Shown here in pieces: positions 1-64,000 of a DNA stretch of 64,000 bases; position 1 is the stretch's first letter, and each line of letters opens with the position of its first letter. The position numbers and the translations under genes are program-made. The DNA is taken from IMG/VR virus record IMGVR_UViG_3300007734_000747. One strand, written 5' to 3'. The stretch is from an uncultured virus (IMG/VR IMGVR_UViG_3300007734_000747) (Duplodnaviria; Heunggongvirae; Uroviricota; Caudoviricetes). Below the pieces are notes generated by a model. The model saw nothing but the letters and a program-made list of their open reading frames with translations, did no database searches and was not told the origin of the DNA.

Positions 1-234
1 AGAACGCCTCATGGCACCATCATTAAGAGTTTGAAAGAAAGGTTCACCTGTTCAGACCGCGATAACTTCAACAAGTTCGTAATAGAAACGGGCGCTGTTG
101 AATTGTTTGAAGCACGTCTTCACCAAGGTAACTTTAAAGAATTCATGTCCGAGCGTCATGCAGAAGGTTTGCCGCCCGGTGTGAACGTGATGCGTGAATT
201 CGCTATCACAGTACGTAAACCATCAGTCAAATAA
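1..234 (+). CDS. Phage replication-module hypothetical protein (5' truncated)
   Basis: Frame is open from base 1 (RTPHGTIIKSLKERF...LPPGVNV..AITVRKPSVK*) and directly precedes the SSB-like gene. Confidence 0.75.
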   Translation, partial: RTPHGTIIKSLKERFTCSDRDNFNKFVIETGAVELFEARLHQGNFKEFMSERHAEGLPPGVNVMREFAITVRKPSVK

Positions 235-251
235 AGTTAAAGGAAATAACC

Positions 252-1088
252 ATGAGTACAGAACTCGCAACCATTCTCGCCAACAATCCCTTGATGATTC
301 AGACCGGTGTCGATGAAGACACGGCAGCGGTTGCTGGCGGTAGTGCAAATCAAACTAAGCGTCTCTCTATCAAAGGCGGTGTATTTCGTAAGATGGTAGG
401 CGGTAAAGAAGTAGGCAGTATTGAAGACCGCCACATGAATGTTATCTTCGTTCGTATGGCACACAGCGCGTCACGTCAATGTTATGAGGGTACGTATGAA
501 GAAGGAAAAGTCGCATCCCCCGTCTGTTGGTCAAACGACTCCGTTAAGCCTGACGATGATGTTGAACACCCATGTGCGCCAACTTGCGATGTATGCCCTA
601 ATTCAGCCAAAGGCTCCAACGACTCTGGGGTTGGCGCGAAATGTAAGCTTTCATGGCGCACGGCTGTCGTCCTTCCAAAAGACCCAAGTGGTGACGTATT
701 GGAATTCGTTATCCCCGCAGCTTCGACTTTCGGTAAGGAAGAGAACGGAAGATGGCCTTTCAAATCTTACATCGGCATGTTGGCTAACAACAACGTCAGT
801 AAGGGGCGCGTGGTAACTAAGGTGCAGTTTGATACTAAGGTGCAGTTCCCTAAAGTATTGTTTAGTCCAGCGGGTGCAGTTGATGCCGACGACTACGACG
901 TTGTTGCTGCACAAGGTAAAACTCCTGCCGCTGAATCCGCTATTAAACTTTCTGTCTACAAGAAGAAAGAGACAGCAGCAGAGGATGACGTAGCGGTGGC
1001 AGAGCCAACCGTTAGAGAAACAACTAAGCGCGCTCCAGCGCAAGCAACCGACGCTTCTGAAGTAGTTAAGAAGTGGACTAAGAAATAA
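252..1088 (+). CDS. Putative single-stranded DNA-binding/annealing protein
   Basis: 278 aa; AAGGA RBS; Cys cluster (C..CDVC..C); acidic/low-complexity C-tail ending in an aromatic residue; lies in the replication module. Confidence 0.6.
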   Translation: MSTELATILANNPLMIQTGVDEDTAAVAGGSANQTKRLSIKGGVFRKMVGGKEVGSIEDRHMNVIFVRMAHSASRQCYEGTYEEGKVASPVCWSNDSVKPDDDVEHPCAPTCDVCPNSAKGSNDSGVGAKCKLSWRTAVVLPKDPSGDVLEFVIPAASTFGKEENGRWPFKSYIGMLANNNVSKGRVVTKVQFDTKVQFPKVLFSPAGAVDADDYDVVAAQGKTPAAESAIKLSVYKKKETAAEDDVAVAEPTVRETTKRAPAQATDASEVVKKWTKK

Positions 1089-1096
1089 GGGTAACT

Positions 1097-1414
1097 ATGC
1101 CACGGCCTTACAGTACGAAGTTTTTGAGTAGATTAGACGAAGTAGTAAATGACCACTATCGCGTTGGACTTAGGTTGGCAAAGTTTTGTGTAAGAGCAAA
1201 TCTTCCAGCTAAGTACGTAGCCGCTGCATTAGAAGTTTCACGGGCTACGATTCACAATTGGTTTAGGGGCGCTATTCTACGAGGCAAAAACGAAGATATG
1301 GCTTTGGCGTTTATCAACTTGGTAGAAAAAGATTTAGCGGACGGAGTATTGCCCGCTAAGTCTATAAAAGATGCCAAAGCCTACATAGAAGACATGATAG
1401 GTAAGCAGATTTAA
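1097..1414 (+). CDS. HTH (Xre/Cro-like) DNA-binding protein
   Basis: AKYVAAALEVSRATIHNWFRG is a typical helix-turn-helix pattern. Confidence 0.75.
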   Translation: MPRPYSTKFLSRLDEVVNDHYRVGLRLAKFCVRANLPAKYVAAALEVSRATIHNWFRGAILRGKNEDMALAFINLVEKDLADGVLPAKSIKDAKAYIEDMIGKQI

Positions 1415-1654
1415 CGGGGAAAAGCGGATGCTGTGAACTCTGAACCGAGTGCGGATGCACGGCGCTCAACTCACAGAAGTAGCGAGTACCCCACCCTACG
1501 GGGGAAAAGCGGATGCTATCGTGCGACTCATTGCCACTAACAGTGTGTATTGCAGGTAGACGTAGCGAGTACCCCACCCTACGGGGGAAAATGGTTCTAG
1601 ATATGGTGAAGCGGAGATACTTTGTTTTGTCCAGCGCCATGAGTACCCCACCCA
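1415..1654 (+). repeat. Tandem array of three ~83-nt structured units (candidate ncRNA array)
   Basis: Identical 30-mer GTAGCGAGTACCCCACCCTACGGGGGAAAA at 1479-1508 and 1562-1591; half-copies at 1415 (CGGGGAAAAGCGGATGCT) and 1641 (GAGTACCCCACCC); interiors differ and are self-complementary. Confidence 0.85.
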
Positions 1655-1661
1655 TTAACAC

Positions 1662-1687
1662 AAGGCAGGAGAAATCCTGCCTTTCTT
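1662..1687 (+). terminator. Hairpin/likely intrinsic terminator after the array
   Basis: AAGGCAGGA-GAAA-TCCTGCCTT followed by TCTT. Confidence 0.6.
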
Positions 1688-1699
1688 GTCTCTGCGGAT

Positions 1700-4558
1700 A
1701 TGATAAAACAATTTTACGAGAAAGCATTGCCTTCGCAGGGCGTTTACTGTGTAACTAAAATAGATGGCAGAGTTATACAGAAATTTGCGGAGTCTATAGA
1801 AGATGTCGAAACTATTGCAAGCATGTTTAGAATGGAAGAAGCAAATGTCTACGTCGCACTTGCTTCCTTCGATGGTTATAGCCGCAAGGCAGAGGACGCG
1901 CAATTCTTACGTTCATTCTTCGTTGATCTTGACGTTGGGGCGGGGAAAGCAGCTCTCGGAAGAGGATACGATAGTAAAGGGGATGCTCTCGTTTCATTAC
2001 ACGCTTTCATCCCAAGAGTTGGCCTACCTTCCCCCGTTATCATCGATTCCGGTACAGGCATACACGCCTATTGGTTATTTGATCGGGACATCCCCGTTGC
2101 AGAGTGGAAGCCTTACGCTGAGAAGTTCAAAGCGCTCTGCATTGGAAACGAGTTGTACATCGACCCTGTGGTTACTGCTGACGTTGCGCGAATCATGCGC
2201 TGTCCTGATACGTTCAACTATAAGACAACTCCGCCAACTAAATGTGAGGTTATATCGGACGAGCTGCCGGTATATTCGTTCGATGAGTTCAAAGAGTTCT
2301 TAGGCATAGTAGAAGAGTCGCCAGCAGAAATCTTAAAGAACCTGCCCAAAGGTTTGGACGACGACACTAAAGCATTGATGAAGCTGGACAATCAGGAGAC
2401 ACGTTTTGAAAAAATCGCTATCAGAAGTCTTGAAGGAGATGGATGCGGACAGATTAAGTGGGCTATTGAAAATGCTGCATCCTTACCTGAGCCAATGTGG
2501 ACAGCAGCACTTTCCATCGCTCAGCACTGCGTTGATCGAGATGACGCCATTCATAGGCTATCAGAAGATTATCCCAAGTATTCATTTTCAGATACGGAAC
2601 GCAAGGCAACATTACGCCAAGGAAAGCCATATTCTTGCATCACCTTCGACAACGAAAACCCCGGAATCTGCGACACCTGCGAGCATAGAGGAAAGATTAC
2701 CAACCCACTCGCTCTTGGACGAATTATCAAAATCGCGCAAGCTCCTAAAGAGGACGCAGTTCGGGAGCAAACGAATACCGAAGGTTTTTCAGCAAACGTA
2801 ATACCAGACCATCCACAGGCGTTATACCCATACTTCAGAGGTGAGTCAGGCGGTATCTATTATCAGCCGCCACCTAAGATAGACAAGAAAGGTAATAAGA
2901 AAGAGCAAGACCCACAGCTTATCTATCCGCATGAGTTGTTTCCTATTCGCAGGATGTTTAGTAAGGCTGATGGTGAGATATTAATGATGCGTCTTCTGTT
3001 GCCTAAAGATGCGCCGCGCGATTTCATGGTGACTACTAGGAGTTTGAATGCGTCTGACGAGTTTAAGAAAGCTATTGGGTTTATGGGCGTTACAGGTAAC
3101 GCAGATAAATTGGTGCATATCATGGGGTATATCATGAAGTGGGGGCACTACTTACAGACACAGGCAGAAGCTGAGTTAATGCAGATGCAGATGGGCTGGA
3201 CAGAAGTAATAGGCGACGAGCGGCTGGGCCGAGAGTATGTCATAGGCAATCATTTAATTAGATCAAACGGATCGATTGTGTCCACGCCTGCTTCACCTAT
3301 GGTTAAGAGTGTATCGAAACATTTTGAGCCGAAAGGAACCTTTGAGCGTTGGCAGGAGTCTGCTCAACAGTTGAATCGCCCATCGATGGAGATGCACGCG
3401 TTTGGTACGTTAATTGGTTTGGGTTCACCGCTTATGCCGTTGACGTCTACGCCGGGCGCTATCGTTAGTTATACAGGTAAATCAGGCAACGGTAAGACAG
3501 GGGCGCTGTATGCTAACTTAAGTATTTGGTGTAATCCGGTTGGTATCTCAGTGTTCGATGCGACAAACAATGGTTTGAATCAGCGGTACGTCACATTGAA
3601 GAACGCAGCGTTCGGGGTTGATGAAGCGCATACCCGCAAGATAGAAGAGTTAAGCAAGATGGTTCACGCTATCTCTCAGGGTAAAGCCAAGATCAGGATG
3701 CAGGGATCCATTAACGCTGAGCGAGAGCATGAACTCTTAGCGTCGTCCATTGCCATGATGACTTGTAACATGCCGCTACTGGATATGATTATGTCCAACA
3801 ACTCTATGGCTACAGGCGAGATGGCACGTATGATTGAGTTTCTTGTAATGAAACCACGGCTGTTGGTTGAAGAACCAGACTTTGGCCCGAAAGTGTTCGA
3901 TGCGTTCAAGTATAACTACGGTCATGCAGGACGCAAACTTATTCCAGCTTACTTCTCAACAGGTGAAGCGGCACTGACGGACATAGTGAAAGAGTGGATT
4001 GAACGATTTAAGAAAGACTTTGGCAACGACGCGATCTACCGTTTTTACGAGAACATTATTGGTGCGGCTATGGCAGGTGGCGTGATAGGGAATGAGTTTG
4101 GCATTATTGATTATGACTTGAACCGTATCTACGAGAAGGTGTGCGGGGAGATGATTAACATACGCGACAAGGTAGTTACCCTTGGCGAGACAGATCACTC
4201 AGCGTTGGTTGGTGACTTCATCAATAAATACTACACAGGCTTTCTGGGTATCAACGACGGCAAAGTTACTATGGAGCCACGCACTAGCCTTGTAGGGCGA
4301 ATAGACTTAGCGACAGGGTTAGTAACTATATCTACCACTGAGTTTAAAAAGTATCTGACGGATAAGAATGTTAGCTCACGAGAGTTTGAACAAAACATGA
4401 AAGAGAGAAATATTCTTATTGAAGTTAAGAAGTCCCGCCTTGACGCAGGATGGAAGCAAGCGTTGAGTATCCTTGATAAAAATATGAATGTGAACACTTA
4501 TGTCTTTGCCACCGAAATCCCCGATACCTTCTTCAGCGGAGATGGAGAAACTGACTGA
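1700..4558 (+). CDS. DNA primase-helicase (AEP-type primase N-terminus; DUF927-like P-loop C-terminus)
   Basis: FFVDLDVG and DSGTGIHAYW primase motifs, Cys/His cluster, Walker A GKSGNGKT, Walker B FGVDEA; 952 aa. Confidence 0.85.
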   Translation: MIKQFYEKALPSQGVYCVTKIDGRVIQKFAESIEDVETIASMFRMEEANVYVALASFDGYSRKAEDAQFLRSFFVDLDVGAGKAALGRGYDSKGDALVSLHAFIPRVGLPSPVIIDSGTGIHAYWLFDRDIPVAEWKPYAEKFKALCIGNELYIDPVVTADVARIMRCPDTFNYKTTPPTKCEVISDELPVYSFDEFKEFLGIVEESPAEILKNLPKGLDDDTKALMKLDNQETRFEKIAIRSLEGDGCGQIKWAIENAASLPEPMWTAALSIAQHCVDRDDAIHRLSEDYPKYSFSDTERKATLRQGKPYSCITFDNENPGICDTCEHRGKITNPLALGRIIKIAQAPKEDAVREQTNTEGFSANVIPDHPQALYPYFRGESGGIYYQPPPKIDKKGNKKEQDPQLIYPHELFPIRRMFSKADGEILMMRLLLPKDAPRDFMVTTRSLNASDEFKKAIGFMGVTGNADKLVHIMGYIMKWGHYLQTQAEAELMQMQMGWTEVIGDERLGREYVIGNHLIRSNGSIVSTPASPMVKSVSKHFEPKGTFERWQESAQQLNRPSMEMHAFGTLIGLGSPLMPLTSTPGAIVSYTGKSGNGKTGALYANLSIWCNPVGISVFDATNNGLNQRYVTLKNAAFGVDEAHTRKIEELSKMVHAISQGKAKIRMQGSINAEREHELLASSIAMMTCNMPLLDMIMSNNSMATGEMARMIEFLVMKPRLLVEEPDFGPKVFDAFKYNYGHAGRKLIPAYFSTGEAALTDIVKEWIERFKKDFGNDAIYRFYENIIGAAMAGGVIGNEFGIIDYDLNRIYEKVCGEMINIRDKVVTLGETDHSALVGDFINKYYTGFLGINDGKVTMEPRTSLVGRIDLATGLVTISTTEFKKYLTDKNVSSREFEQNMKERNILIEVKKSRLDAGWKQALSILDKNMNVNTYVFATEIPDTFFSGDGETD

Positions 4559-4745
4559 AGAGCCAGAGTGGATTTTTCCGTATGACTATATGGCGGTTGG
4601 GGAGAGCTTCTTTATCCCCACACTGCGCCCTGCCCAAATGATGTACGCAGCAGACATTGCCGCTAAGAAGGCACGCGTTAGGGTAAAGATATACACCTGT
4701 GATAAGGAAGGACACCTAGGCATCCGAGTGTGGCGGACTGCCTAG
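4542..4745 (+). CDS. Small hypothetical protein (possible DNA-binding)
   Basis: Probable ATG at 4542 overlapping the primase end; FPYDYMAVGESFFIP...GIRVWRTA pattern seen in small phage proteins. Confidence 0.6.
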   Translation: MEKLTEEPEWIFPYDYMAVGESFFIPTLRPAQMMYAADIAAKKARVRVKIYTCDKEGHLGIRVWRTA

Positions 4746-7700
4746 GGTTTGACTCCATACACTTTGTATAAATTTACTAAGCGCGCTTTCTCAAAGTTTT
4801 CTTGAAGCACAGCGTTTTTAACTAAAGCAGTTCTGGTTTTAATGCCTAGCCCTTGCATTGTTCGGTACATATTAGCTTCAGCACGTAAGTCTTTTAAGTG
4901 CCCGTTAACATCACCGTTATACATTTCAGCTAACATTTCATTAAGCGGGTGTTTAGCAATATATTTATCGTACTGCTCTGGGTCACTTGCTTTAAACATT
5001 TTAATGGTTGCATCCCGTTTCTTTAAATCCTCTTCTATCTTAGACCACTGACGAGCATCAAAGTTAGAGCGCGTTCCAAAGAAACTATCTAAGAACATAG
5101 TATCCGTATGGGCATTAAAATCTTTTTTACCAGACAACCACAGACCTATGCTTATTGGGCTGTTGACTAAGTTAGATGCACCGTCCAAATAGTTGTTAAA
5201 GAAAAAATACAACGTGTTAGGGCTAATATTTAAATCACCATTTGTTGTTTTAACTAGCCAACGCGACGCAAACTTAAAGCTTTCAGGAATATTATCTCCA
5301 CCAGTATAGGCATCTCCATAACGTGTTTGGCGGTTGTTGTATATCTGATGACCCAACGCATCGACATTCATAGCGTATTCTATTGGAGGTCTAGTAATAG
5401 AAGGAAACACAGAATCAATAGCAAACTCTAATGGTTTATCTATCGGACTTATACGTGATATTGGCAATGGCAAGAAAGAATCCATGACAATTGCCCTTAT
5501 ATTGTCTAAATATTCCGCTGTGCTTGTTGGATTTTTAGAGTCCGTCATAGCCGCCAACTGCGCGCCAATTGCTGAAAATGCTCCAAGACCGTAGCCCCAA
5601 GGCATTTGAAATGGAGTATCTAAGCCGGGTATATGGAATCGAGCAAACTTTGTCCACCGAGCCATATCATCTGTTGACACCCTATCGCGCCCTAACTCAT
5701 CATTATCAGAGCCAGCCTTTGCCATTAAATATGTAATAAAACCAGCGCCTATCAATGCGCCCATAACAATGCGTGAACTTGTTTGAATTTGTCCGTAGTT
5801 CTCATCAAACGTAGCCAAAGCTTTTTCCATTACAGCAAGTTCTTCTTTAAGTTTCTTTTCTTCTGTGTCAGTAACACCTTTGCTAAGCTTTTCTTTAATG
5901 ATGGCAGCGCGCGCAAACTCTGGTAAAGACAGCTTAACTTGTGCTTTATTTCTAAAGGCAGGAGCCACAGCATCCATAGCGCGTACAGCGCCTGTTGCTG
6001 ACGGGCGGAAGAACATAAACAAACCGCCTAGCACTTTACCCCACTCACCTACTTGTTCAAAGTTAGCAAGATTTTTGGCGTAAGCAGAAGCGGTAACGGT
6101 TGCAGCGTTTTCAATTTCTTTTTTAGTCTTCCCGCCTTTTTTGGAAAGCACAGCTATTTCATTTGATTTAGCAATACGGAACGCAGACACCCTCGATGCC
6201 ATCTCAAACGTATCTATCCAAACGTCAAAAAATCTATCTATATTTTCTTTGGTAAGTATCTTACCGCTAGGTAGTTTTGATAATTCTTGCATCTGCCCTT
6301 TAGCAGCAATACCTTGAATGTAAGACACTTTACCGCCGGTCTTTACATAGTCCATCAAATCTTTGTAGTAATCATCAGTCTTAGCAAGTTGCTCAATTAC
6401 TTTAGTATTGCCTTGACTATACAGCGCGCTAAAGCGCCATGACTTAAACATGTTTCCGTTTATAACATTAAATGCAACAGCGCCTAAATACCGGAACGAT
6501 TGAAGAGGCCCCAAGAAACCTTTGCCTTCTGCACCGATTGTCCAAGCGTTGGTTAATACGTCACGCACAAAGTTAACAGCAGCAAACTTCAAGTTGTATC
6601 GGGTGTGCATCTGCCCAACGCGCCCAGTATATAAATTGGCTTTGTTTACTACCCAATCAGCCAATGGGTTAGTATCCCTGTATGTACGACGTATTGCTTC
6701 GCGTTGCGCCCTGTCATTAATTTGAATGACCGCAACTTTGCCATCAGGCATGTAGTGGAAAATCTTAGTGTTACCCTTTAGTTCTTCAAGTAACTTCTCG
6801 TTAGCGCGGTCTTCAAAGTTAACTACTTGTACAACTCTACCATCTAACGTAAGGTCATTAACCGCGTTGTATATCGATTGCGTTACGTCTTTACGCCCAG
6901 CCCGCATAGAAGCTTTAGCCCCGTCTGCCATAAGTTGGAGGAGAGGGTTCTCAGGCACGGTCGCACGACCTTCAAAGGTGTGTATATCTTCTTGCAGCTC
7001 GCCACCTAATTTACGGCTGTCGGTATTAAATATATCTGCCTTGTCTTCATTAAAGTTTTTACCTTTAAACGGCACATAGTTATTAAACCCATAGAACATG
7101 ATGTAGTTCTTGGCGTAAGCGGACATGTAGTTTGCCATCTCGTTAAGCTCGATAACCGCATCATTAACGGCTTTTAACTTATCAAGAACTTTATCCGCAG
7201 CAGCTTTATGTTTGTTGTATTCAGCGGTTGCCGCTTTAATTTGGTCAGGAGAATAACCAGCAACATTATATTTTTGACTGTTTCTATCTAAGTACGGTTG
7301 GTCTTTCTCTTCCTTACTGAGATTATTCTTGTCGTTGACAATAGCATTGAGCTGATCCCGGAGGTACTTAGCGCCAGACAAGTCTAATTTATGTTTATTT
7401 AGATACGCATAGATTTCGTTACGCGCAGCAAACGGAGACACCTTATCACCATTAGAGTCAGTTAATATAGGGCTAATAGACAGCGGCACTTCACGTAAGT
7501 ACAACACCTCGCGGCGTTCATCTTCATGGCGGGCAATAGCAAACAAGCCAAGTTCTTTAAGCGCGGTATCAATATCTAAATCACGTTCTTTGGCGTACTT
7601 AACAATCTCTTTACGCACCGCTTCGTTGTGTTCCTGCACGTACTGTGAATACATCCAATGCGCGTTGCCAGACGATAAAGTAATTTGATCGTAAATATTA

Positions 7701-10700
7701 TTGAAGCCAGTTGAGTAAGAAACTAAACGCCCTGTCAACCACAACCTACGTTGCCAATTTTTAATAGCGGCGCGGTCATTCTGGAATATACGTACAGCAC
7801 CTTCCGCAATTTTACTTTTGCTAAACGATTTAACAGTATCACTAACACTAAAGTTAGGGCTAGGCACTGAATCACGCAATGCTTTAAAGCTTGTATCGCC
7901 ACCAGCGGGCGCAGGGATAGGTGGCTTAGTGGACTTAGCCATGTAGGACACGCCTACAGCGGGGGCAGTACGTTCAATCTTAATAATCTGTTCAATCTGG
8001 GTCAGTACATCCCCAAGCACGCTACCATACACGCCGCCAGCTTCTTCTCGTTCTTCACGGGTAAGCATACGGTTACGGAAGCCAAGCATCTCCATAACGC
8101 GTTTGGCAAACAGAGAGAATACGTTTTGTTTCTTGCCCTCTGTCTCCATAGGAGGCAGATTACCCATAGCTGTTTGAAACTCTGGATTAGAAAACGCTTG
8201 AGCTATAAACTCTTTAAGAGTACCAACATCAAACTTTTTACCTAGTTGAGAGTTAACGTATTTTTGTAAACGATCTAGCTGATTGACCGCCGCTTGCTGT
8301 TCTTTAGTTAGGTTGCCACGGTTGTCAACAATGTGGTCTGTCATGTAATGAGTAAGTTCATGCAGCACCACAACATCTAAGCGGTCTTTACCTAGATTGT
8401 CTAAATCAATCGTAATAGTTTCAGTTGATGGGTCATACTTGCCCGAGTGTCCGTCTTCTACTTTGCCTATAACAATATTAGGACGCGCGCCTTTACCGCC
8501 AGACAAGCGGTCTATAAGCTTTTCTCTTTCCGCTTCGTATTCTTTTATTACGGTTTTAGCGGCTTTCTCTGCTTTAACTAAATCTTCTGGTACATCTTCA
8601 TCTGGGTTTGTATACCTATACTTCTCAGCGGCAGCTACACTCTTACGAGCGGCTTCGTAATCTTTGTTGTTAGTTTTTGCCCACTCCGCTAATTTCTTTT
8701 CTATAGAACTCTTAGTTTTGGATACATCAAAAGTTTTAAATACGTCATAAATTTTTCTAGCAAACATCGCCGTGATCGAGTCATTAACTCTTTCATTGGC
8801 AATAGCGGCAAACACTTCATCAATATCCCCGCTTTCCAGTGCTTTACGAACATTGGCGTCGCGTTTCTGCTCAAGTGTTTCTATTTGAGTCGGGCCGGTT
8901 TTTTCTTTAGTAGGCGTGACTTTGCGCGCTGGCTTCTCAGCTTCGGTAACTAATTTTTCAACTTTATCTTTTGATCTTTCTTCACGGCTCTTACGTTTAT
9001 CCGCCCCAGTAGTAGTTCTACCAACATTCTTAGCGCCACGTATTTCTTTGTGAAATAGTTCTTCAGTTTTTTTATCAATAGCCTTTTGTTGCTCTTTTGA
9101 TAGACTTTTAATAAATCTACCCCGCACCCCAGCTTGTTTACGACGCTCTTGGTTAAGTCTAGTTTCATCAACATTATCGTCAAATAATTTTATTAGCTCA
9201 GCTTCCGGCATCTTTTGCAAAACGTCAAGCGTTGTAGCTTTTTCAGGTTTATCTACTTCTTCACCTCTAGCTACAGCTTCATCGTAAGCTTTTTTCCGCG
9301 CTTCGTTTTCTTGCTCTACCAATGGTTTAACATTTTCTGCAACCTTTGGATATGCCGCGTCATATAAATCAAAAGCTGTTTCAGAAACAGCGTAATCAAT
9401 ACCTTCTGCAATAGACTCAGCGGGTTTAGCGCGAGTCTTAGTCTTCATCTGTAAGAACGCGGTTTGTTCAGGCGTGTGCTGTTCTACCGGAGCGGCCTTA
9501 TCTTCTTCAAGCTTGATGGTGCGTCTTTCCGGCTCCACAATTTTTGTAGCAGGCGGCGGCTTTACTGGCTTGTTTTTCTTGCCTACGCTTTCCGCTTTTG
9601 TTAACTCCGCTTCTTCTGCTAATTGAGCTTCTAATGCTAAACGCAGCGATTCTTCTAAATGCTCTTCTTCTGGTGTTAATGCAGCAAGCTGTGTTCCTTC
9701 TGCCACATTATCTGTTGTAGCATCCCCTCCAGTATCGACCATTCCAGATACGTTAGATGTATTAACTCCGGTGGGGGTTCCTTCCATTGCTGGTGCAGAG
9801 CCAACAGTGCCAAGCTTATTTGCTGCTGCGTTAATTGTTGCAGGTGGCTGGACATTTTCTTCCCCCTTTCCTAGCTCTTGTTGCGTTAAATAATTTGCCT
9901 TCCATTGGTCTTTAGCGCGGCGCTGCTTAGTTCTCTCTATGCCAGACGCCTTTGGGTCAACAGTAGGAATGCCTAGTTCAGCCTGTACAGTTTTAAGGTA
10001 CGCCTTTTGTTCTTCCTTAGTATCAAGCCCCATCTCTATGAGTTGAGGTTCTAATTCTTTACGTACCTTTTCTGTGCTGACGTCATTAGCAGCGTAGGCT
10101 GCGGCAACATTCTCTTTAGTTAGAGCAGCAGGGGTAGGAGTTGTTACTTGTTGTTCCGCAACAGGGGCAGGAGTTGTTACTTGTTGCTCCGCAATAGGTG
10201 CGGGGGTTGTTACTTGTTGTTCAGGCGGTCTACCTACAGCGCCAGCTTGTAGGTAAGTAGGTAATTCTATTTTGCCTTGCGCATCAGGCACGGCGGTTTG
10301 TTCTATTTTGGCGGCTTCTTCTTTAGCTTTAATAGTGGCTTGTTCAGCCGCGTATTCTTTAGCCATTACTTGGTCTTGCGCTTTCATCTTTTGATAAGCG
10401 TGACCCGGCACACCGATAGTGCCGCCTAACACCGCACCGCCTATAAAGTTCTCAAAGTATTCTCGTCTAGCATCTTCATTGGTGATATTAAGCCCAGCTT
10501 GAGCGCGTTCCAATACCGCTTGCGCAGATTCTGTAAGACCCTCTGTACCAGACGTTTTAGCTACTTGTTTAATGATTGATTGCTTAGCAACCTCTTCTAT
10601 TTCCCGTTCACCTAATCTAAAACCAGCTTTACCAAGGATATTGCCAAGCCCCGGCATCATTTTTAAACTTAAAGTATCTAAAGCGGCTTGCGGAATAGAA

Positions 10701-11263
10701 GCGGCAACAGCGTTTAAGACGTTAAGGTCTTTGGCTTTTGTGCCTTCTTCTAATTGACGTGAAAGGTTTGTGGCAGAGAACTGTCCAGCGTTAGCAAGGA
10801 AAGCAGCGCCCGTAGCGGCAACAGTTGTACCAAGCGCACCAAGACCCAAAGCGGGAGCAGCAAGCATAGCGGCACCGCCAGCTACAGCAGGGGCTACTAC
10901 ATAAGGAATAGACTGACCAGCCAGACCGGTTACATAATCAACAGGGTGTTCAAGAAACTCGGGCTGCTTATAAATAGCTTTAGATTTTTCTCTACGCTCT
11001 TTAGCTTTTTGTTCAGCGCCTTCTACCCCCGCAGCAGCTTCAACAGCATACCTAGCCGCTTGTACGTTCTCTGCCGCACTTCTCAAGCCAGCAAAAAACC
11101 CTGTCTCCGGTTCAGGTTTACGTTCTTCAGGCGCGCGCGTTTCAGATTCTTGCGATCTTAATTTAGCTTGAATGGCGGCTACAATCTGACTTTTACTAGC
11201 ACCTTCAGGGCCATCAATCTGGTACAAATTACCATCTGGCCCTTGAATTTCATAAGTAACCAT
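4742..11263 (-). CDS. Very large internal virion/ejection (polyvalent) protein with zincin HExxH domain and LPD38-like C-terminus
   Basis: 2173 aa; VVLHELTH followed by LKEFIAQAF; Ala/Gly-rich hydrophobic N-terminal helices; last gene of the virion operon. Confidence 0.75.
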   Translation of the reverse strand: MVTYEIQGPDGNLYQIDGPEGASKSQIVAAIQAKLRSQESETRAPEERKPEPETGFFAGLRSAAENVQAARYAVEAAAGVEGAEQKAKERREKSKAIYKQPEFLEHPVDYVTGLAGQSIPYVVAPAVAGGAAMLAAPALGLGALGTTVAATGAAFLANAGQFSATNLSRQLEEGTKAKDLNVLNAVAASIPQAALDTLSLKMMPGLGNILGKAGFRLGEREIEEVAKQSIIKQVAKTSGTEGLTESAQAVLERAQAGLNITNEDARREYFENFIGGAVLGGTIGVPGHAYQKMKAQDQVMAKEYAAEQATIKAKEEAAKIEQTAVPDAQGKIELPTYLQAGAVGRPPEQQVTTPAPIAEQQVTTPAPVAEQQVTTPTPAALTKENVAAAYAANDVSTEKVRKELEPQLIEMGLDTKEEQKAYLKTVQAELGIPTVDPKASGIERTKQRRAKDQWKANYLTQQELGKGEENVQPPATINAAANKLGTVGSAPAMEGTPTGVNTSNVSGMVDTGGDATTDNVAEGTQLAALTPEEEHLEESLRLALEAQLAEEAELTKAESVGKKNKPVKPPPATKIVEPERRTIKLEEDKAAPVEQHTPEQTAFLQMKTKTRAKPAESIAEGIDYAVSETAFDLYDAAYPKVAENVKPLVEQENEARKKAYDEAVARGEEVDKPEKATTLDVLQKMPEAELIKLFDDNVDETRLNQERRKQAGVRGRFIKSLSKEQQKAIDKKTEELFHKEIRGAKNVGRTTTGADKRKSREERSKDKVEKLVTEAEKPARKVTPTKEKTGPTQIETLEQKRDANVRKALESGDIDEVFAAIANERVNDSITAMFARKIYDVFKTFDVSKTKSSIEKKLAEWAKTNNKDYEAARKSVAAAEKYRYTNPDEDVPEDLVKAEKAAKTVIKEYEAEREKLIDRLSGGKGARPNIVIGKVEDGHSGKYDPSTETITIDLDNLGKDRLDVVVLHELTHYMTDHIVDNRGNLTKEQQAAVNQLDRLQKYVNSQLGKKFDVGTLKEFIAQAFSNPEFQTAMGNLPPMETEGKKQNVFSLFAKRVMEMLGFRNRMLTREEREEAGGVYGSVLGDVLTQIEQIIKIERTAPAVGVSYMAKSTKPPIPAPAGGDTSFKALRDSVPSPNFSVSDTVKSFSKSKIAEGAVRIFQNDRAAIKNWQRRLWLTGRLVSYSTGFNNIYDQITLSSGNAHWMYSQYVQEHNEAVRKEIVKYAKERDLDIDTALKELGLFAIARHEDERREVLYLREVPLSISPILTDSNGDKVSPFAARNEIYAYLNKHKLDLSGAKYLRDQLNAIVNDKNNLSKEEKDQPYLDRNSQKYNVAGYSPDQIKAATAEYNKHKAAADKVLDKLKAVNDAVIELNEMANYMSAYAKNYIMFYGFNNYVPFKGKNFNEDKADIFNTDSRKLGGELQEDIHTFEGRATVPENPLLQLMADGAKASMRAGRKDVTQSIYNAVNDLTLDGRVVQVVNFEDRANEKLLEELKGNTKIFHYMPDGKVAVIQINDRAQREAIRRTYRDTNPLADWVVNKANLYTGRVGQMHTRYNLKFAAVNFVRDVLTNAWTIGAEGKGFLGPLQSFRYLGAVAFNVINGNMFKSWRFSALYSQGNTKVIEQLAKTDDYYKDLMDYVKTGGKVSYIQGIAAKGQMQELSKLPSGKILTKENIDRFFDVWIDTFEMASRVSAFRIAKSNEIAVLSKKGGKTKKEIENAATVTASAYAKNLANFEQVGEWGKVLGGLFMFFRPSATGAVRAMDAVAPAFRNKAQVKLSLPEFARAAIIKEKLSKGVTDTEEKKLKEELAVMEKALATFDENYGQIQTSSRIVMGALIGAGFITYLMAKAGSDNDELGRDRVSTDDMARWTKFARFHIPGLDTPFQMPWGYGLGAFSAIGAQLAAMTDSKNPTSTAEYLDNIRAIVMDSFLPLPISRISPIDKPLEFAIDSVFPSITRPPIEYAMNVDALGHQIYNNRQTRYGDAYTGGDNIPESFKFASRWLVKTTNGDLNISPNTLYFFFNNYLDGASNLVNSPISIGLWLSGKKDFNAHTDTMFLDSFFGTRSNFDARQWSKIEEDLKKRDATIKMFKASDPEQYDKYIAKHPLNEMLAEMYNGDVNGHLKDLRAEANMYRTMQGLGIKTRTALVKNAVLQENFEKARLVNLYKVYGVKP
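10127..10222 (-). repeat. 33-bp coding tandem repeat x3 (EQQVTTPAPxA)
   Basis: GTTGTTACTTGTTG recurs three times at 33-bp spacing within the 2173-aa gene. Confidence 0.85.
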
Positions 11264-11271
11264 GTCGCGCC

Positions 11272-13782
11272 TTACTTATTAGGTTTTATTACTTTTGGAC
11301 TGCCCCAATTGCTAACATCAACTGTATCAGTTTTAGGTGCGCCTTCTTTTTCAAAAGCATTTCTAGCGTCTGGGTGGCGAGCGCGCAGCTCATTTTCACG
11401 TTGTCTACGCTCAGCTTTTTCTTTTTCTAAAACGGCTTTCTGCTCAATTACTTTTTCTGGGTCTGAATCACGCGAGTTAATAATTGTATTCGCCATACTT
11501 ATTCTTTGTTTACGCTGTTTATCGTTATCCCAATCGTCCATTGATTTTTCTACTACTTTAGTCTCTCTATCAATACGAGCTTTATCAGCTAATTCTTGTC
11601 TAGCTATTATTTTGTTGTCAGACTTTTCACGCGAAGCCGCTTGGATTTCTTCTTTCTTAACCCCATACTTACCTTGCACGTCGGCTTCAGCGCCTCTAGT
11701 AGTAGCACCTAAAACAGCTTCTTTCTTACGTTGATTAACCGTGACTAATTTTTCATTTATGCTTTCAATGCGACCCCATGCTTTTTCTCTGCGTTCCATA
11801 CCAGCTTTAGCAATACCAGATTTTTCTAAGTAGTCCGCTTGGTCTAACTCAAAGAGAGACTTATTCAACTCATTAGTCATCTTCTTACGTTGCTTGTTAT
11901 CTTCTATTTCGGTATCTATATAACCTTGCAGTGCTTGCAGTCCAACTTTAAGTAACGGGCCGGGGGTAGAACCAAAGATCGCCCAAGCTTGCGCTCTACG
12001 CATAGCGCGGTCGCTTTCAGTCTCTTCCGCCATATTATCTAACTGCTTAGTGTATACCTCACGCAGTTTTTTAGTAATGTCAGTAGGCACGCCAGCAGCT
12101 TTGTTAAATGCTTTTTGTTCATTAACTAACTCTTCTGGGGCTTTATTAACTGTAGCCATTTCACGCTTTAGAGAGTCTCTAAGCATTACTTCATCTTCGT
12201 CTTGTTTAAGCGCTTCAGTAATTGCTGGGGCTACATCTTGTTTATATTGTTCAAAAATACTACTGCCGCCACCTTTAGCAAACGCTACAACACCGCCATT
12301 AGCGGCGGTCACAACCCCACTACGTGTATTAGCGCGGCGTTGAGATTCTGCTTGCATGATGCCCATAGTTGCAGGGTCGGTTTGCTGATTAGCTAGTTTC
12401 TGTTGTAGCTGTGGATCAGAAAGCCTTTTAGCCATGCCCGGTAGTTGGTATGGGTTAACGCCAGACTCAATACCGCCAGTAATCTGAGGTACAGCACCGC
12501 CAGCAGCCATCTTAATTACGCCGCCTTCTTTCTTAACTTTACCCATCTCGTACAACGCGCCAGCCGTACCGACTAGCTGTTGAATACCAGCAGGCTGCGC
12601 CTGATACATACTAGTGTTACCCGCTTGCATAGGCAGACCACGCAGCATATTGGACATAATGCCAAGCTGCATATACGGATACTGTTGTTGTGTGGCGTAG
12701 TTTTGAATCTGCTGATTAATAATTGCTTGTTGTTGAGCCTGTTCTTTAGCGCCCATCTCTGACATGGCTTGTAAGGTACCCATGTCTTGTGAGTATTGTT
12801 GCTGACCCATGTTGCCAAGCAGTTGAGCAGCTTGCAGCGTTTGACCGTAGCCTTGAAGACCTAGGTTTGCACCAAACTGACGCGACGCTTCCTGCGCTGC
12901 TTGCGCTTGCAACTGAGCTTGTTGGTTCTGTATACCTGTTTGTAAGTTAGCGCCTTGGTTAGCTTGTTGCGCTTGCAGGTAGGCTTGTTGTTCAGCATTG
13001 AACTGCCCCATACCTTGCTGGTACGCACCTTGTAGACCTTGAGCCTGAATATCACCAAGCTGTGTAGACAAGTTACGACGACGCTCAGCTTCCATAATAG
13101 CTTGACGCGAACCACCATAAGCACCTTGACCTACTGCTTGTGCTTGCAACTGGTTTCTTTGTATCTCACCTTGACGCATCGCTTCGCGTTGCTGGGTGTT
13201 AACTACGTTCTGCATGTACGGAGACATGTATGCTTGAGACACATACGGAGCTGTAAACGAGTCCGAACGCACTTGTTGCGGCGCGCCAAGTTGAAAACGC
13301 TCAGCGCGCAGTGGGGAATAAACACCACCAAGCGCGGACTTACCTGCTACGCTGCCAGCGATCTGACTAGCGGCATCGGTTTGTTGTGGGGCTACGTATT
13401 GGTTAATACCTGAAGTCGCAGCTTGCTGACCAAAAGACATTGGAGCCACAGCCGCTTGCGCTTGCTGCATGGCATTGTTTGTATAGACTATGTTGCCGCG
13501 TGGGTCTTTAAGTGGATTACCTTGTGCGTCTTTTGCATAGGTAGAGCCATACGGCATGTAAGCGTTAAAGCCTGTAGGCTGAAAATTCTCGCCCGACCCT
13601 GTACCTGTAAATATTTGTTTTTGCGTAGCGCCAAGCATCTGGTCAACATAGGGGCGCGCGTATTCAGGGATGTTAGTAGTGTATGTTGTACCTGTAGACG
13701 TAGTTTGACCACCGCCGCCACCGCCGGGATAAAGTCTATTGTTTCCGTTTATATAGCCGTTGAACTTATTGCGGATAATCAT
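11272..13782 (-). CDS. Internal virion/DNA ejection protein
   Basis: 836 aa; Gln/Ala-rich and coiled-coil; YMSPYMQNVV and GAYGGSRQA motifs; lies between the tail genes and the giant protein. Confidence 0.65.
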   Translation of the reverse strand: MIIRNKFNGYINGNNRLYPGGGGGGQTTSTGTTYTTNIPEYARPYVDQMLGATQKQIFTGTGSGENFQPTGFNAYMPYGSTYAKDAQGNPLKDPRGNIVYTNNAMQQAQAAVAPMSFGQQAATSGINQYVAPQQTDAASQIAGSVAGKSALGGVYSPLRAERFQLGAPQQVRSDSFTAPYVSQAYMSPYMQNVVNTQQREAMRQGEIQRNQLQAQAVGQGAYGGSRQAIMEAERRRNLSTQLGDIQAQGLQGAYQQGMGQFNAEQQAYLQAQQANQGANLQTGIQNQQAQLQAQAAQEASRQFGANLGLQGYGQTLQAAQLLGNMGQQQYSQDMGTLQAMSEMGAKEQAQQQAIINQQIQNYATQQQYPYMQLGIMSNMLRGLPMQAGNTSMYQAQPAGIQQLVGTAGALYEMGKVKKEGGVIKMAAGGAVPQITGGIESGVNPYQLPGMAKRLSDPQLQQKLANQQTDPATMGIMQAESQRRANTRSGVVTAANGGVVAFAKGGGSSIFEQYKQDVAPAITEALKQDEDEVMLRDSLKREMATVNKAPEELVNEQKAFNKAAGVPTDITKKLREVYTKQLDNMAEETESDRAMRRAQAWAIFGSTPGPLLKVGLQALQGYIDTEIEDNKQRKKMTNELNKSLFELDQADYLEKSGIAKAGMERREKAWGRIESINEKLVTVNQRKKEAVLGATTRGAEADVQGKYGVKKEEIQAASREKSDNKIIARQELADKARIDRETKVVEKSMDDWDNDKQRKQRISMANTIINSRDSDPEKVIEQKAVLEKEKAERRQRENELRARHPDARNAFEKEGAPKTDTVDVSNWGSPKVIKPNK

Positions 13783-14186
13783 AATTTTTCCCTCATCACC
13801 TGATGGGTGTTGGTCATGCCCATTTTCTCGTACATCTGGACTAGAGTTCCTTTAGCCCAACATTGTGTAGTAGTAGCGCCCATTGAGCGCATCCATTCTT
13901 TAGCTTCATTAAACACATGGGTTCGCACTACGCCTTTGCCACCCATTAAATTCACATGTGCTACGCGCTCTCGCGGGTAGTCAATAATATCTACAGTCAC
14001 CGCTCCGGTTATGCCTTCGTCTGGTTCATCCCACACTAACAAGAACGTACGCCCTGTGCGCACTGCGTATTCAACTTGCTCTATAGTTATTAGGTCAGGG
14101 TCTAAGTCAATAGCCCTTTGCAACATCGGTGCGGCGACAGGCCATATTTGCGGTAGTAAGTTAGCTGGTACTTGGTATAGCGCCAT
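13779..14186 (-). CDS. GNAT-fold-like virion-associated protein
   Basis: 135 aa; C-terminal LVQMYEKMGM resembles the GNAT end motif; sits among ejection genes, as T7 gp13 does. Confidence 0.5.
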   Translation of the reverse strand: MALYQVPANLLPQIWPVAAPMLQRAIDLDPDLITIEQVEYAVRTGRTFLLVWDEPDEGITGAVTVDIIDYPRERVAHVNLMGGKGVVRTHVFNEAKEWMRSMGATTTQCWAKGTLVQMYEKMGMTNTHQVMREKL

Positions 14187-14188
14187 AG

Positions 14189-15814
14189 TTATGCAGGTAA
14201 GTGTTTTTTAGATTTAGAATCCACAGCTACTTTGCCTTTACCTACAGACTTGCGACGACCCTTTTGAATACGCTCCATCATGGCGTAGAGTTGTCTTGCT
14301 CCTGCCTCTGTTGATCCATTTCCCAATTCTGATACGATGCGTGCAGGCACCACGAACTCGCCATCAGCAAGACGAGCGGGCTGCTTATTGCCAATAACAG
14401 CAGGAATAGAATCAGATACGCCATCGCCCGGCCCTTTCAATAAACGTCCACCATCAGAATAACCACCTAAGTCACCGCGCATAATACCGCCGTTAGCTGC
14501 GGCGTAAGTAAAGTCTTGTGGTATGTTGGCTTTAGGCATTTCTGCTACTTTTACACCAGCGCGCTTAGCTGCGCCTTCAAACATAGACATAGCTGTCTTG
14601 TCTGGTCGTCCAGTATTTTGCTCCAAAGTATAATTAAATATGCCGGGGCCTTTAACTTTAGACCCAACTTGTTCCATAAGCGCTTCACCTTGAGCTTTAC
14701 GGTCGGCTTCTTCTTTAGCTAATTGTTTTCTAAAACCTGATATACCGCCTGCGGCAAGCTTTTGCATCCCCGTATAAGGGTCAGTAGGTACGTCACCGCC
14801 CATAGTCATCATGTTTTGAGATACAGGGCGCTGTTGCATAGGATTTGCGTAATCCAAGCGCGGTATATTAGCCATCGGGTACATCGAGTTATTACCCACG
14901 GCGTTCATATTAGACATAGCTTCTACAGGGCCTACGTTACCACCCTCTGCATAAGTCTTTGAATAGAAGTTAGGAGCCGCTGCATACTGATTAACAGGCG
15001 GCGCGTCATTACCCGCACGGAACTTGCTACTGTCAAATTTAGATTTATAGTTGTCTTTGGGTGGGCCACCAGCATTATCATTGCCCAAAATTCCCATTTT
15101 TTGAGCGCCATACAAACCACTTGCAACAGTTAATGGGTTTTTGTTAGCGTATTCCATCGCCATATCAAACCCGTTTTTCATCGCGTTTTCTTGCGCGTAT
15201 TTTTTAAAAGTAGTATCCGCAATATTTCTATTTAATTCATTACTAGCTTGATTTGCTGCGTTTTCATAATATGCTTTAGAAGCAGCGGCCTGATCTGCAA
15301 AGGGGCTAGGTGAACCATATTGAGTCGGCATTTTTGTTGGGTCTGCATTCCCGAGTTCAAACGAGGTTTTAGCAGTCTCCCCTATCCCGCCGGGGGCAGT
15401 TCCAGCTACATCAGCTACTTTAGTTAAATTTTGTCCTAAATCTGGACGAGAAAATGCTTCCACAGCTTGATTAAAAGCCGCATCATTTCCTAATTTTTGT
15501 CCTGCTGCTGCAACTTGGTCTACAGGCATTGCTGCTGTAGTAGCTTCCAAGGCTGGTGCGGCGGTTTGCGCTGCGCCTTGCATAATCCCTCCGCTCAATG
15601 CTTCAGGAAGAATCCCAGTAGCTTCAGGTAAAATCCCCGGAAGAGTAGATGCAACGGCAGGAGCAGCGGTAGCGGCAGCGGCAAGAGGGGCAGCAACAGT
15701 GCCCGCCATAGTAGTGGTAGTGCCAGCAGCCGCAATAGCGGAAAGCGTCGCTGGGTCGTTGTATAGACGAACACCATCACGACTATAACCGTTGAATTTA
15801 TTAGGTATTCTCAT
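14189..15814 (-). CDS. Internal virion/ejection protein
   Basis: 541 aa; Ala-rich N-terminus; C-terminal GPGDGVSDSIPA..LADGEFVVPA motif shared with ejected/tape-measure proteins. Confidence 0.65.
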   Translation of the reverse strand: MRIPNKFNGYSRDGVRLYNDPATLSAIAAAGTTTTMAGTVAAPLAAAATAAPAVASTLPGILPEATGILPEALSGGIMQGAAQTAAPALEATTAAMPVDQVAAAGQKLGNDAAFNQAVEAFSRPDLGQNLTKVADVAGTAPGGIGETAKTSFELGNADPTKMPTQYGSPSPFADQAAASKAYYENAANQASNELNRNIADTTFKKYAQENAMKNGFDMAMEYANKNPLTVASGLYGAQKMGILGNDNAGGPPKDNYKSKFDSSKFRAGNDAPPVNQYAAAPNFYSKTYAEGGNVGPVEAMSNMNAVGNNSMYPMANIPRLDYANPMQQRPVSQNMMTMGGDVPTDPYTGMQKLAAGGISGFRKQLAKEEADRKAQGEALMEQVGSKVKGPGIFNYTLEQNTGRPDKTAMSMFEGAAKRAGVKVAEMPKANIPQDFTYAAANGGIMRGDLGGYSDGGRLLKGPGDGVSDSIPAVIGNKQPARLADGEFVVPARIVSELGNGSTEAGARQLYAMMERIQKGRRKSVGKGKVAVDSKSKKHLPA

Positions 15815-16200
15815 AAGTAATTACTCCTGTCGCACCGTAACAGTATTTTACCGTCATTTGCGCTTAATTTTACAAATCCTAACCGTTCACAAAACCGCAG
15901 TCCAGCTAGGTTTTCAGCATGCACCGTAGTAATTGCGAAGCCGTGTTTATCTATTACACCACCGAGGACAGCCCGAATATACGACCGAATAGACCTAATT
16001 GGCTTAACCCCATATCCTACATGAATCTCGTTATCTTTTACTAACACACCGCCTATGACGCGCCCTGATTCGGTCAGGGGTATTACTTCCCAATCTTTCA
16101 CTACTTCTAAATACTCAACCAACCCGATTGTCAAGCGATGCTTTACAGACTCATACACCATAATTAAGGCGCGGTCTTGTGGCGTCACCCAACTCTCCAA
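15811..16200 (-). CDS. GNAT acetyltransferase-like protein
   Basis: HAENLAGLRFCERLGF is a typical GNAT C-terminal motif. Confidence 0.65.
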   Translation of the reverse strand: MESWVTPQDRALIMVYESVKHRLTIGLVEYLEVVKDWEVIPLTESGRVIGGVLVKDNEIHVGYGVKPIRSIRSYIRAVLGGVIDKHGFAITTVHAENLAGLRFCERLGFVKLSANDGKILLRCDRSNYL

Positions 16201-16520
16201 TTAGTACCATCAAAGAAAACAGGAACCCCGTTAGACCCACCGCCAGCCACAATCGTATTAAATGTAGTCACAGATGAGTTAGTAACGAACGCCCTAGCGC
16301 CTACACTAACCGCCGCCGCAGGGGGCAGGTTAGCTACAAGATAAACAGACCCTAGCGCAAACTGACCCACAAAGTTATCTAGCTGCGTAAAGTATAGCCG
16401 CAGGATGTTATTAAGCTGGTCTATATATTGACGGTTATATACTGAAGGAGCGATAGGCAACGACGGCGCTTTTGTCCTTGTAAGAGTATTAGACTCTGTA
16501 GTAACGACGTTAGTGGTCAT
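16185..16520 (-). CDS. Small virion structural protein
   Basis: 111 aa; follows the tail tubular gene; C-terminal VPVFFDGTNWRVG is fibre-like. Confidence 0.55.
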   Translation of the reverse strand: MTTNVVTTESNTLTRTKAPSLPIAPSVYNRQYIDQLNNILRLYFTQLDNFVGQFALGSVYLVANLPPAAAVSVGARAFVTNSSVTTFNTIVAGGGSNGVPVFFDGTNWRVG

Positions 16521-18655
16521 CTGCGTCCGTCCGGTCTTATATCTATTCTAGGCGTGCCCAACTGCCACTGCGTGCCGATAGTATCTGACCCTACTTTAAA
16601 GGCCATCTGGCGACCACGCAGTCGTGTGTACACGATCTGAGTAAATTCTTGCACCGTATAGTTACGCTGGTTGGCATAAGACTGATCGGACGCAACCGTA
16701 GGAGTATCTGCCGTGCCGTAAGGTGAGCCGGGGTTTTGTCGTGGGCGCACAGTGAAGGTTACTTGCGGCGTATTAGGCGCAGGAGTTGTAGACCCATCGA
16801 ACGTAATGTCAGGAATTACACGCCACACAAAACCGTAGTTGTGCCCGTCACCAATGTCAAAGTCAGACGACTGTATGTACGATGTAATGGGCAAAATGTT
16901 GCCTGTTGTGGTTATGTCATCCACACCATTCTCATGGAACACCACGTTGTTGCTGTAGGTTGCCGCCATCGGGAAGTTGCGTAGTGGACTATCTAGCCAT
17001 GCAGTGCGCCCCAAAGTGCCGTAGTACCAGACTTGGTCAAGGTAGTTATATATGACGTATCGGTCAACCACAGTCGAGTTAGCCGAGCAGTAGTACCACC
17101 AAACCTCACTGTAACCCTCGTTAGTGCCCGCAAAGAATTGCGAGCTTTGGGTTGTATTTATGTCGCCAAAGACATATTGACGCAACGCGCAGGGCAGCGT
17201 CTCAACACGACCAGAGTAAGCGTAGAACTTATCCGCGCCCATCCAATAAGTGACGTTGTTAGCTGTGGCTACCGCGTTAGGACTAATGATAGATATGTTG
17301 TCCGACAGAATATTAAAACCCCACACAAACGGAGGCCCTAAATACTGCATGGAGTACAACGCTCCATCTGTCCAAACTAAAATCTCTTGACGTGTTTGCT
17401 GCGCCGCAACAATATATGAACCCGAGCTAAGACGATAACTACCCGCTTGATTAGTAACGGCAGGAGTCCAAACTTGATAGCTCTCTTGGTCTGACCAACG
17501 GATCAACATCGGGTCTTGCGTAGTCTCGCCGTAGTCATTTACACCGAACCCAATAACAAAACGTGAAGCATCGGATACAGTAATGAGTGAAGCTACGCTT
17601 GGGCAATCAGCATCAGTCTGGTACAAGCCCGAACCGGCGGAAGATAAAAGCTGCGCGCGGTTAGTAAAAGTTAAGTTACCGCTGACGTTGTAGCTAGGTA
17701 TCCACAAGTAAATAGGGCCGTTCGATGGGTTAATCAGCAGGTACTCACCAAAGTTAGCCTCAGACCACAGACGAATCTGTGTGTAGGTAGTTGTAGATAC
17801 AGACTGCCCCCAGCCTGTAAAAGTCGCCGCGTTGGTAACAGTAACGCCCGTTGTATGACTTGCAGCTATTGTGCCGTTAGCCCCGCGAGTACAGCCCGTA
17901 AAGTCTGTACTTGTTTTGCCCGAGTAAGTAATAAGCTCGCTGTCAATTAGGATAGTGCCTGTAGTGCCGAAACCAGTTGTAGAAGTAACGACTACCGTAG
18001 TAGCTGAGCTGTTTATAGTGCCGTTAAGAGTTGTGGTAGCTGTACCAAAAGCATATCCACCCCACAGACCCGCACCCCAACCTGTTTGATACGTAACGGT
18101 TGAGTTACCACCATTTAATTGATAAGCAGCCGACACTGAAGCCCCACCACCCGTAGCAGATGATGTAGCGTTAGTTGATGCTGTGATGCTGTAGCTATTA
18201 GAGTCTACGTACGTAATGACGTACTCATTGTTTAGATTCAACCCGCCTACAGTTGTAGCACCTGAGAACGTAACGTAGTCACCATTATTAGCACCGTGCC
18301 CCGGCGCATTTACAGTTACCGTAGGGAATGTGTTTAGTGTAGTGAACGGGTTGTTAGGCAGCGTTGTAGTAACACGGATGGGCGTAATGTCGTTGTACGT
18401 GCCGCCGCTCTCAATGTAATACTTAATATTAGTGCCTACGCCTAGTAGGTTATAGCCTTTCAACGTCACCCAGTTCCAGAGCGAACGCGCTACGCCTATG
18501 TAGGTAGAGCTAGATAAAGGTGCCCAGCCGCCTATCTTCTGTGGATACCCAGAACGAAATCTAATCTTGTCGCAGTCAAACCATCCGCCCTCGTTGGCAA
18601 GGGTCGTCGATTCCCTATTAACACCCGGACGAAGTTGCAGTTTCTGTAATGGCAT
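16517..18655 (-). CDS. Tail tubular protein B / nozzle (P22 gp10-like)
   Basis: 712 aa, beta-rich; MLIRWSDQE and C-terminal WQLGTPRIDIRPDGRR; position in the tail module. Confidence 0.7.
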   Translation of the reverse strand: MPLQKLQLRPGVNRESTTLANEGGWFDCDKIRFRSGYPQKIGGWAPLSSSTYIGVARSLWNWVTLKGYNLLGVGTNIKYYIESGGTYNDITPIRVTTTLPNNPFTTLNTFPTVTVNAPGHGANNGDYVTFSGATTVGGLNLNNEYVITYVDSNSYSITASTNATSSATGGGASVSAAYQLNGGNSTVTYQTGWGAGLWGGYAFGTATTTLNGTINSSATTVVVTSTTGFGTTGTILIDSELITYSGKTSTDFTGCTRGANGTIAASHTTGVTVTNAATFTGWGQSVSTTTYTQIRLWSEANFGEYLLINPSNGPIYLWIPSYNVSGNLTFTNRAQLLSSAGSGLYQTDADCPSVASLITVSDASRFVIGFGVNDYGETTQDPMLIRWSDQESYQVWTPAVTNQAGSYRLSSGSYIVAAQQTRQEILVWTDGALYSMQYLGPPFVWGFNILSDNISIISPNAVATANNVTYWMGADKFYAYSGRVETLPCALRQYVFGDINTTQSSQFFAGTNEGYSEVWWYYCSANSTVVDRYVIYNYLDQVWYYGTLGRTAWLDSPLRNFPMAATYSNNVVFHENGVDDITTTGNILPITSYIQSSDFDIGDGHNYGFVWRVIPDITFDGSTTPAPNTPQVTFTVRPRQNPGSPYGTADTPTVASDQSYANQRNYTVQEFTQIVYTRLRGRQMAFKVGSDTIGTQWQLGTPRIDIRPDGRR

Positions 18656-19135
18656 TTATCCACCTAAGTACAAAGCACGTTCATCTTTGCGGCGGTTCTC
18701 AAGTCCTCTTAAGACTTTGCCACCGGCTTTGCAATACTTTAAAAGTTCGTCGGCGGCTCCTGCATAATCGCCCCGGTTATGTCTTTGCCTCAAGGTGCTG
18801 CGTTGTAAAGTTCCTAAGCCTACATTGAAGGAAAAACTGACCAGACTATCCAGCCAAGCTTGGCGGCTACCAGCAGTAGGGCAATATTTAAGAACTCCGC
18901 GTTCAAACCTCTCAAGGTCTTTTGCAAGTATGGCATTGACTTCTTCCAATGTAAATGTGCGGTTCCAGCCTTCTGGGCAAGGCAAACTTAGTCTGTCTGC
19001 AAACGGCACTTTGGCATGGTTTGGTTCAATTACGTGGCCCACGCCAATCGTCCACAACCTAGCAGGGCACCGGTAAGGTTTAGTCCTTACCCCCTCGTGG
19101 TGGGCAATCATCTTGAGAGCCTTGGGGCTTATCAT
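18656..19135 (-). CDS. Endolysin, phage lysozyme (GH24)
   Basis: HEGVRTKPYRCPARLWTIGVGH catalytic segment; SFSFNVG and GLENRRKDERALY motifs. Confidence 0.93.
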   Translation of the reverse strand: MISPKALKMIAHHEGVRTKPYRCPARLWTIGVGHVIEPNHAKVPFADRLSLPCPEGWNRTFTLEEVNAILAKDLERFERGVLKYCPTAGSRQAWLDSLVSFSFNVGLGTLQRSTLRQRHNRGDYAGAADELLKYCKAGGKVLRGLENRRKDERALYLGG

Positions 19136-19647
19136 TTCCCAAACGCCCTACCGCCAAAGTGAAAGCTTATAATTGCAGCAAACAAAGCTTGAGTTTCGTT
19201 ATCCCAAAGCTGGTCAGCCAACGCATTAAATTCCACGCCGCTAGTCAAGCCCTTGTACGCCAACACGCCGTCAATACCAACCAGCAGGAAAAAGAACCCG
19301 TAAGTAATTACAGGTCTAACCGATGCACGGAAGTCTTTCATCCACTGGCTTGTACCTTCATTAAGGCTTGTATCGTGGGCATATATGGCACTCATCTCGG
19401 CTTGCTGTGCGCCTATCAACGCTTGCTTATCTTCTGAAGCAGTCTGTGTGCGTATCTCGTCTAGCTTAATGGCTTCAATCTGTTGTTGGGCAACGTATCC
19501 TGCGGCGGCTAGTTGTAGCTCCCGTTCAGTTTGCATCTGGGCTAGTTTTAACTCGTGCGATTTATCGGCACGGTCTTGGAATAAATCCAGTATCTTGGGC
19601 AAGCCGCCCATCAAAAAACTAACAAGCGTTGAAAGTAGTGTCAGCAT
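19132..19647 (-). CDS. Putative holin
   Basis: Transmembrane segments; RASVRPVITY and FHFGGR motifs; adjacent to the endolysin. Confidence 0.65.
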   Translation of the reverse strand: MLTLLSTLVSFLMGGLPKILDLFQDRADKSHELKLAQMQTERELQLAAAGYVAQQQIEAIKLDEIRTQTASEDKQALIGAQQAEMSAIYAHDTSLNEGTSQWMKDFRASVRPVITYGFFFLLVGIDGVLAYKGLTSGVEFNALADQLWDNETQALFAAIISFHFGGRAFGK

Positions 19648-19907
19648 TAGTGTTTACCTCTTTCTTCCATAAGCTTGACCCGTACCTGTAGGTCGTGAAT
19701 TTCTTTGTAAAGCTCTTCTTTCATAACGTGGCGACGTTCGGCTGAAATAGGGCTATCAGTTGGTACGCCTTGCTCAGTAATCAAAGCTGGCATAGCGCCT
19801 TCAATCTTGGTCAAACGAGTATTGAACGATCCAACTTCAGATAGCAGCCACCCAATAGCGGCAACAAGAATAGGAAGAACGGCTTTTAAAATATCTTGCA
19901 TACTCAT
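19647..19907 (-). CDS. Small membrane protein (lysis region)
   Basis: N-terminal TM helix plus coiled coil. Confidence 0.6.
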   Translation of the reverse strand: MSMQDILKAVLPILVAAIGWLLSEVGSFNTRLTKIEGAMPALITEQGVPTDSPISAERRHVMKEELYKEIHDLQVRVKLMEERGKH

Positions 19908-20200
19908 TGTTCCCCCTGCATTTCCATTAGTATCTTTGCGCGTAACTCACGCATCTTCTTTATTTCTTCCATCGCTCTGATGGTTGCGTTGTTCATGTCC
20001 ATGTACATAAAGCCAAGTGCTGGGAGGACAATCACTAACACAACACACACCACAAGGACGGCAAAGAAAACTGTCCATGATATGTGTGGCTCATCCTTAT
20101 CAGAATCATTACCCATAGGAACCACGATATTATGAATAGCACCGCGAGTATTAGCGTCATTTGCTCCGCGATTTTTCTTTTTATATTTGCCCGTCGCCAT
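19904..20200 (-). CDS. Small membrane protein (lysis region; start uncertain)
   Basis: Single TM helix; stop overlaps the next start; 5' part overlaps the upstream gene in another frame. Confidence 0.5.
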   Translation of the reverse strand: MATGKYKKKNRGANDANTRGAIHNIVVPMGNDSDKDEPHISWTVFFAVLVVCVVLVIVLPALGFMYMDMNNATIRAMEEIKKMRELRAKILMEMQGEQ

Positions 20201-20646
20201 TGAGCCACCTGCTGCTTTAGTAGTTCTTGACGTTGCACCTCTGCACGTTCCGCTTTCACCCTATCACGCATTGCTTCAAACTCAGACCAGATTGCACCTA
20301 ACTCTTTGGGCGCTTGGTACACGAGCGTTTCGCGTAGCTCAGTTTCTAACCTATTCATTTCTTTTACTGCCATGACCCTGTTAAACGCTTCCTGATTTAC
20401 AGACAGTTCAGGGTCACGCGACTTCTTAACCTTCAACTCTTCTTCGTGTACGTGCTTCTCTAAAGACTCATGCGCTTTAAAGAAATTGCCAAGGTGTCCA
20501 GATAAATCTGCAACGACATCCTTGGCTTGTCCATACGCATCTACTAGCTCCATGCCCTGCGCTTTGTACTCCTGATACATCTCACAGCCTTTGCGTATTG
20601 CAGCGGCTGCGGTTTTTGCTGCGGCTAGGAGTGTAAGCGGGTCAAT
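20035..20646 (-). CDS. Coiled-coil membrane-anchored protein (lysis region); may start at ATT 20646
   Basis: Frame is open upstream of ATG 20580 (IDPLTLLAAAKTAAAAIRKGCE) up to the previous gene's stop; C-terminal TM helix. Confidence 0.6.
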   Translation of the reverse strand: MDPLTLLAAAKTAAAAIRKGCEMYQEYKAQGMELVDAYGQAKDVVADLSGHLGNFFKAHESLEKHVHEEELKVKKSRDPELSVNQEAFNRVMAVKEMNRLETELRETLVYQAPKELGAIWSEFEAMRDRVKAERAEVQRQELLKQQVAQWRRANIKRKIAEQMTLILAVLFIISWFLWVMILIRMSHTYHGQFSLPSLWCVLC

Positions 20647-20649
20647 GGT

Positions 20650-21003
20650 TTACGCCGCACTAATCCAAGATGTAGTAGCCTCATCCCACGAGTACATTCC
20701 ATCTGTAGGCATAGGTGTAGGAGCTTGCCATTTAGCATCAGCATCTAGCACCCAGCTTGGGAATGGCTGTGGTGGTACAAACGCATCTATATCTGCGTGG
20801 TACTTGTAACCAATACCAGCGTAGTTCTTACGCTTGTTTCCGTTGTAGCTGGTCTGTTTCCATGTGCCGCCAAGTACGCGCTCACAGAACGCAGCACCAA
20901 TATGTTCTTTCTCAGTACCGTAAGCATCAGCCGTGTCTTTGTTATCAACCACGATGACTTGGATAACCACGTTGTTTGAATCAAGCTGGGCAAAATGTGC
21001 CAT
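20650..21003 (-). CDS. Fibre-associated hypothetical protein
   Basis: MAHFAQLDSNNVV...WKQTSYNGNKRKNYAGIG...PQPFPSW; a family commonly found next to Gly-rich fibres. Confidence 0.7.
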   Translation of the reverse strand: MAHFAQLDSNNVVIQVIVVDNKDTADAYGTEKEHIGAAFCERVLGGTWKQTSYNGNKRKNYAGIGYKYHADIDAFVPPQPFPSWVLDADAKWQAPTPMPTDGMYSWDEATTSWISAA

Positions 21004-21611
21004 TACTCTTCTCCTAAATGTAAGCCAGTCAGACTTTCATCTGACCCTATGTAACCTTTAACAAAGGTATTAAACGAAATACTGATACGAGTTCCATCGC
21101 CCTGCTTAGTTTGAACCATGTGCGTCAAGTTTGATGGGAAGATAATTAAGTCACCTGCACCAACATCAAACCACCAGCTTTCACTATTCCAATGGTTCCA
21201 GTTTTCTGTTGGAATCTTGATGCGCTCGTAACCATCTTTGTAGAAATAAATCCTGTCTGTTTCTTTGTTCGCCTGCGGGTAGAACACGCCAGAAATAATG
21301 CTGTTAGGGTGAGCATGCTTGTGATGATACTGACCCGGCTCTGTGTAGTTAGACCACGACTGCGTTATGTACGGTGTTACGTCATGCTTGGGCGCGTGTA
21401 CTGACTTGAAATACTCCAGCATCGCGTCTTCTATAAACTCACGTATCTCTGTTAGCTCTACAGACTTCAGCAGCTTTCTATTCTCGCTAGTGGTATTACC
21501 CTCATTGGGATAACGTACCTGACCAATAATAAAATCCAGCTCTTGCTGGGTAAGGTCACGGTCTAGCTTAGAAAAACCTACCGCTGTAGGAAACAAATTT
21601 GTTATGTTCAT
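21003..21611 (-). CDS. 2OG-Fe(II) oxygenase (TIGR02466-like)
   Basis: HKHAHPNSIISGVFY, LIIFPSNLTHMV and RISISFN motifs; start at 21611 gives an ATGA overlap. Confidence 0.85.
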   Translation of the reverse strand: MNITNLFPTAVGFSKLDRDLTQQELDFIIGQVRYPNEGNTTSENRKLLKSVELTEIREFIEDAMLEYFKSVHAPKHDVTPYITQSWSNYTEPGQYHHKHAHPNSIISGVFYPQANKETDRIYFYKDGYERIKIPTENWNHWNSESWWFDVGAGDLIIFPSNLTHMVQTKQGDGTRISISFNTFVKGYIGSDESLTGLHLGEE

Positions 21612-21862
21612 GCAACCGCCTTGTCGTATATTTCTTGTTGACCGCGCATCTGTTCTATTTGCTCTTGAGTCCACACCGTATTAATGCTGTCCTCAAACTC
21701 TTTTATCTTTTCCATTGTATCCAGCACTTCTTCCATAGTCGGACACGGGCGTGGGTCTTCCCACCGTGTAAACATAGTGTTGCTGATCTCCCACTTAGCG
21801 CCCGGACGGAGCAAGTGCATAGCTGTGTCAATACCGTAGAGTTGATATAGTTTCGTGTCCAT
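21608..21862 (-). CDS. Small tail-fibre-associated protein
   Basis: 84 aa directly after the fibre genes; LRPGAKW..W.D.RPCPT pattern. Confidence 0.55.
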   Translation of the reverse strand: MDTKLYQLYGIDTAMHLLRPGAKWEISNTMFTRWEDPRPCPTMEEVLDTMEKIKEFEDSINTVWTQEQIEQMRGQQEIYDKAVA

Positions 21863-21866
21863 GTGT

Positions 21867-23549
21867 TTAGTAATTTAGTTTAAGAATAACTACGCCTGAA
21901 CCACCAGCAAATGATGTGTTTGCACTTCCAGCAATTCCACCGCCACCGCCTCCGGTGTTAGCCGTTCCAGCAGTTCCTGTTCCCGTTGCTCCACCAGCAC
22001 CGTTTCCGTTTCCACCACCACCAGAACCACCAGAACCAGCCGTGCCTGAATAAAATGCGCCTCCGCCTCCACCGCCAGCATACATTACTGATGTACCAGT
22101 AATTGCAGATGAAAACCCAGCACCACCATTACCAGATACAGTTCCAGTAGCACCAGTATCAGATGCTCCACCACCACCGCCACCCCTAATTTGTGTTGTG
22201 CCATTAGCTAATGATGCACCACCACCATTTCCTTGACTTGGTGAAGTAGCAGGAGTATTTCCAGCACCACCAGCATAAGAAGTGTTTGAAACTTCCCCAC
22301 CACCACCACCAGAACCGCCACTACCTCCGATAACGGGAGCAGAACCACCGCCACCACCACCACCGCCGTTAGATGTAATTGTATAAAAAGTAGAATTACC
22401 TCCAGTTCCACCTATTGCATTTGTAGATGCAGACCCAGCAGCACCCACAGTAATAGTTGATGTATTACCTGAAGTTACAGCAAAAGCAGTTCCTGTTCTA
22501 AATCCACCTGCGCCACCGCCACCGCCTGTACCATTACCTCCGCCGCCACCACCGCCACCAGCAACAACAAGATAATCCACGCTAGTAACACCAGCAGGTA
22601 TCGTATATGACTGTGTAGAGTTAAAGGTAACAGAGCTAATAACTGGGGCTACGTATCTGATGATGACTATGCCGCTGCCGCCTGCGCCGCCCAAACGACT
22701 AGCACCAGTACCGCCACCACCACCACCACCACCTGTGTTTACAGTAGCACTTGAACCATCTGCGCTGCTTCCACCAGCCGCACCACCGCCAGAACCTCCT
22801 GCACCTCCGGGACTACCACTAACAGCACCACCACCGCCACCGCCGGCATAAGTAACAGAAGGCCCTGATACAGTAGAAGCTGTTCCAGCACCGCCAGCAC
22901 CTCCTGCACTACCTGAGCCATCAGCACCAACAGCAGATGCGCCGCCGCCGCCTCCACCACCAGCAGCAGGGCTACCATTACTACCAGTGCCGCCATTACT
23001 TCCTTGAGATGGCGTAGTGCTTGGAGTATTACCGTTTCCAAAATTTGCATTTATTGGACTACCACCGCCGCCACCACCGCCGCCAGAACCGCCGGAAGCA
23101 GCTATATTTCCATTGTTGTCGTAACCGCCACCACCGCCACCCGATGACAGTATGGAACTAAAAGAAGAAAGTGAACCAGATGGCGCAGTTGCACTAGCAG
23201 TACCGCCTGCAGCACCTGCCCCAACAGCAATAGCATAAGTAGTTCCGGGAACAACAGTAAATGCAGTTCCAGTTCTAAAACCACCTGCTCCTCCGCCACC
23301 ACCCAAACCACCACCTTTACCACCACCGCCGCCACCCGCCACCACCAGATAATCCACTTGCGTAACACCAGCAGGTGCAGTCCAGTAGCCAGAAGCAGTA
23401 AAGCTGGTAGAAACAGTCGAGCCAATACCGGGCCACACGCCTGAACGAATAGCTTGCAGCGCCTGTTGCAGCGTCCAGATACCTGACGCTTGCGTGGTAG
23501 ATATTGTTACCGGATTCTTTGTGATGATCCGACCGGGATAATTACTCAT
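21867..23549 (-). CDS. Glycine-rich tail fibre/receptor-binding protein 2
   Basis: Two modules VDYLVVAGGGGGG...GGAGGFRTG...GGSG(I/V)VI; polyglycine tracts. Confidence 0.75.
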   Translation of the reverse strand: MSNYPGRIITKNPVTISTTQASGIWTLQQALQAIRSGVWPGIGSTVSTSFTASGYWTAPAGVTQVDYLVVAGGGGGGKGGGLGGGGGAGGFRTGTAFTVVPGTTYAIAVGAGAAGGTASATAPSGSLSSFSSILSSGGGGGGYDNNGNIAASGGSGGGGGGGGSPINANFGNGNTPSTTPSQGSNGGTGSNGSPAAGGGGGGGASAVGADGSGSAGGAGGAGTASTVSGPSVTYAGGGGGGAVSGSPGGAGGSGGGAAGGSSADGSSATVNTGGGGGGGGTGASRLGGAGGSGIVIIRYVAPVISSVTFNSTQSYTIPAGVTSVDYLVVAGGGGGGGGNGTGGGGGAGGFRTGTAFAVTSGNTSTITVGAAGSASTNAIGGTGGNSTFYTITSNGGGGGGGGSAPVIGGSGGSGGGGGEVSNTSYAGGAGNTPATSPSQGNGGGASLANGTTQIRGGGGGGASDTGATGTVSGNGGAGFSSAITGTSVMYAGGGGGGAFYSGTAGSGGSGGGGNGNGAGGATGTGTAGTANTGGGGGGIAGSANTSFAGGSGVVILKLNY

Positions 23550-23557
23550 CGTTCACC

Positions 23558-25243
23558 TTACGAATATAGTCTAAGAATAACAATACCTGAACCGCCATCG
23601 CCGCCAGCATTGTATGGAGACCCAGAGCTACCTGAACCGCCACCGCCGCCTCCAGTATTTGCTGTACCCGCATTTCCAGTACCGCCGCCTCCGGTTTTGC
23701 CAGCAGCTCCTCCTCCTGTGCCCCCCGGAGCAAATCCTGAATCGGATGACCCGCCTGCTCCGCCAGCATAAATTATAGAAGAGCCAGTAATAGCCGATGC
23801 TTGCCCATTGCCTCCATTGCCGCCAACACCAGCAGCACCACCAGCAGTGCCAGAAACACCAGCTCCGCCTCCGCCGCCGGACATATTAGAACCACCTGCA
23901 CCGCCGTTATTTCCTTGCGATGGACTTGTACTAGGTGTATTACCAGAGCCAGCATTGCCTCCAGAATAAGACTCCCCGCCGCCGCCTCCAGAACCGCCGC
24001 TATTAGCAGTTGCTACACTGCGACCAGCACCGCCGCCACCACCGTTAGAAGTAATTGTGCTAAATGTTGAATTGCCGCCATTACTGCCAGAAACTTCAGA
24101 ACCACCAGCAGCTCCACCAGCTCCACCAGCTCCTACTGTAATTGTGTATGCACTACCGCCAGTAACAGCTAATCCAGTGCCAGTTCTAAATCCACCAGCA
24201 CCACCGCCACCACCACGATTAACCCCACCACCTCCACCGCCAGCAACTACCAAGTAGTCAGCATAAGCAACATTAGTCGGCATTGTGTAAGTAGTAGTGC
24301 TGTTAAACGTCACAACAGTAACGCCGGGCTGTTGGTATCTAAGGATGACTATGCCTGACCCGCCTGCACCGCCTGCGTTTGGTGTTCGATTAGTAGCACC
24401 GCCACCGCCGCCAGTATTTGCTCCACCTGCTCCACCTTGGTCTGCACTAGGACTAAGCGTTCCATTGCCACCCGGAGCAAGTGCGCTACCACCACCAACT
24501 GCAACAACGTCAGACACATTTGCCCCGCCGCCCCCCCCGCCCCCGCCAATTCCACCCGCGCCAGCACCACCCGGTGCAGTCCCTAGATAAATACTACCAC
24601 CACCACCACCAGAAAAATAATACCCCAATCCAATAATAGAACTACTTAACCCAGCACCACCGGCTCCAGCAAAAGGAGAAATGTAATTAAGTCCAATGTT
24701 GCCTGCGCCGCCGCCGCCACTTCCGTTAGATGAAAGTGCTGCACCTCCGTTATTACCTTGTGATGATGGAGTTGTAGCTGGAGTATTACCCAATCCAGCA
24801 GCACCAGCAGCACCCCCGCCGCCGGAACCTCCATTAGTTGCCGCGCTTCCATTTGCACCAGAACCACCGCCACCACCATTGGAAGTAATAGTGCTAAATG
24901 TGGAATTGCCGCCGGTTCCACCAACTGCATTAGCGCCGCCTGTACCACCAGCACCAACAGTAATTGTGTACGAAGTTCCGGGGATAACAGCCAAACCTGA
25001 GCCTGTACGGAATCCACCTCCGCCACCGCCACCAGCGTTATGACCGCCGCCAGCCCCGCCGCCAGCTACAACCAGATACTCTACAGACGTAACACCTTGA
25101 GGGCATACCCATGTAGATGTCGCATTAAATATCTGCACGACAGAGGAGTAGCCTCTAAGCGTAGAAAGCGTCCAGATGCCTGAACCAAACGGTATAGGCG
25201 CGTTGGCACTTATTATCTGACCGGGATAACCATGAATTGCCAT
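23558..25243 (-). CDS. Glycine-rich tail fibre/receptor-binding protein 1
   Basis: Paralog of the neighbouring gene; same N-terminal YPG.II...SGIWTL and two Gly-rich modules. Confidence 0.75.
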   Translation of the reverse strand: MAIHGYPGQIISANAPIPFGSGIWTLSTLRGYSSVVQIFNATSTWVCPQGVTSVEYLVVAGGGAGGGHNAGGGGGGGFRTGSGLAVIPGTSYTITVGAGGTGGANAVGGTGGNSTFSTITSNGGGGGSGANGSAATNGGSGGGGAAGAAGLGNTPATTPSSQGNNGGAALSSNGSGGGGAGNIGLNYISPFAGAGGAGLSSSIIGLGYYFSGGGGGSIYLGTAPGGAGAGGIGGGGGGGGANVSDVVAVGGGSALAPGGNGTLSPSADQGGAGGANTGGGGGATNRTPNAGGAGGSGIVILRYQQPGVTVVTFNSTTTYTMPTNVAYADYLVVAGGGGGGVNRGGGGGAGGFRTGTGLAVTGGSAYTITVGAGGAGGAAGGSEVSGSNGGNSTFSTITSNGGGGGAGRSVATANSGGSGGGGGESYSGGNAGSGNTPSTSPSQGNNGGAGGSNMSGGGGGAGVSGTAGGAAGVGGNGGNGQASAITGSSIIYAGGAGGSSDSGFAPGGTGGGAAGKTGGGGTGNAGTANTGGGGGGSGSSGSPYNAGGDGGSGIVILRLYS

Positions 25244-25255
25244 AGCAACCCCTTA

Positions 25256-25654
25256 TTAAGACGATATGTCTTCGTAGCTTATTGAGTAGGTAATCCCACT
25301 AGCTGTACCAGATGTCACAGTAATGCTGTTGCCTTCTTCTAAGTAAATCGCAGTGGTTTTATCCGTAACGATTAACGAAGCGTCCGCTGGTACAGAGACT
25401 GTACTTACGATTGGATACGCAGTACCGCCCGATGGAGCAGAGCCTTGAGCAACAGCACCGTTTGAGTAAATAGACACCGTAGTATCCACAGCAGCAGAAC
25501 CGTTCACATTAGCTGCAACAATCTGATTGATCTTTAAGACCTTGCCAGATGAAGCAGCGTTAGGTAACAGAACCACCGCAGAAGTGCCTGACGGCGTGAG
25601 GTACGTAGTCTTACCATAAATGGTAGTGACGTTAACAATATTGGGGTTAGCCAT
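25256..25654 (-). CDS. Virion structural protein (fibre-associated)
   Basis: 132 aa, beta-rich; AAGGAG RBS. Confidence 0.65.
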   Translation of the reverse strand: MANPNIVNVTTIYGKTTYLTPSGTSAVVLLPNAASSGKVLKINQIVAANVNGSAAVDTTVSIYSNGAVAQGSAPSGGTAYPIVSTVSVPADASLIVTDKTTAIYLEEGNSITVTSGTASGITYSISYEDISS

Positions 25655-25684
25655 AATTACTCCTTAGAATCCAAAAATTAACCG

Positions 25685-26344
25685 CTAGAAGCCGAAGATC
25701 ATCGAAAGAGCTATAGATTTTCCAGCAGATATACCACCACTTGAAGTTGACCAAGCTAGTGTTCCACTGCCGTTAGTCGAAAGAAACTGACCGTTTGTAC
25801 CGTCCGCACCGGGTAGAGTCCACGTTACGTTAGTAGCCACTGTAGTAGGCGCAGCAAACGCTACATATTGACCACCGGTTGCGTCTTCAAAACGTAAAGG
25901 GCCTTGAGCTTGTAAATTTATCTGCCCCGCAGCAAACGTCGGTGCGTAGTTGTTTGCGACTACAACATTAGTTGCGTTGTTAAATACGGTCAAAGTCACG
26001 CCGGTGGGAACAGCTATACCGGTGCCACTAGAGTTTTTAATCGTAACCGTATCTGCTGTGCCGTTGTTGACGATGTACTGTTTGGCAATGGCTGGAACAA
26101 TTAAGTTACGCGCACCGCCAGATGTACCGGTCAAGTTAAGACGTAGGGCACGAGCATTCTGCGCAGCGTTAGTATCGGTAAGCGTTAGTGTTACATCAGC
26201 GCTCGCAAACGTAATATCCACTGTACCCGTAATAGCCTGCTGAATCGCAGTGCCAAGGTTAGTGTTAGTTGTAGCGCCCCATGTACCTGCTTGGTCACCC
26301 GTACCAATTAGTTCAAATTTTAAATCGCTGTATGTACTTGCCAT
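25685..26344 (-). CDS. Tail fibre proximal/anchor protein
   Basis: MASTYSDLKFELIGTGDQAGTWG N-terminus; TLPGADGTNGQFLSTNGSGTLAW fibre repeat. Confidence 0.65.
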   Translation of the reverse strand: MASTYSDLKFELIGTGDQAGTWGATTNTNLGTAIQQAITGTVDITFASADVTLTLTDTNAAQNARALRLNLTGTSGGARNLIVPAIAKQYIVNNGTADTVTIKNSSGTGIAVPTGVTLTVFNNATNVVVANNYAPTFAAGQINLQAQGPLRFEDATGGQYVAFAAPTTVATNVTWTLPGADGTNGQFLSTNGSGTLAWSTSSGGISAGKSIALSMIFGF

Positions 26345-26353
26345 AATTCTTCC

Positions 26354-27034
26354 TTACTGATTAGTGTTTATGAGTGTCCAACTGCCATTAACGTCTGTAT
26401 CAATTGGTTCCCACAATAGCCTTCTATTTACAACGTCCTGCGCACGAGCTGTTTCATTAACCCCAATAGAATACACACCGTTAGGGAAAATCTGATCTGT
26501 TGCGTTACTTGTTTCGTTAGCAGCTACAACAAAAATACCTAACGCACTTACTATACTGTCTGCGTTTACCGTTTCTAGGGTTGTCGCAGGGAATACTGCG
26601 GTTACACTAGTTGTGTCTGTACTGTTTGCTGTTTCATCTATATAGCTAATTACAAGGCTCGTTATGGTTGCACTTGTTTCATCTACTATATTCGCCGTTT
26701 CTGACACCAACCCCGTAATAGGTACTGCAATATCTCCAGATGATGAGTCAGCAGCATTAACTGTTTCAGTAATACTTACTGCAATATTTTGGTTTGTTGT
26801 TATAACTACGTCAGTTGCAGTTGCTGTTTCATCTACAGAAGACAAAAAAGCGGGTGCGGAAGATACCGTATCAGACGCGCTAACTAAGCCACCATCACCT
26901 AAACCCCAACCAGCAAAACCCCAATCACCAAGCCCCCAGCCTGCATTGGTAACTAACGGATAATAGACCGAGCAACCCCATGCCGCAGGCCCGCCCCATT
27001 CTCCGCTGCTATAGCCACCATCGACTTGGGCCAC
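26354..27034 (-). CDS. Virion structural protein
   Basis: GTG start; GWG repeats and repeated ETAxxxD motifs. Confidence 0.6.
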   Translation of the reverse strand: MAQVDGGYSSGEWGGPAAWGCSVYYPLVTNAGWGLGDWGFAGWGLGDGGLVSASDTVSSAPAFLSSVDETATATDVVITTNQNIAVSITETVNAADSSSGDIAVPITGLVSETANIVDETSATITSLVISYIDETANSTDTTSVTAVFPATTLETVNADSIVSALGIFVVAANETSNATDQIFPNGVYSIGVNETARAQDVVNRRLLWEPIDTDVNGSWTLINTNQ

Positions 27035-27037
27035 ACA

Positions 27038-27214
27038 TTACCCCGCAGAAACAATCTGGTCTTCCGTAAACCAACGCTCATGCGTTACGCCATCCGCAGC
27101 CCACTCCAATAGGTAATAGATAATACCGTCATCGTCCATACGCATCTTAACGATAGGGCCTTGTGGCACAACAGTATTAACCTTAACTATGTCGCCTTTT
27201 TTAAATGCTGGCAT
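27038..27214 (-). CDS. 58-aa small beta-barrel-like protein (not in the ORF track)
   Basis: MPAFKKGDIVKVNTVVPQGPIVKMRMDDDGIIYYLLEWAADGVTHERWFTEDQIVSAG*; AGGAG RBS; fills the intergenic gap. Confidence 0.7.
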   Translation of the reverse strand: MPAFKKGDIVKVNTVVPQGPIVKMRMDDDGIIYYLLEWAADGVTHERWFTEDQIVSAG

Positions 27215-27226
27215 TTTTATCTCCTA

Positions 27227-27817
27227 TTAGGTCGCGTCAAGGTTGAACGTATAAGTAACAAGCAACACGTCACCATTAATAACAGCGCGATCACCGGGGG
27301 ACTGAAAGTCCGAAACCGAGAACAATATGCCCGAAGTACCCGACGCTACTGAGCAAAGGAAAGCACCAGCAATCGTAGTAGTAGCATTCATAGTAAATGA
27401 AGCTGTGTTCAACGCATTAGTAATAACCGATGGGTCAGCCGTAGTAGCTGTACCAAACGTACAAGCCTTACGAGTACCAGAATAACTAGTGTTTTCAGTC
27501 CAACCGCCCGAACCAGTAGCGCCGTGAGAAGCCAACGTATCACCAGCGGAGAAAGTAGTGCTTGAAGCTGGGCCGGTAACTAAACCTAAGTACCAAGCAG
27601 CCGTGTAGGTTGTGCCCGTAAAATACTTGGTGTTCATATCCTGTAAACCTACATTAACCACTAGGTTAGGGTTTGATTCTTCCCATTTCAAGTTGCCATC
27701 TTTGTCGCGGCAGGTAACAGTAAAAACACCGCCAGCAAACGCGTTATGGACAAAATCGGATTTGCGTATTACGGCGCTTGAAACCGCTTCGCTTGTTTTT
27801 GATGTTTCAGAATGCAT
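27227..27817 (-). CDS. Virion structural protein
   Basis: 196 aa, Thr/Gly-rich; NLVVNVG motif; GGAG RBS. Confidence 0.65.
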   Translation of the reverse strand: MHSETSKTSEAVSSAVIRKSDFVHNAFAGGVFTVTCRDKDGNLKWEESNPNLVVNVGLQDMNTKYFTGTTYTAAWYLGLVTGPASSTTFSAGDTLASHGATGSGGWTENTSYSGTRKACTFGTATTADPSVITNALNTASFTMNATTTIAGAFLCSVASGTSGILFSVSDFQSPGDRAVINGDVLLVTYTFNLDAT

Positions 27818-27826
27818 GGTTGCTCC

Positions 27827-28249
27827 TCAAGGAAAACGAATTAAAGCCGTCGTTGCCGAATTAGTAGGCATAGTGACGGTAAAAGTTTGATTGGTACAAG
27901 TTTTATCCGCACCAAAATCCAACACAGCTACAGAAGCATTGCTTTGCGAAGCGTTATAAATAAGTGCCCCGCGTGTAGTAAAGGACGCATTCGTCCACAC
28001 TACGTTACTAAAATTTATATACACAACTCCGTCTGCGCTAGTGCTTATGGTCACACCTGATAGGGTGTTTCCTCCTGCTGTATACCCTGTACCTGTTATT
28101 TCATTTGTTGTCGAGTACACAGTTGTATCTGGGCCTAATGCGGCAAAACCTGTATACAACGCGAGCTTTAAAGTATTAGCCGCCAAGTTCTGCTGGCCTT
28201 GAACCATTTGGCTTTTAAAGCTTGTCGTTAAACCCTGTGTAAAAGACAT
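27827..28249 (-). CDS. Virion structural protein
   Basis: LKLALYT..NEITGTGYTAGG..RGALIYN..VLDFGADK motifs. Confidence 0.65.
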   Translation of the reverse strand: MSFTQGLTTSFKSQMVQGQQNLAANTLKLALYTGFAALGPDTTVYSTTNEITGTGYTAGGNTLSGVTISTSADGVVYINFSNVVWTNASFTTRGALIYNASQSNASVAVLDFGADKTCTNQTFTVTMPTNSATTALIRFP

Positions 28250-28923
28250 TACGGATTAACCTTAATCTTTGCCTGACCATCACGGTACGCATCACCACGC
28301 TCAAGACCTGTACCCAGACGATTCAATTGCATCAATGAGTCATCAAACTTCTTCTGGTAATACAACATCATGTCCTGCTCACCCTTCATAAAGGTGTAGG
28401 CTTCTACCAACGCGCCGTATAACAAAACAGGATCGTAGTTGTCCCCCAGCCATGTACGCCCATCAGCAGCCACAGTAATTGACTCTGGGTAGTAGTAATA
28501 GTGCAGCTCTACATTGTATTGAGCGTCAGGCGTAGGAGCTACAATAAAGCTCAACTCGTCTGAAACTACACCACCAGCCACTGTAGGCCCAAACAACGCA
28601 TAATACTGTGGTACCCCGGTCGTACTTGCGTTTGGATACGCCGCCCGCATAAAGTTAACGTCTTTGTTAAGTAAGTATTCAAACCGACCGTCTGCATCTA
28701 TTACCGCAAAAGAAAAGGCCGATAAAAAATCAAGTGGGCAAGACAAATACTTATTACTAGAACTCACAATACCTGTGACGTTTTTACGCAGTGGCGGTAT
28801 CTGCACCGAGTTGTAGATGCGCGTTTCAGCCTGAGTTACAAAGACAGGAATATTAGCTACAAAGTCTGTCTCGTAGTTCTCTGTGTACGACTTAATAGCT
28901 GCAACTAACTGTGTGTACGTCAC
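28249..28923 (-). CDS. Head-tail adaptor/tail tubular A-like protein
   Basis: Probable GTG start at 28923 (MTYTQLVAAIKSY) with AAGGA RBS; AETRIY, PTPD and LLYGALVEA motifs. Confidence 0.65.
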   Translation of the reverse strand: MTYTQLVAAIKSYTENYETDFVANIPVFVTQAETRIYNSVQIPPLRKNVTGIVSSSNKYLSCPLDFLSAFSFAVIDADGRFEYLLNKDVNFMRAAYPNASTTGVPQYYALFGPTVAGGVVSDELSFIVAPTPDAQYNVELHYYYYPESITVAADGRTWLGDNYDPVLLYGALVEAYTFMKGEQDMMLYYQKKFDDSLMQLNRLGTGLERGDAYRDGQAKIKVNP

Positions 28924-28933
28924 TACTATTCCT

Positions 28934-29197
28934 TTAGGCCATAGGGCCGCGGCACATAAAACCTTTAGTGGCTGCGCCAGCACCGCGCATCTTAATACCA
29001 TCGGTTTTAGCTGGCTTAGTATTACCTTTGCTGATGCCACCAACAGAGATATTAGCAACATCCAACGCTTTAGCGCCAGTAGTATAAGCAGAATCAGCTT
29101 GAATGCTCGACGCTTTACCCTTCATATCATGAGGAGCTGCGTACGTAGGAGCTTGACCTACTTCTTTACCGCCACGCTTCTGAGAAAATTTAGCCAT
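28934..29197 (-). CDS. Small basic virion-associated protein
   Basis: 87 aa; C-terminal KTDGIKMRGAGAATKG; translationally coupled to the upstream gene. Confidence 0.7.
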   Translation of the reverse strand: MAKFSQKRGGKEVGQAPTYAAPHDMKGKASSIQADSAYTTGAKALDVANISVGGISKGNTKPAKTDGIKMRGAGAATKGFMCRGPMA

Positions 29198-29349
29198 TAT
29201 TTACCTCTTTGGTTCATAACGCGCGCCATATTACGACCGACTTTACGCATAGCTTCGCCCGTAACGCCGCCTTTTTTCATGCCATGTAAACGCTTTTCGT
29301 GGGCTTTAACTTCCTTGTCCGCGATGCGTTTGACTTGTTTGGTATCCAT
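29197..29349 (-). CDS. 50-aa basic protein (not in the ORF track)
   Basis: MDTKQVKRIADKEVKAHEKRLHGMKKGGVTGEAMRKVGRNMARVMNQRGK*; AGGAG RBS; TAATG overlap with the next gene. Confidence 0.75.
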   Translation of the reverse strand: MDTKQVKRIADKEVKAHEKRLHGMKKGGVTGEAMRKVGRNMARVMNQRGK

Positions 29350-29357
29350 ATATACTC

Positions 29358-29771
29358 CTAAGTAATCGTGATAGTCACGGTTCCTACAACCCCTGCTGAC
29401 GTAAGATAGTTTGGTGTAAGCCCGTCATCACTAGCCCTCGTCCCACCAATCGGTGCCCAACCCCACTGGAATACTCTACTACCACCACCGGGGTCGCCAA
29501 AATCTGTGTTCAAAGTCAACTGCAATCCTGTATAACCAGACTGATAATAACTGGTATCTGGCCTTGGTTCCCGCAACGCTTGCGGGTCTTCTACCGGATA
29601 CATACCTAATTGCAACTGCGGCTGATCTGGTTCCCAACAAGTTGGACATACTAAGATGTTAACCTGCTTGGTCTTAATTGTCAGCTTCTTTAGCTCTTTT
29701 AGCTTGTAGCGAAACCCACACCGATCACACTCGGCAATGGCGCTTTTGCCACTAGCAAACTTATTACCCAT
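29358..29771 (-). CDS. Zinc-ribbon hypothetical protein
   Basis: CDRCG...VCPTCWE..QPQL. Confidence 0.7.
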   Translation of the reverse strand: MGNKFASGKSAIAECDRCGFRYKLKELKKLTIKTKQVNILVCPTCWEPDQPQLQLGMYPVEDPQALREPRPDTSYYQSGYTGLQLTLNTDFGDPGGGSRVFQWGWAPIGGTRASDDGLTPNYLTSAGVVGTVTITIT

Positions 29772-29773
29772 AG

Positions 29774-30514
29774 TTAAATAAACGCCTGACGGGGAACAAA
29801 CCTATCAGAAGCCTTTTCTCTATCTTCGCCCGCCGCTAATTCCCAAGCTTCGTCATACATAAGCTTCAACGCTTGAACACGCATAGGCTCAACTTCAGGG
29901 CGCTTAACCGCCAGCATATAAGCCAACCCAGCGGTCATGCAATTTAAAAAACGGAACGGTATGTCAACTACGTTAGTGCCATCACCAGCATCAAAAACCC
30001 TACGCATCCGCCAGTAGTAAAATATGTAATACGGGGTCTGCGCTGTACCCTGATCTGGTGCAGGCCATATATTAATTTGCGGGTTAGCAACCACCGCCGC
30101 TTCAGAACCACTTTTCTGACCTGATTGTCTATTTACCCATACCTGAATTGGACGCCCTTGTGCCAGCTTGTTAGGGATAGTCGAGTATGTAGATACAGAA
30201 ATACGGGTGATAGTAAGGTCAGTCTGGTTTGGGCCTTGTCCAGAATCCGTACGGATTACGTGTTCAATTAAATCAACAGTATCGACAGGCAGATCGTAAG
30301 TAGTGGTACCTTGAACCAGATTAATAGAACCCTGCTCAATAGTCCACAGGTTAACCCCACGGTTAGCCCACTCAGCCAGCATGAAGTTTAAGCTGCGACG
30401 AACAGTACGAAAATCATAACCCGTGCGCAATTCCAAGCCACAACGCTCAAACGCTTCCTCAAATATTTCATTGAGGTTAGGATTAAAAGTATTCGTGTCT
30501 GTTGTAAAAGCCAT
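29774..30514 (-). CDS. Virion structural protein (head completion/adaptor-like)
   Basis: EEAFERCG..RRSLN..EWANRG..PFRFLNCMTAGLAY; position in the morphogenesis block. Confidence 0.6.
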   Translation of the reverse strand: MAFTTDTNTFNPNLNEIFEEAFERCGLELRTGYDFRTVRRSLNFMLAEWANRGVNLWTIEQGSINLVQGTTTYDLPVDTVDLIEHVIRTDSGQGPNQTDLTITRISVSTYSTIPNKLAQGRPIQVWVNRQSGQKSGSEAAVVANPQINIWPAPDQGTAQTPYYIFYYWRMRRVFDAGDGTNVVDIPFRFLNCMTAGLAYMLAVKRPEVEPMRVQALKLMYDEAWELAAGEDREKASDRFVPRQAFI

Positions 30515-30747
30515 TATCTAAACCCTGCTGTTTTCTTTGCAATGCCTTTGGGTTGAGCTACAAACTGTTTACCTGCTTTTTTCCCTGCCCGCTTTGCCTT
30601 CGTAGTGGCAGCGTACTCTGCTGGGCTTAGAGCCTTGATTGCCTTTTCCGGGAGATACCTCTCTCCTGTCTTTGACGACGGCTTTCCGCTTTTGGTTGTC
30701 CATTTCTGGTCACCCCATGACTTTAAGCTTTGTTGTGGCGCTTTCAA
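30514..30747 (-). CDS. Small basic protein (DUF5872-like)
   Basis: QQSLKSW..QKWTTKSG..ERYLPEKA. Confidence 0.65.
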   Translation of the reverse strand: MKAPQQSLKSWGDQKWTTKSGKPSSKTGERYLPEKAIKALSPAEYAATTKAKRAGKKAGKQFVAQPKGIAKKTAGFR

Positions 30748-31019
30748 TCTCTATAACCCCCGCCTGCTGCCTTGTACTTCTTAGCCACAAGCTGTGCTTT
30801 ACGAGCTGACCACTGACCCGCACCGGTGCCTTGGGTAGCTGCTGACTTTACCTGTGACACAATCTTCTTACGAAGGTCAGGTTTAGTGTAATTGCCCGCA
30901 GCGTTAACCGTCCCCCCCTCTTTATACTGGGTGAAGTCGGTATTATCCCGACGCTTTTTTCTTTTAGCGTCTGGCATTTTGGAGGGGTTAATATCACCCA
31001 TACCGCGTGACGGCATCAT
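30744..31019 (-). CDS. Small basic protein (DUF5872-like)
   Basis: NYTKPDLR...GQWSARKAQLVAKKYKAAGGGY. Confidence 0.65.
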   Translation of the reverse strand: MMPSRGMGDINPSKMPDAKRKKRRDNTDFTQYKEGGTVNAAGNYTKPDLRKKIVSQVKSAATQGTGAGQWSARKAQLVAKKYKAAGGGYRD

Positions 31020-31435
31020 TAGCAGGCCCGTCCGCCTTTGTTCATCTTCTTACCTTTTTTCAGGTCGTTGCTATTGCCAGCCATCTTAATCATAGTGCCT
31101 TTGGTTTTGCCTTGAGTAGCAACACCGTCACGGCTAGGGGCAGCGGTTTTAACTTTACCCATTGACGTCATACCACCTTTTGCGTATTTCATCTCAGACT
31201 CCTCATGTTTAATCATCGATTTAGGAGCGCCCTTCTTTTTCATGAAAGACACTTCTTTCTTGACCATCTTATTTGATTCAGCTTTCATTTCACCACCTCC
31301 ACTAAATTTTTTGCCCTTATCGGCATTCAAGAACTCTTTACCAACGCTTTGCGGTATTTTAGTTTTTTTTGATATGGCTGGATTATTTGCTACCGCAGCC
31401 ATAAGGTTGTGTTGTTTTTTAGATACGCTAGGCAT
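31019..31435 (-). CDS. Small Lys/Met-rich protein
   Basis: MPSVSKKQHNLMAAVA; three xGG motifs; coupled start/stop codons. Confidence 0.7.
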   Translation of the reverse strand: MPSVSKKQHNLMAAVANNPAISKKTKIPQSVGKEFLNADKGKKFSGGGEMKAESNKMVKKEVSFMKKKGAPKSMIKHEESEMKYAKGGMTSMGKVKTAAPSRDGVATQGKTKGTMIKMAGNSNDLKKGKKMNKGGRAC

Positions 31436-32916
31436 TATTTATACCCCTTCATTATCCCACCGCGCTTAGCTGGAGTAGGAGCTTGCATTGCTGCTATTTG
31501 GTTTTGCTTTTCAACCCCCGTGCCGCGTTGTGCTTCTATTTGTTGGGGCGATAACTGAAACGGTTGTTGTAGCGGTACTTGAAACGGTTGTTGTGGTGGC
31601 ATTTGTTGGTACATACTAGGGTACATCTCTTGTGCCGCCCTAAACTGCCCTTGCATAGCTGCTATCTGCCCCGGTGACATCTGCGGTTGCTGCGCACCTA
31701 AAATACCATTCTGCCCACCACTTGCGTCAATCATAGTCGTTTGTGATTCTTGACTAGTTGGCGACTGATATATACCAGCAGGTGGGGGCATGTTCTGCCC
31801 TAGTAAATCGTACACCTGATTGTAAGTCTGCTGCTGGCGCATTTTAGCTAGAGTACCCATCTGAGTGCGCATCTCGGCAAGCCTAGCCTGTTCTTCTTGT
31901 TTGGCTTGTAATGCGGCTTGCTGCTGCGCCATCTGCTGGTCATACGCTTGTTGCTGAGCTTCAGCACGCTGCTGAGCTTCTTGTAAGGCTTGTTGGATTA
32001 CTGGAGCGTTTTCTTCTTGGTAGCGTTTATCAATGGAAGTCTTAGCTACCCCTTCTAATTTTTCTAACGCGGCTTTAGCTTCGTTTCTTTTTTTCTCATT
32101 CGCATCTCCCCCCGGACTACCCATATAGCCGCTTGTCATCTTTACTGGCAGGTTGGCCTGTTTCTGTAACGCGTCGTATTGCGCTTGCTGGGCTGGAGTA
32201 AAGCCTTTGTCGTTAATCTGGTTAGCTGCTTTTTCTTTAGCGGCTTTATCTGAAGCGGCTTTTTCAGCAGCTACACGTTTAGCTTCGTCAGCCGCGCGCG
32301 TGCCTTCCTCGGCAATAGACCTATTTATATCTGCGCTAGTATTCTTTTTAGACGTGTCAATCTCTTTTAGCTGATTAGCTATTTCTGCCATCTGATTGTC
32401 GTAGTCCTTTTTGTACTGCGCAATCTCGTTATTACGCTCTGCTAAAGTATTTTTACTGTTGTTAGCGTTATCATTCTTGGCGTTAGTAAAATCGTTTTGT
32501 ATATTCTTAAGACCTTCTGCGCGGCTTTGCTTAAGCTCATTTAACTCTCTTGTGCTGTTTGCTTTCCACTCATTCAACTCGCGTTGTTTGTTTTCTTTTT
32601 CTGCTTTATCTTTAGTGGAGTTAATCTCACGTTGACGAGCTGCTGCTTCATCGTTTATGTCTTTTTGTTTTTGCTTTACTTCCCTGTCGGTATCTGCGTT
32701 ATGCTCGGCTATACGCTTATTAAACTCGGCATTAATGTTTTTTAAATCATTCGCAAAATTTTTATTGGCTTCGTCGATGTCTTTTTTACGGTCAGCGTTC
32801 CACTGCGCAAATTCTTTTGCGCGGTTGGCTTTATCAGCATTCCTCTCTTTGATTTGATTCTCAAAGTCAGCAAGGCGATCTTTAAGCTGCTGTTTAAGTT
32901 CGTCGACCGAAGCCAT
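31435..32916 (-). CDS. Coiled-coil, Gln-rich protein
   Basis: 493 aa; long charged heptad region then a Q/P/M-rich tail ending AKRGGIMKGYK. Confidence 0.7.
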   Translation of the reverse strand: MASVDELKQQLKDRLADFENQIKERNADKANRAKEFAQWNADRKKDIDEANKNFANDLKNINAEFNKRIAEHNADTDREVKQKQKDINDEAAARQREINSTKDKAEKENKQRELNEWKANSTRELNELKQSRAEGLKNIQNDFTNAKNDNANNSKNTLAERNNEIAQYKKDYDNQMAEIANQLKEIDTSKKNTSADINRSIAEEGTRAADEAKRVAAEKAASDKAAKEKAANQINDKGFTPAQQAQYDALQKQANLPVKMTSGYMGSPGGDANEKKRNEAKAALEKLEGVAKTSIDKRYQEENAPVIQQALQEAQQRAEAQQQAYDQQMAQQQAALQAKQEEQARLAEMRTQMGTLAKMRQQQTYNQVYDLLGQNMPPPAGIYQSPTSQESQTTMIDASGGQNGILGAQQPQMSPGQIAAMQGQFRAAQEMYPSMYQQMPPQQPFQVPLQQPFQLSPQQIEAQRGTGVEKQNQIAAMQAPTPAKRGGIMKGYK

Positions 32917-32918
32917 TC

Positions 32919-33179
32919 TTATGCCCTTGTTTTACCGCGAATAGCGCAGCCATCAGCGCGAGCTGAAGCGGAACCACCTTTAGCCCTTCTTACTGGCGCT
33001 GGTGGAGGCGGGGATGGCATCTCGCCTGTCACGTATTTAGATGTTTCTTTATGCGCTTTTTGCGTCATAGCATCCATCTGCTTGTACAGCATATCTAACT
33101 CAGGAACGCTTTCGCCTTTTTCCCGACGCGCTTCTAGCTCGCGTATACGGGCTTCCATTTTTGCAAGATTGTCAGCCAT
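32919..33179 (-). CDS. Small protein with C-terminal SASARADGCAIRGKTRA tag
   Basis: 86 aa; coupled to the upstream gene. Confidence 0.7.
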   Translation of the reverse strand: MADNLAKMEARIRELEARREKGESVPELDMLYKQMDAMTQKAHKETSKYVTGEMPSPPPPAPVRRAKGGSASARADGCAIRGKTRA

Positions 33180-34468
33180 TAATATATCTTCCCTCTAGTT
33201 TTACCGCGAGCAGCGATACCATCTGCACGAGATGAAGCGGAACTACTTTTAACTTGCCCGCCTTTTTTCATGTCTTTTTCCCCAGACGACTTACGGTCGC
33301 GCATCATACGTTTTGGGTCTAAATCGCTGCCGAGTGTCATTGAATAAGGGTCAGACATTTTAGGCCCCGGCATTTTACCTGCGGAACTACTTGATTTAGC
33401 TTTAGGGCCTTCTTTTTTAGCTGCTCTAGCTGCTTTTTTCTCGGCTTTATCAGCCTCTGCTTTAGCTGCTTCAGCTCTTTCTTTAAAGGTTCTTTGCTTC
33501 TCTGTTTCTTCAGCGCGTAGATTAGCTTTATTAGCGTCCTTCATACGCTTATAAGCTTCTTCATCCGTAAAATTACGGCCAGTTTTTGTGCTGGTATAAC
33601 CCACCGAAGGGCCTTTAAACTCACGAACATTTTTTTCAAGCATTCGTGCGCCGGGGCCACTAACTTTAGAATCGTCGTCTTTTTTCTCTTTGTCTTTTTT
33701 GTCTTGTAAGTTTTGAGTAAAAGAAAACGGCTTATCACTGTAAACAGTTTTTGCACCCGAAGTGTCTTTTACAGTCTTATCAATTATTTTATCGGTAGAG
33801 TTGTCGTCTTTTTGTTTAAACGCCACGCTCTTATTCTTTTTTAATTGAGCAGCGGCTTCTTCCTCCATACGCTTACCACGTTCGCCTTCAGCATCTTCTT
33901 CGGCTTTTGATACAGGCTTTAACGGCCTTGCATCTTTAGGATAAGGTTTAGATTTCCGTTCTTCGTTTGGCTTGTATTTATTTTCTGCGGCTTTTGAAGC
34001 GTTAGAACTTGTTTTAGCTACAGACGACTTATTGCTACTACCACTACCGCCGCTAGTTTTAGGCTCAGCTTTTTCTACTTCATAAGGCGCGTCTTCTTTG
34101 CTTACAGTAGATTGTGCGCCGGTTTGATTGCGATCAGAAAATTTACGGCGAGGTGCTTCTGTATCGTCAGATTTAGTTTTGCTGCCAATCTGCTCTTCTA
34201 TGGTACGTGGGCGATGACCAGCGCCGCCTACAGACTTTAAATCTCTAAACTTAGAAAACGATTTTGAGTCTTCGCTACTACCGCCAAACAAGCCAGACAG
34301 TTTGTCTTTAACTTCGTCTAGTGTGTATTCTTTTGTTTTGGGCATGTAGCGACCATAGCCGCCGTACTTGCTATCTTCTTCAAATTCTTTATCGCTGCGC
34401 GTGCGTACGTTAGTAGAACCTACTAAGCTCTCTTCATCACCGGCAAATTTTTTAACTTTGCGTTTCAT
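33179..34468 (-). CDS. Lys/Glu-rich disordered protein with C-terminal SASSRADGIAARGKTRG tag
   Basis: 429 aa, low complexity and hydrophilic. Confidence 0.7.
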   Translation of the reverse strand: MKRKVKKFAGDEESLVGSTNVRTRSDKEFEEDSKYGGYGRYMPKTKEYTLDEVKDKLSGLFGGSSEDSKSFSKFRDLKSVGGAGHRPRTIEEQIGSKTKSDDTEAPRRKFSDRNQTGAQSTVSKEDAPYEVEKAEPKTSGGSGSSNKSSVAKTSSNASKAAENKYKPNEERKSKPYPKDARPLKPVSKAEEDAEGERGKRMEEEAAAQLKKNKSVAFKQKDDNSTDKIIDKTVKDTSGAKTVYSDKPFSFTQNLQDKKDKEKKDDDSKVSGPGARMLEKNVREFKGPSVGYTSTKTGRNFTDEEAYKRMKDANKANLRAEETEKQRTFKERAEAAKAEADKAEKKAARAAKKEGPKAKSSSSAGKMPGPKMSDPYSMTLGSDLDPKRMMRDRKSSGEKDMKKGGQVKSSSASSRADGIAARGKTRGKIY

Positions 34469-34656
34469 GGTTTGTCCTTAAAGAGTTTGATCGCTGCCTT
34501 GACAGTATCAGTCTCAAAAATGCGGATACTCAACCATACTATAGTAAGCAAGCCGCCAACTAGAGCAACAACAGGGGGGAGCCATGACATGAAGCCACCT
34601 AGCCCCACAACGACAGCCGCGCCGTCAGTCATTACTTTGATGTCGTGATTATCCAT
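34465..34656 (-). CDS. Small two-TM membrane protein
   Basis: 63 aa, hydrophobic; ATGA overlap with the next gene. Confidence 0.6.
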   Translation of the reverse strand: MDNHDIKVMTDGAAVVVGLGGFMSWLPPVVALVGGLLTIVWLSIRIFETDTVKAAIKLFKDKP

Positions 34657-34657
34657 G

Positions 34658-34912
34658 TCAACACTTCCATGCTCTAAGAGATTTATTAATACGACTGTTT
34701 GGGTCGTTTGCTGTCTTTGGTGAAGTCAGCTTTTTCTTCATACCTGACATTCGAGCACAGAAGGAGTCCTTGCGGGAACCGCCCTCTGGCTGTGGGGCTT
34801 TCAACCCCGGTTTCCCGGGGTTTGCCTTGTTGTAAGAGGCTCGCCCTTTGGCGTTCAAACCGCCCTTCTCGGACTTGCCCTCTTTTCTCTGCCATGCTGG
34901 AGACTTAGCCAT
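34658..34912 (-). CDS. Small basic protein (DUF6321-like)
   Basis: Probable start MAKSPAWQRKEGK; GGLNAKGRASY..SFCARM..LRAWKC. Confidence 0.7.
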   Translation of the reverse strand: MAKSPAWQRKEGKSEKGGLNAKGRASYNKANPGKPGLKAPQPEGGSRKDSFCARMSGMKKKLTSPKTANDPNSRINKSLRAWKC

Positions 34913-35189
34913 AGAACACCGTGATAGCCGCACTGGTTGGTAAGACTACATAAACGCCGTTCTCAAACAAAACACCTTCGCCGGGTATTAACGTGGCAAT
35001 AACGGCGGCATTTGTAGTGATGTTTATTGTTATTGCTTCTGTGCCAGAATTAGTCGTAGCGTTATCCCAAAATTGTATTTCTCCGGCGGTGCCGCCCGGA
35101 GCAATTTGGTAACCCTTAACACGAGTACGACCGACATAAACAACCCCACTAGAGTCTCTATGCCCAGCTTTTACGTCTGTTTGCATCAT
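34905..35189 (-). CDS. Small virion protein
   Basis: 94 aa, beta-rich; GGAGG RBS. Confidence 0.65.
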   Translation of the reverse strand: MMQTDVKAGHRDSSGVVYVGRTRVKGYQIAPGGTAGEIQFWDNATTNSGTEAITINITTNAAVIATLIPGEGVLFENGVYVVLPTSAAITVFYG

Positions 35190-35204
35190 GGTGATGCCTC
35201 CTTA

Positions 35205-35660
35205 TTAGACGTTCTGCTGACCAAACAACGGATCGACGACGAAGTAAGTGATGTAGCCACCAACAGTACCAGCGCCGCTTGTGTCGATTCTTACAGTCAG
35301 GTAAGCTAATTCAGTAGTAGCTGTAAACGTCAAGCCGCTAGTAATTACGCCAGCAGAAGATACAGTCAGGTTATTAGCAATATTTGCGGCAGTTACTGTG
35401 CCTGAAGCTATGCCGGTAGTACCAAGATCAATAGAGCCAGTACCTGTGTCGGTAATGATGACAGAGGTAACAACAGCGCCTGCTGGGAGAACTACGTAAG
35501 TAGTAAGTAGCGTTGAATCAACAGCTACGTTAGTAGATGCAGCAACAGATGCGTCAGCGATATAAAAGTCCGCTGCCATAACGCCAGAGCCACAATATGC
35601 GGTGCGAGTCTGATCGCCGCCGCCAGAACGCCAAATACTTTGGGTGGTAGAAACTGCCAT
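35205..35660 (-). CDS. Capsid decoration-like protein
   Basis: Probable ATG at 35660 (MAVSTT) with GAGGA RBS; LPAGAVV motif; follows the capsid gene. Confidence 0.6.
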   Translation of the reverse strand: MAVSTTQSIWRSGGGDQTRTAYCGSGVMAADFYIADASVAASTNVAVDSTLLTTYVVLPAGAVVTSVIITDTGTGSIDLGTTGIASGTVTAANIANNLTVSSAGVITSGLTFTATTELAYLTVRIDTSGAGTVGGYITYFVVDPLFGQQNV

Positions 35661-35673
35661 TTGAATTGTCCTC

Positions 35674-35745
35674 ACATTGCGAGTTAAGTGCGACGATATG
35701 CAATGTAACAGGCCGGGAGCCATTCGTTCGCACCGGTTTTCCCGG
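35674..35745 (-). ncRNA. Candidate structured leader RNA (two hairpins with complementary loops)
   Basis: CCGGGA/TCCCGG and ACATTGC/GCAATGT stems; loops GTGCGA(A)CGA and TCGTCGCAC are complementary. Confidence 0.5.
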
Positions 35746-35765
35746 AATACTTCTTTATATCATAT

Positions 35766-35793
35766 AAAAAAGGGGGGCGGAAGCCCCCCTTTT
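35766..35793 (-). terminator. Intrinsic terminator after the major capsid gene
   Basis: GGGGGGC-TTCC-GCCCCCC followed by T6 on the minus strand; A/T tracts on both sides. Confidence 0.85.
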
Positions 35794-35795
35794 AA

Positions 35796-36704
35796 TTACG
35801 CACCTGCTGAGCCAAACATGCCCAGTGGGTCAGACCAACCGAACGAATAACGCTCACGAGCCTTATAACGTACGTTACCGGTATCAAAATCGCCGTCCAT
35901 CGAGTTAGCCAAAGGTGAACGAACAAAGTGCTTCATGCCGTTTGGAACGTCAGTGGTCAGGAACCATGCGTTTGTGTCGGTCAAGAAGTGGTTGATCGTA
36001 TAGCCTTCTGGGATCGAACCGTTGTTCTTCAATGCGTTGATATCGTTATCGTTAGTGCCGACGCGGAGTTCGGTTTCCAACAGACGAGTAGCAACGAACT
36101 GGAGAGCTGGTGGAACAATCAGCTTCTTAGGTTTAGCAGCGATCAGCAGACCACGTTCATCCGTCCAAGCCGCGATTTGAATAACAGCGTTTTCCAACGA
36201 AGTTTCGTTCAAGTCGGTAGGAGTTGTAGGAATGTTGCTGTTAAAGCCACCAGAAACAAGCGGGTGCGAAGCCGAGAACAAAGCAACATTATCGCCACCG
36301 GGATAGGTAGCAGAGAAGCCGTTGTTCAGGACGTTAGCCGCCTTAACTTGTTTAGTGTACGACATAGCACGAGCCAAAGCCTTGGTGTAACGAGCAGACA
36401 AGCTGTCGTACAAGTTATCTTCGATGGCCTCTTCGGTCAGCGAGAAACCCAAAGCAATAGTTTCGTGGTTGTATCGTGCTGTCCAAGCTTCTTGTGCATT
36501 GTCGTAACGAATTGCACTACCTTCGTTTTTAACAGGTGCAGCACTAAAGCCAGACAGTTTTGTTTCTTCTTCAAAAGAACGCTCAGAGGTTTCAGTTTCG
36601 TAAATCTCTTTGTGTTCTTCGCCGTAACGAGCGTACTCCATACCGAACAATGCGTTCAGTCCGGGGAGCAGCTCTTTCAGTAGTTGTGCGCGTGAAATAG
36701 CCAT
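35796..36704 (-). CDS. Major capsid protein
   Basis: 302 aa; follows scaffold and cement genes; strong terminator downstream; ITEEAIEDNLY-like and GNVRYKARERYSFGWSDP motifs. Confidence 0.88.
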   Translation of the reverse strand: MAISRAQLLKELLPGLNALFGMEYARYGEEHKEIYETETSERSFEEETKLSGFSAAPVKNEGSAIRYDNAQEAWTARYNHETIALGFSLTEEAIEDNLYDSLSARYTKALARAMSYTKQVKAANVLNNGFSATYPGGDNVALFSASHPLVSGGFNSNIPTTPTDLNETSLENAVIQIAAWTDERGLLIAAKPKKLIVPPALQFVATRLLETELRVGTNDNDINALKNNGSIPEGYTINHFLTDTNAWFLTTDVPNGMKHFVRSPLANSMDGDFDTGNVRYKARERYSFGWSDPLGMFGSAGA

Positions 36705-36715
36705 TTAGATGCTCC

Positions 36716-37408
36716 TTATACGCCGGTTGGGTTGAGATACTGATGTCCACCTGTCATTACAGTTGTTACTGTAACTGGAGGGCCAGCGCTATATGTAGAT
36801 ACAGCATACGGGGCGTTGAATTTGCAAATAAACTCGCAAAAATTACCGGAGCTATTAGCAGTTTCAGTCACCACGTCAACGATACGAATAGGCAATGAAG
36901 CCGTAGTCGTGCCGCCAGCAGCACTATAAATAGCTACTCGTGAGTCGCCAGACAAAGTCAAGCCGGTGTTCTGAACTAGTTCAGCGTTCGAGCCAACCAT
37001 TGTTTGACCCAAGAAAGCTACTGTTAGACCGTTGCCGTCTTCAGTGGTGCCCGCAGCCAGAACAGCTTTGAACAGAACATCAGGATCATCAGCGACATAG
37101 GCGTAGATATCAGTGGCAGTAACACCGCCGGGCCAATATTGACTCCAAGTTTTCTGACTATTGGTTGGGTTTGTGTAAACGCAACCGAGGAAAATACCAA
37201 CAGGTGTAGCTGTCGCTTCGCCAACGTCTTTCTCAACAGTACCAGCAGCTACAATCTTAACTACGTCACCGTAGAAAATGCTTGTAGCATAGCTGTTAGT
37301 TACTTTGAGTAGACGAGTCGAACCGGCAAACACCTGACCACCGATCAAATTGATCGGACGTAGCCCATAAGGGGCGGCTACTGTCGGGAAGGGCGCAGTT
37401 TGTGCCAT
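36716..37408 (-). CDS. Capsid cement/minor capsid protein
   Basis: APYGLRP..IFYGDVV..GIFLGC..VADDPDVLF; immediately upstream of the capsid gene. Confidence 0.6.
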   Translation of the reverse strand: MAQTAPFPTVAAPYGLRPINLIGGQVFAGSTRLLKVTNSYATSIFYGDVVKIVAAGTVEKDVGEATATPVGIFLGCVYTNPTNSQKTWSQYWPGGVTATDIYAYVADDPDVLFKAVLAAGTTEDGNGLTVAFLGQTMVGSNAELVQNTGLTLSGDSRVAIYSAAGGTTTASLPIRIVDVVTETANSSGNFCEFICKFNAPYAVSTYSAGPPVTVTTVMTGGHQYLNPTGV

Positions 37409-37429
37409 AATTAAACTCCAAAGTTAAAG

Positions 37430-37876
37430 TTATCCTTTACCAAACGACGTTTTAGACTGTCTCTCAGAAAATAGAGGCATCCTTGGGTCGTTCTCTCTCA
37501 TAAAACTATTGTCGATTGCAAGAGTTTGTGCCTGAGTCTGGTCGTTGTAGTATTTACTACGCTGATCTACAAATTCCGCAGGGGTCTTACAAAGCAATAA
37601 TCCACCGATCTCGATATTGTCCTTGAAGCGACTAGCCGGATCGATTAGCAGTTGAAATTTTGGTTGTTCCGATATTTTTACTGGTTCCCAACCTTCACGA
37701 AGCTTGCCTGACAAGTTACGGGGGTCGGCTTGGTTCAAAGTCGAAACACGAACCCACCTGTACGCAAAACCCGGCTCTTTATCCGGTTCTGGAAGCGTTT
37801 CCGCTGGTGCCCACTGCTTGGGGCGCTCCAACTGCGCACGGGATTCTAATTCACGAGTTAGTCTGTTATCAGCCAT
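37430..37876 (-). CDS. Conserved head-module hypothetical protein
   Basis: GFAYRWVR..KLREGWEPV..GGLLLCK. Confidence 0.7.
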   Translation of the reverse strand: MADNRLTRELESRAQLERPKQWAPAETLPEPDKEPGFAYRWVRVSTLNQADPRNLSGKLREGWEPVKISEQPKFQLLIDPASRFKDNIEIGGLLLCKTPAEFVDQRSKYYNDQTQAQTLAIDNSFMRENDPRMPLFSERQSKTSFGKG

Positions 37877-38820
37877 TATCTGTTCTCCAATTTGAGGACT
37901 TCACGAGCATATTGCTCCGGTGTGAGTTTAAATTTCTTTGCCAACGCTGCTTGTGTCGCGGTCAATTTAATACTCTTAGGAGCCGTGCTACGCTTGGCTG
38001 ATGCCACTACTACACTCGGCTTTTTTTGAGTTCTTTGTGACTCAACGGGCACTTCTATTTCTTCATTAAAGACTTCTGGAAACCGCTTGCGGATTGTTTT
38101 GTCAATCGTCGCGTAATAATCATCAGTACCAATATATTCGGAGCCGTACTGTCGATACAGTTTCTGGTGTAAGCCTTTTGCTGCCTCGGTCATCTCTTCG
38201 TCTTTGTTGAACCAATTTGAGTTCCGACGCTGCCAATCTGTAAACTTAGGATCAGGTGCCGTGTTGTCAGCTTGTGATCTTTGCGGCAGTTTTACATCAT
38301 TTTCTGATGTTTGTAAAGTGGGTTTAAAGTTTTTTGCACGATCCAACTTTAAGGTAGCCGACGTTAAACTCTTCTGAGCTTGGACTAGTCTCTCAGAGTC
38401 TCCAGTATCGTATGCCTCACGGTAGTCTTTCTCAGCCATACTAAGTTCAGTTTCGGCTGCTTCTTGTACAGTTGACATATAGGCTTGTTCCCCAGACATC
38501 AGGGTAGACTTAAGCCGCTGGTTATCCTCAAGGATAGACTGAGCTATCCGTAGAGCTTCATCTTGCTCACGCAGGGCTTTCTCTTTCTCCCGGCGTTCAT
38601 CGTGCCATGCTTTCTTATACTGTTTAAACTTAGTAACTACCTCGTCGGAATACTCACCGCCTTCTTCTGGTGTTTCCAAAGAGTTAATAATATCTACGGG
38701 TAATGGGTCTTTGCCACGATCCGCTGTGGGCGTATCGTCTTCAATTTCGACCTGTATAGCGTCCTCATCCGAATCTATTTCGTCTGGGAACTTGTATTCG
38801 TCTTTCTGAAAATTAGCCAT
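37876..38820 (-). CDS. Capsid scaffolding protein
   Basis: Acidic N-terminus, coiled coil, C-terminal LAKKFKLTPEQYA; located between portal and capsid genes. Confidence 0.7.
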   Translation of the reverse strand: MANFQKDEYKFPDEIDSDEDAIQVEIEDDTPTADRGKDPLPVDIINSLETPEEGGEYSDEVVTKFKQYKKAWHDERREKEKALREQDEALRIAQSILEDNQRLKSTLMSGEQAYMSTVQEAAETELSMAEKDYREAYDTGDSERLVQAQKSLTSATLKLDRAKNFKPTLQTSENDVKLPQRSQADNTAPDPKFTDWQRRNSNWFNKDEEMTEAAKGLHQKLYRQYGSEYIGTDDYYATIDKTIRKRFPEVFNEEIEVPVESQRTQKKPSVVVASAKRSTAPKSIKLTATQAALAKKFKLTPEQYAREVLKLENR

Positions 38821-38828
38821 GTGGCCTC

Positions 38829-39218
38829 CTATGCTCGTGAAATACCGCGTGGGTCTTGAACGACCGCCTCGACAGAATCATCATTAATAAGACGGAATTC
38901 CCGCCCATGAATCTTCAAACGAGTACCGCTGTTCGGGCGCGCGAGGACAAAATCCCCTTCTTTACACCACGGGCCTGACGTAAACCTGTCGCCTTTATAA
39001 GCTTCAGGGCCTATTTTCACGACAAAAAAGACCGTGCTAAGAACCTCTTCGTAGTGCATTGTTGAGCCAGCTTTCGCTAAGCCACTGTCATACGTGTCGT
39101 CAATTTCAGGTATGGCTACTAATATGTGATAGCCCGAAGGTTCTGGCAGTTGTTTTGCCTTATCTTCTGCGTCCTGCGGAACTTCACCGCTTTCTGTAGC
39201 GATTACTATGTCAGTCAT
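38829..39218 (-). CDS. groES: Co-chaperonin GroES (Cpn10)-like protein
   Basis: PSGYHILV..VVKIGP..KEGDFV..GTRLKIHGREFRLINDDSVEAVV. Confidence 0.85.
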   Translation of the reverse strand: MTDIVIATESGEVPQDAEDKAKQLPEPSGYHILVAIPEIDDTYDSGLAKAGSTMHYEEVLSTVFFVVKIGPEAYKGDRFTSGPWCKEGDFVLARPNSGTRLKIHGREFRLINDDSVEAVVQDPRGISRA

Positions 39219-39408
39219 CGTCGTCTTGCTCCAATTTTTTAGCGAGGTGTTTAAGGTACATCTCTACAACAGCAAGACCTCGAAGCTCGCCGCATAGTCT
39301 TTGATACTCTGCATAATCTTTAGCAACCCCATCGCCAAGCGCTTGTTGTATTGGCTCACGTCTTTCGTTTATGAATGTAAGGGTTACGCTAATGATTTTT
39401 GTGTCCAT
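39211..39408 (-). CDS. Small hypothetical protein
   Basis: 65 aa; DYAEYQRLCGELRGL; coupled to the portal gene. Confidence 0.7.
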   Translation of the reverse strand: MDTKIISVTLTFINERREPIQQALGDGVAKDYAEYQRLCGELRGLAVVEMYLKHLAKKLEQDDDD

Positions 39409-41870
39409 TATTTTTCCTTGTTAGGTTTTTGTTGTCTGCTTTGCTGGTCGTGTCCAGCTTTTAGCTTTACCAACTCCATGCCTTGACGGAAACCTTCCAT
39501 CTTTTCGTCTTTAGCGTCTCTACGTGAATCCGCTACGTGTTTCATAGCCATATTTGCGCCTGCAATTTCTTTTTGGGCGTCAATACGTGCCATCTCAACT
39601 TGCATCTGTTTATCTTTAGCTGCTGCGTCTGCTTGATCTTTAGCGATCTTGCGTTGTACTTCAGCCTGTTTGATCTGCAACTCTTGCATTTGCATCTGAA
39701 TGATTGGGTCTTGCATCTGCTGTTGAGCCTGTTGTTGTTGAGCTTGTTGCTGATGCTGTTGCAATAATTGCTGTGATGCTTGTGCTGCACGTTGAGCAAT
39801 TTGTGTTTCCATATCTTCCGGTATGGTTTGCTCGTCTTCGTAATCAGGAATCTGCATTCCAATCTGTGCTTCAATTTGCTTCTTATACTCGTAGCCCAAG
39901 TGTTCGTTTATATGAGCCATCATTGCTGCTTGCATCTGTGGTGCATTGGGGTTCTGTTGTAGTAGCCCCATAACTTTTGGGTCTTGCATAGCCATCTGAT
40001 GTACTTGTATATGCGCTTCATGATCTTGGTACATAAACGCTTTAACAGGCTTGCCCTTTAGGATGTCCATGTTCTCTGTAACAGGGTCGCGTGGGCGTTG
40101 GTCGTCTTGCATCGGTACCAATTTAGCTGCGTTCTTAATGCCTAACACGTCAAGCATCTGACGATGTAATAGTGGTAGGTCATACAATTGAGGAGCGCCA
40201 GTGGCTAGTTGCAATACAGCTTGATACTGCACAACCTTTTGCGCCATTGTTGAGGCGTTTGGATCAGATACTGGCAGTACATCTACTTGGTCGTAATCAG
40301 ACTGTTTAACTGCTGGGTCACCATCTTCTGGCTCGTAGCTGTAGTCTGGCGGCATGAAGTCACGAATAATTTCCTTTAACAGACGGAACTCTTCATGCAT
40401 TGAGTAGTGAATACGCGCTTGAATTGCACTCATCACTTTCAAAGTACGCTCTAGAATAGCTAGAGTAGTCCCAACTGGGGACTCAGACGACATGTCAGAT
40501 ACTTTTAAGTTAGCTGAGTTTGCAAAATTACGGCCTTCTTCGATGATTTGATTCATCAACGCCGCTAGGACTTGTGAAGGTTCCTTATAGGGTAGGGGCA
40601 GTATGTTATCCCTGATGCTTCCACTTGGGACATCGACATCTCTAAATTCGCCCGGACTGATTGGGGTGTCATCTCCTTTGACCCGCAAGCCTCTAGATTT
40701 AAGCCCACCCGGAAGGTTCGAGAGGGTTCCTGCATCAACCAATTGACGCAGAATGGATGTGCCTGACTTTGCAAAAGCTCCGATAAGATGAATGAGGCCG
40801 AAGTAGTAGAACCCGAAGCCCGGAATGTAGCCATAGTGTACGAAGTGATTGCGTTTAAGTTTTAGTTTGTCGTCAGGACGCCAATTACGTCTTATAGACA
40901 ATACCTTTTGGGTGTTCTTTTCAATTGTAATAATGTACGGCAGCGCAATGCCTGTCTCTTCTCCATCCTCGTCAACATCTTCGTAACCGGGTAGGTCGAT
41001 ATCGACGTGCATTTCAAGAATTCGGTAGCGGTCGTCCGACGTCGCCCTGAACCCAAGCTTTTCCGCAATCTTCTTTTCAATTTCTTCGATAGTGTTAACT
41101 GGATCACCGAGGTCAATGTCCCTATAAAAGCCTGCGACTTGTAACTTTCGTAGTTCATTCTCTGTCTTCCTCATAACATGTGTTACACGTTCTGCTGTCT
41201 TTAAACTAGACGCGCCATAAGGTACTACTACATCTTCTGCTGGAACAAATATAGACGTTTGCCGACCCATCGATGGATCGTAGTACACCTTTTTGAACGC
41301 ATTACCAGACAGACCCAAGCCCCACAACATGCGCTCATGTTCAGGACGATACTCAGGCATTTCTTCTGTTAAACGGAAGTTCATATCCTGCTGAACGCGT
41401 TCCGCCGCCTCTTTTTTCTCCGGTGTCTCTTTACCAATGATCTTCGTTTTGACAGGCCCCGCCGCTGGAAAAGTCTCCATAATTGTTTCGGATTGGAACT
41501 TAACAAGCGCCTCAGAGAGTAAGGGATGCGTAACACCGCAAGCGCCAGCCCAAGGTTCTGTTCGTTCTTCAAGCTTCATCCCCAATAGATCAAGGCCGTC
41601 TACATACGTTTGTATCCAATCTTTACGGCTAGAGACGTCATCTTCATACGCATCAATTAACTCACCAGCCAAGAGAGACAACTCGTTCTCTGGCATGTAT
41701 TCAGCTAAGTTATCTTCAAACTCGTCTTCTTCACCGTCTGGGTCTATTTCTATTTCTAAACCGTCGGTTCTAAGCGTGACCGATTCTGGGTCTTCAATCT
41801 CAATCTCCAGATCAGGTTGATCTTCCATGATGCCCTGCGGGGCAGCATACAAACCTTTTTCGATGCTCAT
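39408..41870 (-). CDS. Portal protein (P22-like, with Gln-rich C-terminal barrel)
   Basis: 820 aa; near the terminase; GNAFKKVYYD motif; Gln-rich coiled-coil C-terminus. Confidence 0.85.
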   Translation of the reverse strand: MSIEKGLYAAPQGIMEDQPDLEIEIEDPESVTLRTDGLEIEIDPDGEEDEFEDNLAEYMPENELSLLAGELIDAYEDDVSSRKDWIQTYVDGLDLLGMKLEERTEPWAGACGVTHPLLSEALVKFQSETIMETFPAAGPVKTKIIGKETPEKKEAAERVQQDMNFRLTEEMPEYRPEHERMLWGLGLSGNAFKKVYYDPSMGRQTSIFVPAEDVVVPYGASSLKTAERVTHVMRKTENELRKLQVAGFYRDIDLGDPVNTIEEIEKKIAEKLGFRATSDDRYRILEMHVDIDLPGYEDVDEDGEETGIALPYIITIEKNTQKVLSIRRNWRPDDKLKLKRNHFVHYGYIPGFGFYYFGLIHLIGAFAKSGTSILRQLVDAGTLSNLPGGLKSRGLRVKGDDTPISPGEFRDVDVPSGSIRDNILPLPYKEPSQVLAALMNQIIEEGRNFANSANLKVSDMSSESPVGTTLAILERTLKVMSAIQARIHYSMHEEFRLLKEIIRDFMPPDYSYEPEDGDPAVKQSDYDQVDVLPVSDPNASTMAQKVVQYQAVLQLATGAPQLYDLPLLHRQMLDVLGIKNAAKLVPMQDDQRPRDPVTENMDILKGKPVKAFMYQDHEAHIQVHQMAMQDPKVMGLLQQNPNAPQMQAAMMAHINEHLGYEYKKQIEAQIGMQIPDYEDEQTIPEDMETQIAQRAAQASQQLLQQHQQQAQQQQAQQQMQDPIIQMQMQELQIKQAEVQRKIAKDQADAAAKDKQMQVEMARIDAQKEIAGANMAMKHVADSRRDAKDEKMEGFRQGMELVKLKAGHDQQSRQQKPNKEK

Positions 41871-41879
41871 ATTTATTCC

Positions 41880-42680
41880 TTATTTTTTAATTTCGCTTTG
41901 GCGTAGCCCAAGCATAGATTTTATTTTTGCCATAAACCCCGGATCATCTGGGTCTTCTTTAGTGGCTGTGGAGCCGGGCATACGGGTGTATGGGGCTGGG
42001 TCTTTTGCGTCAAGTCTAGTCTGACGTAACCCCGTTACCGCTTCGTATGCTTCACGTTCAGCGGGGGTCTTTAATATATGTTTGCGTACGTACGGGTCTG
42101 CTGTTAATCGTTTACCTGTTTGCTGTTCTAGCGCAGATAACGTAGCAAATTGTTCGTACAGCATGTTGTGGGGTCTGTGGGTATTCTCATAAACTAAAGG
42201 TGAAAAATATCCTTTTTTTGCGTCTGTAGGACTTAAACCCCAATTTTTTACTAAATAATCAGAATTTTTTATTAGGCGGTCTACAATAACACCTCTATCT
42301 GTGCCTTCGTTACCTACCATTTCGCTCCATATACCATTTATATTAGACCCCGCACCTCTACCTTGACCTGCTAACGCGTGTTCTGCTTCATGCGCGCGAG
42401 TTACAAACGCTTCTTTTGGATCACGGTCTATTTGTCTTTTGTTATACACCCTAAAGGACGAACGATCACTAGTAGGTAATTCTGGGTTTTCTGGGCGATA
42501 AGTAACTCCTTGTGTACCTCCACCTAGCGGCATACTGTATTCAGGTGAATTCATCACCCCCATATTTGTATATGGTTGGCCTTTTGGCGACACTTTTTCA
42601 AGCGCTTCTGGGTATACGCCTTCGGATTCTAAGTTTCTTTTTATATATGGCGGCAATTTTTCATATTCATCTCTAGTCAT
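41880..42680 (-). CDS. Hypothetical protein with a zincin-like HExxH motif
   Basis: TRAHEAEHAL with a downstream YEQFA. Confidence 0.6.
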   Translation of the reverse strand: MTRDEYEKLPPYIKRNLESEGVYPEALEKVSPKGQPYTNMGVMNSPEYSMPLGGGTQGVTYRPENPELPTSDRSSFRVYNKRQIDRDPKEAFVTRAHEAEHALAGQGRGAGSNINGIWSEMVGNEGTDRGVIVDRLIKNSDYLVKNWGLSPTDAKKGYFSPLVYENTHRPHNMLYEQFATLSALEQQTGKRLTADPYVRKHILKTPAEREAYEAVTGLRQTRLDAKDPAPYTRMPGSTATKEDPDDPGFMAKIKSMLGLRQSEIKK

Positions 42681-42682
42681 CT

Positions 42683-43228
42683 TTATTCCTCATAGTATTT
42701 ATATGCCCAGCACACGGCGGTGTATCTAACTCCGCTTGTTACCGGTGTTACACGGTGTTCGGCTTTTGCATCGAACACAACTATGTCCCCCTTATTTTTA
42801 AGGAGGTTGTCGCTCTTGTCTTTAATCTGTAGCAGCCCGCCCTCAAACTCTGAGGGGTCGTTCAATAGCATCACGAGTGACACTGCTCTAACCATGCCGT
42901 TTTGTGGGGGTAGCACGTCGTTGTGCCACATGTAGTGCCCGCCCTCGCCGTATCTAATTACTTGAACCACGTCGAAGTTACATATAGAGCCTGTCCACTG
43001 CCCCTTCACATTGCCGTCTACTAAGTAGTTCTTACACACTGAACCTAACGGTGACATCAAGTCTTCCGACACAATACTTGCCCTGCGTAATACCTTAGTT
43101 ACTTCCGCGCCTGTGTCTTTATATATTGTGGCGTCCTTCGCCACAGACCAATCAATAGAGCCTTTGACGTAGTTACAAAACTCACGCGGCATCGCCTTCT
43201 CGTAGTACATGCAGGTAAGGTTGCTCAT
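42683..43228 (-). CDS. 2OG-Fe(II) oxygenase (prolyl-hydroxylase/PKHD-type)
   Basis: YGEGGHYMWHND, EFEGGLL and HRVTPVTSGVRYTAVCW motifs. Confidence 0.88.
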   Translation of the reverse strand: MSNLTCMYYEKAMPREFCNYVKGSIDWSVAKDATIYKDTGAEVTKVLRRASIVSEDLMSPLGSVCKNYLVDGNVKGQWTGSICNFDVVQVIRYGEGGHYMWHNDVLPPQNGMVRAVSLVMLLNDPSEFEGGLLQIKDKSDNLLKNKGDIVVFDAKAEHRVTPVTSGVRYTAVCWAYKYYEE

Positions 43229-43234
43229 ATAGTC

Positions 43235-44749
43235 CTAGTAGTAAGCCGCAGTGCGGCGGCGTCTAAATAACTTAATCTCTTCTGGCTCGTCGCTCGGCAG
43301 CTTAATAAAGCCCCCTTGCCTAAAGCGAAGTAACGCTAGTGTTGTCGAGTCAACCAAGTCATCGTTCATGCCCGACGGGAAGTCATTGCACTCCTCAACC
43401 ACCTCTAACGCCCAACGCTTGTATGGTGCCCACACAATGCCCGAACGGAACAAGTCAGATACAGCGTTAACTCGACTGACCTTATCTTGACCTTTACCCG
43501 GCGTGAACTCCGACACAGGTATGCCCATCCGCCTAAACTCTTGGAACAGCACGGATCCAGAAGACTTCTTCTCCACGATAAACGCGTCAGGTTGCCACTC
43601 TTTATATTCTTCTAATACTAACTCTTTTAGGTCGGGATATTCTAGTCGTTTCTTAATACTATTTAATAGGATGATAGCGTGGTTTTTAGTCTCCTCGTTG
43701 TAGAAGACGCCCCATGTTGTCAACGCATTAAAGTCGGCTCGGTTGTTAGCTTCTTGTGCAGCATCTAGTGCCATAATGATAAAGTCGCAGTGCGGGGGGT
43801 CATCCTCTTCCCATACCTTCCACCACTCCTTCTTAATTAAGGCTCCTTCTTCCGACGTTGGCTCTTGCATGTACTGTGCATTCCAGTATCGAATATCCAA
43901 TGATGCCTTTTTCGCCAACAGCTCTTCAATCGACCAAAATTCGGGCCAGAGAGGTTGTTCTTCTTCGGTAATGGCGGGGAACTGTACGACTTCCCACTCA
44001 TCGACTCCCTCAACGCGTTCCATCTGCGTAACAATTTGTCCAGTAAGATCAAGTTTGCTCCACCGTGTCATTACTACAATGATTGCGCCGCCCGGCATGA
44101 GACGCTGGATAGGCCCGCTCTGAAACCATTCCCATGCTGGTAGAAACACTTCAGCTCTTCCGAGCTTGGCATCTTGTTCAGAATGCGGATCGTCAATGAT
44201 GAAAAGGTCAGCGCCGCGACCAGCCAAAGCACCACCCACACCGATGGCGAAATACTCTCCACCAAAGTTAGTACCCCATCTTTGTGCGGATTTCGAGTCC
44301 GCTTGTAGCTCAATCTGCGGAAAAATGTCACGATAAGACTCCGATCCAACTAAGTTACGCACCCTACGACCGAACTGAATCGCCAAATCCGCCGTGTGAG
44401 AGGCCATAATGACCTTCTTATTAGGGTATTTCCCCAAAAACCACGATGGTGCTAGATAAGATATAAGTTCTGACTTGCCGTGACGGGGGGCAATGTTCAC
44501 AATCACCCGTTTTTTCTTGCCCGCGGCTATCTCTTCAAAGATTCTTGCCAATTTATAGTGGTGTGGCCCTACTTTATAGCCCGGATATACATGTTTTACG
44601 AAGTCTAGGAACGATTCTCGCCCCATTTTCTGTGCTACATCCGCCTGATATACCTTTAAAAGCTCTGCTACACGCCGTTTTTGCTTGTCTGGCATGTTAG
44701 GAAGCGCTTCTTTTAGCTTAAAGATGTCTTCCGAGGTTAAATTATTCAC
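43235..44749 (-). CDS. terL: Terminase large subunit
   Basis: APRHGKS Walker A, FIIDDPH Walker B, VMTRW, nuclease motif NDDLVDS; probable GTG start at 44749. Confidence 0.95.
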   Translation of the reverse strand: MNNLTSEDIFKLKEALPNMPDKQKRRVAELLKVYQADVAQKMGRESFLDFVKHVYPGYKVGPHHYKLARIFEEIAAGKKKRVIVNIAPRHGKSELISYLAPSWFLGKYPNKKVIMASHTADLAIQFGRRVRNLVGSESYRDIFPQIELQADSKSAQRWGTNFGGEYFAIGVGGALAGRGADLFIIDDPHSEQDAKLGRAEVFLPAWEWFQSGPIQRLMPGGAIIVVMTRWSKLDLTGQIVTQMERVEGVDEWEVVQFPAITEEEQPLWPEFWSIEELLAKKASLDIRYWNAQYMQEPTSEEGALIKKEWWKVWEEDDPPHCDFIIMALDAAQEANNRADFNALTTWGVFYNEETKNHAIILLNSIKKRLEYPDLKELVLEEYKEWQPDAFIVEKKSSGSVLFQEFRRMGIPVSEFTPGKGQDKVSRVNAVSDLFRSGIVWAPYKRWALEVVEECNDFPSGMNDDLVDSTTLALLRFRQGGFIKLPSDEPEEIKLFRRRRTAAYY

Positions 44750-45296
44750 TTTTTGATTCCCTAAACTCAACTTCCAGCACTTGTTCTTGCAAAGTTTCTA
44801 GGGTTTGTAGCAGTTCTTTCTCAACTTCCTCAATAGGCTGCACTTTTACAGTCATCTCTGTGCGCTTCTTAAATGCATCAACGCCGTCTACCTCACCTAA
44901 TTTAGATATAGCGGCAATCCTTGCCTTAGCGTCTTTAGCATTCTCTATCTCAGATACCAATTTATTAACTACGTACAGTTTTAAATCAGATAACTCTTCT
45001 ACGATCATGCAGTTGGACTGCGCAACCATACCTGCTAGATAAGCCATTACCTCATTGGGGTACTTTGCGAACTCAGGGCGATGAGCCGGGTTCGTCATCA
45101 TCTGCTTTGCCACTTCTCGGGCAGTCTCCATGTGTTCTGGAGTTGGTTCTATTGGGGTGTCGTTTAGGTCGGCTACTAACTTAATAGTGCGCGCCCGCAT
45201 TTCTAGTTCTTCGTGGGGCGATAGGTGGGGCATTGCTTCAAAGGCTGAAGCTGGTAGAGGAATATCTTCATCGATGTTTGGGACAATCACATTCAT
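44742..45296 (-). CDS. Putative terminase small subunit
   Basis: 184 aa, helical; first gene of the late operon, overlapping the terL start. Confidence 0.55.
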   Translation of the reverse strand: MNVIVPNIDEDIPLPASAFEAMPHLSPHEELEMRARTIKLVADLNDTPIEPTPEHMETAREVAKQMMTNPAHRPEFAKYPNEVMAYLAGMVAQSNCMIVEELSDLKLYVVNKLVSEIENAKDAKARIAAISKLGEVDGVDAFKKRTEMTVKVQPIEEVEKELLQTLETLQEQVLEVEFRESKSE

Positions 45297-45327
45297 ATAA
45301 GCGTTCTGTGGCCTATGGAATTTGCCA

Positions 45328-45354
45328 ACTATAACACGAATATTTTTTTTGCAA
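45328..45354 (-). promoter_or_regulatory. Candidate late-operon sigma70-type promoter
   Basis: Extended -10 TGtTATAGT; upstream TTGCAA at only 15-bp spacing. Confidence 0.4.
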
Positions 45355-45622
45355 TAGGGGAGGTTGGGACTCCTACCCGGGGGGTCATGGGGGATTCGAC
45401 AAAGCTTGCCCGGGGAATAATCTAAGGTGGGGGTGGGGTATAAATATATTTAATGATAGTAATGTTAAGGTCGAAGGCTGAGTTTTGTGGAGTTTGTACG
45501 AGGACAAGTGGGCTGGATTTTGGAAAGTAGGGGTGTCGTTTGTGCATCTCTTGGTGTAGAGGGGCGCGATGGTACCTAATGCCAGAAGGGGGGTGTGGGG
45601 GTCGATATAGTACCCAGATTAC

Positions 45623-45652
45623 TTTACATATGCCCTACCTATGATGTATAAC
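45623..45652 (+). promoter_or_regulatory. Candidate early promoter
   Basis: TTTACA-18-TATAAC. Confidence 0.55.
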
Positions 45653-45703
45653 ATAATCACTCGATGCAATTGTGCACGAGTAAATCTAGATAAGGAGTTC
45701 GTA

Positions 45704-46174
45704 ATGAACATCAAATCCGCCGCCGATGTAATCGGCACTGCTGTCGCTTCTCTTGATGCAACTATCCGCGATATCAAAGTAAGACGCGCATTACTTAAGT
45801 CTGGTAAGACTCGCACCATGTTAGAGAAGCTGTTAGCTCCTATGATGTATATCATTGGTGATCTTGGTAGTGTGCGCGTTGAGGCATTCTTATCCAAGCC
45901 TAGTGTTTACATCACTTTGTATTCGCTCGACAGTTTGAAACAACGTGAGCTTGTATCTCTTCTTGCTTACTTGCATGATGAGTCTGATAAGTTGGAAGGC
46001 AAGATATCTACCCAAGATTGGGCGGCAGCAGTAAACCGAGACTTTAAGTTTGTGACTAGCAAATGGGAAGTCTCTGTTAGTGCCTATGTTAAGGATGACA
46101 GTCCAACATGCCGTAGAGTAGTAGTCGGTACGAAGATGGTAGAGCAAGTGCAGTATGAGATAGCTTGTGACTAA
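45704..46174 (+). CDS. Early hypothetical protein
   Basis: ATG at 45704 with TAAGGAG RBS; C-terminal CRRVVVGTK...YEIACD. Confidence 0.75.
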   Translation: MNIKSAADVIGTAVASLDATIRDIKVRRALLKSGKTRTMLEKLLAPMMYIIGDLGSVRVEAFLSKPSVYITLYSLDSLKQRELVSLLAYLHDESDKLEGKISTQDWAAAVNRDFKFVTSKWEVSVSAYVKDDSPTCRRVVVGTKMVEQVQYEIACD

Positions 46175-46179
46175 CTAAG

Positions 46180-46207
46180 ACGGGAGGCGAAAGCTTCCCG
46201 TTTTTTT
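46180..46207 (+). terminator. Intrinsic terminator
   Basis: ACGGGAGGC-GAAA-GCTTCCCGT followed by a T tract. Confidence 0.85.
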
Positions 46208-46208
46208 G

Positions 46209-46302
46209 CGCCTACACGTTTGAAACCAGTTATCTGTCGTCGCGCGAGCCAAAGCGCGTGTGAGCAAGCGCGTTAAATAATACTTCACGCATGCGTGAAT
46301 TA
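46209..46302 (+). repeat. ~90-bp dispersed repeat, copy 1
   Basis: TTGAAACCAGTT...GCAAGCGCGTTAAATAAtACTTCACGcATGCGTGAATTA shared with 47071-47156. Confidence 0.85.
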
Positions 46303-46303
46303 C

Positions 46304-46332
46304 TTGCTTTATGGGGCTATGTGACGTATAAC
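46304..46332 (+). promoter_or_regulatory. Candidate early promoter
   Basis: TTGCTT-17-TATAAC. Confidence 0.6.
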
Positions 46333-46377
46333 TATTCTATCGGATAGATACCGATCTTTTTATAATTCCATTTAAGG

Positions 46378-47034
46378 ATGACTATCATGTCAAAAGCAAA
46401 ACTAGTAGTAGAATCGCCGTCGTATAAATCATTGTCGGATTTTGGTTATAACGTCGCAAAACGTGCGGATGCTATTCGTGCGGATGGTGCATGGGCTTTG
46501 GATAACATTCCAAATTTCATTGAGGGTTGCTCACCAGAAGCGCGTGTAGAGTTGAACGAGGGTTTTCGTCAACGTGCAAGCGAATTGCCTAAGTATGCTG
46601 AAGTTGTTTATGGCATCGTTGATGGTAATGTTATTCCATTGTCGCAGCTATCAGGCGACGCACCAAAAGAGCAATTTAAGGTGAATGTAGCAATGGTCTT
46701 TTCGTACAGCCAACAGCAAATCGGTGCAATGAAAAGTGATGACCCTGCTAAGTACAATGTAATCTTTGACTTGCGCGATCGCGTAAACAAATATTGCTCA
46801 AATCGGTTTAATGATTTGAAAGCAGCAGCAAAGAAAGTATTAAAAGAGCGCGATCCAGATTCACACACTCGCGCTGCTACATTGTCTTTCGGTGAATTCA
46901 TTGATAAAACCCTTGATACACTCAAAACGCGATGCAAATCAGCAGAAGCAAGGGGCAATGACCCAACTGCTAACAGCAAAGCCCTTGACGCTGCGATCAT
47001 AGCCTTCAAGGTAAAACTTGAAGTAACTAAGTAA
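46378..47034 (+). CDS. Early hypothetical protein
   Basis: 218-aa ORF flanked by its own promoter and terminator. Confidence 0.8.
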   Translation: MTIMSKAKLVVESPSYKSLSDFGYNVAKRADAIRADGAWALDNIPNFIEGCSPEARVELNEGFRQRASELPKYAEVVYGIVDGNVIPLSQLSGDAPKEQFKVNVAMVFSYSQQQIGAMKSDDPAKYNVIFDLRDRVNKYCSNRFNDLKAAAKKVLKERDPDSHTRAATLSFGEFIDKTLDTLKTRCKSAEARGNDPTANSKALDAAIIAFKVKLEVTK

Positions 47035-47039
47035 CAGCT

Positions 47040-47070
47040 AAACCCTAGCCGCAAGGCTAGGGTTTTTTTT
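47040..47070 (+). terminator. Intrinsic terminator
   Basis: AAACCCTAGCC-GCAA-GGCTAGGG followed by T8. Confidence 0.9.
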
Positions 47071-47156
47071 CGCCCTGCGAATTGAAACCAGTTGTTTGTC
47101 CTCGCGCGCGGGCGTGCGCAAGCGCGTTAAATAAGACTTCACGTATGCGTGAATTA
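47071..47156 (+). repeat. ~90-bp dispersed repeat, copy 2
   Basis: Aligns with 46209-46302. Confidence 0.85.
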
Positions 47157-47264
47157 ACCCATAGATGACGCTCAACGTAGAGGCGCGCTAGTTATTTAAT
47201 TAGGCGACACTTTACGAGGCTATCATCTACCGTTTGCTTAAATGACGTAATTGGGGGTAAAAAC

Positions 47265-47660
47265 TGTTCTGACAACTTTGTTGTTGTTCTGGCTACGGAA
47301 CAGGATTTCGCCTTTTAAATCAACGACTTACGCACTTGTTCCGGTGTTCTGGTGTTTTTAGGTGGTATGGGCAGAAACAACGTTTTTTTCAGGTTGATCG
47401 TCCTTCGCGGCAAGTGCATCAAAAAACACTCTCAACCAGCCATATACCTTTTCTCAACCAGAACAGAACACTATATATAGTATATAGTTTAAATAATAAA
47501 GATAAAAAACCTAGTGTTTTCGCGGTATCTCAGCCATTTCTTTCTGTTCCGGCAACATTTAAAAACCAGAACAAAACCACCATTCCCTACTACATTTAGT
47601 AAAAACTTGTTCCGGTTTTCCCACACCACCAGAACAAAACCACCTCACAGGTCGGAACAA
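47265..47660. repeat. Iteron-like cluster (TGTTCYG/CRGAACA x12) with an AT-rich core; putative origin or packaging site
   Basis: Twelve heptamers in both orientations; AT-rich tract 47472-47509; IHF consensus match at 47318-47330. Confidence 0.6.
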
Positions 47661-47678
47661 AAAACCCATACAAAGTGC

Positions 47679-47707
47679 TTGATTAGTATGTCAATTTATA
47701 GTATAAT
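47679..47707 (+). promoter_or_regulatory. Candidate early promoter
   Basis: TTGATT-17-TATAAT. Confidence 0.7.
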
Positions 47708-47809
47708 TATAGTGTCGGTAAGCAATGTATCAAACCTAATCGACAAAGCACCAAGAAAGTTATTTAACACTTCACGTAGACGTGAATTACACAGAAAGGT
47801 AGGCAGCAC

Positions 47810-48019
47810 ATGAGTCAAGAAATAATGAAGCAACTACACGAAACCATCGCCAACTTAGTGGCACAGCATGGCAGCGGGATTATCACAGACTTAGAGTTCG
47901 TATATGCAATTAGCAGCGCGGGTATAGATGCAAAATGTGCGTTCTTAAAAAGACAATTACCCATACACAACGAAGACTTAACTGGGTTGACTGACGTCAA
48001 TACCGGATTACGTTATTAA
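47810..48019 (+). CDS. Early hypothetical protein
   Basis: 69 aa; AGGTAGG RBS. Confidence 0.6.
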   Translation: MSQEIMKQLHETIANLVAQHGSGIITDLEFVYAISSAGIDAKCAFLKRQLPIHNEDLTGLTDVNTGLRY

Positions 48020-48059
48020 ATAACAGTTCACTAACCCCTGAACCAGAAAGGAACCCATC

Positions 48060-48365
48060 ATGGGCAAACTAAAACAAGCAATGATCGAGGCACAAGAACG
48101 GTGGCACGTAGACACACCTGACCTAACAATGGATGAACTAATTAAAGAGGATGTGTTCTTCCGATACGGCGTAGACATCGAAGTAGCGCAGCGCGTTATG
48201 ACTTTGCTGAGAGTGTACCCACCACCAGAGCATTTGTACGTGACGCACCCAGAACTACACGTTGTATGGCTTAAGGAATACTTAGAGGACATGGAGAACA
48301 AGCAACTGAGTAAACAGCTCGTTCTGTTCCCCGAGGGCAATATGCCTTGGGCATGGGAGAAATGA
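48060..48365 (+). CDS. Early hypothetical protein
   Basis: 101 aa; AAAGGA RBS. Confidence 0.65.
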   Translation: MGKLKQAMIEAQERWHVDTPDLTMDELIKEDVFFRYGVDIEVAQRVMTLLRVYPPPEHLYVTHPELHVVWLKEYLEDMENKQLSKQLVLFPEGNMPWAWEK

Positions 48366-48366
48366 C

Positions 48367-48750
48367 ATGGGCTATCGATCAGACATTACTTGCATCATGT
48401 ACGCGGTAAAACAAACTCATGAGACAGGGGCACAGGAAGTAGTCAACGCGTGGGTTAAACAACGCATACCTGACTTCAAGGAAATAAATGGCTTGGACTT
48501 GCACTCTTACTTTGAGTTTGAGAAAGACAAGGCGGTGTTCCGATGCGAGGGTTGGAAATGGTATCCAGACTATGACGAGGTCAAAGCGTTGGAGAATTTA
48601 TTTGAAGAGTTTGCCGATACGTTTTGCTCAGGAGATGCTTATGCGATGGAGTTTATACGCATAGGCGAGGATTGGACAGACGTTGAGGCGCGGCGACATG
48701 GCAACTACAATTGCCGTTTAGATTTTCATAGACACATTTACGTTGATTAG
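48367..48750 (+). CDS. Early hypothetical protein
   Basis: MGYRSD...WKWYPDY...FIRIGED pattern typical of a phage family. Confidence 0.75.
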   Translation: MGYRSDITCIMYAVKQTHETGAQEVVNAWVKQRIPDFKEINGLDLHSYFEFEKDKAVFRCEGWKWYPDYDEVKALENLFEEFADTFCSGDAYAMEFIRIGEDWTDVEARRHGNYNCRLDFHRHIYVD

Positions 48751-48760
48751 GAGTTCACCT

Positions 48761-48979
48761 ATGGCTGAAGAGAATCATAGCAGACCTTGCATTATATGTG
48801 GCTCACCGGTAGCTCACCAACGGTGGGCGTTGGGATACAAAACTTGTATGCCATGTGGACAAGCAGCGTCAGTCAGTATAAAGCGGTGCGTTGTGCCAAT
48901 GCACAAGAGTAACTACGTGATGGTCACAGACATCACAGACTTACAGGGCATCAACAACAAGGGAGGGTTAGTTAAATGA
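48761..48979 (+). CDS. Small Cys4 zinc-finger protein
   Basis: CIICG..RWALGYKTCMPCG..PMHKSNY; ATG at 48761 with AGGAG RBS. Confidence 0.7.
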   Translation: MAEENHSRPCIICGSPVAHQRWALGYKTCMPCGQAASVSIKRCVVPMHKSNYVMVTDITDLQGINNKGGLVK

Positions 48980-49131
48980 CAGGTGATGAACTATTAGCAG
49001 AGGTCAACGAAGCGTTGGCACGTTGGGAAGCGGACAATTCGTTGCATACATTAACTGAGGAGGAGCGCAACTGTTGGCGTATCGGGTATTGCTACGGTCG
49101 GGGTGTAACTAGCGGACTAAAGGAGGGCTAG
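48976..49131 (+). CDS. 51-aa hypothetical protein (not in the ORF track)
   Basis: MTGDELLAEVNEAL...GLKEG*; ATGA overlap; GGAGG RBS. Confidence 0.6.
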   Translation: MTGDELLAEVNEALARWEADNSLHTLTEEERNCWRIGYCYGRGVTSGLKEG

Positions 49132-49135
49132 TGAA

Positions 49136-49261
49136 ATGACTGATAAACAAATACATGAGCTTGCTAGATATATCGCCACATATTTAGCAGAGGAAAACCA
49201 GCACGTAGATTTATTTACTGTACGTAACGCTATCGAGGCATATCTGGGCGGCGCGAGATGA
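49136..49261 (+). CDS. 41-aa hypothetical protein (not in the ORF track)
   Basis: MTDKQIHELARYIA...IEAYLGGAR*; AGGAGG RBS; ATGA overlap with the next ORF. Confidence 0.6.
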   Translation: MTDKQIHELARYIATYLAEENQHVDLFTVRNAIEAYLGGAR

Positions 49262-49461
49262 GAGGGGAAAGTAACGCAGTAGTTGTCAGCGGTAATATTC
49301 TTATGGCACGTCATGAGTTAGAACACGCAGCCCAACCTAGTGCTGAGGTAAGGCGCGGGGTGATATGCGTGGAGCGGCGATATAAAGGGCGTGATGTATG
49401 GATACCGCTGTTCAGGCAGCAAGAATATACACAGTGGTCTAATTGTTTTTCTGTTTTATAG
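49258..49461 (+). CDS. Hypothetical protein
   Basis: 67 aa; coupled to the upstream ORF. Confidence 0.5.
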   Translation: MRGESNAVVVSGNILMARHELEHAAQPSAEVRRGVICVERRYKGRDVWIPLFRQQEYTQWSNCFSVL

Positions 49462-49473
49462 GGAGGGTTGAAG

Positions 49474-49557
49474 ATGGACATCGATGATGTTGTAGGACTA
49501 TTTTGTGGCTTGGTGTTGGCTGCATTGTTAGTCATGTTGTGCGTGGGGAAGCTATGA
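49474..49557 (+). CDS. 27-aa membrane peptide (not in the ORF track)
   Basis: MDIDDVVGLFCGLVLAALLVMLCVGKL*; GGAGG RBS; ATGA overlap. Confidence 0.55.
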   Translation: MDIDDVVGLFCGLVLAALLVMLCVGKL

Positions 49558-49715
49558 AAGTAATTAGCGAACAAAGGCAGGAAGCAATAAAGAAGCGTCA
49601 GCGGCAGGACGTTGGGTATAGAAACTTTAATCGCATGTTGGATTTAATACTACAGGAAAGGGTGAAGCGTAATCTTAAAAATGAGGGAGGGACAGGCAAT
49701 GAATGTAAGGAATAA
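49554..49715 (+). CDS. Small basic hypothetical protein
   Basis: Probable start MKVISEQ at 49554. Confidence 0.5.
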   Translation: MKVISEQRQEAIKKRQRQDVGYRNFNRMLDLILQERVKRNLKNEGGTGNECKE

Positions 49716-49845
49716 CAAGCAGTCAATTAAACAAACAATACGCGACACTAAACGTATCTTGAGGCGGCAGAAAGGCACGATATGGGAGCGTGAGTATTTG
49801 TTTGCACACATCAACAAAGTTAAAGGGAGATTGGGATGGATATGA
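49699..49845 (+). CDS. 48-aa basic hypothetical protein (not in the ORF track)
   Basis: MNVRNNKQSIKQ...KGRLGWI*; GGAGG RBS. Confidence 0.5.
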   Translation: MNVRNNKQSIKQTIRDTKRILRRQKGTIWEREYLFAHINKVKGRLGWI

Positions 49846-50183
49846 ATGATGAAGGTTTGTACGAGCCAGTAGATGCACGACCACTAGAGAGCGGTGCAAT
49901 ACAAAAGATATACCGCTTTGCCAATGGGTACGGAGCGTCAGTTGTCAAGGGAGAGCATACCTACGGAGGGGACGAGGGACTATGGGAGTTGGCTGTCATT
50001 ACCTTTGCGGTAAAGGCTGACAATCACACTTATATGTTGTGCTATGACACTCCTATCACACAGGACGTTGAGGGCAATCTCAATGACGGTGAGGTGGAAG
50101 AGATACTTGACAAGATTAAACATCTACCGATGCGGGGGGATGATGAGATGCGTCAACAAGGCAATGAAAGGCAGCACGTATGA
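49836..50183 (+). CDS. Conserved phage hypothetical protein
   Basis: YRFANGYGASVV..YGGDEGLWELAV..TPITQDVEG. Confidence 0.75.
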   Translation: MDMNDEGLYEPVDARPLESGAIQKIYRFANGYGASVVKGEHTYGGDEGLWELAVITFAVKADNHTYMLCYDTPITQDVEGNLNDGEVEEILDKIKHLPMRGDDEMRQQGNERQHV

Positions 50184-50401
50184 ACACACTATACGAAATA
50201 ACAACCATTGTATTGGGCGTATGGGTATTAGTGCTTCATGTACGCCTGAATCGTAAGACTTCCTTCTTGAACAAGCTGAGTGTGTCACTTGACCGTATTG
50301 CTGATGGGACGTGGGAGGTTAGATCAATTGAGGATGGCTTCGAGGTATACGACAAGTCAGACAACGAGAAGATGATCGCAGTAAGGAGGCTAAAGGCATG
50401 A
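50180..50401 (+). CDS. Small membrane-anchored protein
   Basis: N-terminal TM helix; ATGA overlaps. Confidence 0.6.
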   Translation: MNTLYEITTIVLGVWVLVLHVRLNRKTSFLNKLSVSLDRIADGTWEVRSIEDGFEVYDKSDNEKMIAVRRLKA

Positions 50402-50508
50402 ACAACTGGCTTCGTATTATCTGCGCGGTTGTGCTGATTTCAATCAGCTTGATGTCATTGGGAGCATTCTTAGCCCACAGGTACATATATAAAAGTGGAG
50501 TAATTCGC

Positions 50509-50537
50509 TTGTATAATATGTCTAGTTATGATATACT
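50509..50537 (+). promoter_or_regulatory. Candidate promoter for the DUF3150-like/AAA/vWA operon
   Basis: TTGTAT-17-TATACT with TG upstream of the -10. Confidence 0.6.
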
Positions 50538-50630
50538 TATAAGTAGTGGACGGTACAATCTACTGCGAAATTAAGTTAAGAGTTCAGCGTCACATGAAGT
50601 TCTATTTAATCACATATAAAAGGCAATGAA

Positions 50631-51548
50631 ATGAATATCTCTTTAAATAAACCAAAACACATTACGTCACTTGCAACCGCAGGTCTATTAGTATCAGTCG
50701 AGGTCAACGTCTGGTCAGCAACTAAGCAGGATAGAGGCATCAGCAATGAGGTTACTACCGCAAAGAAAGCCGATCAAAACGCGGGCAGGTTCGTTAAGAA
50801 TCTACTTGCCAACAACATCGATCACAAGAATCTACTGAACTATCGTCAGACTATCTATAACTGGATGCAGCGCACAACGTACCCGTGGAATAAAGCGCAG
50901 GACTATCTGCCGCACGTATCTCTACCCAAGTTTATGCAAGAGTTCCACGACCACAAGGCAGAGTTCGAGCGTCTGTTAGATACATTCTGCAACAACTATG
51001 CGACTACCGTATCCAACATGGCGTTCGCACAAGGTCAGATGTTCAACCGCAACGACTACCCAGATGTGTCCGAGGTACGCAATAAGTTCTGCATCACTCT
51101 GTATACAAGCGAGATTCCGGTGGGCGACTATCGTTGCGCGATAGCACAAGACTTGGCTAATGATCTTAACAATCATTACAACCAACAAGCGGAGACAATA
51201 GTTCAGGGCATCCTGAACGATCAGATGGATAGATTGGTTGAAGTTATGGAGAGTTTATCTCATTGCTGTGATGTAGATGAGTACATGGGCAAAGATGGTG
51301 AGATGAAACAGAAGAAGCGCAAGATATATGAAGGTACGGTGGCGAAGGCTAAAGAGTATTGCCATGTGTACAAAGACTTTAATCTGACAGGTGATGATAA
51401 GTTAGCTAATGTCATTGCTCAGTTAGATATAGCGTTGCGAGGCGTTGATGCTGATATGTTGCGCGAGTCAGACGCAGCGCGTTCGCAAGTTAAAGATGAG
51501 GTGGACGATATTCTGTCCAAGTTCATGCCACGTAGTAACAACATTTAA
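50631..51548 (+). CDS. DUF3150-like helical protein
   Basis: 305 aa; W..TKQD..DYPDVSEVRNKF; first gene of the AAA/vWA triad. Confidence 0.6.
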   Translation: MNISLNKPKHITSLATAGLLVSVEVNVWSATKQDRGISNEVTTAKKADQNAGRFVKNLLANNIDHKNLLNYRQTIYNWMQRTTYPWNKAQDYLPHVSLPKFMQEFHDHKAEFERLLDTFCNNYATTVSNMAFAQGQMFNRNDYPDVSEVRNKFCITLYTSEIPVGDYRCAIAQDLANDLNNHYNQQAETIVQGILNDQMDRLVEVMESLSHCCDVDEYMGKDGEMKQKKRKIYEGTVAKAKEYCHVYKDFNLTGDDKLANVIAQLDIALRGVDADMLRESDAARSQVKDEVDDILSKFMPRSNNI

Positions 51549-51586
51549 TTAACGATTCACCAAACCCTGAAAGGTAAGACAGCATC

Positions 51587-52723
51587 ATGGCAAAACTAAA
51601 TTTCACCCAAACAATCACTATCGACCAAGCGGCGACAGTTATTCCAATCCTATCGCAAACAGTTGAGGGAGAAGATTCACACATCACACCAATCATAGTG
51701 AGTGAACCGGGAGTTGGCAAGACTTCTATCTTAAAGCTGATCGCTGAGAAAAATGGCGACAAGTGGCGTAAACCCAACGATGTGTACGCATCAGACAAAT
51801 ACGAGTACATCTACGTTGACTGTCCGTCAAAAGATCATATGGACATAGCAGCCACTATCCCTAACCACCAGACAAAAGCACTCGAGCAATACGTAGGTTC
51901 ATTGTTCAACATGGGCAGCGGTAAGCCCAAGGTCATCATGCTTGACGAGGCGTTCAAGGTTCCTAAGTCGATGGGTGTGTTGTTTACCCGACTAATGCTA
52001 GAGCGCATGGTGGGTGACGTATCGCTGCCACTAGGTTCTATGGTGTTCGGTACAAGTAACAACGGAAGCGATGGCGTAGGCGACCACGTACAGTCACATC
52101 AGGGCAATCGTATCTGTCTAGTGCGTATGGAGAAACCCGATGCGCGGCGTTGGAATGTATGGGCGGGTGAGAATGGCGTGTCAGTTACCTTGCGTTCGTT
52201 CGTTGCTATGAATCCACGTTGCTTAGCGTCATACATGGATGGTGGGCAGGAGAACAATGAGTTTATATTTAATCCAACCAAGGCAGGACAAGCGGTGTCG
52301 TTCGTGTCACCACGTTCGTTGTACAAAGCCAATCGTATCGTAGTTAACCGCGAAGTTATGGGTACACAGGTGGCTGAAGTGTTACTTGCAGGAACGATTG
52401 GTTTAGCAGCGGCGAAAGCGTTGTCTGTCTTTATGGAGATGGAGTCGCAGGTTATTAAAACTAAGGACGTGGTTGCTAACCCAGAGGGTGTACCCATGCC
52501 AAGCGATATGGCTGCGCTTTGCATGATGATGTTCAATGCAGTCGATGACTTGCAGACACAGGACGAGCTGTCTCAGTACATGAAGTTCATCAAGCGTATG
52601 AATCACAGCGAGTTGCAGTCTGTGTTCTTCACTATGTTGATGGGTAATAAACGCACTACTAAACTTGCCGCTAACAATGATGACGTTAAGGCATGGACTA
52701 AAGACAACTACAAGTATCTATAA
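51587..52723 (+). CDS. MoxR/CbbQ-like AAA+ ATPase
   Basis: Walker A SEPGVGKT, Walker B IMLDEA, sensor SPRS. Confidence 0.85.
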   Translation: MAKLNFTQTITIDQAATVIPILSQTVEGEDSHITPIIVSEPGVGKTSILKLIAEKNGDKWRKPNDVYASDKYEYIYVDCPSKDHMDIAATIPNHQTKALEQYVGSLFNMGSGKPKVIMLDEAFKVPKSMGVLFTRLMLERMVGDVSLPLGSMVFGTSNNGSDGVGDHVQSHQGNRICLVRMEKPDARRWNVWAGENGVSVTLRSFVAMNPRCLASYMDGGQENNEFIFNPTKAGQAVSFVSPRSLYKANRIVVNREVMGTQVAEVLLAGTIGLAAAKALSVFMEMESQVIKTKDVVANPEGVPMPSDMAALCMMMFNAVDDLQTQDELSQYMKFIKRMNHSELQSVFFTMLMGNKRTTKLAANNDDVKAWTKDNYKYL

Positions 52724-52737
52724 CCTAGGAGAATAAT

Positions 52738-54006
52738 ATGTCATATCTCTCAGACGAAGAAAGACTGAAGAAGAATCACATCATCATGATGCGTCACCCA
52801 GAGACAGCGTTGTATGGCAGCGTGATGTTGATGGGTAACAGCGAGGTGGCTGAAGGTATACCTACCGCATACACCGATGGTGAGAACAAGCGTTATGGCA
52901 AGGAGTTTATGGCTACCTTATCTGATGCGGAAGCGAGGGCGGTGGTGCTGCATGAGAATCTCCATGTAGCGTTACTACATATCCACAGACACAAAGACTT
53001 GATGAAGGAGGATCACGTTCTAGCTAACGTGTCGATGGATATAGTCGTTAACAACATCATCGATAACATCAAAGGTCAACATCAATCGCAACCATTGTGC
53101 AAGTTACCTGAGAGCGCAATCATAGATCACAAGTTCGATGGGTGGGCGGTGCGTGAGATATACAACGAACTACAGAAACAGAATCCACAACGTAAGCAGA
53201 AAGGTAGTGGTGGCGGAGGTGGGAGCTGTGAGTCTGATGATGGTGATGAGACTAACGGTTCAGGTCAGGGTGAAGTGATAAACATCAACGGCAAACAAGT
53301 AACGGTGGCTGATAGTGATGAACATGACATGAGCGGAGCCAATGGCAAAGATGTCAAGGAGTTGAAGGAGTTCGAGGAGAAGGTAGGTCGGGCGTTGCGT
53401 GAGGGTAGTATGTTGGCAGGTCGTCTCGGAGCTAACATCCCGCGTGAGATAAGTCAGTCATTGGAGATACCGATCAACTGGAAGGACGAGTTCCGTGACT
53501 TTGTTACTAACAACGTGCGAGGTAAGGACGAGCTGACATGGCGTAGGTTCAATCGCAATCTCTTGGCTAATGACATTCTCGCACCAAGCGAGGACACAGA
53601 AACATTGACTGAGGTATGCGTGGGTATCGACACGTCTGGTTCTATTGGCACAGAGGAGCTTGGCGCGTTCGCTTATCAGTTGCAGATGATCTGTGATGTG
53701 TGTAAGCCTGACACCGTTCGCATACTGTGGTGGGATACAGAGGTACATGGTGAGCAGGTGTTCGCAGGTGACTCACCTAACATCAAAGATATTCTCAAGC
53801 CAATGGGTGGTGGCGGCACTATGGTGTCGTGCGTCTCGGACTATCTGAAAGATAAGAAGTACACACCGGATTGTCTGGTGATCTTTACTGATGGCTACGT
53901 TGAAGATAAACCAAGGTGGGAAACTGGCTTCGATACTCTATGGTTGGTGACAGAAAATAGAAACTTCAAACCGCCGAAAGGCAAGTTGGTTAAATTTAAT
54001 AAATAA
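52738..54006 (+). CDS. Metallopeptidase-vWA protein (DUF2201-like)
   Basis: TAYTDG, LHENLH (HExxH), MIDAS DTSGS, GGGGT, IFTDG. Confidence 0.85.
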   Translation: MSYLSDEERLKKNHIIMMRHPETALYGSVMLMGNSEVAEGIPTAYTDGENKRYGKEFMATLSDAEARAVVLHENLHVALLHIHRHKDLMKEDHVLANVSMDIVVNNIIDNIKGQHQSQPLCKLPESAIIDHKFDGWAVREIYNELQKQNPQRKQKGSGGGGGSCESDDGDETNGSGQGEVININGKQVTVADSDEHDMSGANGKDVKELKEFEEKVGRALREGSMLAGRLGANIPREISQSLEIPINWKDEFRDFVTNNVRGKDELTWRRFNRNLLANDILAPSEDTETLTEVCVGIDTSGSIGTEELGAFAYQLQMICDVCKPDTVRILWWDTEVHGEQVFAGDSPNIKDILKPMGGGGTMVSCVSDYLKDKKYTPDCLVIFTDGYVEDKPRWETGFDTLWLVTENRNFKPPKGKLVKFNK

Positions 54007-54034
54007 CGATTCACCCTAACATGAAAGGTTAAAC

Positions 54035-55045
54035 ATGAAAATCTTACATACACACGCCATTTACAGAATGGTTGAGCAAAGAGACGAAAAGTTTCCGCTC
54101 ACAGCCGATGAAGCGCATCGAGTAACAGATAACAAAGCGTTCCCGCTTGTGCGGGAGTTGGCGCACAAGTACGACCTTCAAGTGCTAGGTATCAGCGGAG
54201 AAACTATCGAGGGAGCTAACATCTATATGTCCCGCGCTGATGGCATACCTATTTGCAGAGTGTATTGGATGAAGGATAGAGAAGCGTATGCGATTCGTAA
54301 TGTGGTAGTGGCTAAAGATCGTGGGCGTGACTACGAAGACAAACTAATTTTCTTTGGTAAGAAGGTAAATTTTTTAATGAAGGTTATTGAAGAAAAGAAT
54401 TTGATACCCAAAACTACTGACGATATGTTCAGACACGTTTTTAGTTCAGACATTTATTCAATGCTAAATCACTTTTCAAACACATTGGGCGAGGTACGTA
54501 AGCACAATATGTTATCGGGCGATGAAGTTCACAGATTGTTAATGATAGTTTTAAACAATCAAAGTATGGATACCCTATCAAAAGAATCAATGGATAAAGT
54601 TAAACTTACTCTTGACAAATACGAGGTGGTTGATAGTATGAGAGCTAAACGTGCGGAAGAAATACGAGAGGTTTTTACTCAGCCCATGCGCGTTATAGGT
54701 AATGATTCGTTAGGTTCTTTCATGGTGGGCAAGATACATTTGCAGCCCCAATGGGGGTATGGCGATGATATGAATGATTTGGTGAGTTATAAGATGGACA
54801 TAACGGAGCCGTTCAAGCGCGTCAATGATGTGATGGAGGTGGACGATGCTATTACTACTATGGCTATGCTGAAAACACACTTGCAGCAACTGTATCCCAA
54901 TATGACTTTCAAGGGTGATAGCGGGTTCTTTCCCGAATCATTTAAGGGAGTCATCAAAGAACTAAACGTAATGGCATTCAACAAGAGAGATTCTTGGGGT
55001 AACACAGCGTTACTTAAACCATCATTTATATTTATGCCGTCATGA
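54035..55045 (+). CDS. Hypothetical protein
   Basis: 336-aa ORF with AAAGG RBS. Confidence 0.75.
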   Translation: MKILHTHAIYRMVEQRDEKFPLTADEAHRVTDNKAFPLVRELAHKYDLQVLGISGETIEGANIYMSRADGIPICRVYWMKDREAYAIRNVVVAKDRGRDYEDKLIFFGKKVNFLMKVIEEKNLIPKTTDDMFRHVFSSDIYSMLNHFSNTLGEVRKHNMLSGDEVHRLLMIVLNNQSMDTLSKESMDKVKLTLDKYEVVDSMRAKRAEEIREVFTQPMRVIGNDSLGSFMVGKIHLQPQWGYGDDMNDLVSYKMDITEPFKRVNDVMEVDDAITTMAMLKTHLQQLYPNMTFKGDSGFFPESFKGVIKELNVMAFNKRDSWGNTALLKPSFIFMPS

Positions 55046-55446
55046 ATGTAGATACATCAGATACACCACGCGAATGGAACGATTTTATATTTGAGCGTAA
55101 TTATATAAACATCGCACCGATTGGTAGTGAGTTCGACGATTTAGGGAAGGGCTTGTATCGCGTGCCAGTACGCATAGAGAGCGAAAAGCATACGGTATTT
55201 GTTGGGGACAACCATCTACGGATATTTGACCACAACACCCTTCCCGCTTTTATTAAACACAAGCTTGCGATGATTATTGTTTCACCCACACCTGAATTCT
55301 TACCTAGTGATGAGTCGTTATCTAGGTTGACGTTGTTCCAGACGCAAGGGGATACGCCGACGATTGGGTGGAAAGCATCTAGCACGATGTACATTGTAAT
55401 TATGACTGACGCAGAGCTTGAATCTTTGAAAGGCTATAGAGAGTGA
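55042..55446 (+). CDS. Hypothetical protein
   Basis: 134 aa; coupled on both sides. Confidence 0.7.
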   Translation: MNVDTSDTPREWNDFIFERNYINIAPIGSEFDDLGKGLYRVPVRIESEKHTVFVGDNHLRIFDHNTLPAFIKHKLAMIIVSPTPEFLPSDESLSRLTLFQTQGDTPTIGWKASSTMYIVIMTDAELESLKGYRE

Positions 55447-55742
55447 AACCCGAAGCGAAGGTAAAGAAGAAAGTCAAAGCAACACTTGATAAGTTAAAAG
55501 CCTATTACTTCATGCCTTTCATGGCGGGGTACGGTACAGCAGGAGTGCCAGACATCGTTGCTTGTTACAAAGGCAGATTCATAGGTATCGAGTGTAAGGC
55601 AGGTGGCAATCGAACGACCGCGCTTCAGGTAAAAAACTTAAACGAGATAGGTAAGTGTGGTGGCATCCCGCTTGTAGTAAATGAAGAAAATGTAGACCAA
55701 CTTGAGGAGGTGTTAAATAATGAAGTTCAAAATAGTCGGTGA
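55443..55742 (+). CDS. VRR-NUC/Holliday junction resolvase-like nuclease
   Basis: PEAKV..GVPDIVAC..FIGIECKA..TALQ, a PD-(D/E)xK motif. Confidence 0.85.
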   Translation: MKPEAKVKKKVKATLDKLKAYYFMPFMAGYGTAGVPDIVACYKGRFIGIECKAGGNRTTALQVKNLNEIGKCGGIPLVVNEENVDQLEEVLNNEVQNSR

Positions 55743-55920
55743 AGAGAATCTTATATCACCTGATGTTTATCAGGGTAATAGGCAACACATAGATGCGCTA
55801 GACAACTTTAAATGGACGGCAGGTGCAAACGTGCAGGCGAAGTGGCGTAAATATGGATGGGTTCCTCCGTCAGAGGTTCGCAACGATTATCTTTTTCAAC
55901 GTAACAGAGAGGGTAAGTAA
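55720..55920 (+). CDS. Hypothetical protein
   Basis: 66 aa; GGAGG RBS; WRKYGWVPPS. Confidence 0.6.
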   Translation: MKFKIVGEENLISPDVYQGNRQHIDALDNFKWTAGANVQAKWRKYGWVPPSEVRNDYLFQRNREGK

Positions 55921-55922
55921 TC

Positions 55923-56336
55923 ATGAGAGAATCAGTACAAACACAGCGAATTAAAAAATATTTTAAGAAGTATCCGTTTGCCAAACCAAAGGTTGCAGCG
56001 GAAGAATTAAGTATAGCAATCACCGCTATTTATAGTGTGCGTAGAGCTATGCGTAAGAAAATAAACGTAGCACCCGAGCGTGTTGTTAAAACAAGGATGC
56101 AATCCGCTAAGCCAGAGTTCGGCGCGTCCAATGTTGATCTTGTTAATAATCCTCCACACTACAGGGTGGGTGGGATAGAGACTATTGACTTCATTGAAGC
56201 AAAGAATCTCAACTACAACTTGGGTAATGCTGTGAAGTATATTACCCGAGCAGATCACAAAGACAATCGAGTGCAAGATTTGGAGAAAGCGCGTTGGTAC
56301 ATCGAGCGTGAGATTCTCTCAGCACACGTTAAATAA
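55923..56336 (+). CDS. DUF3310-domain protein (T7 gp1.7-like nucleotide kinase family)
   Basis: VNNPPHY..GGIETIDFI..GNAVKYI.R..K..DLEKARWYI. Confidence 0.85.
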   Translation: MRESVQTQRIKKYFKKYPFAKPKVAAEELSIAITAIYSVRRAMRKKINVAPERVVKTRMQSAKPEFGASNVDLVNNPPHYRVGGIETIDFIEAKNLNYNLGNAVKYITRADHKDNRVQDLEKARWYIEREILSAHVK

Positions 56337-56341
56337 TTTAT

Positions 56342-56377
56342 ATAGCGGTTCAGGGTCGCCTGAATCGCTATTTTTTT
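56342..56377 (+). terminator. Intrinsic terminator containing a TTCA-N8-TGAA site
   Basis: ATAGCGGTTCAGG-GTCG-CCTGAATCGCTAT followed by a T tract. Confidence 0.8.
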
Positions 56378-56400
56378 CTCTATCCAAGGTGAATATCTAA

Positions 56401-56676
56401 ATGCTATGCCCGCACTGCGATGGGAAATCTACCGTCGCCACAAGTATAAAACTATACGATGGTGTTAAGCGTTATCGTAAGTGCGTTGATTGTAAGAGAC
56501 AGTTCCAGACGATGGAATCAATTATCACCAACGCCCCTATTTTGAAACCAGTTGTTGAAAAGAAGGAGTTGTTTACACCAAAAGAAGTTAGCACAGCGAA
56601 GATGAAAAAAGTTAACACGCGAAGAGTTAATGAAGATCGCGTGTCCAGTTATTACATTGAGGACGATTATGACTAG
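56401..56676 (+). CDS. Zinc-ribbon protein (resembles the NrdR N-terminus)
   Basis: MLCPHC...RYRKCVDCKRQFQTME. Confidence 0.7.
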   Translation: MLCPHCDGKSTVATSIKLYDGVKRYRKCVDCKRQFQTMESIITNAPILKPVVEKKELFTPKEVSTAKMKKVNTRRVNEDRVSSYYIEDDYD

Positions 56677-56887
56677 TGATTCAATAGCAGAAAGAGAAAT
56701 GCAAAAAGTTTATCGGTTGAATGGGATTTTATATTTACCGCACTATCAAAGTTCCAAGAAAAATATTTACGTGTCACCCGCTTACGGTCAATCGAATTGG
56801 ACAGAATACACCGAGATGGAGCTAGTTTGTTTAGGTGCAACGCGTGGTGAAGAATACTTATTGGTTAGAAGAAGAGAGGAGAAATAA
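56669..56887 (+). CDS. Hypothetical protein
   Basis: Probable ATG at 56669 with GAGG RBS. Confidence 0.55.
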   Translation: MTSDSIAEREMQKVYRLNGILYLPHYQSSKKNIYVSPAYGQSNWTEYTEMELVCLGATRGEEYLLVRRREEK

Positions 56888-56888
56888 C

Positions 56889-57092
56889 ATGTCAGAGATA
56901 CTACCGCACCGCGAATACATTGCTAAGTTCTTAGCACAACAAGAGCCGTTGATTGGCAAGATCGAAGCCATCATGACTAACGAAGGCGAACACATTGATT
57001 TATCTAACATGACAGACGCAGAAGCCAAGATCGCCGCTGAGTATTTTATGTTATTGGGTGTGCCAACTTTCACTGGGAAGTCTGGAAAATGA
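56889..57092 (+). CDS. Hypothetical protein
   Basis: Probable ATG at 56889 with AGGAG RBS. Confidence 0.6.
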   Translation: MSEILPHREYIAKFLAQQEPLIGKIEAIMTNEGEHIDLSNMTDAEAKIAAEYFMLLGVPTFTGKSGK

Positions 57093-57295
57093 TGATATTA
57101 GAAACCATTACGTATAGGCACGTACTCGATTGGATACACGACACATGGGCTAGATCATTAGCGGCTGTGGCTATGTTCTTTATTGGGTGGGCGATAGGCC
57201 AAGTGCAAACCGAGAGCCGCATCATTGGTGACTGTAAATACGCAGGAGCCTTTCGTGTGGAACAACAAGCGTTTATGTGTCAGAGGAGAATTTAA
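57089..57295 (+). CDS. Small membrane protein
   Basis: TM helix and two Cys; coupled. Confidence 0.6.
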   Translation: MMILETITYRHVLDWIHDTWARSLAAVAMFFIGWAIGQVQTESRIIGDCKYAGAFRVEQQAFMCQRRI

Positions 57296-57549
57296 TGGAT
57301 AAGTTTATGAAAGATAATTTTATTGAAGACATGGCAAGTGTGAATCGCGTTGAAGGTATAACAGCAGATTACGTTTGGTATCAATCACAGATTCTTACCA
57401 ACAAGATGAAAGAATGGCAGTTAGAGTTTGATAGGGTAGTGGGCGTAATGGAAGCGCGTCATAAAGAACACTTAAAAATTATAAGTGACTTACTTGACGA
57501 GATTAAAAAACTAAAGGAGAAAGCAAATGAAAGCATTTCCAAATCATAG
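57295..57549 (+). CDS. Small coiled-coil protein
   Basis: TAATG coupling; AGGAG RBS. Confidence 0.6.
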   Translation: MDKFMKDNFIEDMASVNRVEGITADYVWYQSQILTNKMKEWQLEFDRVVGVMEARHKEHLKIISDLLDEIKKLKEKANESISKS

Positions 57550-57703
57550 AAGCGAAGGCATGGAGCTACGTGATTACTTTGCGGCGAAGGCTATGCAGGG
57601 AATTATGTCCAAAGAATATTTTGATGGTTCGTACAGTGAAGTTGCTGAGTACGCTTACAAAATGGCAGACGCGATGATGAAGGCGAGGGAGAAGAATGAC
57701 TAA
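57527..57703 (+). CDS. 58-aa conserved phage protein (not in the ORF track)
   Basis: MKAFP..GMELRDYFAAKAMQG...AYKMADAMMKAR, a widespread small phage family. Confidence 0.8.
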   Translation: MKAFPNHRSEGMELRDYFAAKAMQGIMSKEYFDGSYSEVAEYAYKMADAMMKAREKND

Positions 57704-58013
57704 CGAAGACATTATCAGAATGGCGCGTGAAGCATTAAAAGAAGATGACGGAGAGGATTATTACGCTTACACGCATCAAATAATACATTGGTGGGGTAAA
57801 GAAGATGAAATCGTAAAGTTTGCTCAATTAATCGCAGCAGCAGAGCGCAACCGCACATGGACTCAAAATCATTGGACGGAGTACGAGCGCAGCATTGCAG
57901 CAGAAGAGCGCGAAGCGTGTGCGAAGTTAATGGGTGAGTTAACTTGTATGGGCGATGCCAAAGAATGTTTTGAGGTAGCTGCAACATATATCCGCGCAAG
58001 GGGGCAACAATGA
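57696..58013 (+). CDS. Hypothetical protein
   Basis: MTNEDIIRMAREA...EREACAK...IRARG, a common phage pattern. Confidence 0.7.
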   Translation: MTNEDIIRMAREALKEDDGEDYYAYTHQIIHWWGKEDEIVKFAQLIAAAERNRTWTQNHWTEYERSIAAEEREACAKLMGELTCMGDAKECFEVAATYIRARGQQ

Positions 58014-58483
58014 TTACTTTCACACGCGATGAAGCACAGAAACTTTTAGACACGTTAGCCGAAGCAATAGACGCGCAGCAATGGGAGATTGATAACCATA
58101 TAAAAACTTATGGTGAATGGTATAGACCCAAGCGTGTTGAGTACATGAGAGACGCATTAGCTAACACACTAAGAACAGTTGAACTACTTAGCCATAAATT
58201 AAACACGCCACAACGCGAGCCGATTACCCCTAGTGGTGGTGGCGGTAGTGGAGAGCCTACGGTAGATGGATGGCCTTTATGGTCAGGATTGCCACAGCAA
58301 AAGAAACCTGTCGTAGATAAATCAATGGCTAAGCGTATTGCTACACAACTAGGGTGGGAGCCGAAGCGCGAATGGATTGATCTAACAGATAAAGAGATTG
58401 GCGAGATATTTAGAGCGGGTTGGTCAAACAACATGGATTTCGCGCGCGCGATTCTAGCCAAGTCAAAGGAGAAGAACACATGA
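58010..58483 (+). CDS. Hypothetical protein (mosaic)
   Basis: C-terminal REWIDLTDKEI...FARAI..K.KEKN module. Confidence 0.7.
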   Translation: MITFTRDEAQKLLDTLAEAIDAQQWEIDNHIKTYGEWYRPKRVEYMRDALANTLRTVELLSHKLNTPQREPITPSGGGGSGEPTVDGWPLWSGLPQQKKPVVDKSMAKRIATQLGWEPKREWIDLTDKEIGEIFRAGWSNNMDFARAILAKSKEKNT

Positions 58484-58836
58484 GTGATCGAATGAAAAAC
58501 GCGCTTGAGTTAGCAGACAAGTGTTGGAAGAAAGCGAACAGCACTTCCCCAGAATTTGTAGAAGAGTATCTGACATACGCAGAAAAACTATTGATGTCTA
58601 AGCCTTACATACGTGGCGATGAGTTCAGATCATTTTGCCATCAGCATGGTTTAGCGCGTCCTGCAAACTTGCATCCTAACGTATGGGTTTCTGGTGTAAG
58701 AGCTTTAGGTATCATGGGTTGGATACACCCAATGCAAAAAGTGTCTCCAGAACAATCTCACAACCACATGCCTAGCGTTACTCTTTGGCGAAGCAATATA
58801 TACGATGGAGGGAAAAACAATGAACCCCAAGTATGA
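58480..58836 (+). CDS. Hypothetical protein
   Basis: Probable ATG at 58480 (ATGA overlap). Confidence 0.65.
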   Translation: MSDRMKNALELADKCWKKANSTSPEFVEEYLTYAEKLLMSKPYIRGDEFRSFCHQHGLARPANLHPNVWVSGVRALGIMGWIHPMQKVSPEQSHNHMPSVTLWRSNIYDGGKNNEPQV

Positions 58837-59044
58837 CATTGTTGATGTACTGAACGAACCGTGGAAGTTCTATCCAGCTAACTTTGAAACGGCTATGAGG
58901 GCGAATGCTTTTTACTCAGGGCTATGTCAGGAGGCGGCTGAGGAAATAAAAAAACTACGTGACTCATCACAAAGTGTCACAAACAGTAATTATCCGACGA
59001 GTGGTATACCCGCGATCAAAGTAGAAGACCTAGGAAAGATATGA
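58820..59044 (+). CDS. Hypothetical protein
   Basis: Probable ATG at 58820 with GGAGG RBS. Confidence 0.55.
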   Translation: MNPKYDIVDVLNEPWKFYPANFETAMRANAFYSGLCQEAAEEIKKLRDSSQSVTNSNYPTSGIPAIKVEDLGKI

Positions 59045-59196
59045 GACAAGCAGCCAGATCACAAGCGCAAGCGCGAATAGCCAAGACTGTAGCGGTGAGC
59101 AACGCTAAATTTAAAAGGGATATGAAAGAACATTTATTAAAACACAGTAGGCTACGCGCCGAAGAAGTTCATCAGATACAAGGAAAAGATAAGTGA
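59041..59196 (+). CDS. 51-aa basic protein (not in the ORF track)
   Basis: MRQAARSQAQ...QGKDK*; ATGA and GTGA overlaps on both sides. Confidence 0.55.
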   Translation: MRQAARSQAQARIAKTVAVSNAKFKRDMKEHLLKHSRLRAEEVHQIQGKDK

Positions 59197-61070
59197 GTTT
59201 AATCACGCTAGATTTCGAGACATACTACTCAAACGACTTTGGGTTTAGAACGCTGACGACTGAAGAATACATTCGTGGAAAAGAATTTCAGGAGATAGGT
59301 GTAGGCATCAAGATCGATGATGCGCCGGCGTATTGGCTTTCAGGTACGCATGAAGTGTTAAAGAAACACCTAGAGGGTCTTACTGATTGGACGGACTCAG
59401 CATTGCTGTGCCATAACACTATCTTTGATGGCGCGATACTTGGCTGGCGGTTCGGGGTGTACCCCGCCTTCTTCTTGGACACACTGAGCATGGCACGCGC
59501 GCTCCACGGTGTTGATGCGGGGGGTTCTTTGAAAGCGTTGGCTGAGCGTTACGAGTTAGGTAAGAAAGGAACAGAGGTTGATGATGCCAAGGGTAAACGA
59601 CTTGAAGACTTCACGGCGGCTGACCTTAAACAGTATGGCGAGTATTGCAAGAATGACTGTGAGCTGACACACAAGTTGTTCAGTGTCATGGTGTCCGAGT
59701 TCCCCGAGGATGAGGCAAAACTTATTGATATGACGTTAAGGATGTTCATAATCCCGGGATTTGAGGTAGATGATGCGTTGCTAGTACAACGCTTAGAAGA
59801 CTTGAAGAAAGAGAAGAACGATCTCCTAGCCACCCTAAAAGAAGAGTTGAAATGTGATGATGAAGAAGCTGTTAGGAAAAAGTTGGCAAGCAATAAGCAG
59901 TTTGCTGAACTACTTAGTAAGCTTGACCCACCAGTATTTGCCCCACTCAAGATTAGCCCAGTTACAGGAAAAGAGACGTTTGCACTGGCAAAAAACGACG
60001 AAGGGTTTATTGCACTTTCGGAACATGAAAATCCACTCGTTCAGCAGCTCTGCGCTGTCAGACTTGGAACTAAATCAACTTTGGAAGAATCTCGCATCGC
60101 ACGATTCATTGACATCGGAAAGAGAAATAGAGGGTTACTCCCCATCCCCCTTAAATATTACGGCGCACACACAGGACGGTGGAGCGGTAGCGATAAAGTT
60201 AACTTCCAAAACCTTCCTAGTCGAGATAAGAAGAAGAAGACGCTTAAAAATGCCGTACTCGCACCCAGAGGAAATGTGGTTATTAACTGTGATTCCTCCC
60301 AAATTGAAGCAAGGGTGTTGGCTTGGCTATCCGGACAAGACGATGTTGTACGACAGTTCGCTTCAGGTGAAGACGTATATTCTATCTTTGCTTCCAAAGT
60401 CTATAACCGACCCATAACTAAGGCTGACCCTGTTGAGAGATTTGTTGGCAAGACATGCGTGCTGGGGCTAGGGTATGGCACTGGCTGGAGAAAGTTACAG
60501 CACACGCTAAAGACACAGCCGCCCGGGGCTGTGATAGATGATGAGGAATGTCAGAACATAGTTAAACTTTATCGAGATGTTAACAGCGATATCATTGAGC
60601 TATGGAAAGACTCTGACAATATGTTAGAGGCCATGTGCAATTGGGACAGCAAGAGTAAAGAGTATTACTTAGGCGAACACAAAGTGTTGCGGGTTAAGAA
60701 GGAAGGTATCGAGCTACCCAATGGCCTAATGATTCGTTACCCCAACCTACGGTATGACACAGAAGGCGAGAAGTCTCAGTACAAGTACAAGTCTAGGCGG
60801 GGCGAGATAAGTATCTGGGGTGGGGCAGTCGTTGAGAACGTAGTCCAAGCGTTGGCTAGAATAGTTGTAGGCGAACAGATGTTAGCTATCAATGAACGCT
60901 ATCGGGTCGTGCTGACTGTGCATGATGCAGCAGTGATTATCGTTCCAGAGAATGAGCGCGAGCGCGCTATGGAATTTATCATTGAGAAGATGTCCACACC
61001 ACCTGATTGGGCTAAGACTTTACCTGTTGCGTGCGAAGCGAAATGGGGGCATAGTTATGGAGAATGTTAA
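59193..61070 (+). CDS. polA: DNA polymerase, family A, with 3'-5' exonuclease
   Basis: ExoI DFETY; HTGRWSG..NFQNLP; motif A DSSQIEAR; motif B RFVGKTCVLGLGYG; motif C VHDA. Confidence 0.95.
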   Translation: MSLITLDFETYYSNDFGFRTLTTEEYIRGKEFQEIGVGIKIDDAPAYWLSGTHEVLKKHLEGLTDWTDSALLCHNTIFDGAILGWRFGVYPAFFLDTLSMARALHGVDAGGSLKALAERYELGKKGTEVDDAKGKRLEDFTAADLKQYGEYCKNDCELTHKLFSVMVSEFPEDEAKLIDMTLRMFIIPGFEVDDALLVQRLEDLKKEKNDLLATLKEELKCDDEEAVRKKLASNKQFAELLSKLDPPVFAPLKISPVTGKETFALAKNDEGFIALSEHENPLVQQLCAVRLGTKSTLEESRIARFIDIGKRNRGLLPIPLKYYGAHTGRWSGSDKVNFQNLPSRDKKKKTLKNAVLAPRGNVVINCDSSQIEARVLAWLSGQDDVVRQFASGEDVYSIFASKVYNRPITKADPVERFVGKTCVLGLGYGTGWRKLQHTLKTQPPGAVIDDEECQNIVKLYRDVNSDIIELWKDSDNMLEAMCNWDSKSKEYYLGEHKVLRVKKEGIELPNGLMIRYPNLRYDTEGEKSQYKYKSRRGEISIWGGAVVENVVQALARIVVGEQMLAINERYRVVLTVHDAAVIIVPENERERAMEFIIEKMSTPPDWAKTLPVACEAKWGHSYGEC

Positions 61071-61086
61071 CTAAAAGGCGTCCTAT

Positions 61087-61743
61087 ATGAACCCCATTAA
61101 ATGGTCTTTTTCAAGTCTTAAGCAGTACATCAATTGCCCTAAACAATATCATGAAGTTAAAGTTCTTAAAAAATACGACACGATACCTACACAACAAATG
61201 CGCTACGGTACGGATGTACATAGCGCGTTGGAGAACTACGCGAAGGACGGTACAGCGTTACCCCACAACTACAAGCGGTTTGCGAGTATGGTTGACCCGT
61301 TGTTGGAGATCGATGGTACGCGGTATATTGAGCATCGAATGGCGTTAGATGAGAACAAACAGCCTTGTTCGTGGGGTAAAGGTTATTGGGTGCGCGGTAT
61401 CGTTGACTTCATGGTAATAGAAGGCGACACAGCGTTCATCGTTGACTACAAGACAGGCAGCGACAAGTACCCTGATCTAAAACAGTTACGACTGATGGCA
61501 CTGATGACGTTTGCGCACTTTCCAGAAGTTAATCGGGTTAAGGCGGGGCTGATGTTTATCTTGCATAATAACTTCATACCGGAAGAGTATACGAGGGAGC
61601 AGTGTGAGTCCTTATGGGATAACTTTACGCTTGATATAGCGCGTTTGACAGTGTCTTATGAGAACGACACATGGCAGATGAATCCTACGCCGCTATGTGG
61701 ATGGTGTCCTGTTACTACATGTGAGCATCACAGAAGCCGATGA
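61087..61743 (+). CDS. Cas4/RecB-like PD-(D/E)xK exonuclease
   Basis: SFSSL..CPK, GIVD, IVDYKTG, QL, C-terminal CGWCP..C. Confidence 0.88.
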   Translation: MNPIKWSFSSLKQYINCPKQYHEVKVLKKYDTIPTQQMRYGTDVHSALENYAKDGTALPHNYKRFASMVDPLLEIDGTRYIEHRMALDENKQPCSWGKGYWVRGIVDFMVIEGDTAFIVDYKTGSDKYPDLKQLRLMALMTFAHFPEVNRVKAGLMFILHNNFIPEEYTREQCESLWDNFTLDIARLTVSYENDTWQMNPTPLCGWCPVTTCEHHRSR

Positions 61744-61952
61744 AGATGATAAGACTTTTGAGGTTAAAAGGGTTTGATAGATCACCACTTATGCCAGAAG
61801 CGGGTATTACAAAAGGTGGTATGAACGAAGAAGCTCAGTCTAAGTGGAAGTACGCGCACATACGGATGCCATTTGATTACTCAGACGAAAGCATACATAA
61901 CAACAATATACATGGAGCGAAAGATGCCTTTACTGACAGCGAGCGCGTTTAA
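61740..61952 (+). CDS. Hypothetical protein
   Basis: 70 aa; ATGA overlap. Confidence 0.45.
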   Translation: MKMIRLLRLKGFDRSPLMPEAGITKGGMNEEAQSKWKYAHIRMPFDYSDESIHNNNIHGAKDAFTDSERV

Positions 61953-62193
61953 AGCGGAAGCACTTAAAATATTAGATGATATTTTTAAACATGAATACCG
62001 GCGCTCAAAAGAACTTAACGCAGAAGTACACTGCGCCCTCCCCTTCAGAATCGAAAAGATTGTTGAGGAAAGTTCGGGGCAACTTACAGAAATTGCGTAG
62101 GCAGGATGAGGGGCTAAGCAATGAGTACATCCACGGGGGTAACCAGAAGACATCTATGGAATATGTGGATAAGAAAACGGGAGGGGTTAACCA

Positions 62194-62391
62194 ATGAGCT
62201 GGTACACCACGTTAGAAGACTTCCATGCAGCAACACGACAGAACGCACGCAATAAGTATTTAATAAATAGGTATCAAAGAAAGTTAAAGGGGTTAAGTAA
62301 TGAACGAGTACACGAAAGCAACCGAGTACACGAAAGCATTAGCAGCATCGATGAACGAAACACAGAGAGTATTAACCGAAGCTTTGGCTAG
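62194..62391 (+). CDS. Hypothetical protein (one of several overlapping small ORFs at 61873-62485)
   Basis: GGAGG RBS; which of the overlapping ORFs are real is unclear. Confidence 0.4.
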   Translation: MSWYTTLEDFHAATRQNARNKYLINRYQRKLKGLSNERVHESNRVHESISSIDERNTESINRSFG

Positions 62392-62453
62392 AAACTTTTG
62401 GGCGGTAGTTCGCCGCGATAAAGAAGAGAATAACAAAATTCATGGAGTGCAAC

Positions 62454-62708
62454 ATGGCATACACGAAGACACCAAGACCCTATAAGAAAGAGTACCAACA
62501 AGAGTTGGCTCGGGGTGAACATGACGACCGCATGGAGCGCCAGCGTGCTAGGCGTGAGATGGATAAGAAAGGCGTTAGCCGAAAGGGTAAGGACGTGGCT
62601 CACGTCAAAGCGTTGTCCAAAGGCGGCAGCAATGCAGACGGAGTGCGCTTAGAATCCCCGCACAAGAATCGCAGTTTTAAACGCAAGTCTGATGGATCAA
62701 TGAAGTAA
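62454..62708 (+). CDS. Small HNH-endonuclease-like protein
   Basis: GKDVAHVKALSKGGSN...SPHKNRS; probable ATG at 62454 with GGAG RBS. Confidence 0.7.
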   Translation: MAYTKTPRPYKKEYQQELARGEHDDRMERQRARREMDKKGVSRKGKDVAHVKALSKGGSNADGVRLESPHKNRSFKRKSDGSMK

Positions 62709-62716
62709 AGTTTTAG

Positions 62717-62745
62717 TTGACATTATTATTGTCATGCCGTAAGGT
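62717..62745 (+). promoter_or_regulatory. Candidate promoter with overlapping palindrome
   Basis: TTGACA-17-TAAGGT; TGACA-N7-TGTCA inverted repeat over the -35. Confidence 0.6.
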
Positions 62746-62894
62746 GTGGGTGGGTTGGGGTTTTACTAGATTTTCCCCCTGTAAACTACATCAGTTACTT
62801 AGTGCCTCCTCCTTTCAGGTACTCGCTTATGGGCACGGATGTAACCGACTAGCCCCCGCAAGGGGCTACAGTTCAAATTTATAGTGAGGTCAAA

Positions 62895-64000
62895 GTGCAA
62901 GACATTAAGTTTACAGTCGTAGATAACGCAGCTTTACAGTTCAGAACGTCAAACACAGATGCAGATCACATACTTACCTACGTTGAGAAGTGTGAGATTT
63001 TAGATAGAACCGATGACGAGACAGAGCTTCTTGTTTATTGGGGTCATGACGAGATGTCATTCATAGCTGAGTCCTTCAGCTATAACAGTTTACCCTCACC
63101 CATGCTGCGCGACTACAAGTGGCCCGGACTATATACGCCGTTCGACCACCAGAAAACTACTGCCTCATTCCTAGCTAGTAGACGCCGCGCGTTCTGTTTC
63201 AACGAGGCGGGTACAGGCAAGACATCATCAATCATCTGGGCGGCAGACTATTTAATGAGCTTGGGGTTGGTCAAACGCGTGCTTGTCGTGTGTCCGTTGA
63301 CGATTATGTATTCAGCATGGCAAGCAGATATATTTAAGACCGCTATGCACAGGTCGGCTGGAGTGGCATACGGTTCGGCTGACAAGCGTAAAAAGATTCT
63401 TAAGGGTGAGTATGACTTCATCATCACCAACTACGACGGGGTAGGTATATTAGCTGATGATATAAATCGCGGTGGCTTTGATCTAATAGTTGTTGATGAG
63501 GCCAACGCCTACAAGTCTACAAGCACTGTGCGTTGGAAGATATTAGCGAAGTTAATTAAACCTGAGACACGGCTATGGATGCTGACAGGTACACCCGCAT
63601 CACAGTCACCCCTTGATGCGTTTGGCTTAGCGCGTTTGATCTCACCAAGCAAGGTTCCTAAGTACAGCACAGCGTGGCGTGACAAAGTAATGCAGCAAGT
63701 CACACGGTTCAAGTGGCTACCCAGACCTTCAGCTAAACAAATAGTGTTTGACGCGTTGCAGCCCGCAGTTAGGTTCACGAAGGCAGAGTGTCTTGATCTG
63801 CCAGATGTTCTTCATCAAACGCGGGAAGTGCCGTTGACGCAGCAAGCTGCTAAATACTATAAGAAACTAAAAGACGACATGCTGATTGAAGCTGCGGGCG
63901 AACAAGTGTCAGCGGTGAACGCAGCAGCAATGCTGAGTAAGCTCCTTCAAGTATCAGGCGGTGCGGTATACACAGATACTAGGGAAGTAATTGAGTTCGA
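62895..64000 (+). CDS. SNF2-family helicase (3' truncated; not in the ORF track)
   Basis: GTG start with GAGGT RBS; open to the window end; PFDHQ, NEAGTGKT, LVVCP, VVDEAN, LTGTP motifs. Confidence 0.92.
   Translation, partial: MQDIKFTVVDNAALQFRTSNTDADHILTYVEKCEILDRTDDETELLVYWGHDEMSFIAESFSYNSLPSPMLRDYKWPGLYTPFDHQKTTASFLASRRRAFCFNEAGTGKTSSIIWAADYLMSLGLVKRVLVVCPLTIMYSAWQADIFKTAMHRSAGVAYGSADKRKKILKGEYDFIITNYDGVGILADDINRGGFDLIVVDEANAYKSTSTVRWKILAKLIKPETRLWMLTGTPASQSPLDAFGLARLISPSKVPKYSTAWRDKVMQQVTRFKWLPRPSAKQIVFDALQPAVRFTKAECLDLPDVLHQTREVPLTQQAAKYYKKLKDDMLIEAAGEQVSAVNAAAMLSKLLQVSGGAVYTDTREVIEF

Follow-up and report, generated by a model that had tools for sequence, protein, structure and literature searches.

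What are the three short units that lie in tandem between an HTH gene and a primase/helicase gene in the phage genome analysed here, and why do their interiors differ while their ends are constant? The window, that is, the whole stretch of 64,000 nucleotides analysed, represents a phage genome of about 64 kb, in which the + strand carries the replication genes and the - strand those for the virion. The first-pass annotation had placed the units directly after the HTH stop codon, and this was borne out by coordinates, spacings, a shared 11-mer and a covariance model. The features of the locus are as follows.

252-1088, + strand: gene of 278 aa matching PHROG 27714 (function not assigned by PHROG)
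1097-1414, + strand: HTH gene of 105 aa, with its stop codon (1412-1414) 1 nt ahead of unit 1
1416-1495, + strand: unit 1, full scaffold (type A), from folds and covariance model
1500-1578, + strand: unit 2, full scaffold (type A), from folds and covariance model
1583-1652, + strand: unit 3, reduced scaffold (type B), with end stem, loop E and ACC only
1662-1693, + strand: intrinsic-terminator-like hairpin (1662-1683) and tail, from the fold of 1655-1700 (z = -3.08)
1700-4558, + strand: primase/helicase gene of 952 aa (DUF927; PHROG primase-helicase matches), the downstream neighbour

The 5' G-runs of the units begin at 1416, 1500 and 1583 (spacings of 83 and 74 nt), and GAGTACCCCACC is found at 1484-1495, 1567-1578 and 1641-1652. 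The shared 11-mer, searched with at most one mismatch, occurred three times in the window, each time exactly, against 0.64 expected, a count reached in 5 of 100 shuffles. Units 1 and 2 have a common 34-nt junction (97% identity), and a covariance model built on 65 relatives matched these three units only in the window at E < 0.01. In unit 1, the end stem (1416-1419 paired with 1489-1492) is followed by a loop-E-type internal loop, a GC-GGA-UGC module, the interior and an ACC tail, while unit 3 is without the inner GC-GGA-UGC module. The helices first named by eye were present in MFE or centroid folds, and the terminator-like hairpin noticed after the array was recovered as well, a hairpin being retained at this position in most relatives whether units are present or absent. 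Compared with shuffles, single units were only modestly stable (z = -0.87, -1.43 and -1.60), so that it is covariation among relatives which makes the case for structure. ARAGORN found no tRNA or tmRNA gene in the window, and the primase/helicase gene is no part of the RNA element. The 278-aa gene, whose Atlas neighbours were only viral hypothetical proteins and for which no relative of solved structure was found, is a putative ssDNA-binding gene of this phage group.

Across the family, units were about 60-125 nt long (median 71), with a constant part made of a covarying end stem of 4-5 bp, a loop-E-type internal loop and a 3' ACC tail. In type A, the 5' half runs end stem, GAAA, GC, GGA bulge, UGC, covarying helix and interior, and the 3' half runs helix, G(AC or U)GCA, GC, GAGUA, end stem and ACC; in type B, to which unit 3 belongs, the end stem, internal loop and tail are retained and the rest is absent. 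The end stem was fully paired in 149 of 158 distinct units, with many stem types, these units coming from scans that left the stem wholly or partly free. In a 65-row alignment, 34 cells were changed on both sides of the stem compared to 6.5 in shuffles (reached in 0 of 500), a control that may be inflated by relatedness, the change itself recurring in many stem types; slid-pairing controls scored far lower. The first pair of the inner helix was formed in 120 of 120 units by four pair types, and G-U pairs were tolerated in the covarying helices. Applied to 1.3 Mb, the helix rule retrieved 150 distinct units on the sense strand and 0 on the opposite strand. The selection on structure that had been suspected from three units is thus visible as end-stem and inner-helix covariation among relatives, and the covarying stems, the G-U pairs and the ACC tail together indicate selection acting on an RNA fold.

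The inner module of the scaffold is nearly invariant. When its usual first base was forbidden, scans returned six loci, none with a compensating change, although this invariance is partly imposed by the search patterns. The pairing of GAA opposite AGUA, which we take to be the loop-E/sarcin-ricin consensus, had been pointed out in the first-pass annotation; the two strands do sit between covarying helices in both types, partly fixed by the search patterns, and the GNRA-capped form of ribosomal loop E is absent from the units. At the 3' end, a purine-C-C lay at most 9 nt past the core in 100 of 114 units, in a search whose pattern left the tail free there. ACC followed the stem immediately in 67 of 112 units, the first base was G in 82 of 112, the stem measured 4-5 bp in 99 of 112, and the leader 5' of the units was U/A-rich. 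The features of 4.5S-like hairpin substrates of RNase P (paired ends, a purine-C-C tail and mostly G at +1) were all found here, and the stem with its ACC tail, earlier described as acceptor-like, would fit such a substrate, as would the U/A-rich leader. Against this reading, the end stem has 4-5 canonical pairs and is shorter than an acceptor plus T stem.

IMG/VR yielded at least 120 viral stretches that match the pattern of two constant arms, and metagenomes likewise at least 120. In GTDB, 12 of 57 pattern matches were true units as judged by their helices, and the other 45, in which the family helices are absent, were chance matches and were used as a chance control. The true matches included three named Cupriavidus isolates, in phage-like regions and in one case directly after a RecT gene, as well as MAG contigs under the labels Polaromonas, Fluviibacter and others; these may be phage contigs that were binned wrongly. 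In the family of that Cupriavidus, two of 151 genomes searched with the model carried units. On account of these GTDB matches and of the search in the Cupriavidus family, betaproteobacterial hosts are likely for part of the unit family.

The units had not been recognised as a named family, and Rfam agrees: no match was obtained at gathering score in the window and 20 loci, and by E-value only chance-level matches were seen (window, 20 loci and 11 loci). BLAST against cultured phages likewise gave only chance-level matches (E of 3-10). A match in JSF7 consisted of the junction only and was not a unit, and the phi80 M3 RNA, annotated as an oop homolog, is unrelated, the family model finding nothing in phi80. 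No description of the family was found by full-text literature searches on core sequences and descriptive terms. A 2023 structured-RNA screen of IMG/VR, which according to excerpts lists roughly 8,500 candidate models from DNA viruses, may contain it, four of its six text-type supplements holding no match (PMC10690425). Overall, the unit family is real, large and uncatalogued in Rfam.

A single unit was carried by 207 of 211 loci. Arrays of two to four units numbered 18, one of which (L078) was false, its second unit being coding sequence. The multi-unit cassette proposed for the window therefore holds for its three units and for such arrays but is an exception in the family, while the anticipated variation in unit number among relatives, from none to 2-4, was found. 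Neighbouring units in arrays often differ in their end stem, and a tandem scan for two identical G/C stems returned none, with a pattern that would miss the window's own extra-A variant. RNA-library contigs of relatives span the slot; as assembled contigs, they do not allow transcription, ends or level to be read.

The main feature of the family, exchange of interiors between unrelated phages, is invisible from the window alone. The type A interiors comprised 260 distinct sequences in 121 single-linkage clusters, some of which are chained, with some contigs fetched twice. Several interior clusters were present in 37 of the 49 upstream-flank groups with at least two members, 40 of 47 recurring interior clusters were shared by two or more flank groups, and of 33 flank pairs that were near-identical, 14 differed in their interior. 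One weakly folded 27-nt interior was letter-identical in 17 fetched loci of six flank groups, and an RNA-library contig has it in the window's own slot. The closest relative of the window (L121; HTH 95% identical) carries an interior unrelated to the window's. The interior family of unit 1 recurs in at least five other flank contexts (L066, L344, L599, L631 and L635), and the interior of unit 2 is akin to those of L035 and L087, with looser kinship to L001 and L016. Units 1 and 3 also occur as a pair in a relative (L123) and behind a different upstream gene (L599), and the same payloads were found on both type A and type B bases. Interiors have thus been swapped between unrelated phage lineages, for which recombination through the constant arms would be the simplest route.

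Units sit directly 3' of stop codons, often just ahead of the next ribosome-binding site, and a position directly after SSB/recombination genes is preferred, RecT, ERF and SSB genes being frequent neighbours. Upstream ORFs ended on the same strand at most 14 nt before the unit in 43 of 75 cases, and 39 of the 75 had an acidic, aromatic C-terminal tail. Among the 75 upstream proteins scanned, 24 belonged to PHROG ssDNA-binding families, two were RecT and nine matched PHROG 27714, a gene of this last family lying directly upstream of the unit in nine loci besides the window. Downstream, units precede many unrelated genes, with a primase gene adjoining in the window and L231. No partner protein was common to most loci, the commonest family being found in 25 of 87, and no transposase or other dedicated gene was found among the neighbours. 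Inspection by eye of 80 orthologous HTH slots showed eight with type A units, four with type B only, nine with a small cysteine-rich ORF, three with a stem-closed insert, 53 with short hairpins only, two without a gap and one cut off. In many unit-free relatives the short hairpin is of the GGGG-GAAA-CCCC type. Four of five complete relatives carried no unit anywhere in the genome, and the unit is therefore an accessory element, not an origin.

In 75% of clusters the interiors were more stable than shuffles, with a mean z of -0.65, and palindromic loops were depleted in them (29 versus 46.7). Within 24 interior clusters, unpaired positions were slightly less conserved than paired ones (0.88 versus 0.92; p = 0.03), which is not as expected of long guides. 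In some payloads, short unpaired motifs were fixed while the helices covaried, as in a cluster with fixed CACCAC and GAGA motifs in which four of five pairs were changed on both sides. The payloads showed no GGA enrichment, and so no Csr/Rsm decoy signature.

The proposal that the interiors are guides or antisense RNAs against the phage's own genes was not upheld. Complementarity was not in excess in the units' own loci (8.8 versus 8.7 nt; p = 0.77; 80 loci), in their own 150- and 600-nt flanks (110 units) or in their own start regions (80 units; p = 0.50), tests that do not reach seeds shorter than 7 nt. A 12-nt complement at an ATG in L304 was set aside, the frame closing after nine codons. 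Between payload clusters, 192 antisense and 209 sense pairs were counted at 7 nt, compared to 141-167 in shuffles, and none at 8 nt; this complementarity is weak and equalled by sense similarity, and was rejected. For the rRNA, tRNA, SRP, RNase P and tmRNA of Cupriavidus and a relative, no overall excess of complementarity was seen; the tRNA set came from 30 of 63 loci and comprised only 27 distinct members. The complements of two payloads occurred in host genomes at background (15 of 151; 20 of 301, none exact). These searches thus covered the phages, stable host RNAs and, for two motifs, host genomes, without finding a target. In a panel of 89 tmRNAs, with the locus L524 left out, the clusters with a conserved match numbered 22 versus 21.6 at 9 nt and 6 versus 5.7 at 10 nt; at 11 nt there were four, compared to 1.5 expected (maximum 4).

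Two observations concern particular payloads. A GGACGAAC-type bulge, present in three clusters as well as in one type B unit, is complementary to a conserved Burkholderiaceae tmRNA segment (L252, L345, L364, L574, L118, L335 and L007), which we take to be the last pseudoknot loop. The best members carry a 12-nt complement of a segment retained in 21 of 89 betaproteobacterial tmRNAs, and one payload variant corresponds to the variant of three other tmRNAs; the cluster also resembles, in sense, another tmRNA segment. Found post hoc, in a panel without overall excess and in units other than those of the window, this possible pairing with tmRNA is a weak lead that comes from sequence complementarity. 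T-loop-like hairpins were also seen in several payloads (L051, L064, L073, L084, L301 and L017), and may mimic the tRNA elbow.

We favour a reading, with a probability of about 0.55, in which the units are RNAs released by RNase P and acting in trans, and in which selection by hosts accounts for identical payloads having spread. Each unit would be a small RNA gene with two modules, a constant base and an interior payload. The base would act as an acceptor-like stem whose helix is extended by the loop-E-type loop and, because of this resemblance, host RNase P probably cuts the unit at its first base from the replication/SSB transcript. The base would also supply about 20 nt of common sequence on each side of the interior, and through such shared arms phage recombination could swap interiors between unrelated phages. 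The interior would be the working payload, folding by itself and exposing short unpaired motifs. Its most likely role during replication would be in trans, on host components: it would serve some host protein as ligand or decoy, or work through 6-8-nt seeds, and so blunt defence or retune the host. Since the pairing tests were negative, a protein ligand or decoy is somewhat more likely than antisense action. To our knowledge, characterised phage small RNAs are few, and only a handful of cases of RNA-based counter-defence are known.

A broader version, in which aquatic betaproteobacterial phages share one host-processed RNA scaffold with more than 100 swappable payloads, each a decoy or short antisense RNA against a different host defence or housekeeping component and sweeping through unrelated phage lineages as the scaffold arms recombine, is a tentative proposal that we consider possible without expecting it to hold; in such an RNA display, one payload subset may pair with the conserved tmRNA pseudoknot loop. 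As to the processing step, bacterial RNase P cleaves the hairpin substrates 4.5S RNA (with a 3' CCC end), M3, CI and C4, according to excerpts of PMC5499578. In the same excerpts, the 4.5S precursor and phi80 M3 appear, like the units, as rods whose closing stem is G-C and whose 3' tail is short and C-rich; the units differ in showing no sequence or model match to them and no excess similarity to SRP RNA.

The main rival, which we consider unlikely, is a processing or stabilising signal in cis with a largely neutral interior. The base would process, split or protect the SSB/replication message, and the interior would merely close the helix and drift by recombination, on the model of T7 RNase III sites or REP-like hairpins. 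The location of units immediately 3' of stop codons, in many cases with the next ribosome-binding site just behind, suits such a signal, as do the many relatives that hold only a short GGGG-GAAA-CCCC-type hairpin in the slot, payload loops that are no more conserved than stems, and the empty searches for trans targets. Drift, however, does not account for a weakly folded 27-nt interior that stays letter-identical across six flank groups, nor for unpaired CACCAC and GAGA motifs that stay fixed while four of five helix pairs change on both sides; and two to four different payloads before a terminator, such as the three different ones in tandem in the window, would be superfluous for a simple cut site. 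The early RNase III sites of T7 are intergenic RNA rods placed directly after stop codons in a polycistronic message. The units share this position, but their end stem is short and interrupted by a loop-E-type loop, their interiors are swappable and they end in an ACC tail.

An improbable alternative to release in trans is a recombination cassette or selfish insertion acting mainly at the DNA level, whose arms would promote exchange near recombinase genes and whose fold would keep the insert harmless. Rapid interior exchange, the frequent adjacency of RecT, ERF and SSB genes and the small protein gene that can replace the unit in the slot are all consistent with it. It is opposed by the lack of a transposase or dedicated gene among the neighbours, by the mostly single copy per locus, by a DNA fold no better than shuffles and by the covarying stems, G-U pairs and ACC tail, which indicate selection at the RNA level.

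The odds are poorer still for antisense repressors of the C4/CI type, directed at the phage's own downstream genes or conferring immunity against related phages. In excerpts of PMC5320573 and PMC5499578, C4 (P1/P7; RF01695) and P4 CI are described as phage RNAs that RNase P cuts to about 77 nt and in which the loops that set specificity vary on a constant base; the variable loop of the processed C4 RNA sets its target (PMC5320573, PMC8546580, in excerpts). The units are alike in size, in their constant base and variable loops, often with a hairpin plus bulge, and lie in prophage-like regions of Cupriavidus isolates; moreover, C4 targets use short loops, which the pairing tests could miss (PMC5320573, in excerpts). 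In contrast to C4 and CI, which target their own transcript, the units showed no excess complementarity in flanks, loci or start regions, and identical payloads travel between phages with different genes, so that this reading is disfavoured as far as self-targets are concerned. The C4 model itself gave no match to the units at E of 10 or less (window 1300-1800), 5 or less (20 loci) and 1 or less (11 loci). C4 is made of three stems, a tetraloop and the loops a' and anti-RBS b', of which it varies a loop of 7-11 nt, whereas the units combine an end stem and a loop-E-type loop with many interior folds and replace the whole apical domain (121 clusters). C4 lies in an antirepressor leader, whereas the units follow SSB/recombination genes, and the phages concerned often encode a DNA polymerase of their own. 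The unit family therefore resembles the RNase P-processed C4/CI RNAs in outline, with a processing that is itself inferred here, but is not a member. What sets it apart is that unrelated phages trade a payload comprising a whole domain.

That the adjoining primase-helicase reads the element as a replication origin or ssDNA signal is highly improbable: a primase gene does adjoin the unit in the window and L231, and STAXI repeats near SSB genes were once considered ssDNA structures (PMC2864571), but units are missing from four of five complete relatives and most of the 80 orthologous slots, precede many unrelated genes and, folded as DNA, behave like shuffles (z of -0.13 to 0.59), so that the DNA-level origin named at the outset as an alternative falls away. 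STAXI itself is structured, often in tandem and near SSB/DNA-handling genes of mobile elements, as the units are, but consists of a repeated pseudoknot (PMC2864571), whereas the units have no Rfam match, a covariation explained by nested helices, and variable payloads.

Equally remote is an array in the manner of CRISPR or TIGR, in which hairpin repeats would alternate with guides serving a phage nuclease, a reading suggested by the constant ends, the variable middles and window junctions able to pair across units; the repeat-spacer reading offered in the first-pass annotation was rejected because stems covary within each unit and only 7 of 22 junctions could cross-pair, and the single-unit state of most loci, the folded interiors without long matches in phage loci and the lack of an effector gene common to the loci point the same way. 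Solitary-repeat RNA anti-CRISPRs and pseudo-ToxI repeats are small accessory RNAs by which phages act on host defence and which differ from isolate to isolate. Their likeness to the units is a functional analogy only, as each of them mimics one host RNA family while the units present many unrelated payloads on one scaffold, without an Rfam match to a CRISPR repeat or antitoxin.

The family is common in aquatic phage sequences, and its scaffold with an exchangeable top amounts to a library of more than 100 natural payloads under visible selection. Its occurrence in cultured Cupriavidus strains makes processing and targets directly testable. Should the payloads be directed at the host, they would reveal new defence targets, and the scaffold could then be used for stable expression of short structured RNAs in bacteria.

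Further elements were observed around the units. A protein of 48-51 aa with a signal-peptide-like start and a cysteine-rich end occupies the same slot in 9 of 80 relatives (e.g. L125, 3312-3464), and lies at most 400 nt from a unit in 26 of 160 loci, some of them duplicated (e.g. L015, L016, L017, L019, L039 and L042); one member had no Pfam match, and Atlas neighbours were unnamed. A second recurring structured RNA-like family was seen directly 3' of the unit (L001, L005, L011, L025, L034, L039 and L092), with an AGUGGCG hairpin followed by a long stem often ending in GCACC, and without an Rfam match. A third recurring element 3' of the unit starts with ACGCAUG(G/A)GGA (L011, L024, L032, L059, L066 and L089) and closes with CCGUGUUGG in several loci, in phages that bear clusters of different small structured RNAs. 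In the HTH-primase gap of L166, L168 and L175, inserts closed by a G-C stem, with a CACC-like tail and no loop E, are possibly a sister class using the same end signal.

Elsewhere in the window, all on the - strand, a large polyvalent protein of 2173 aa (4742-11263) has an LPD38 domain and a weak metalloprotease match. Two 2OG-Fe(II) oxygenase genes and one GroES-like gene lie among the virion genes (21006-21674, 38832-39218 and 42686-43228), and two neighbouring paralogous genes of 560 aa (21870-25243) belong to PHROG 2295, with a weak tail-fibre assembly match.
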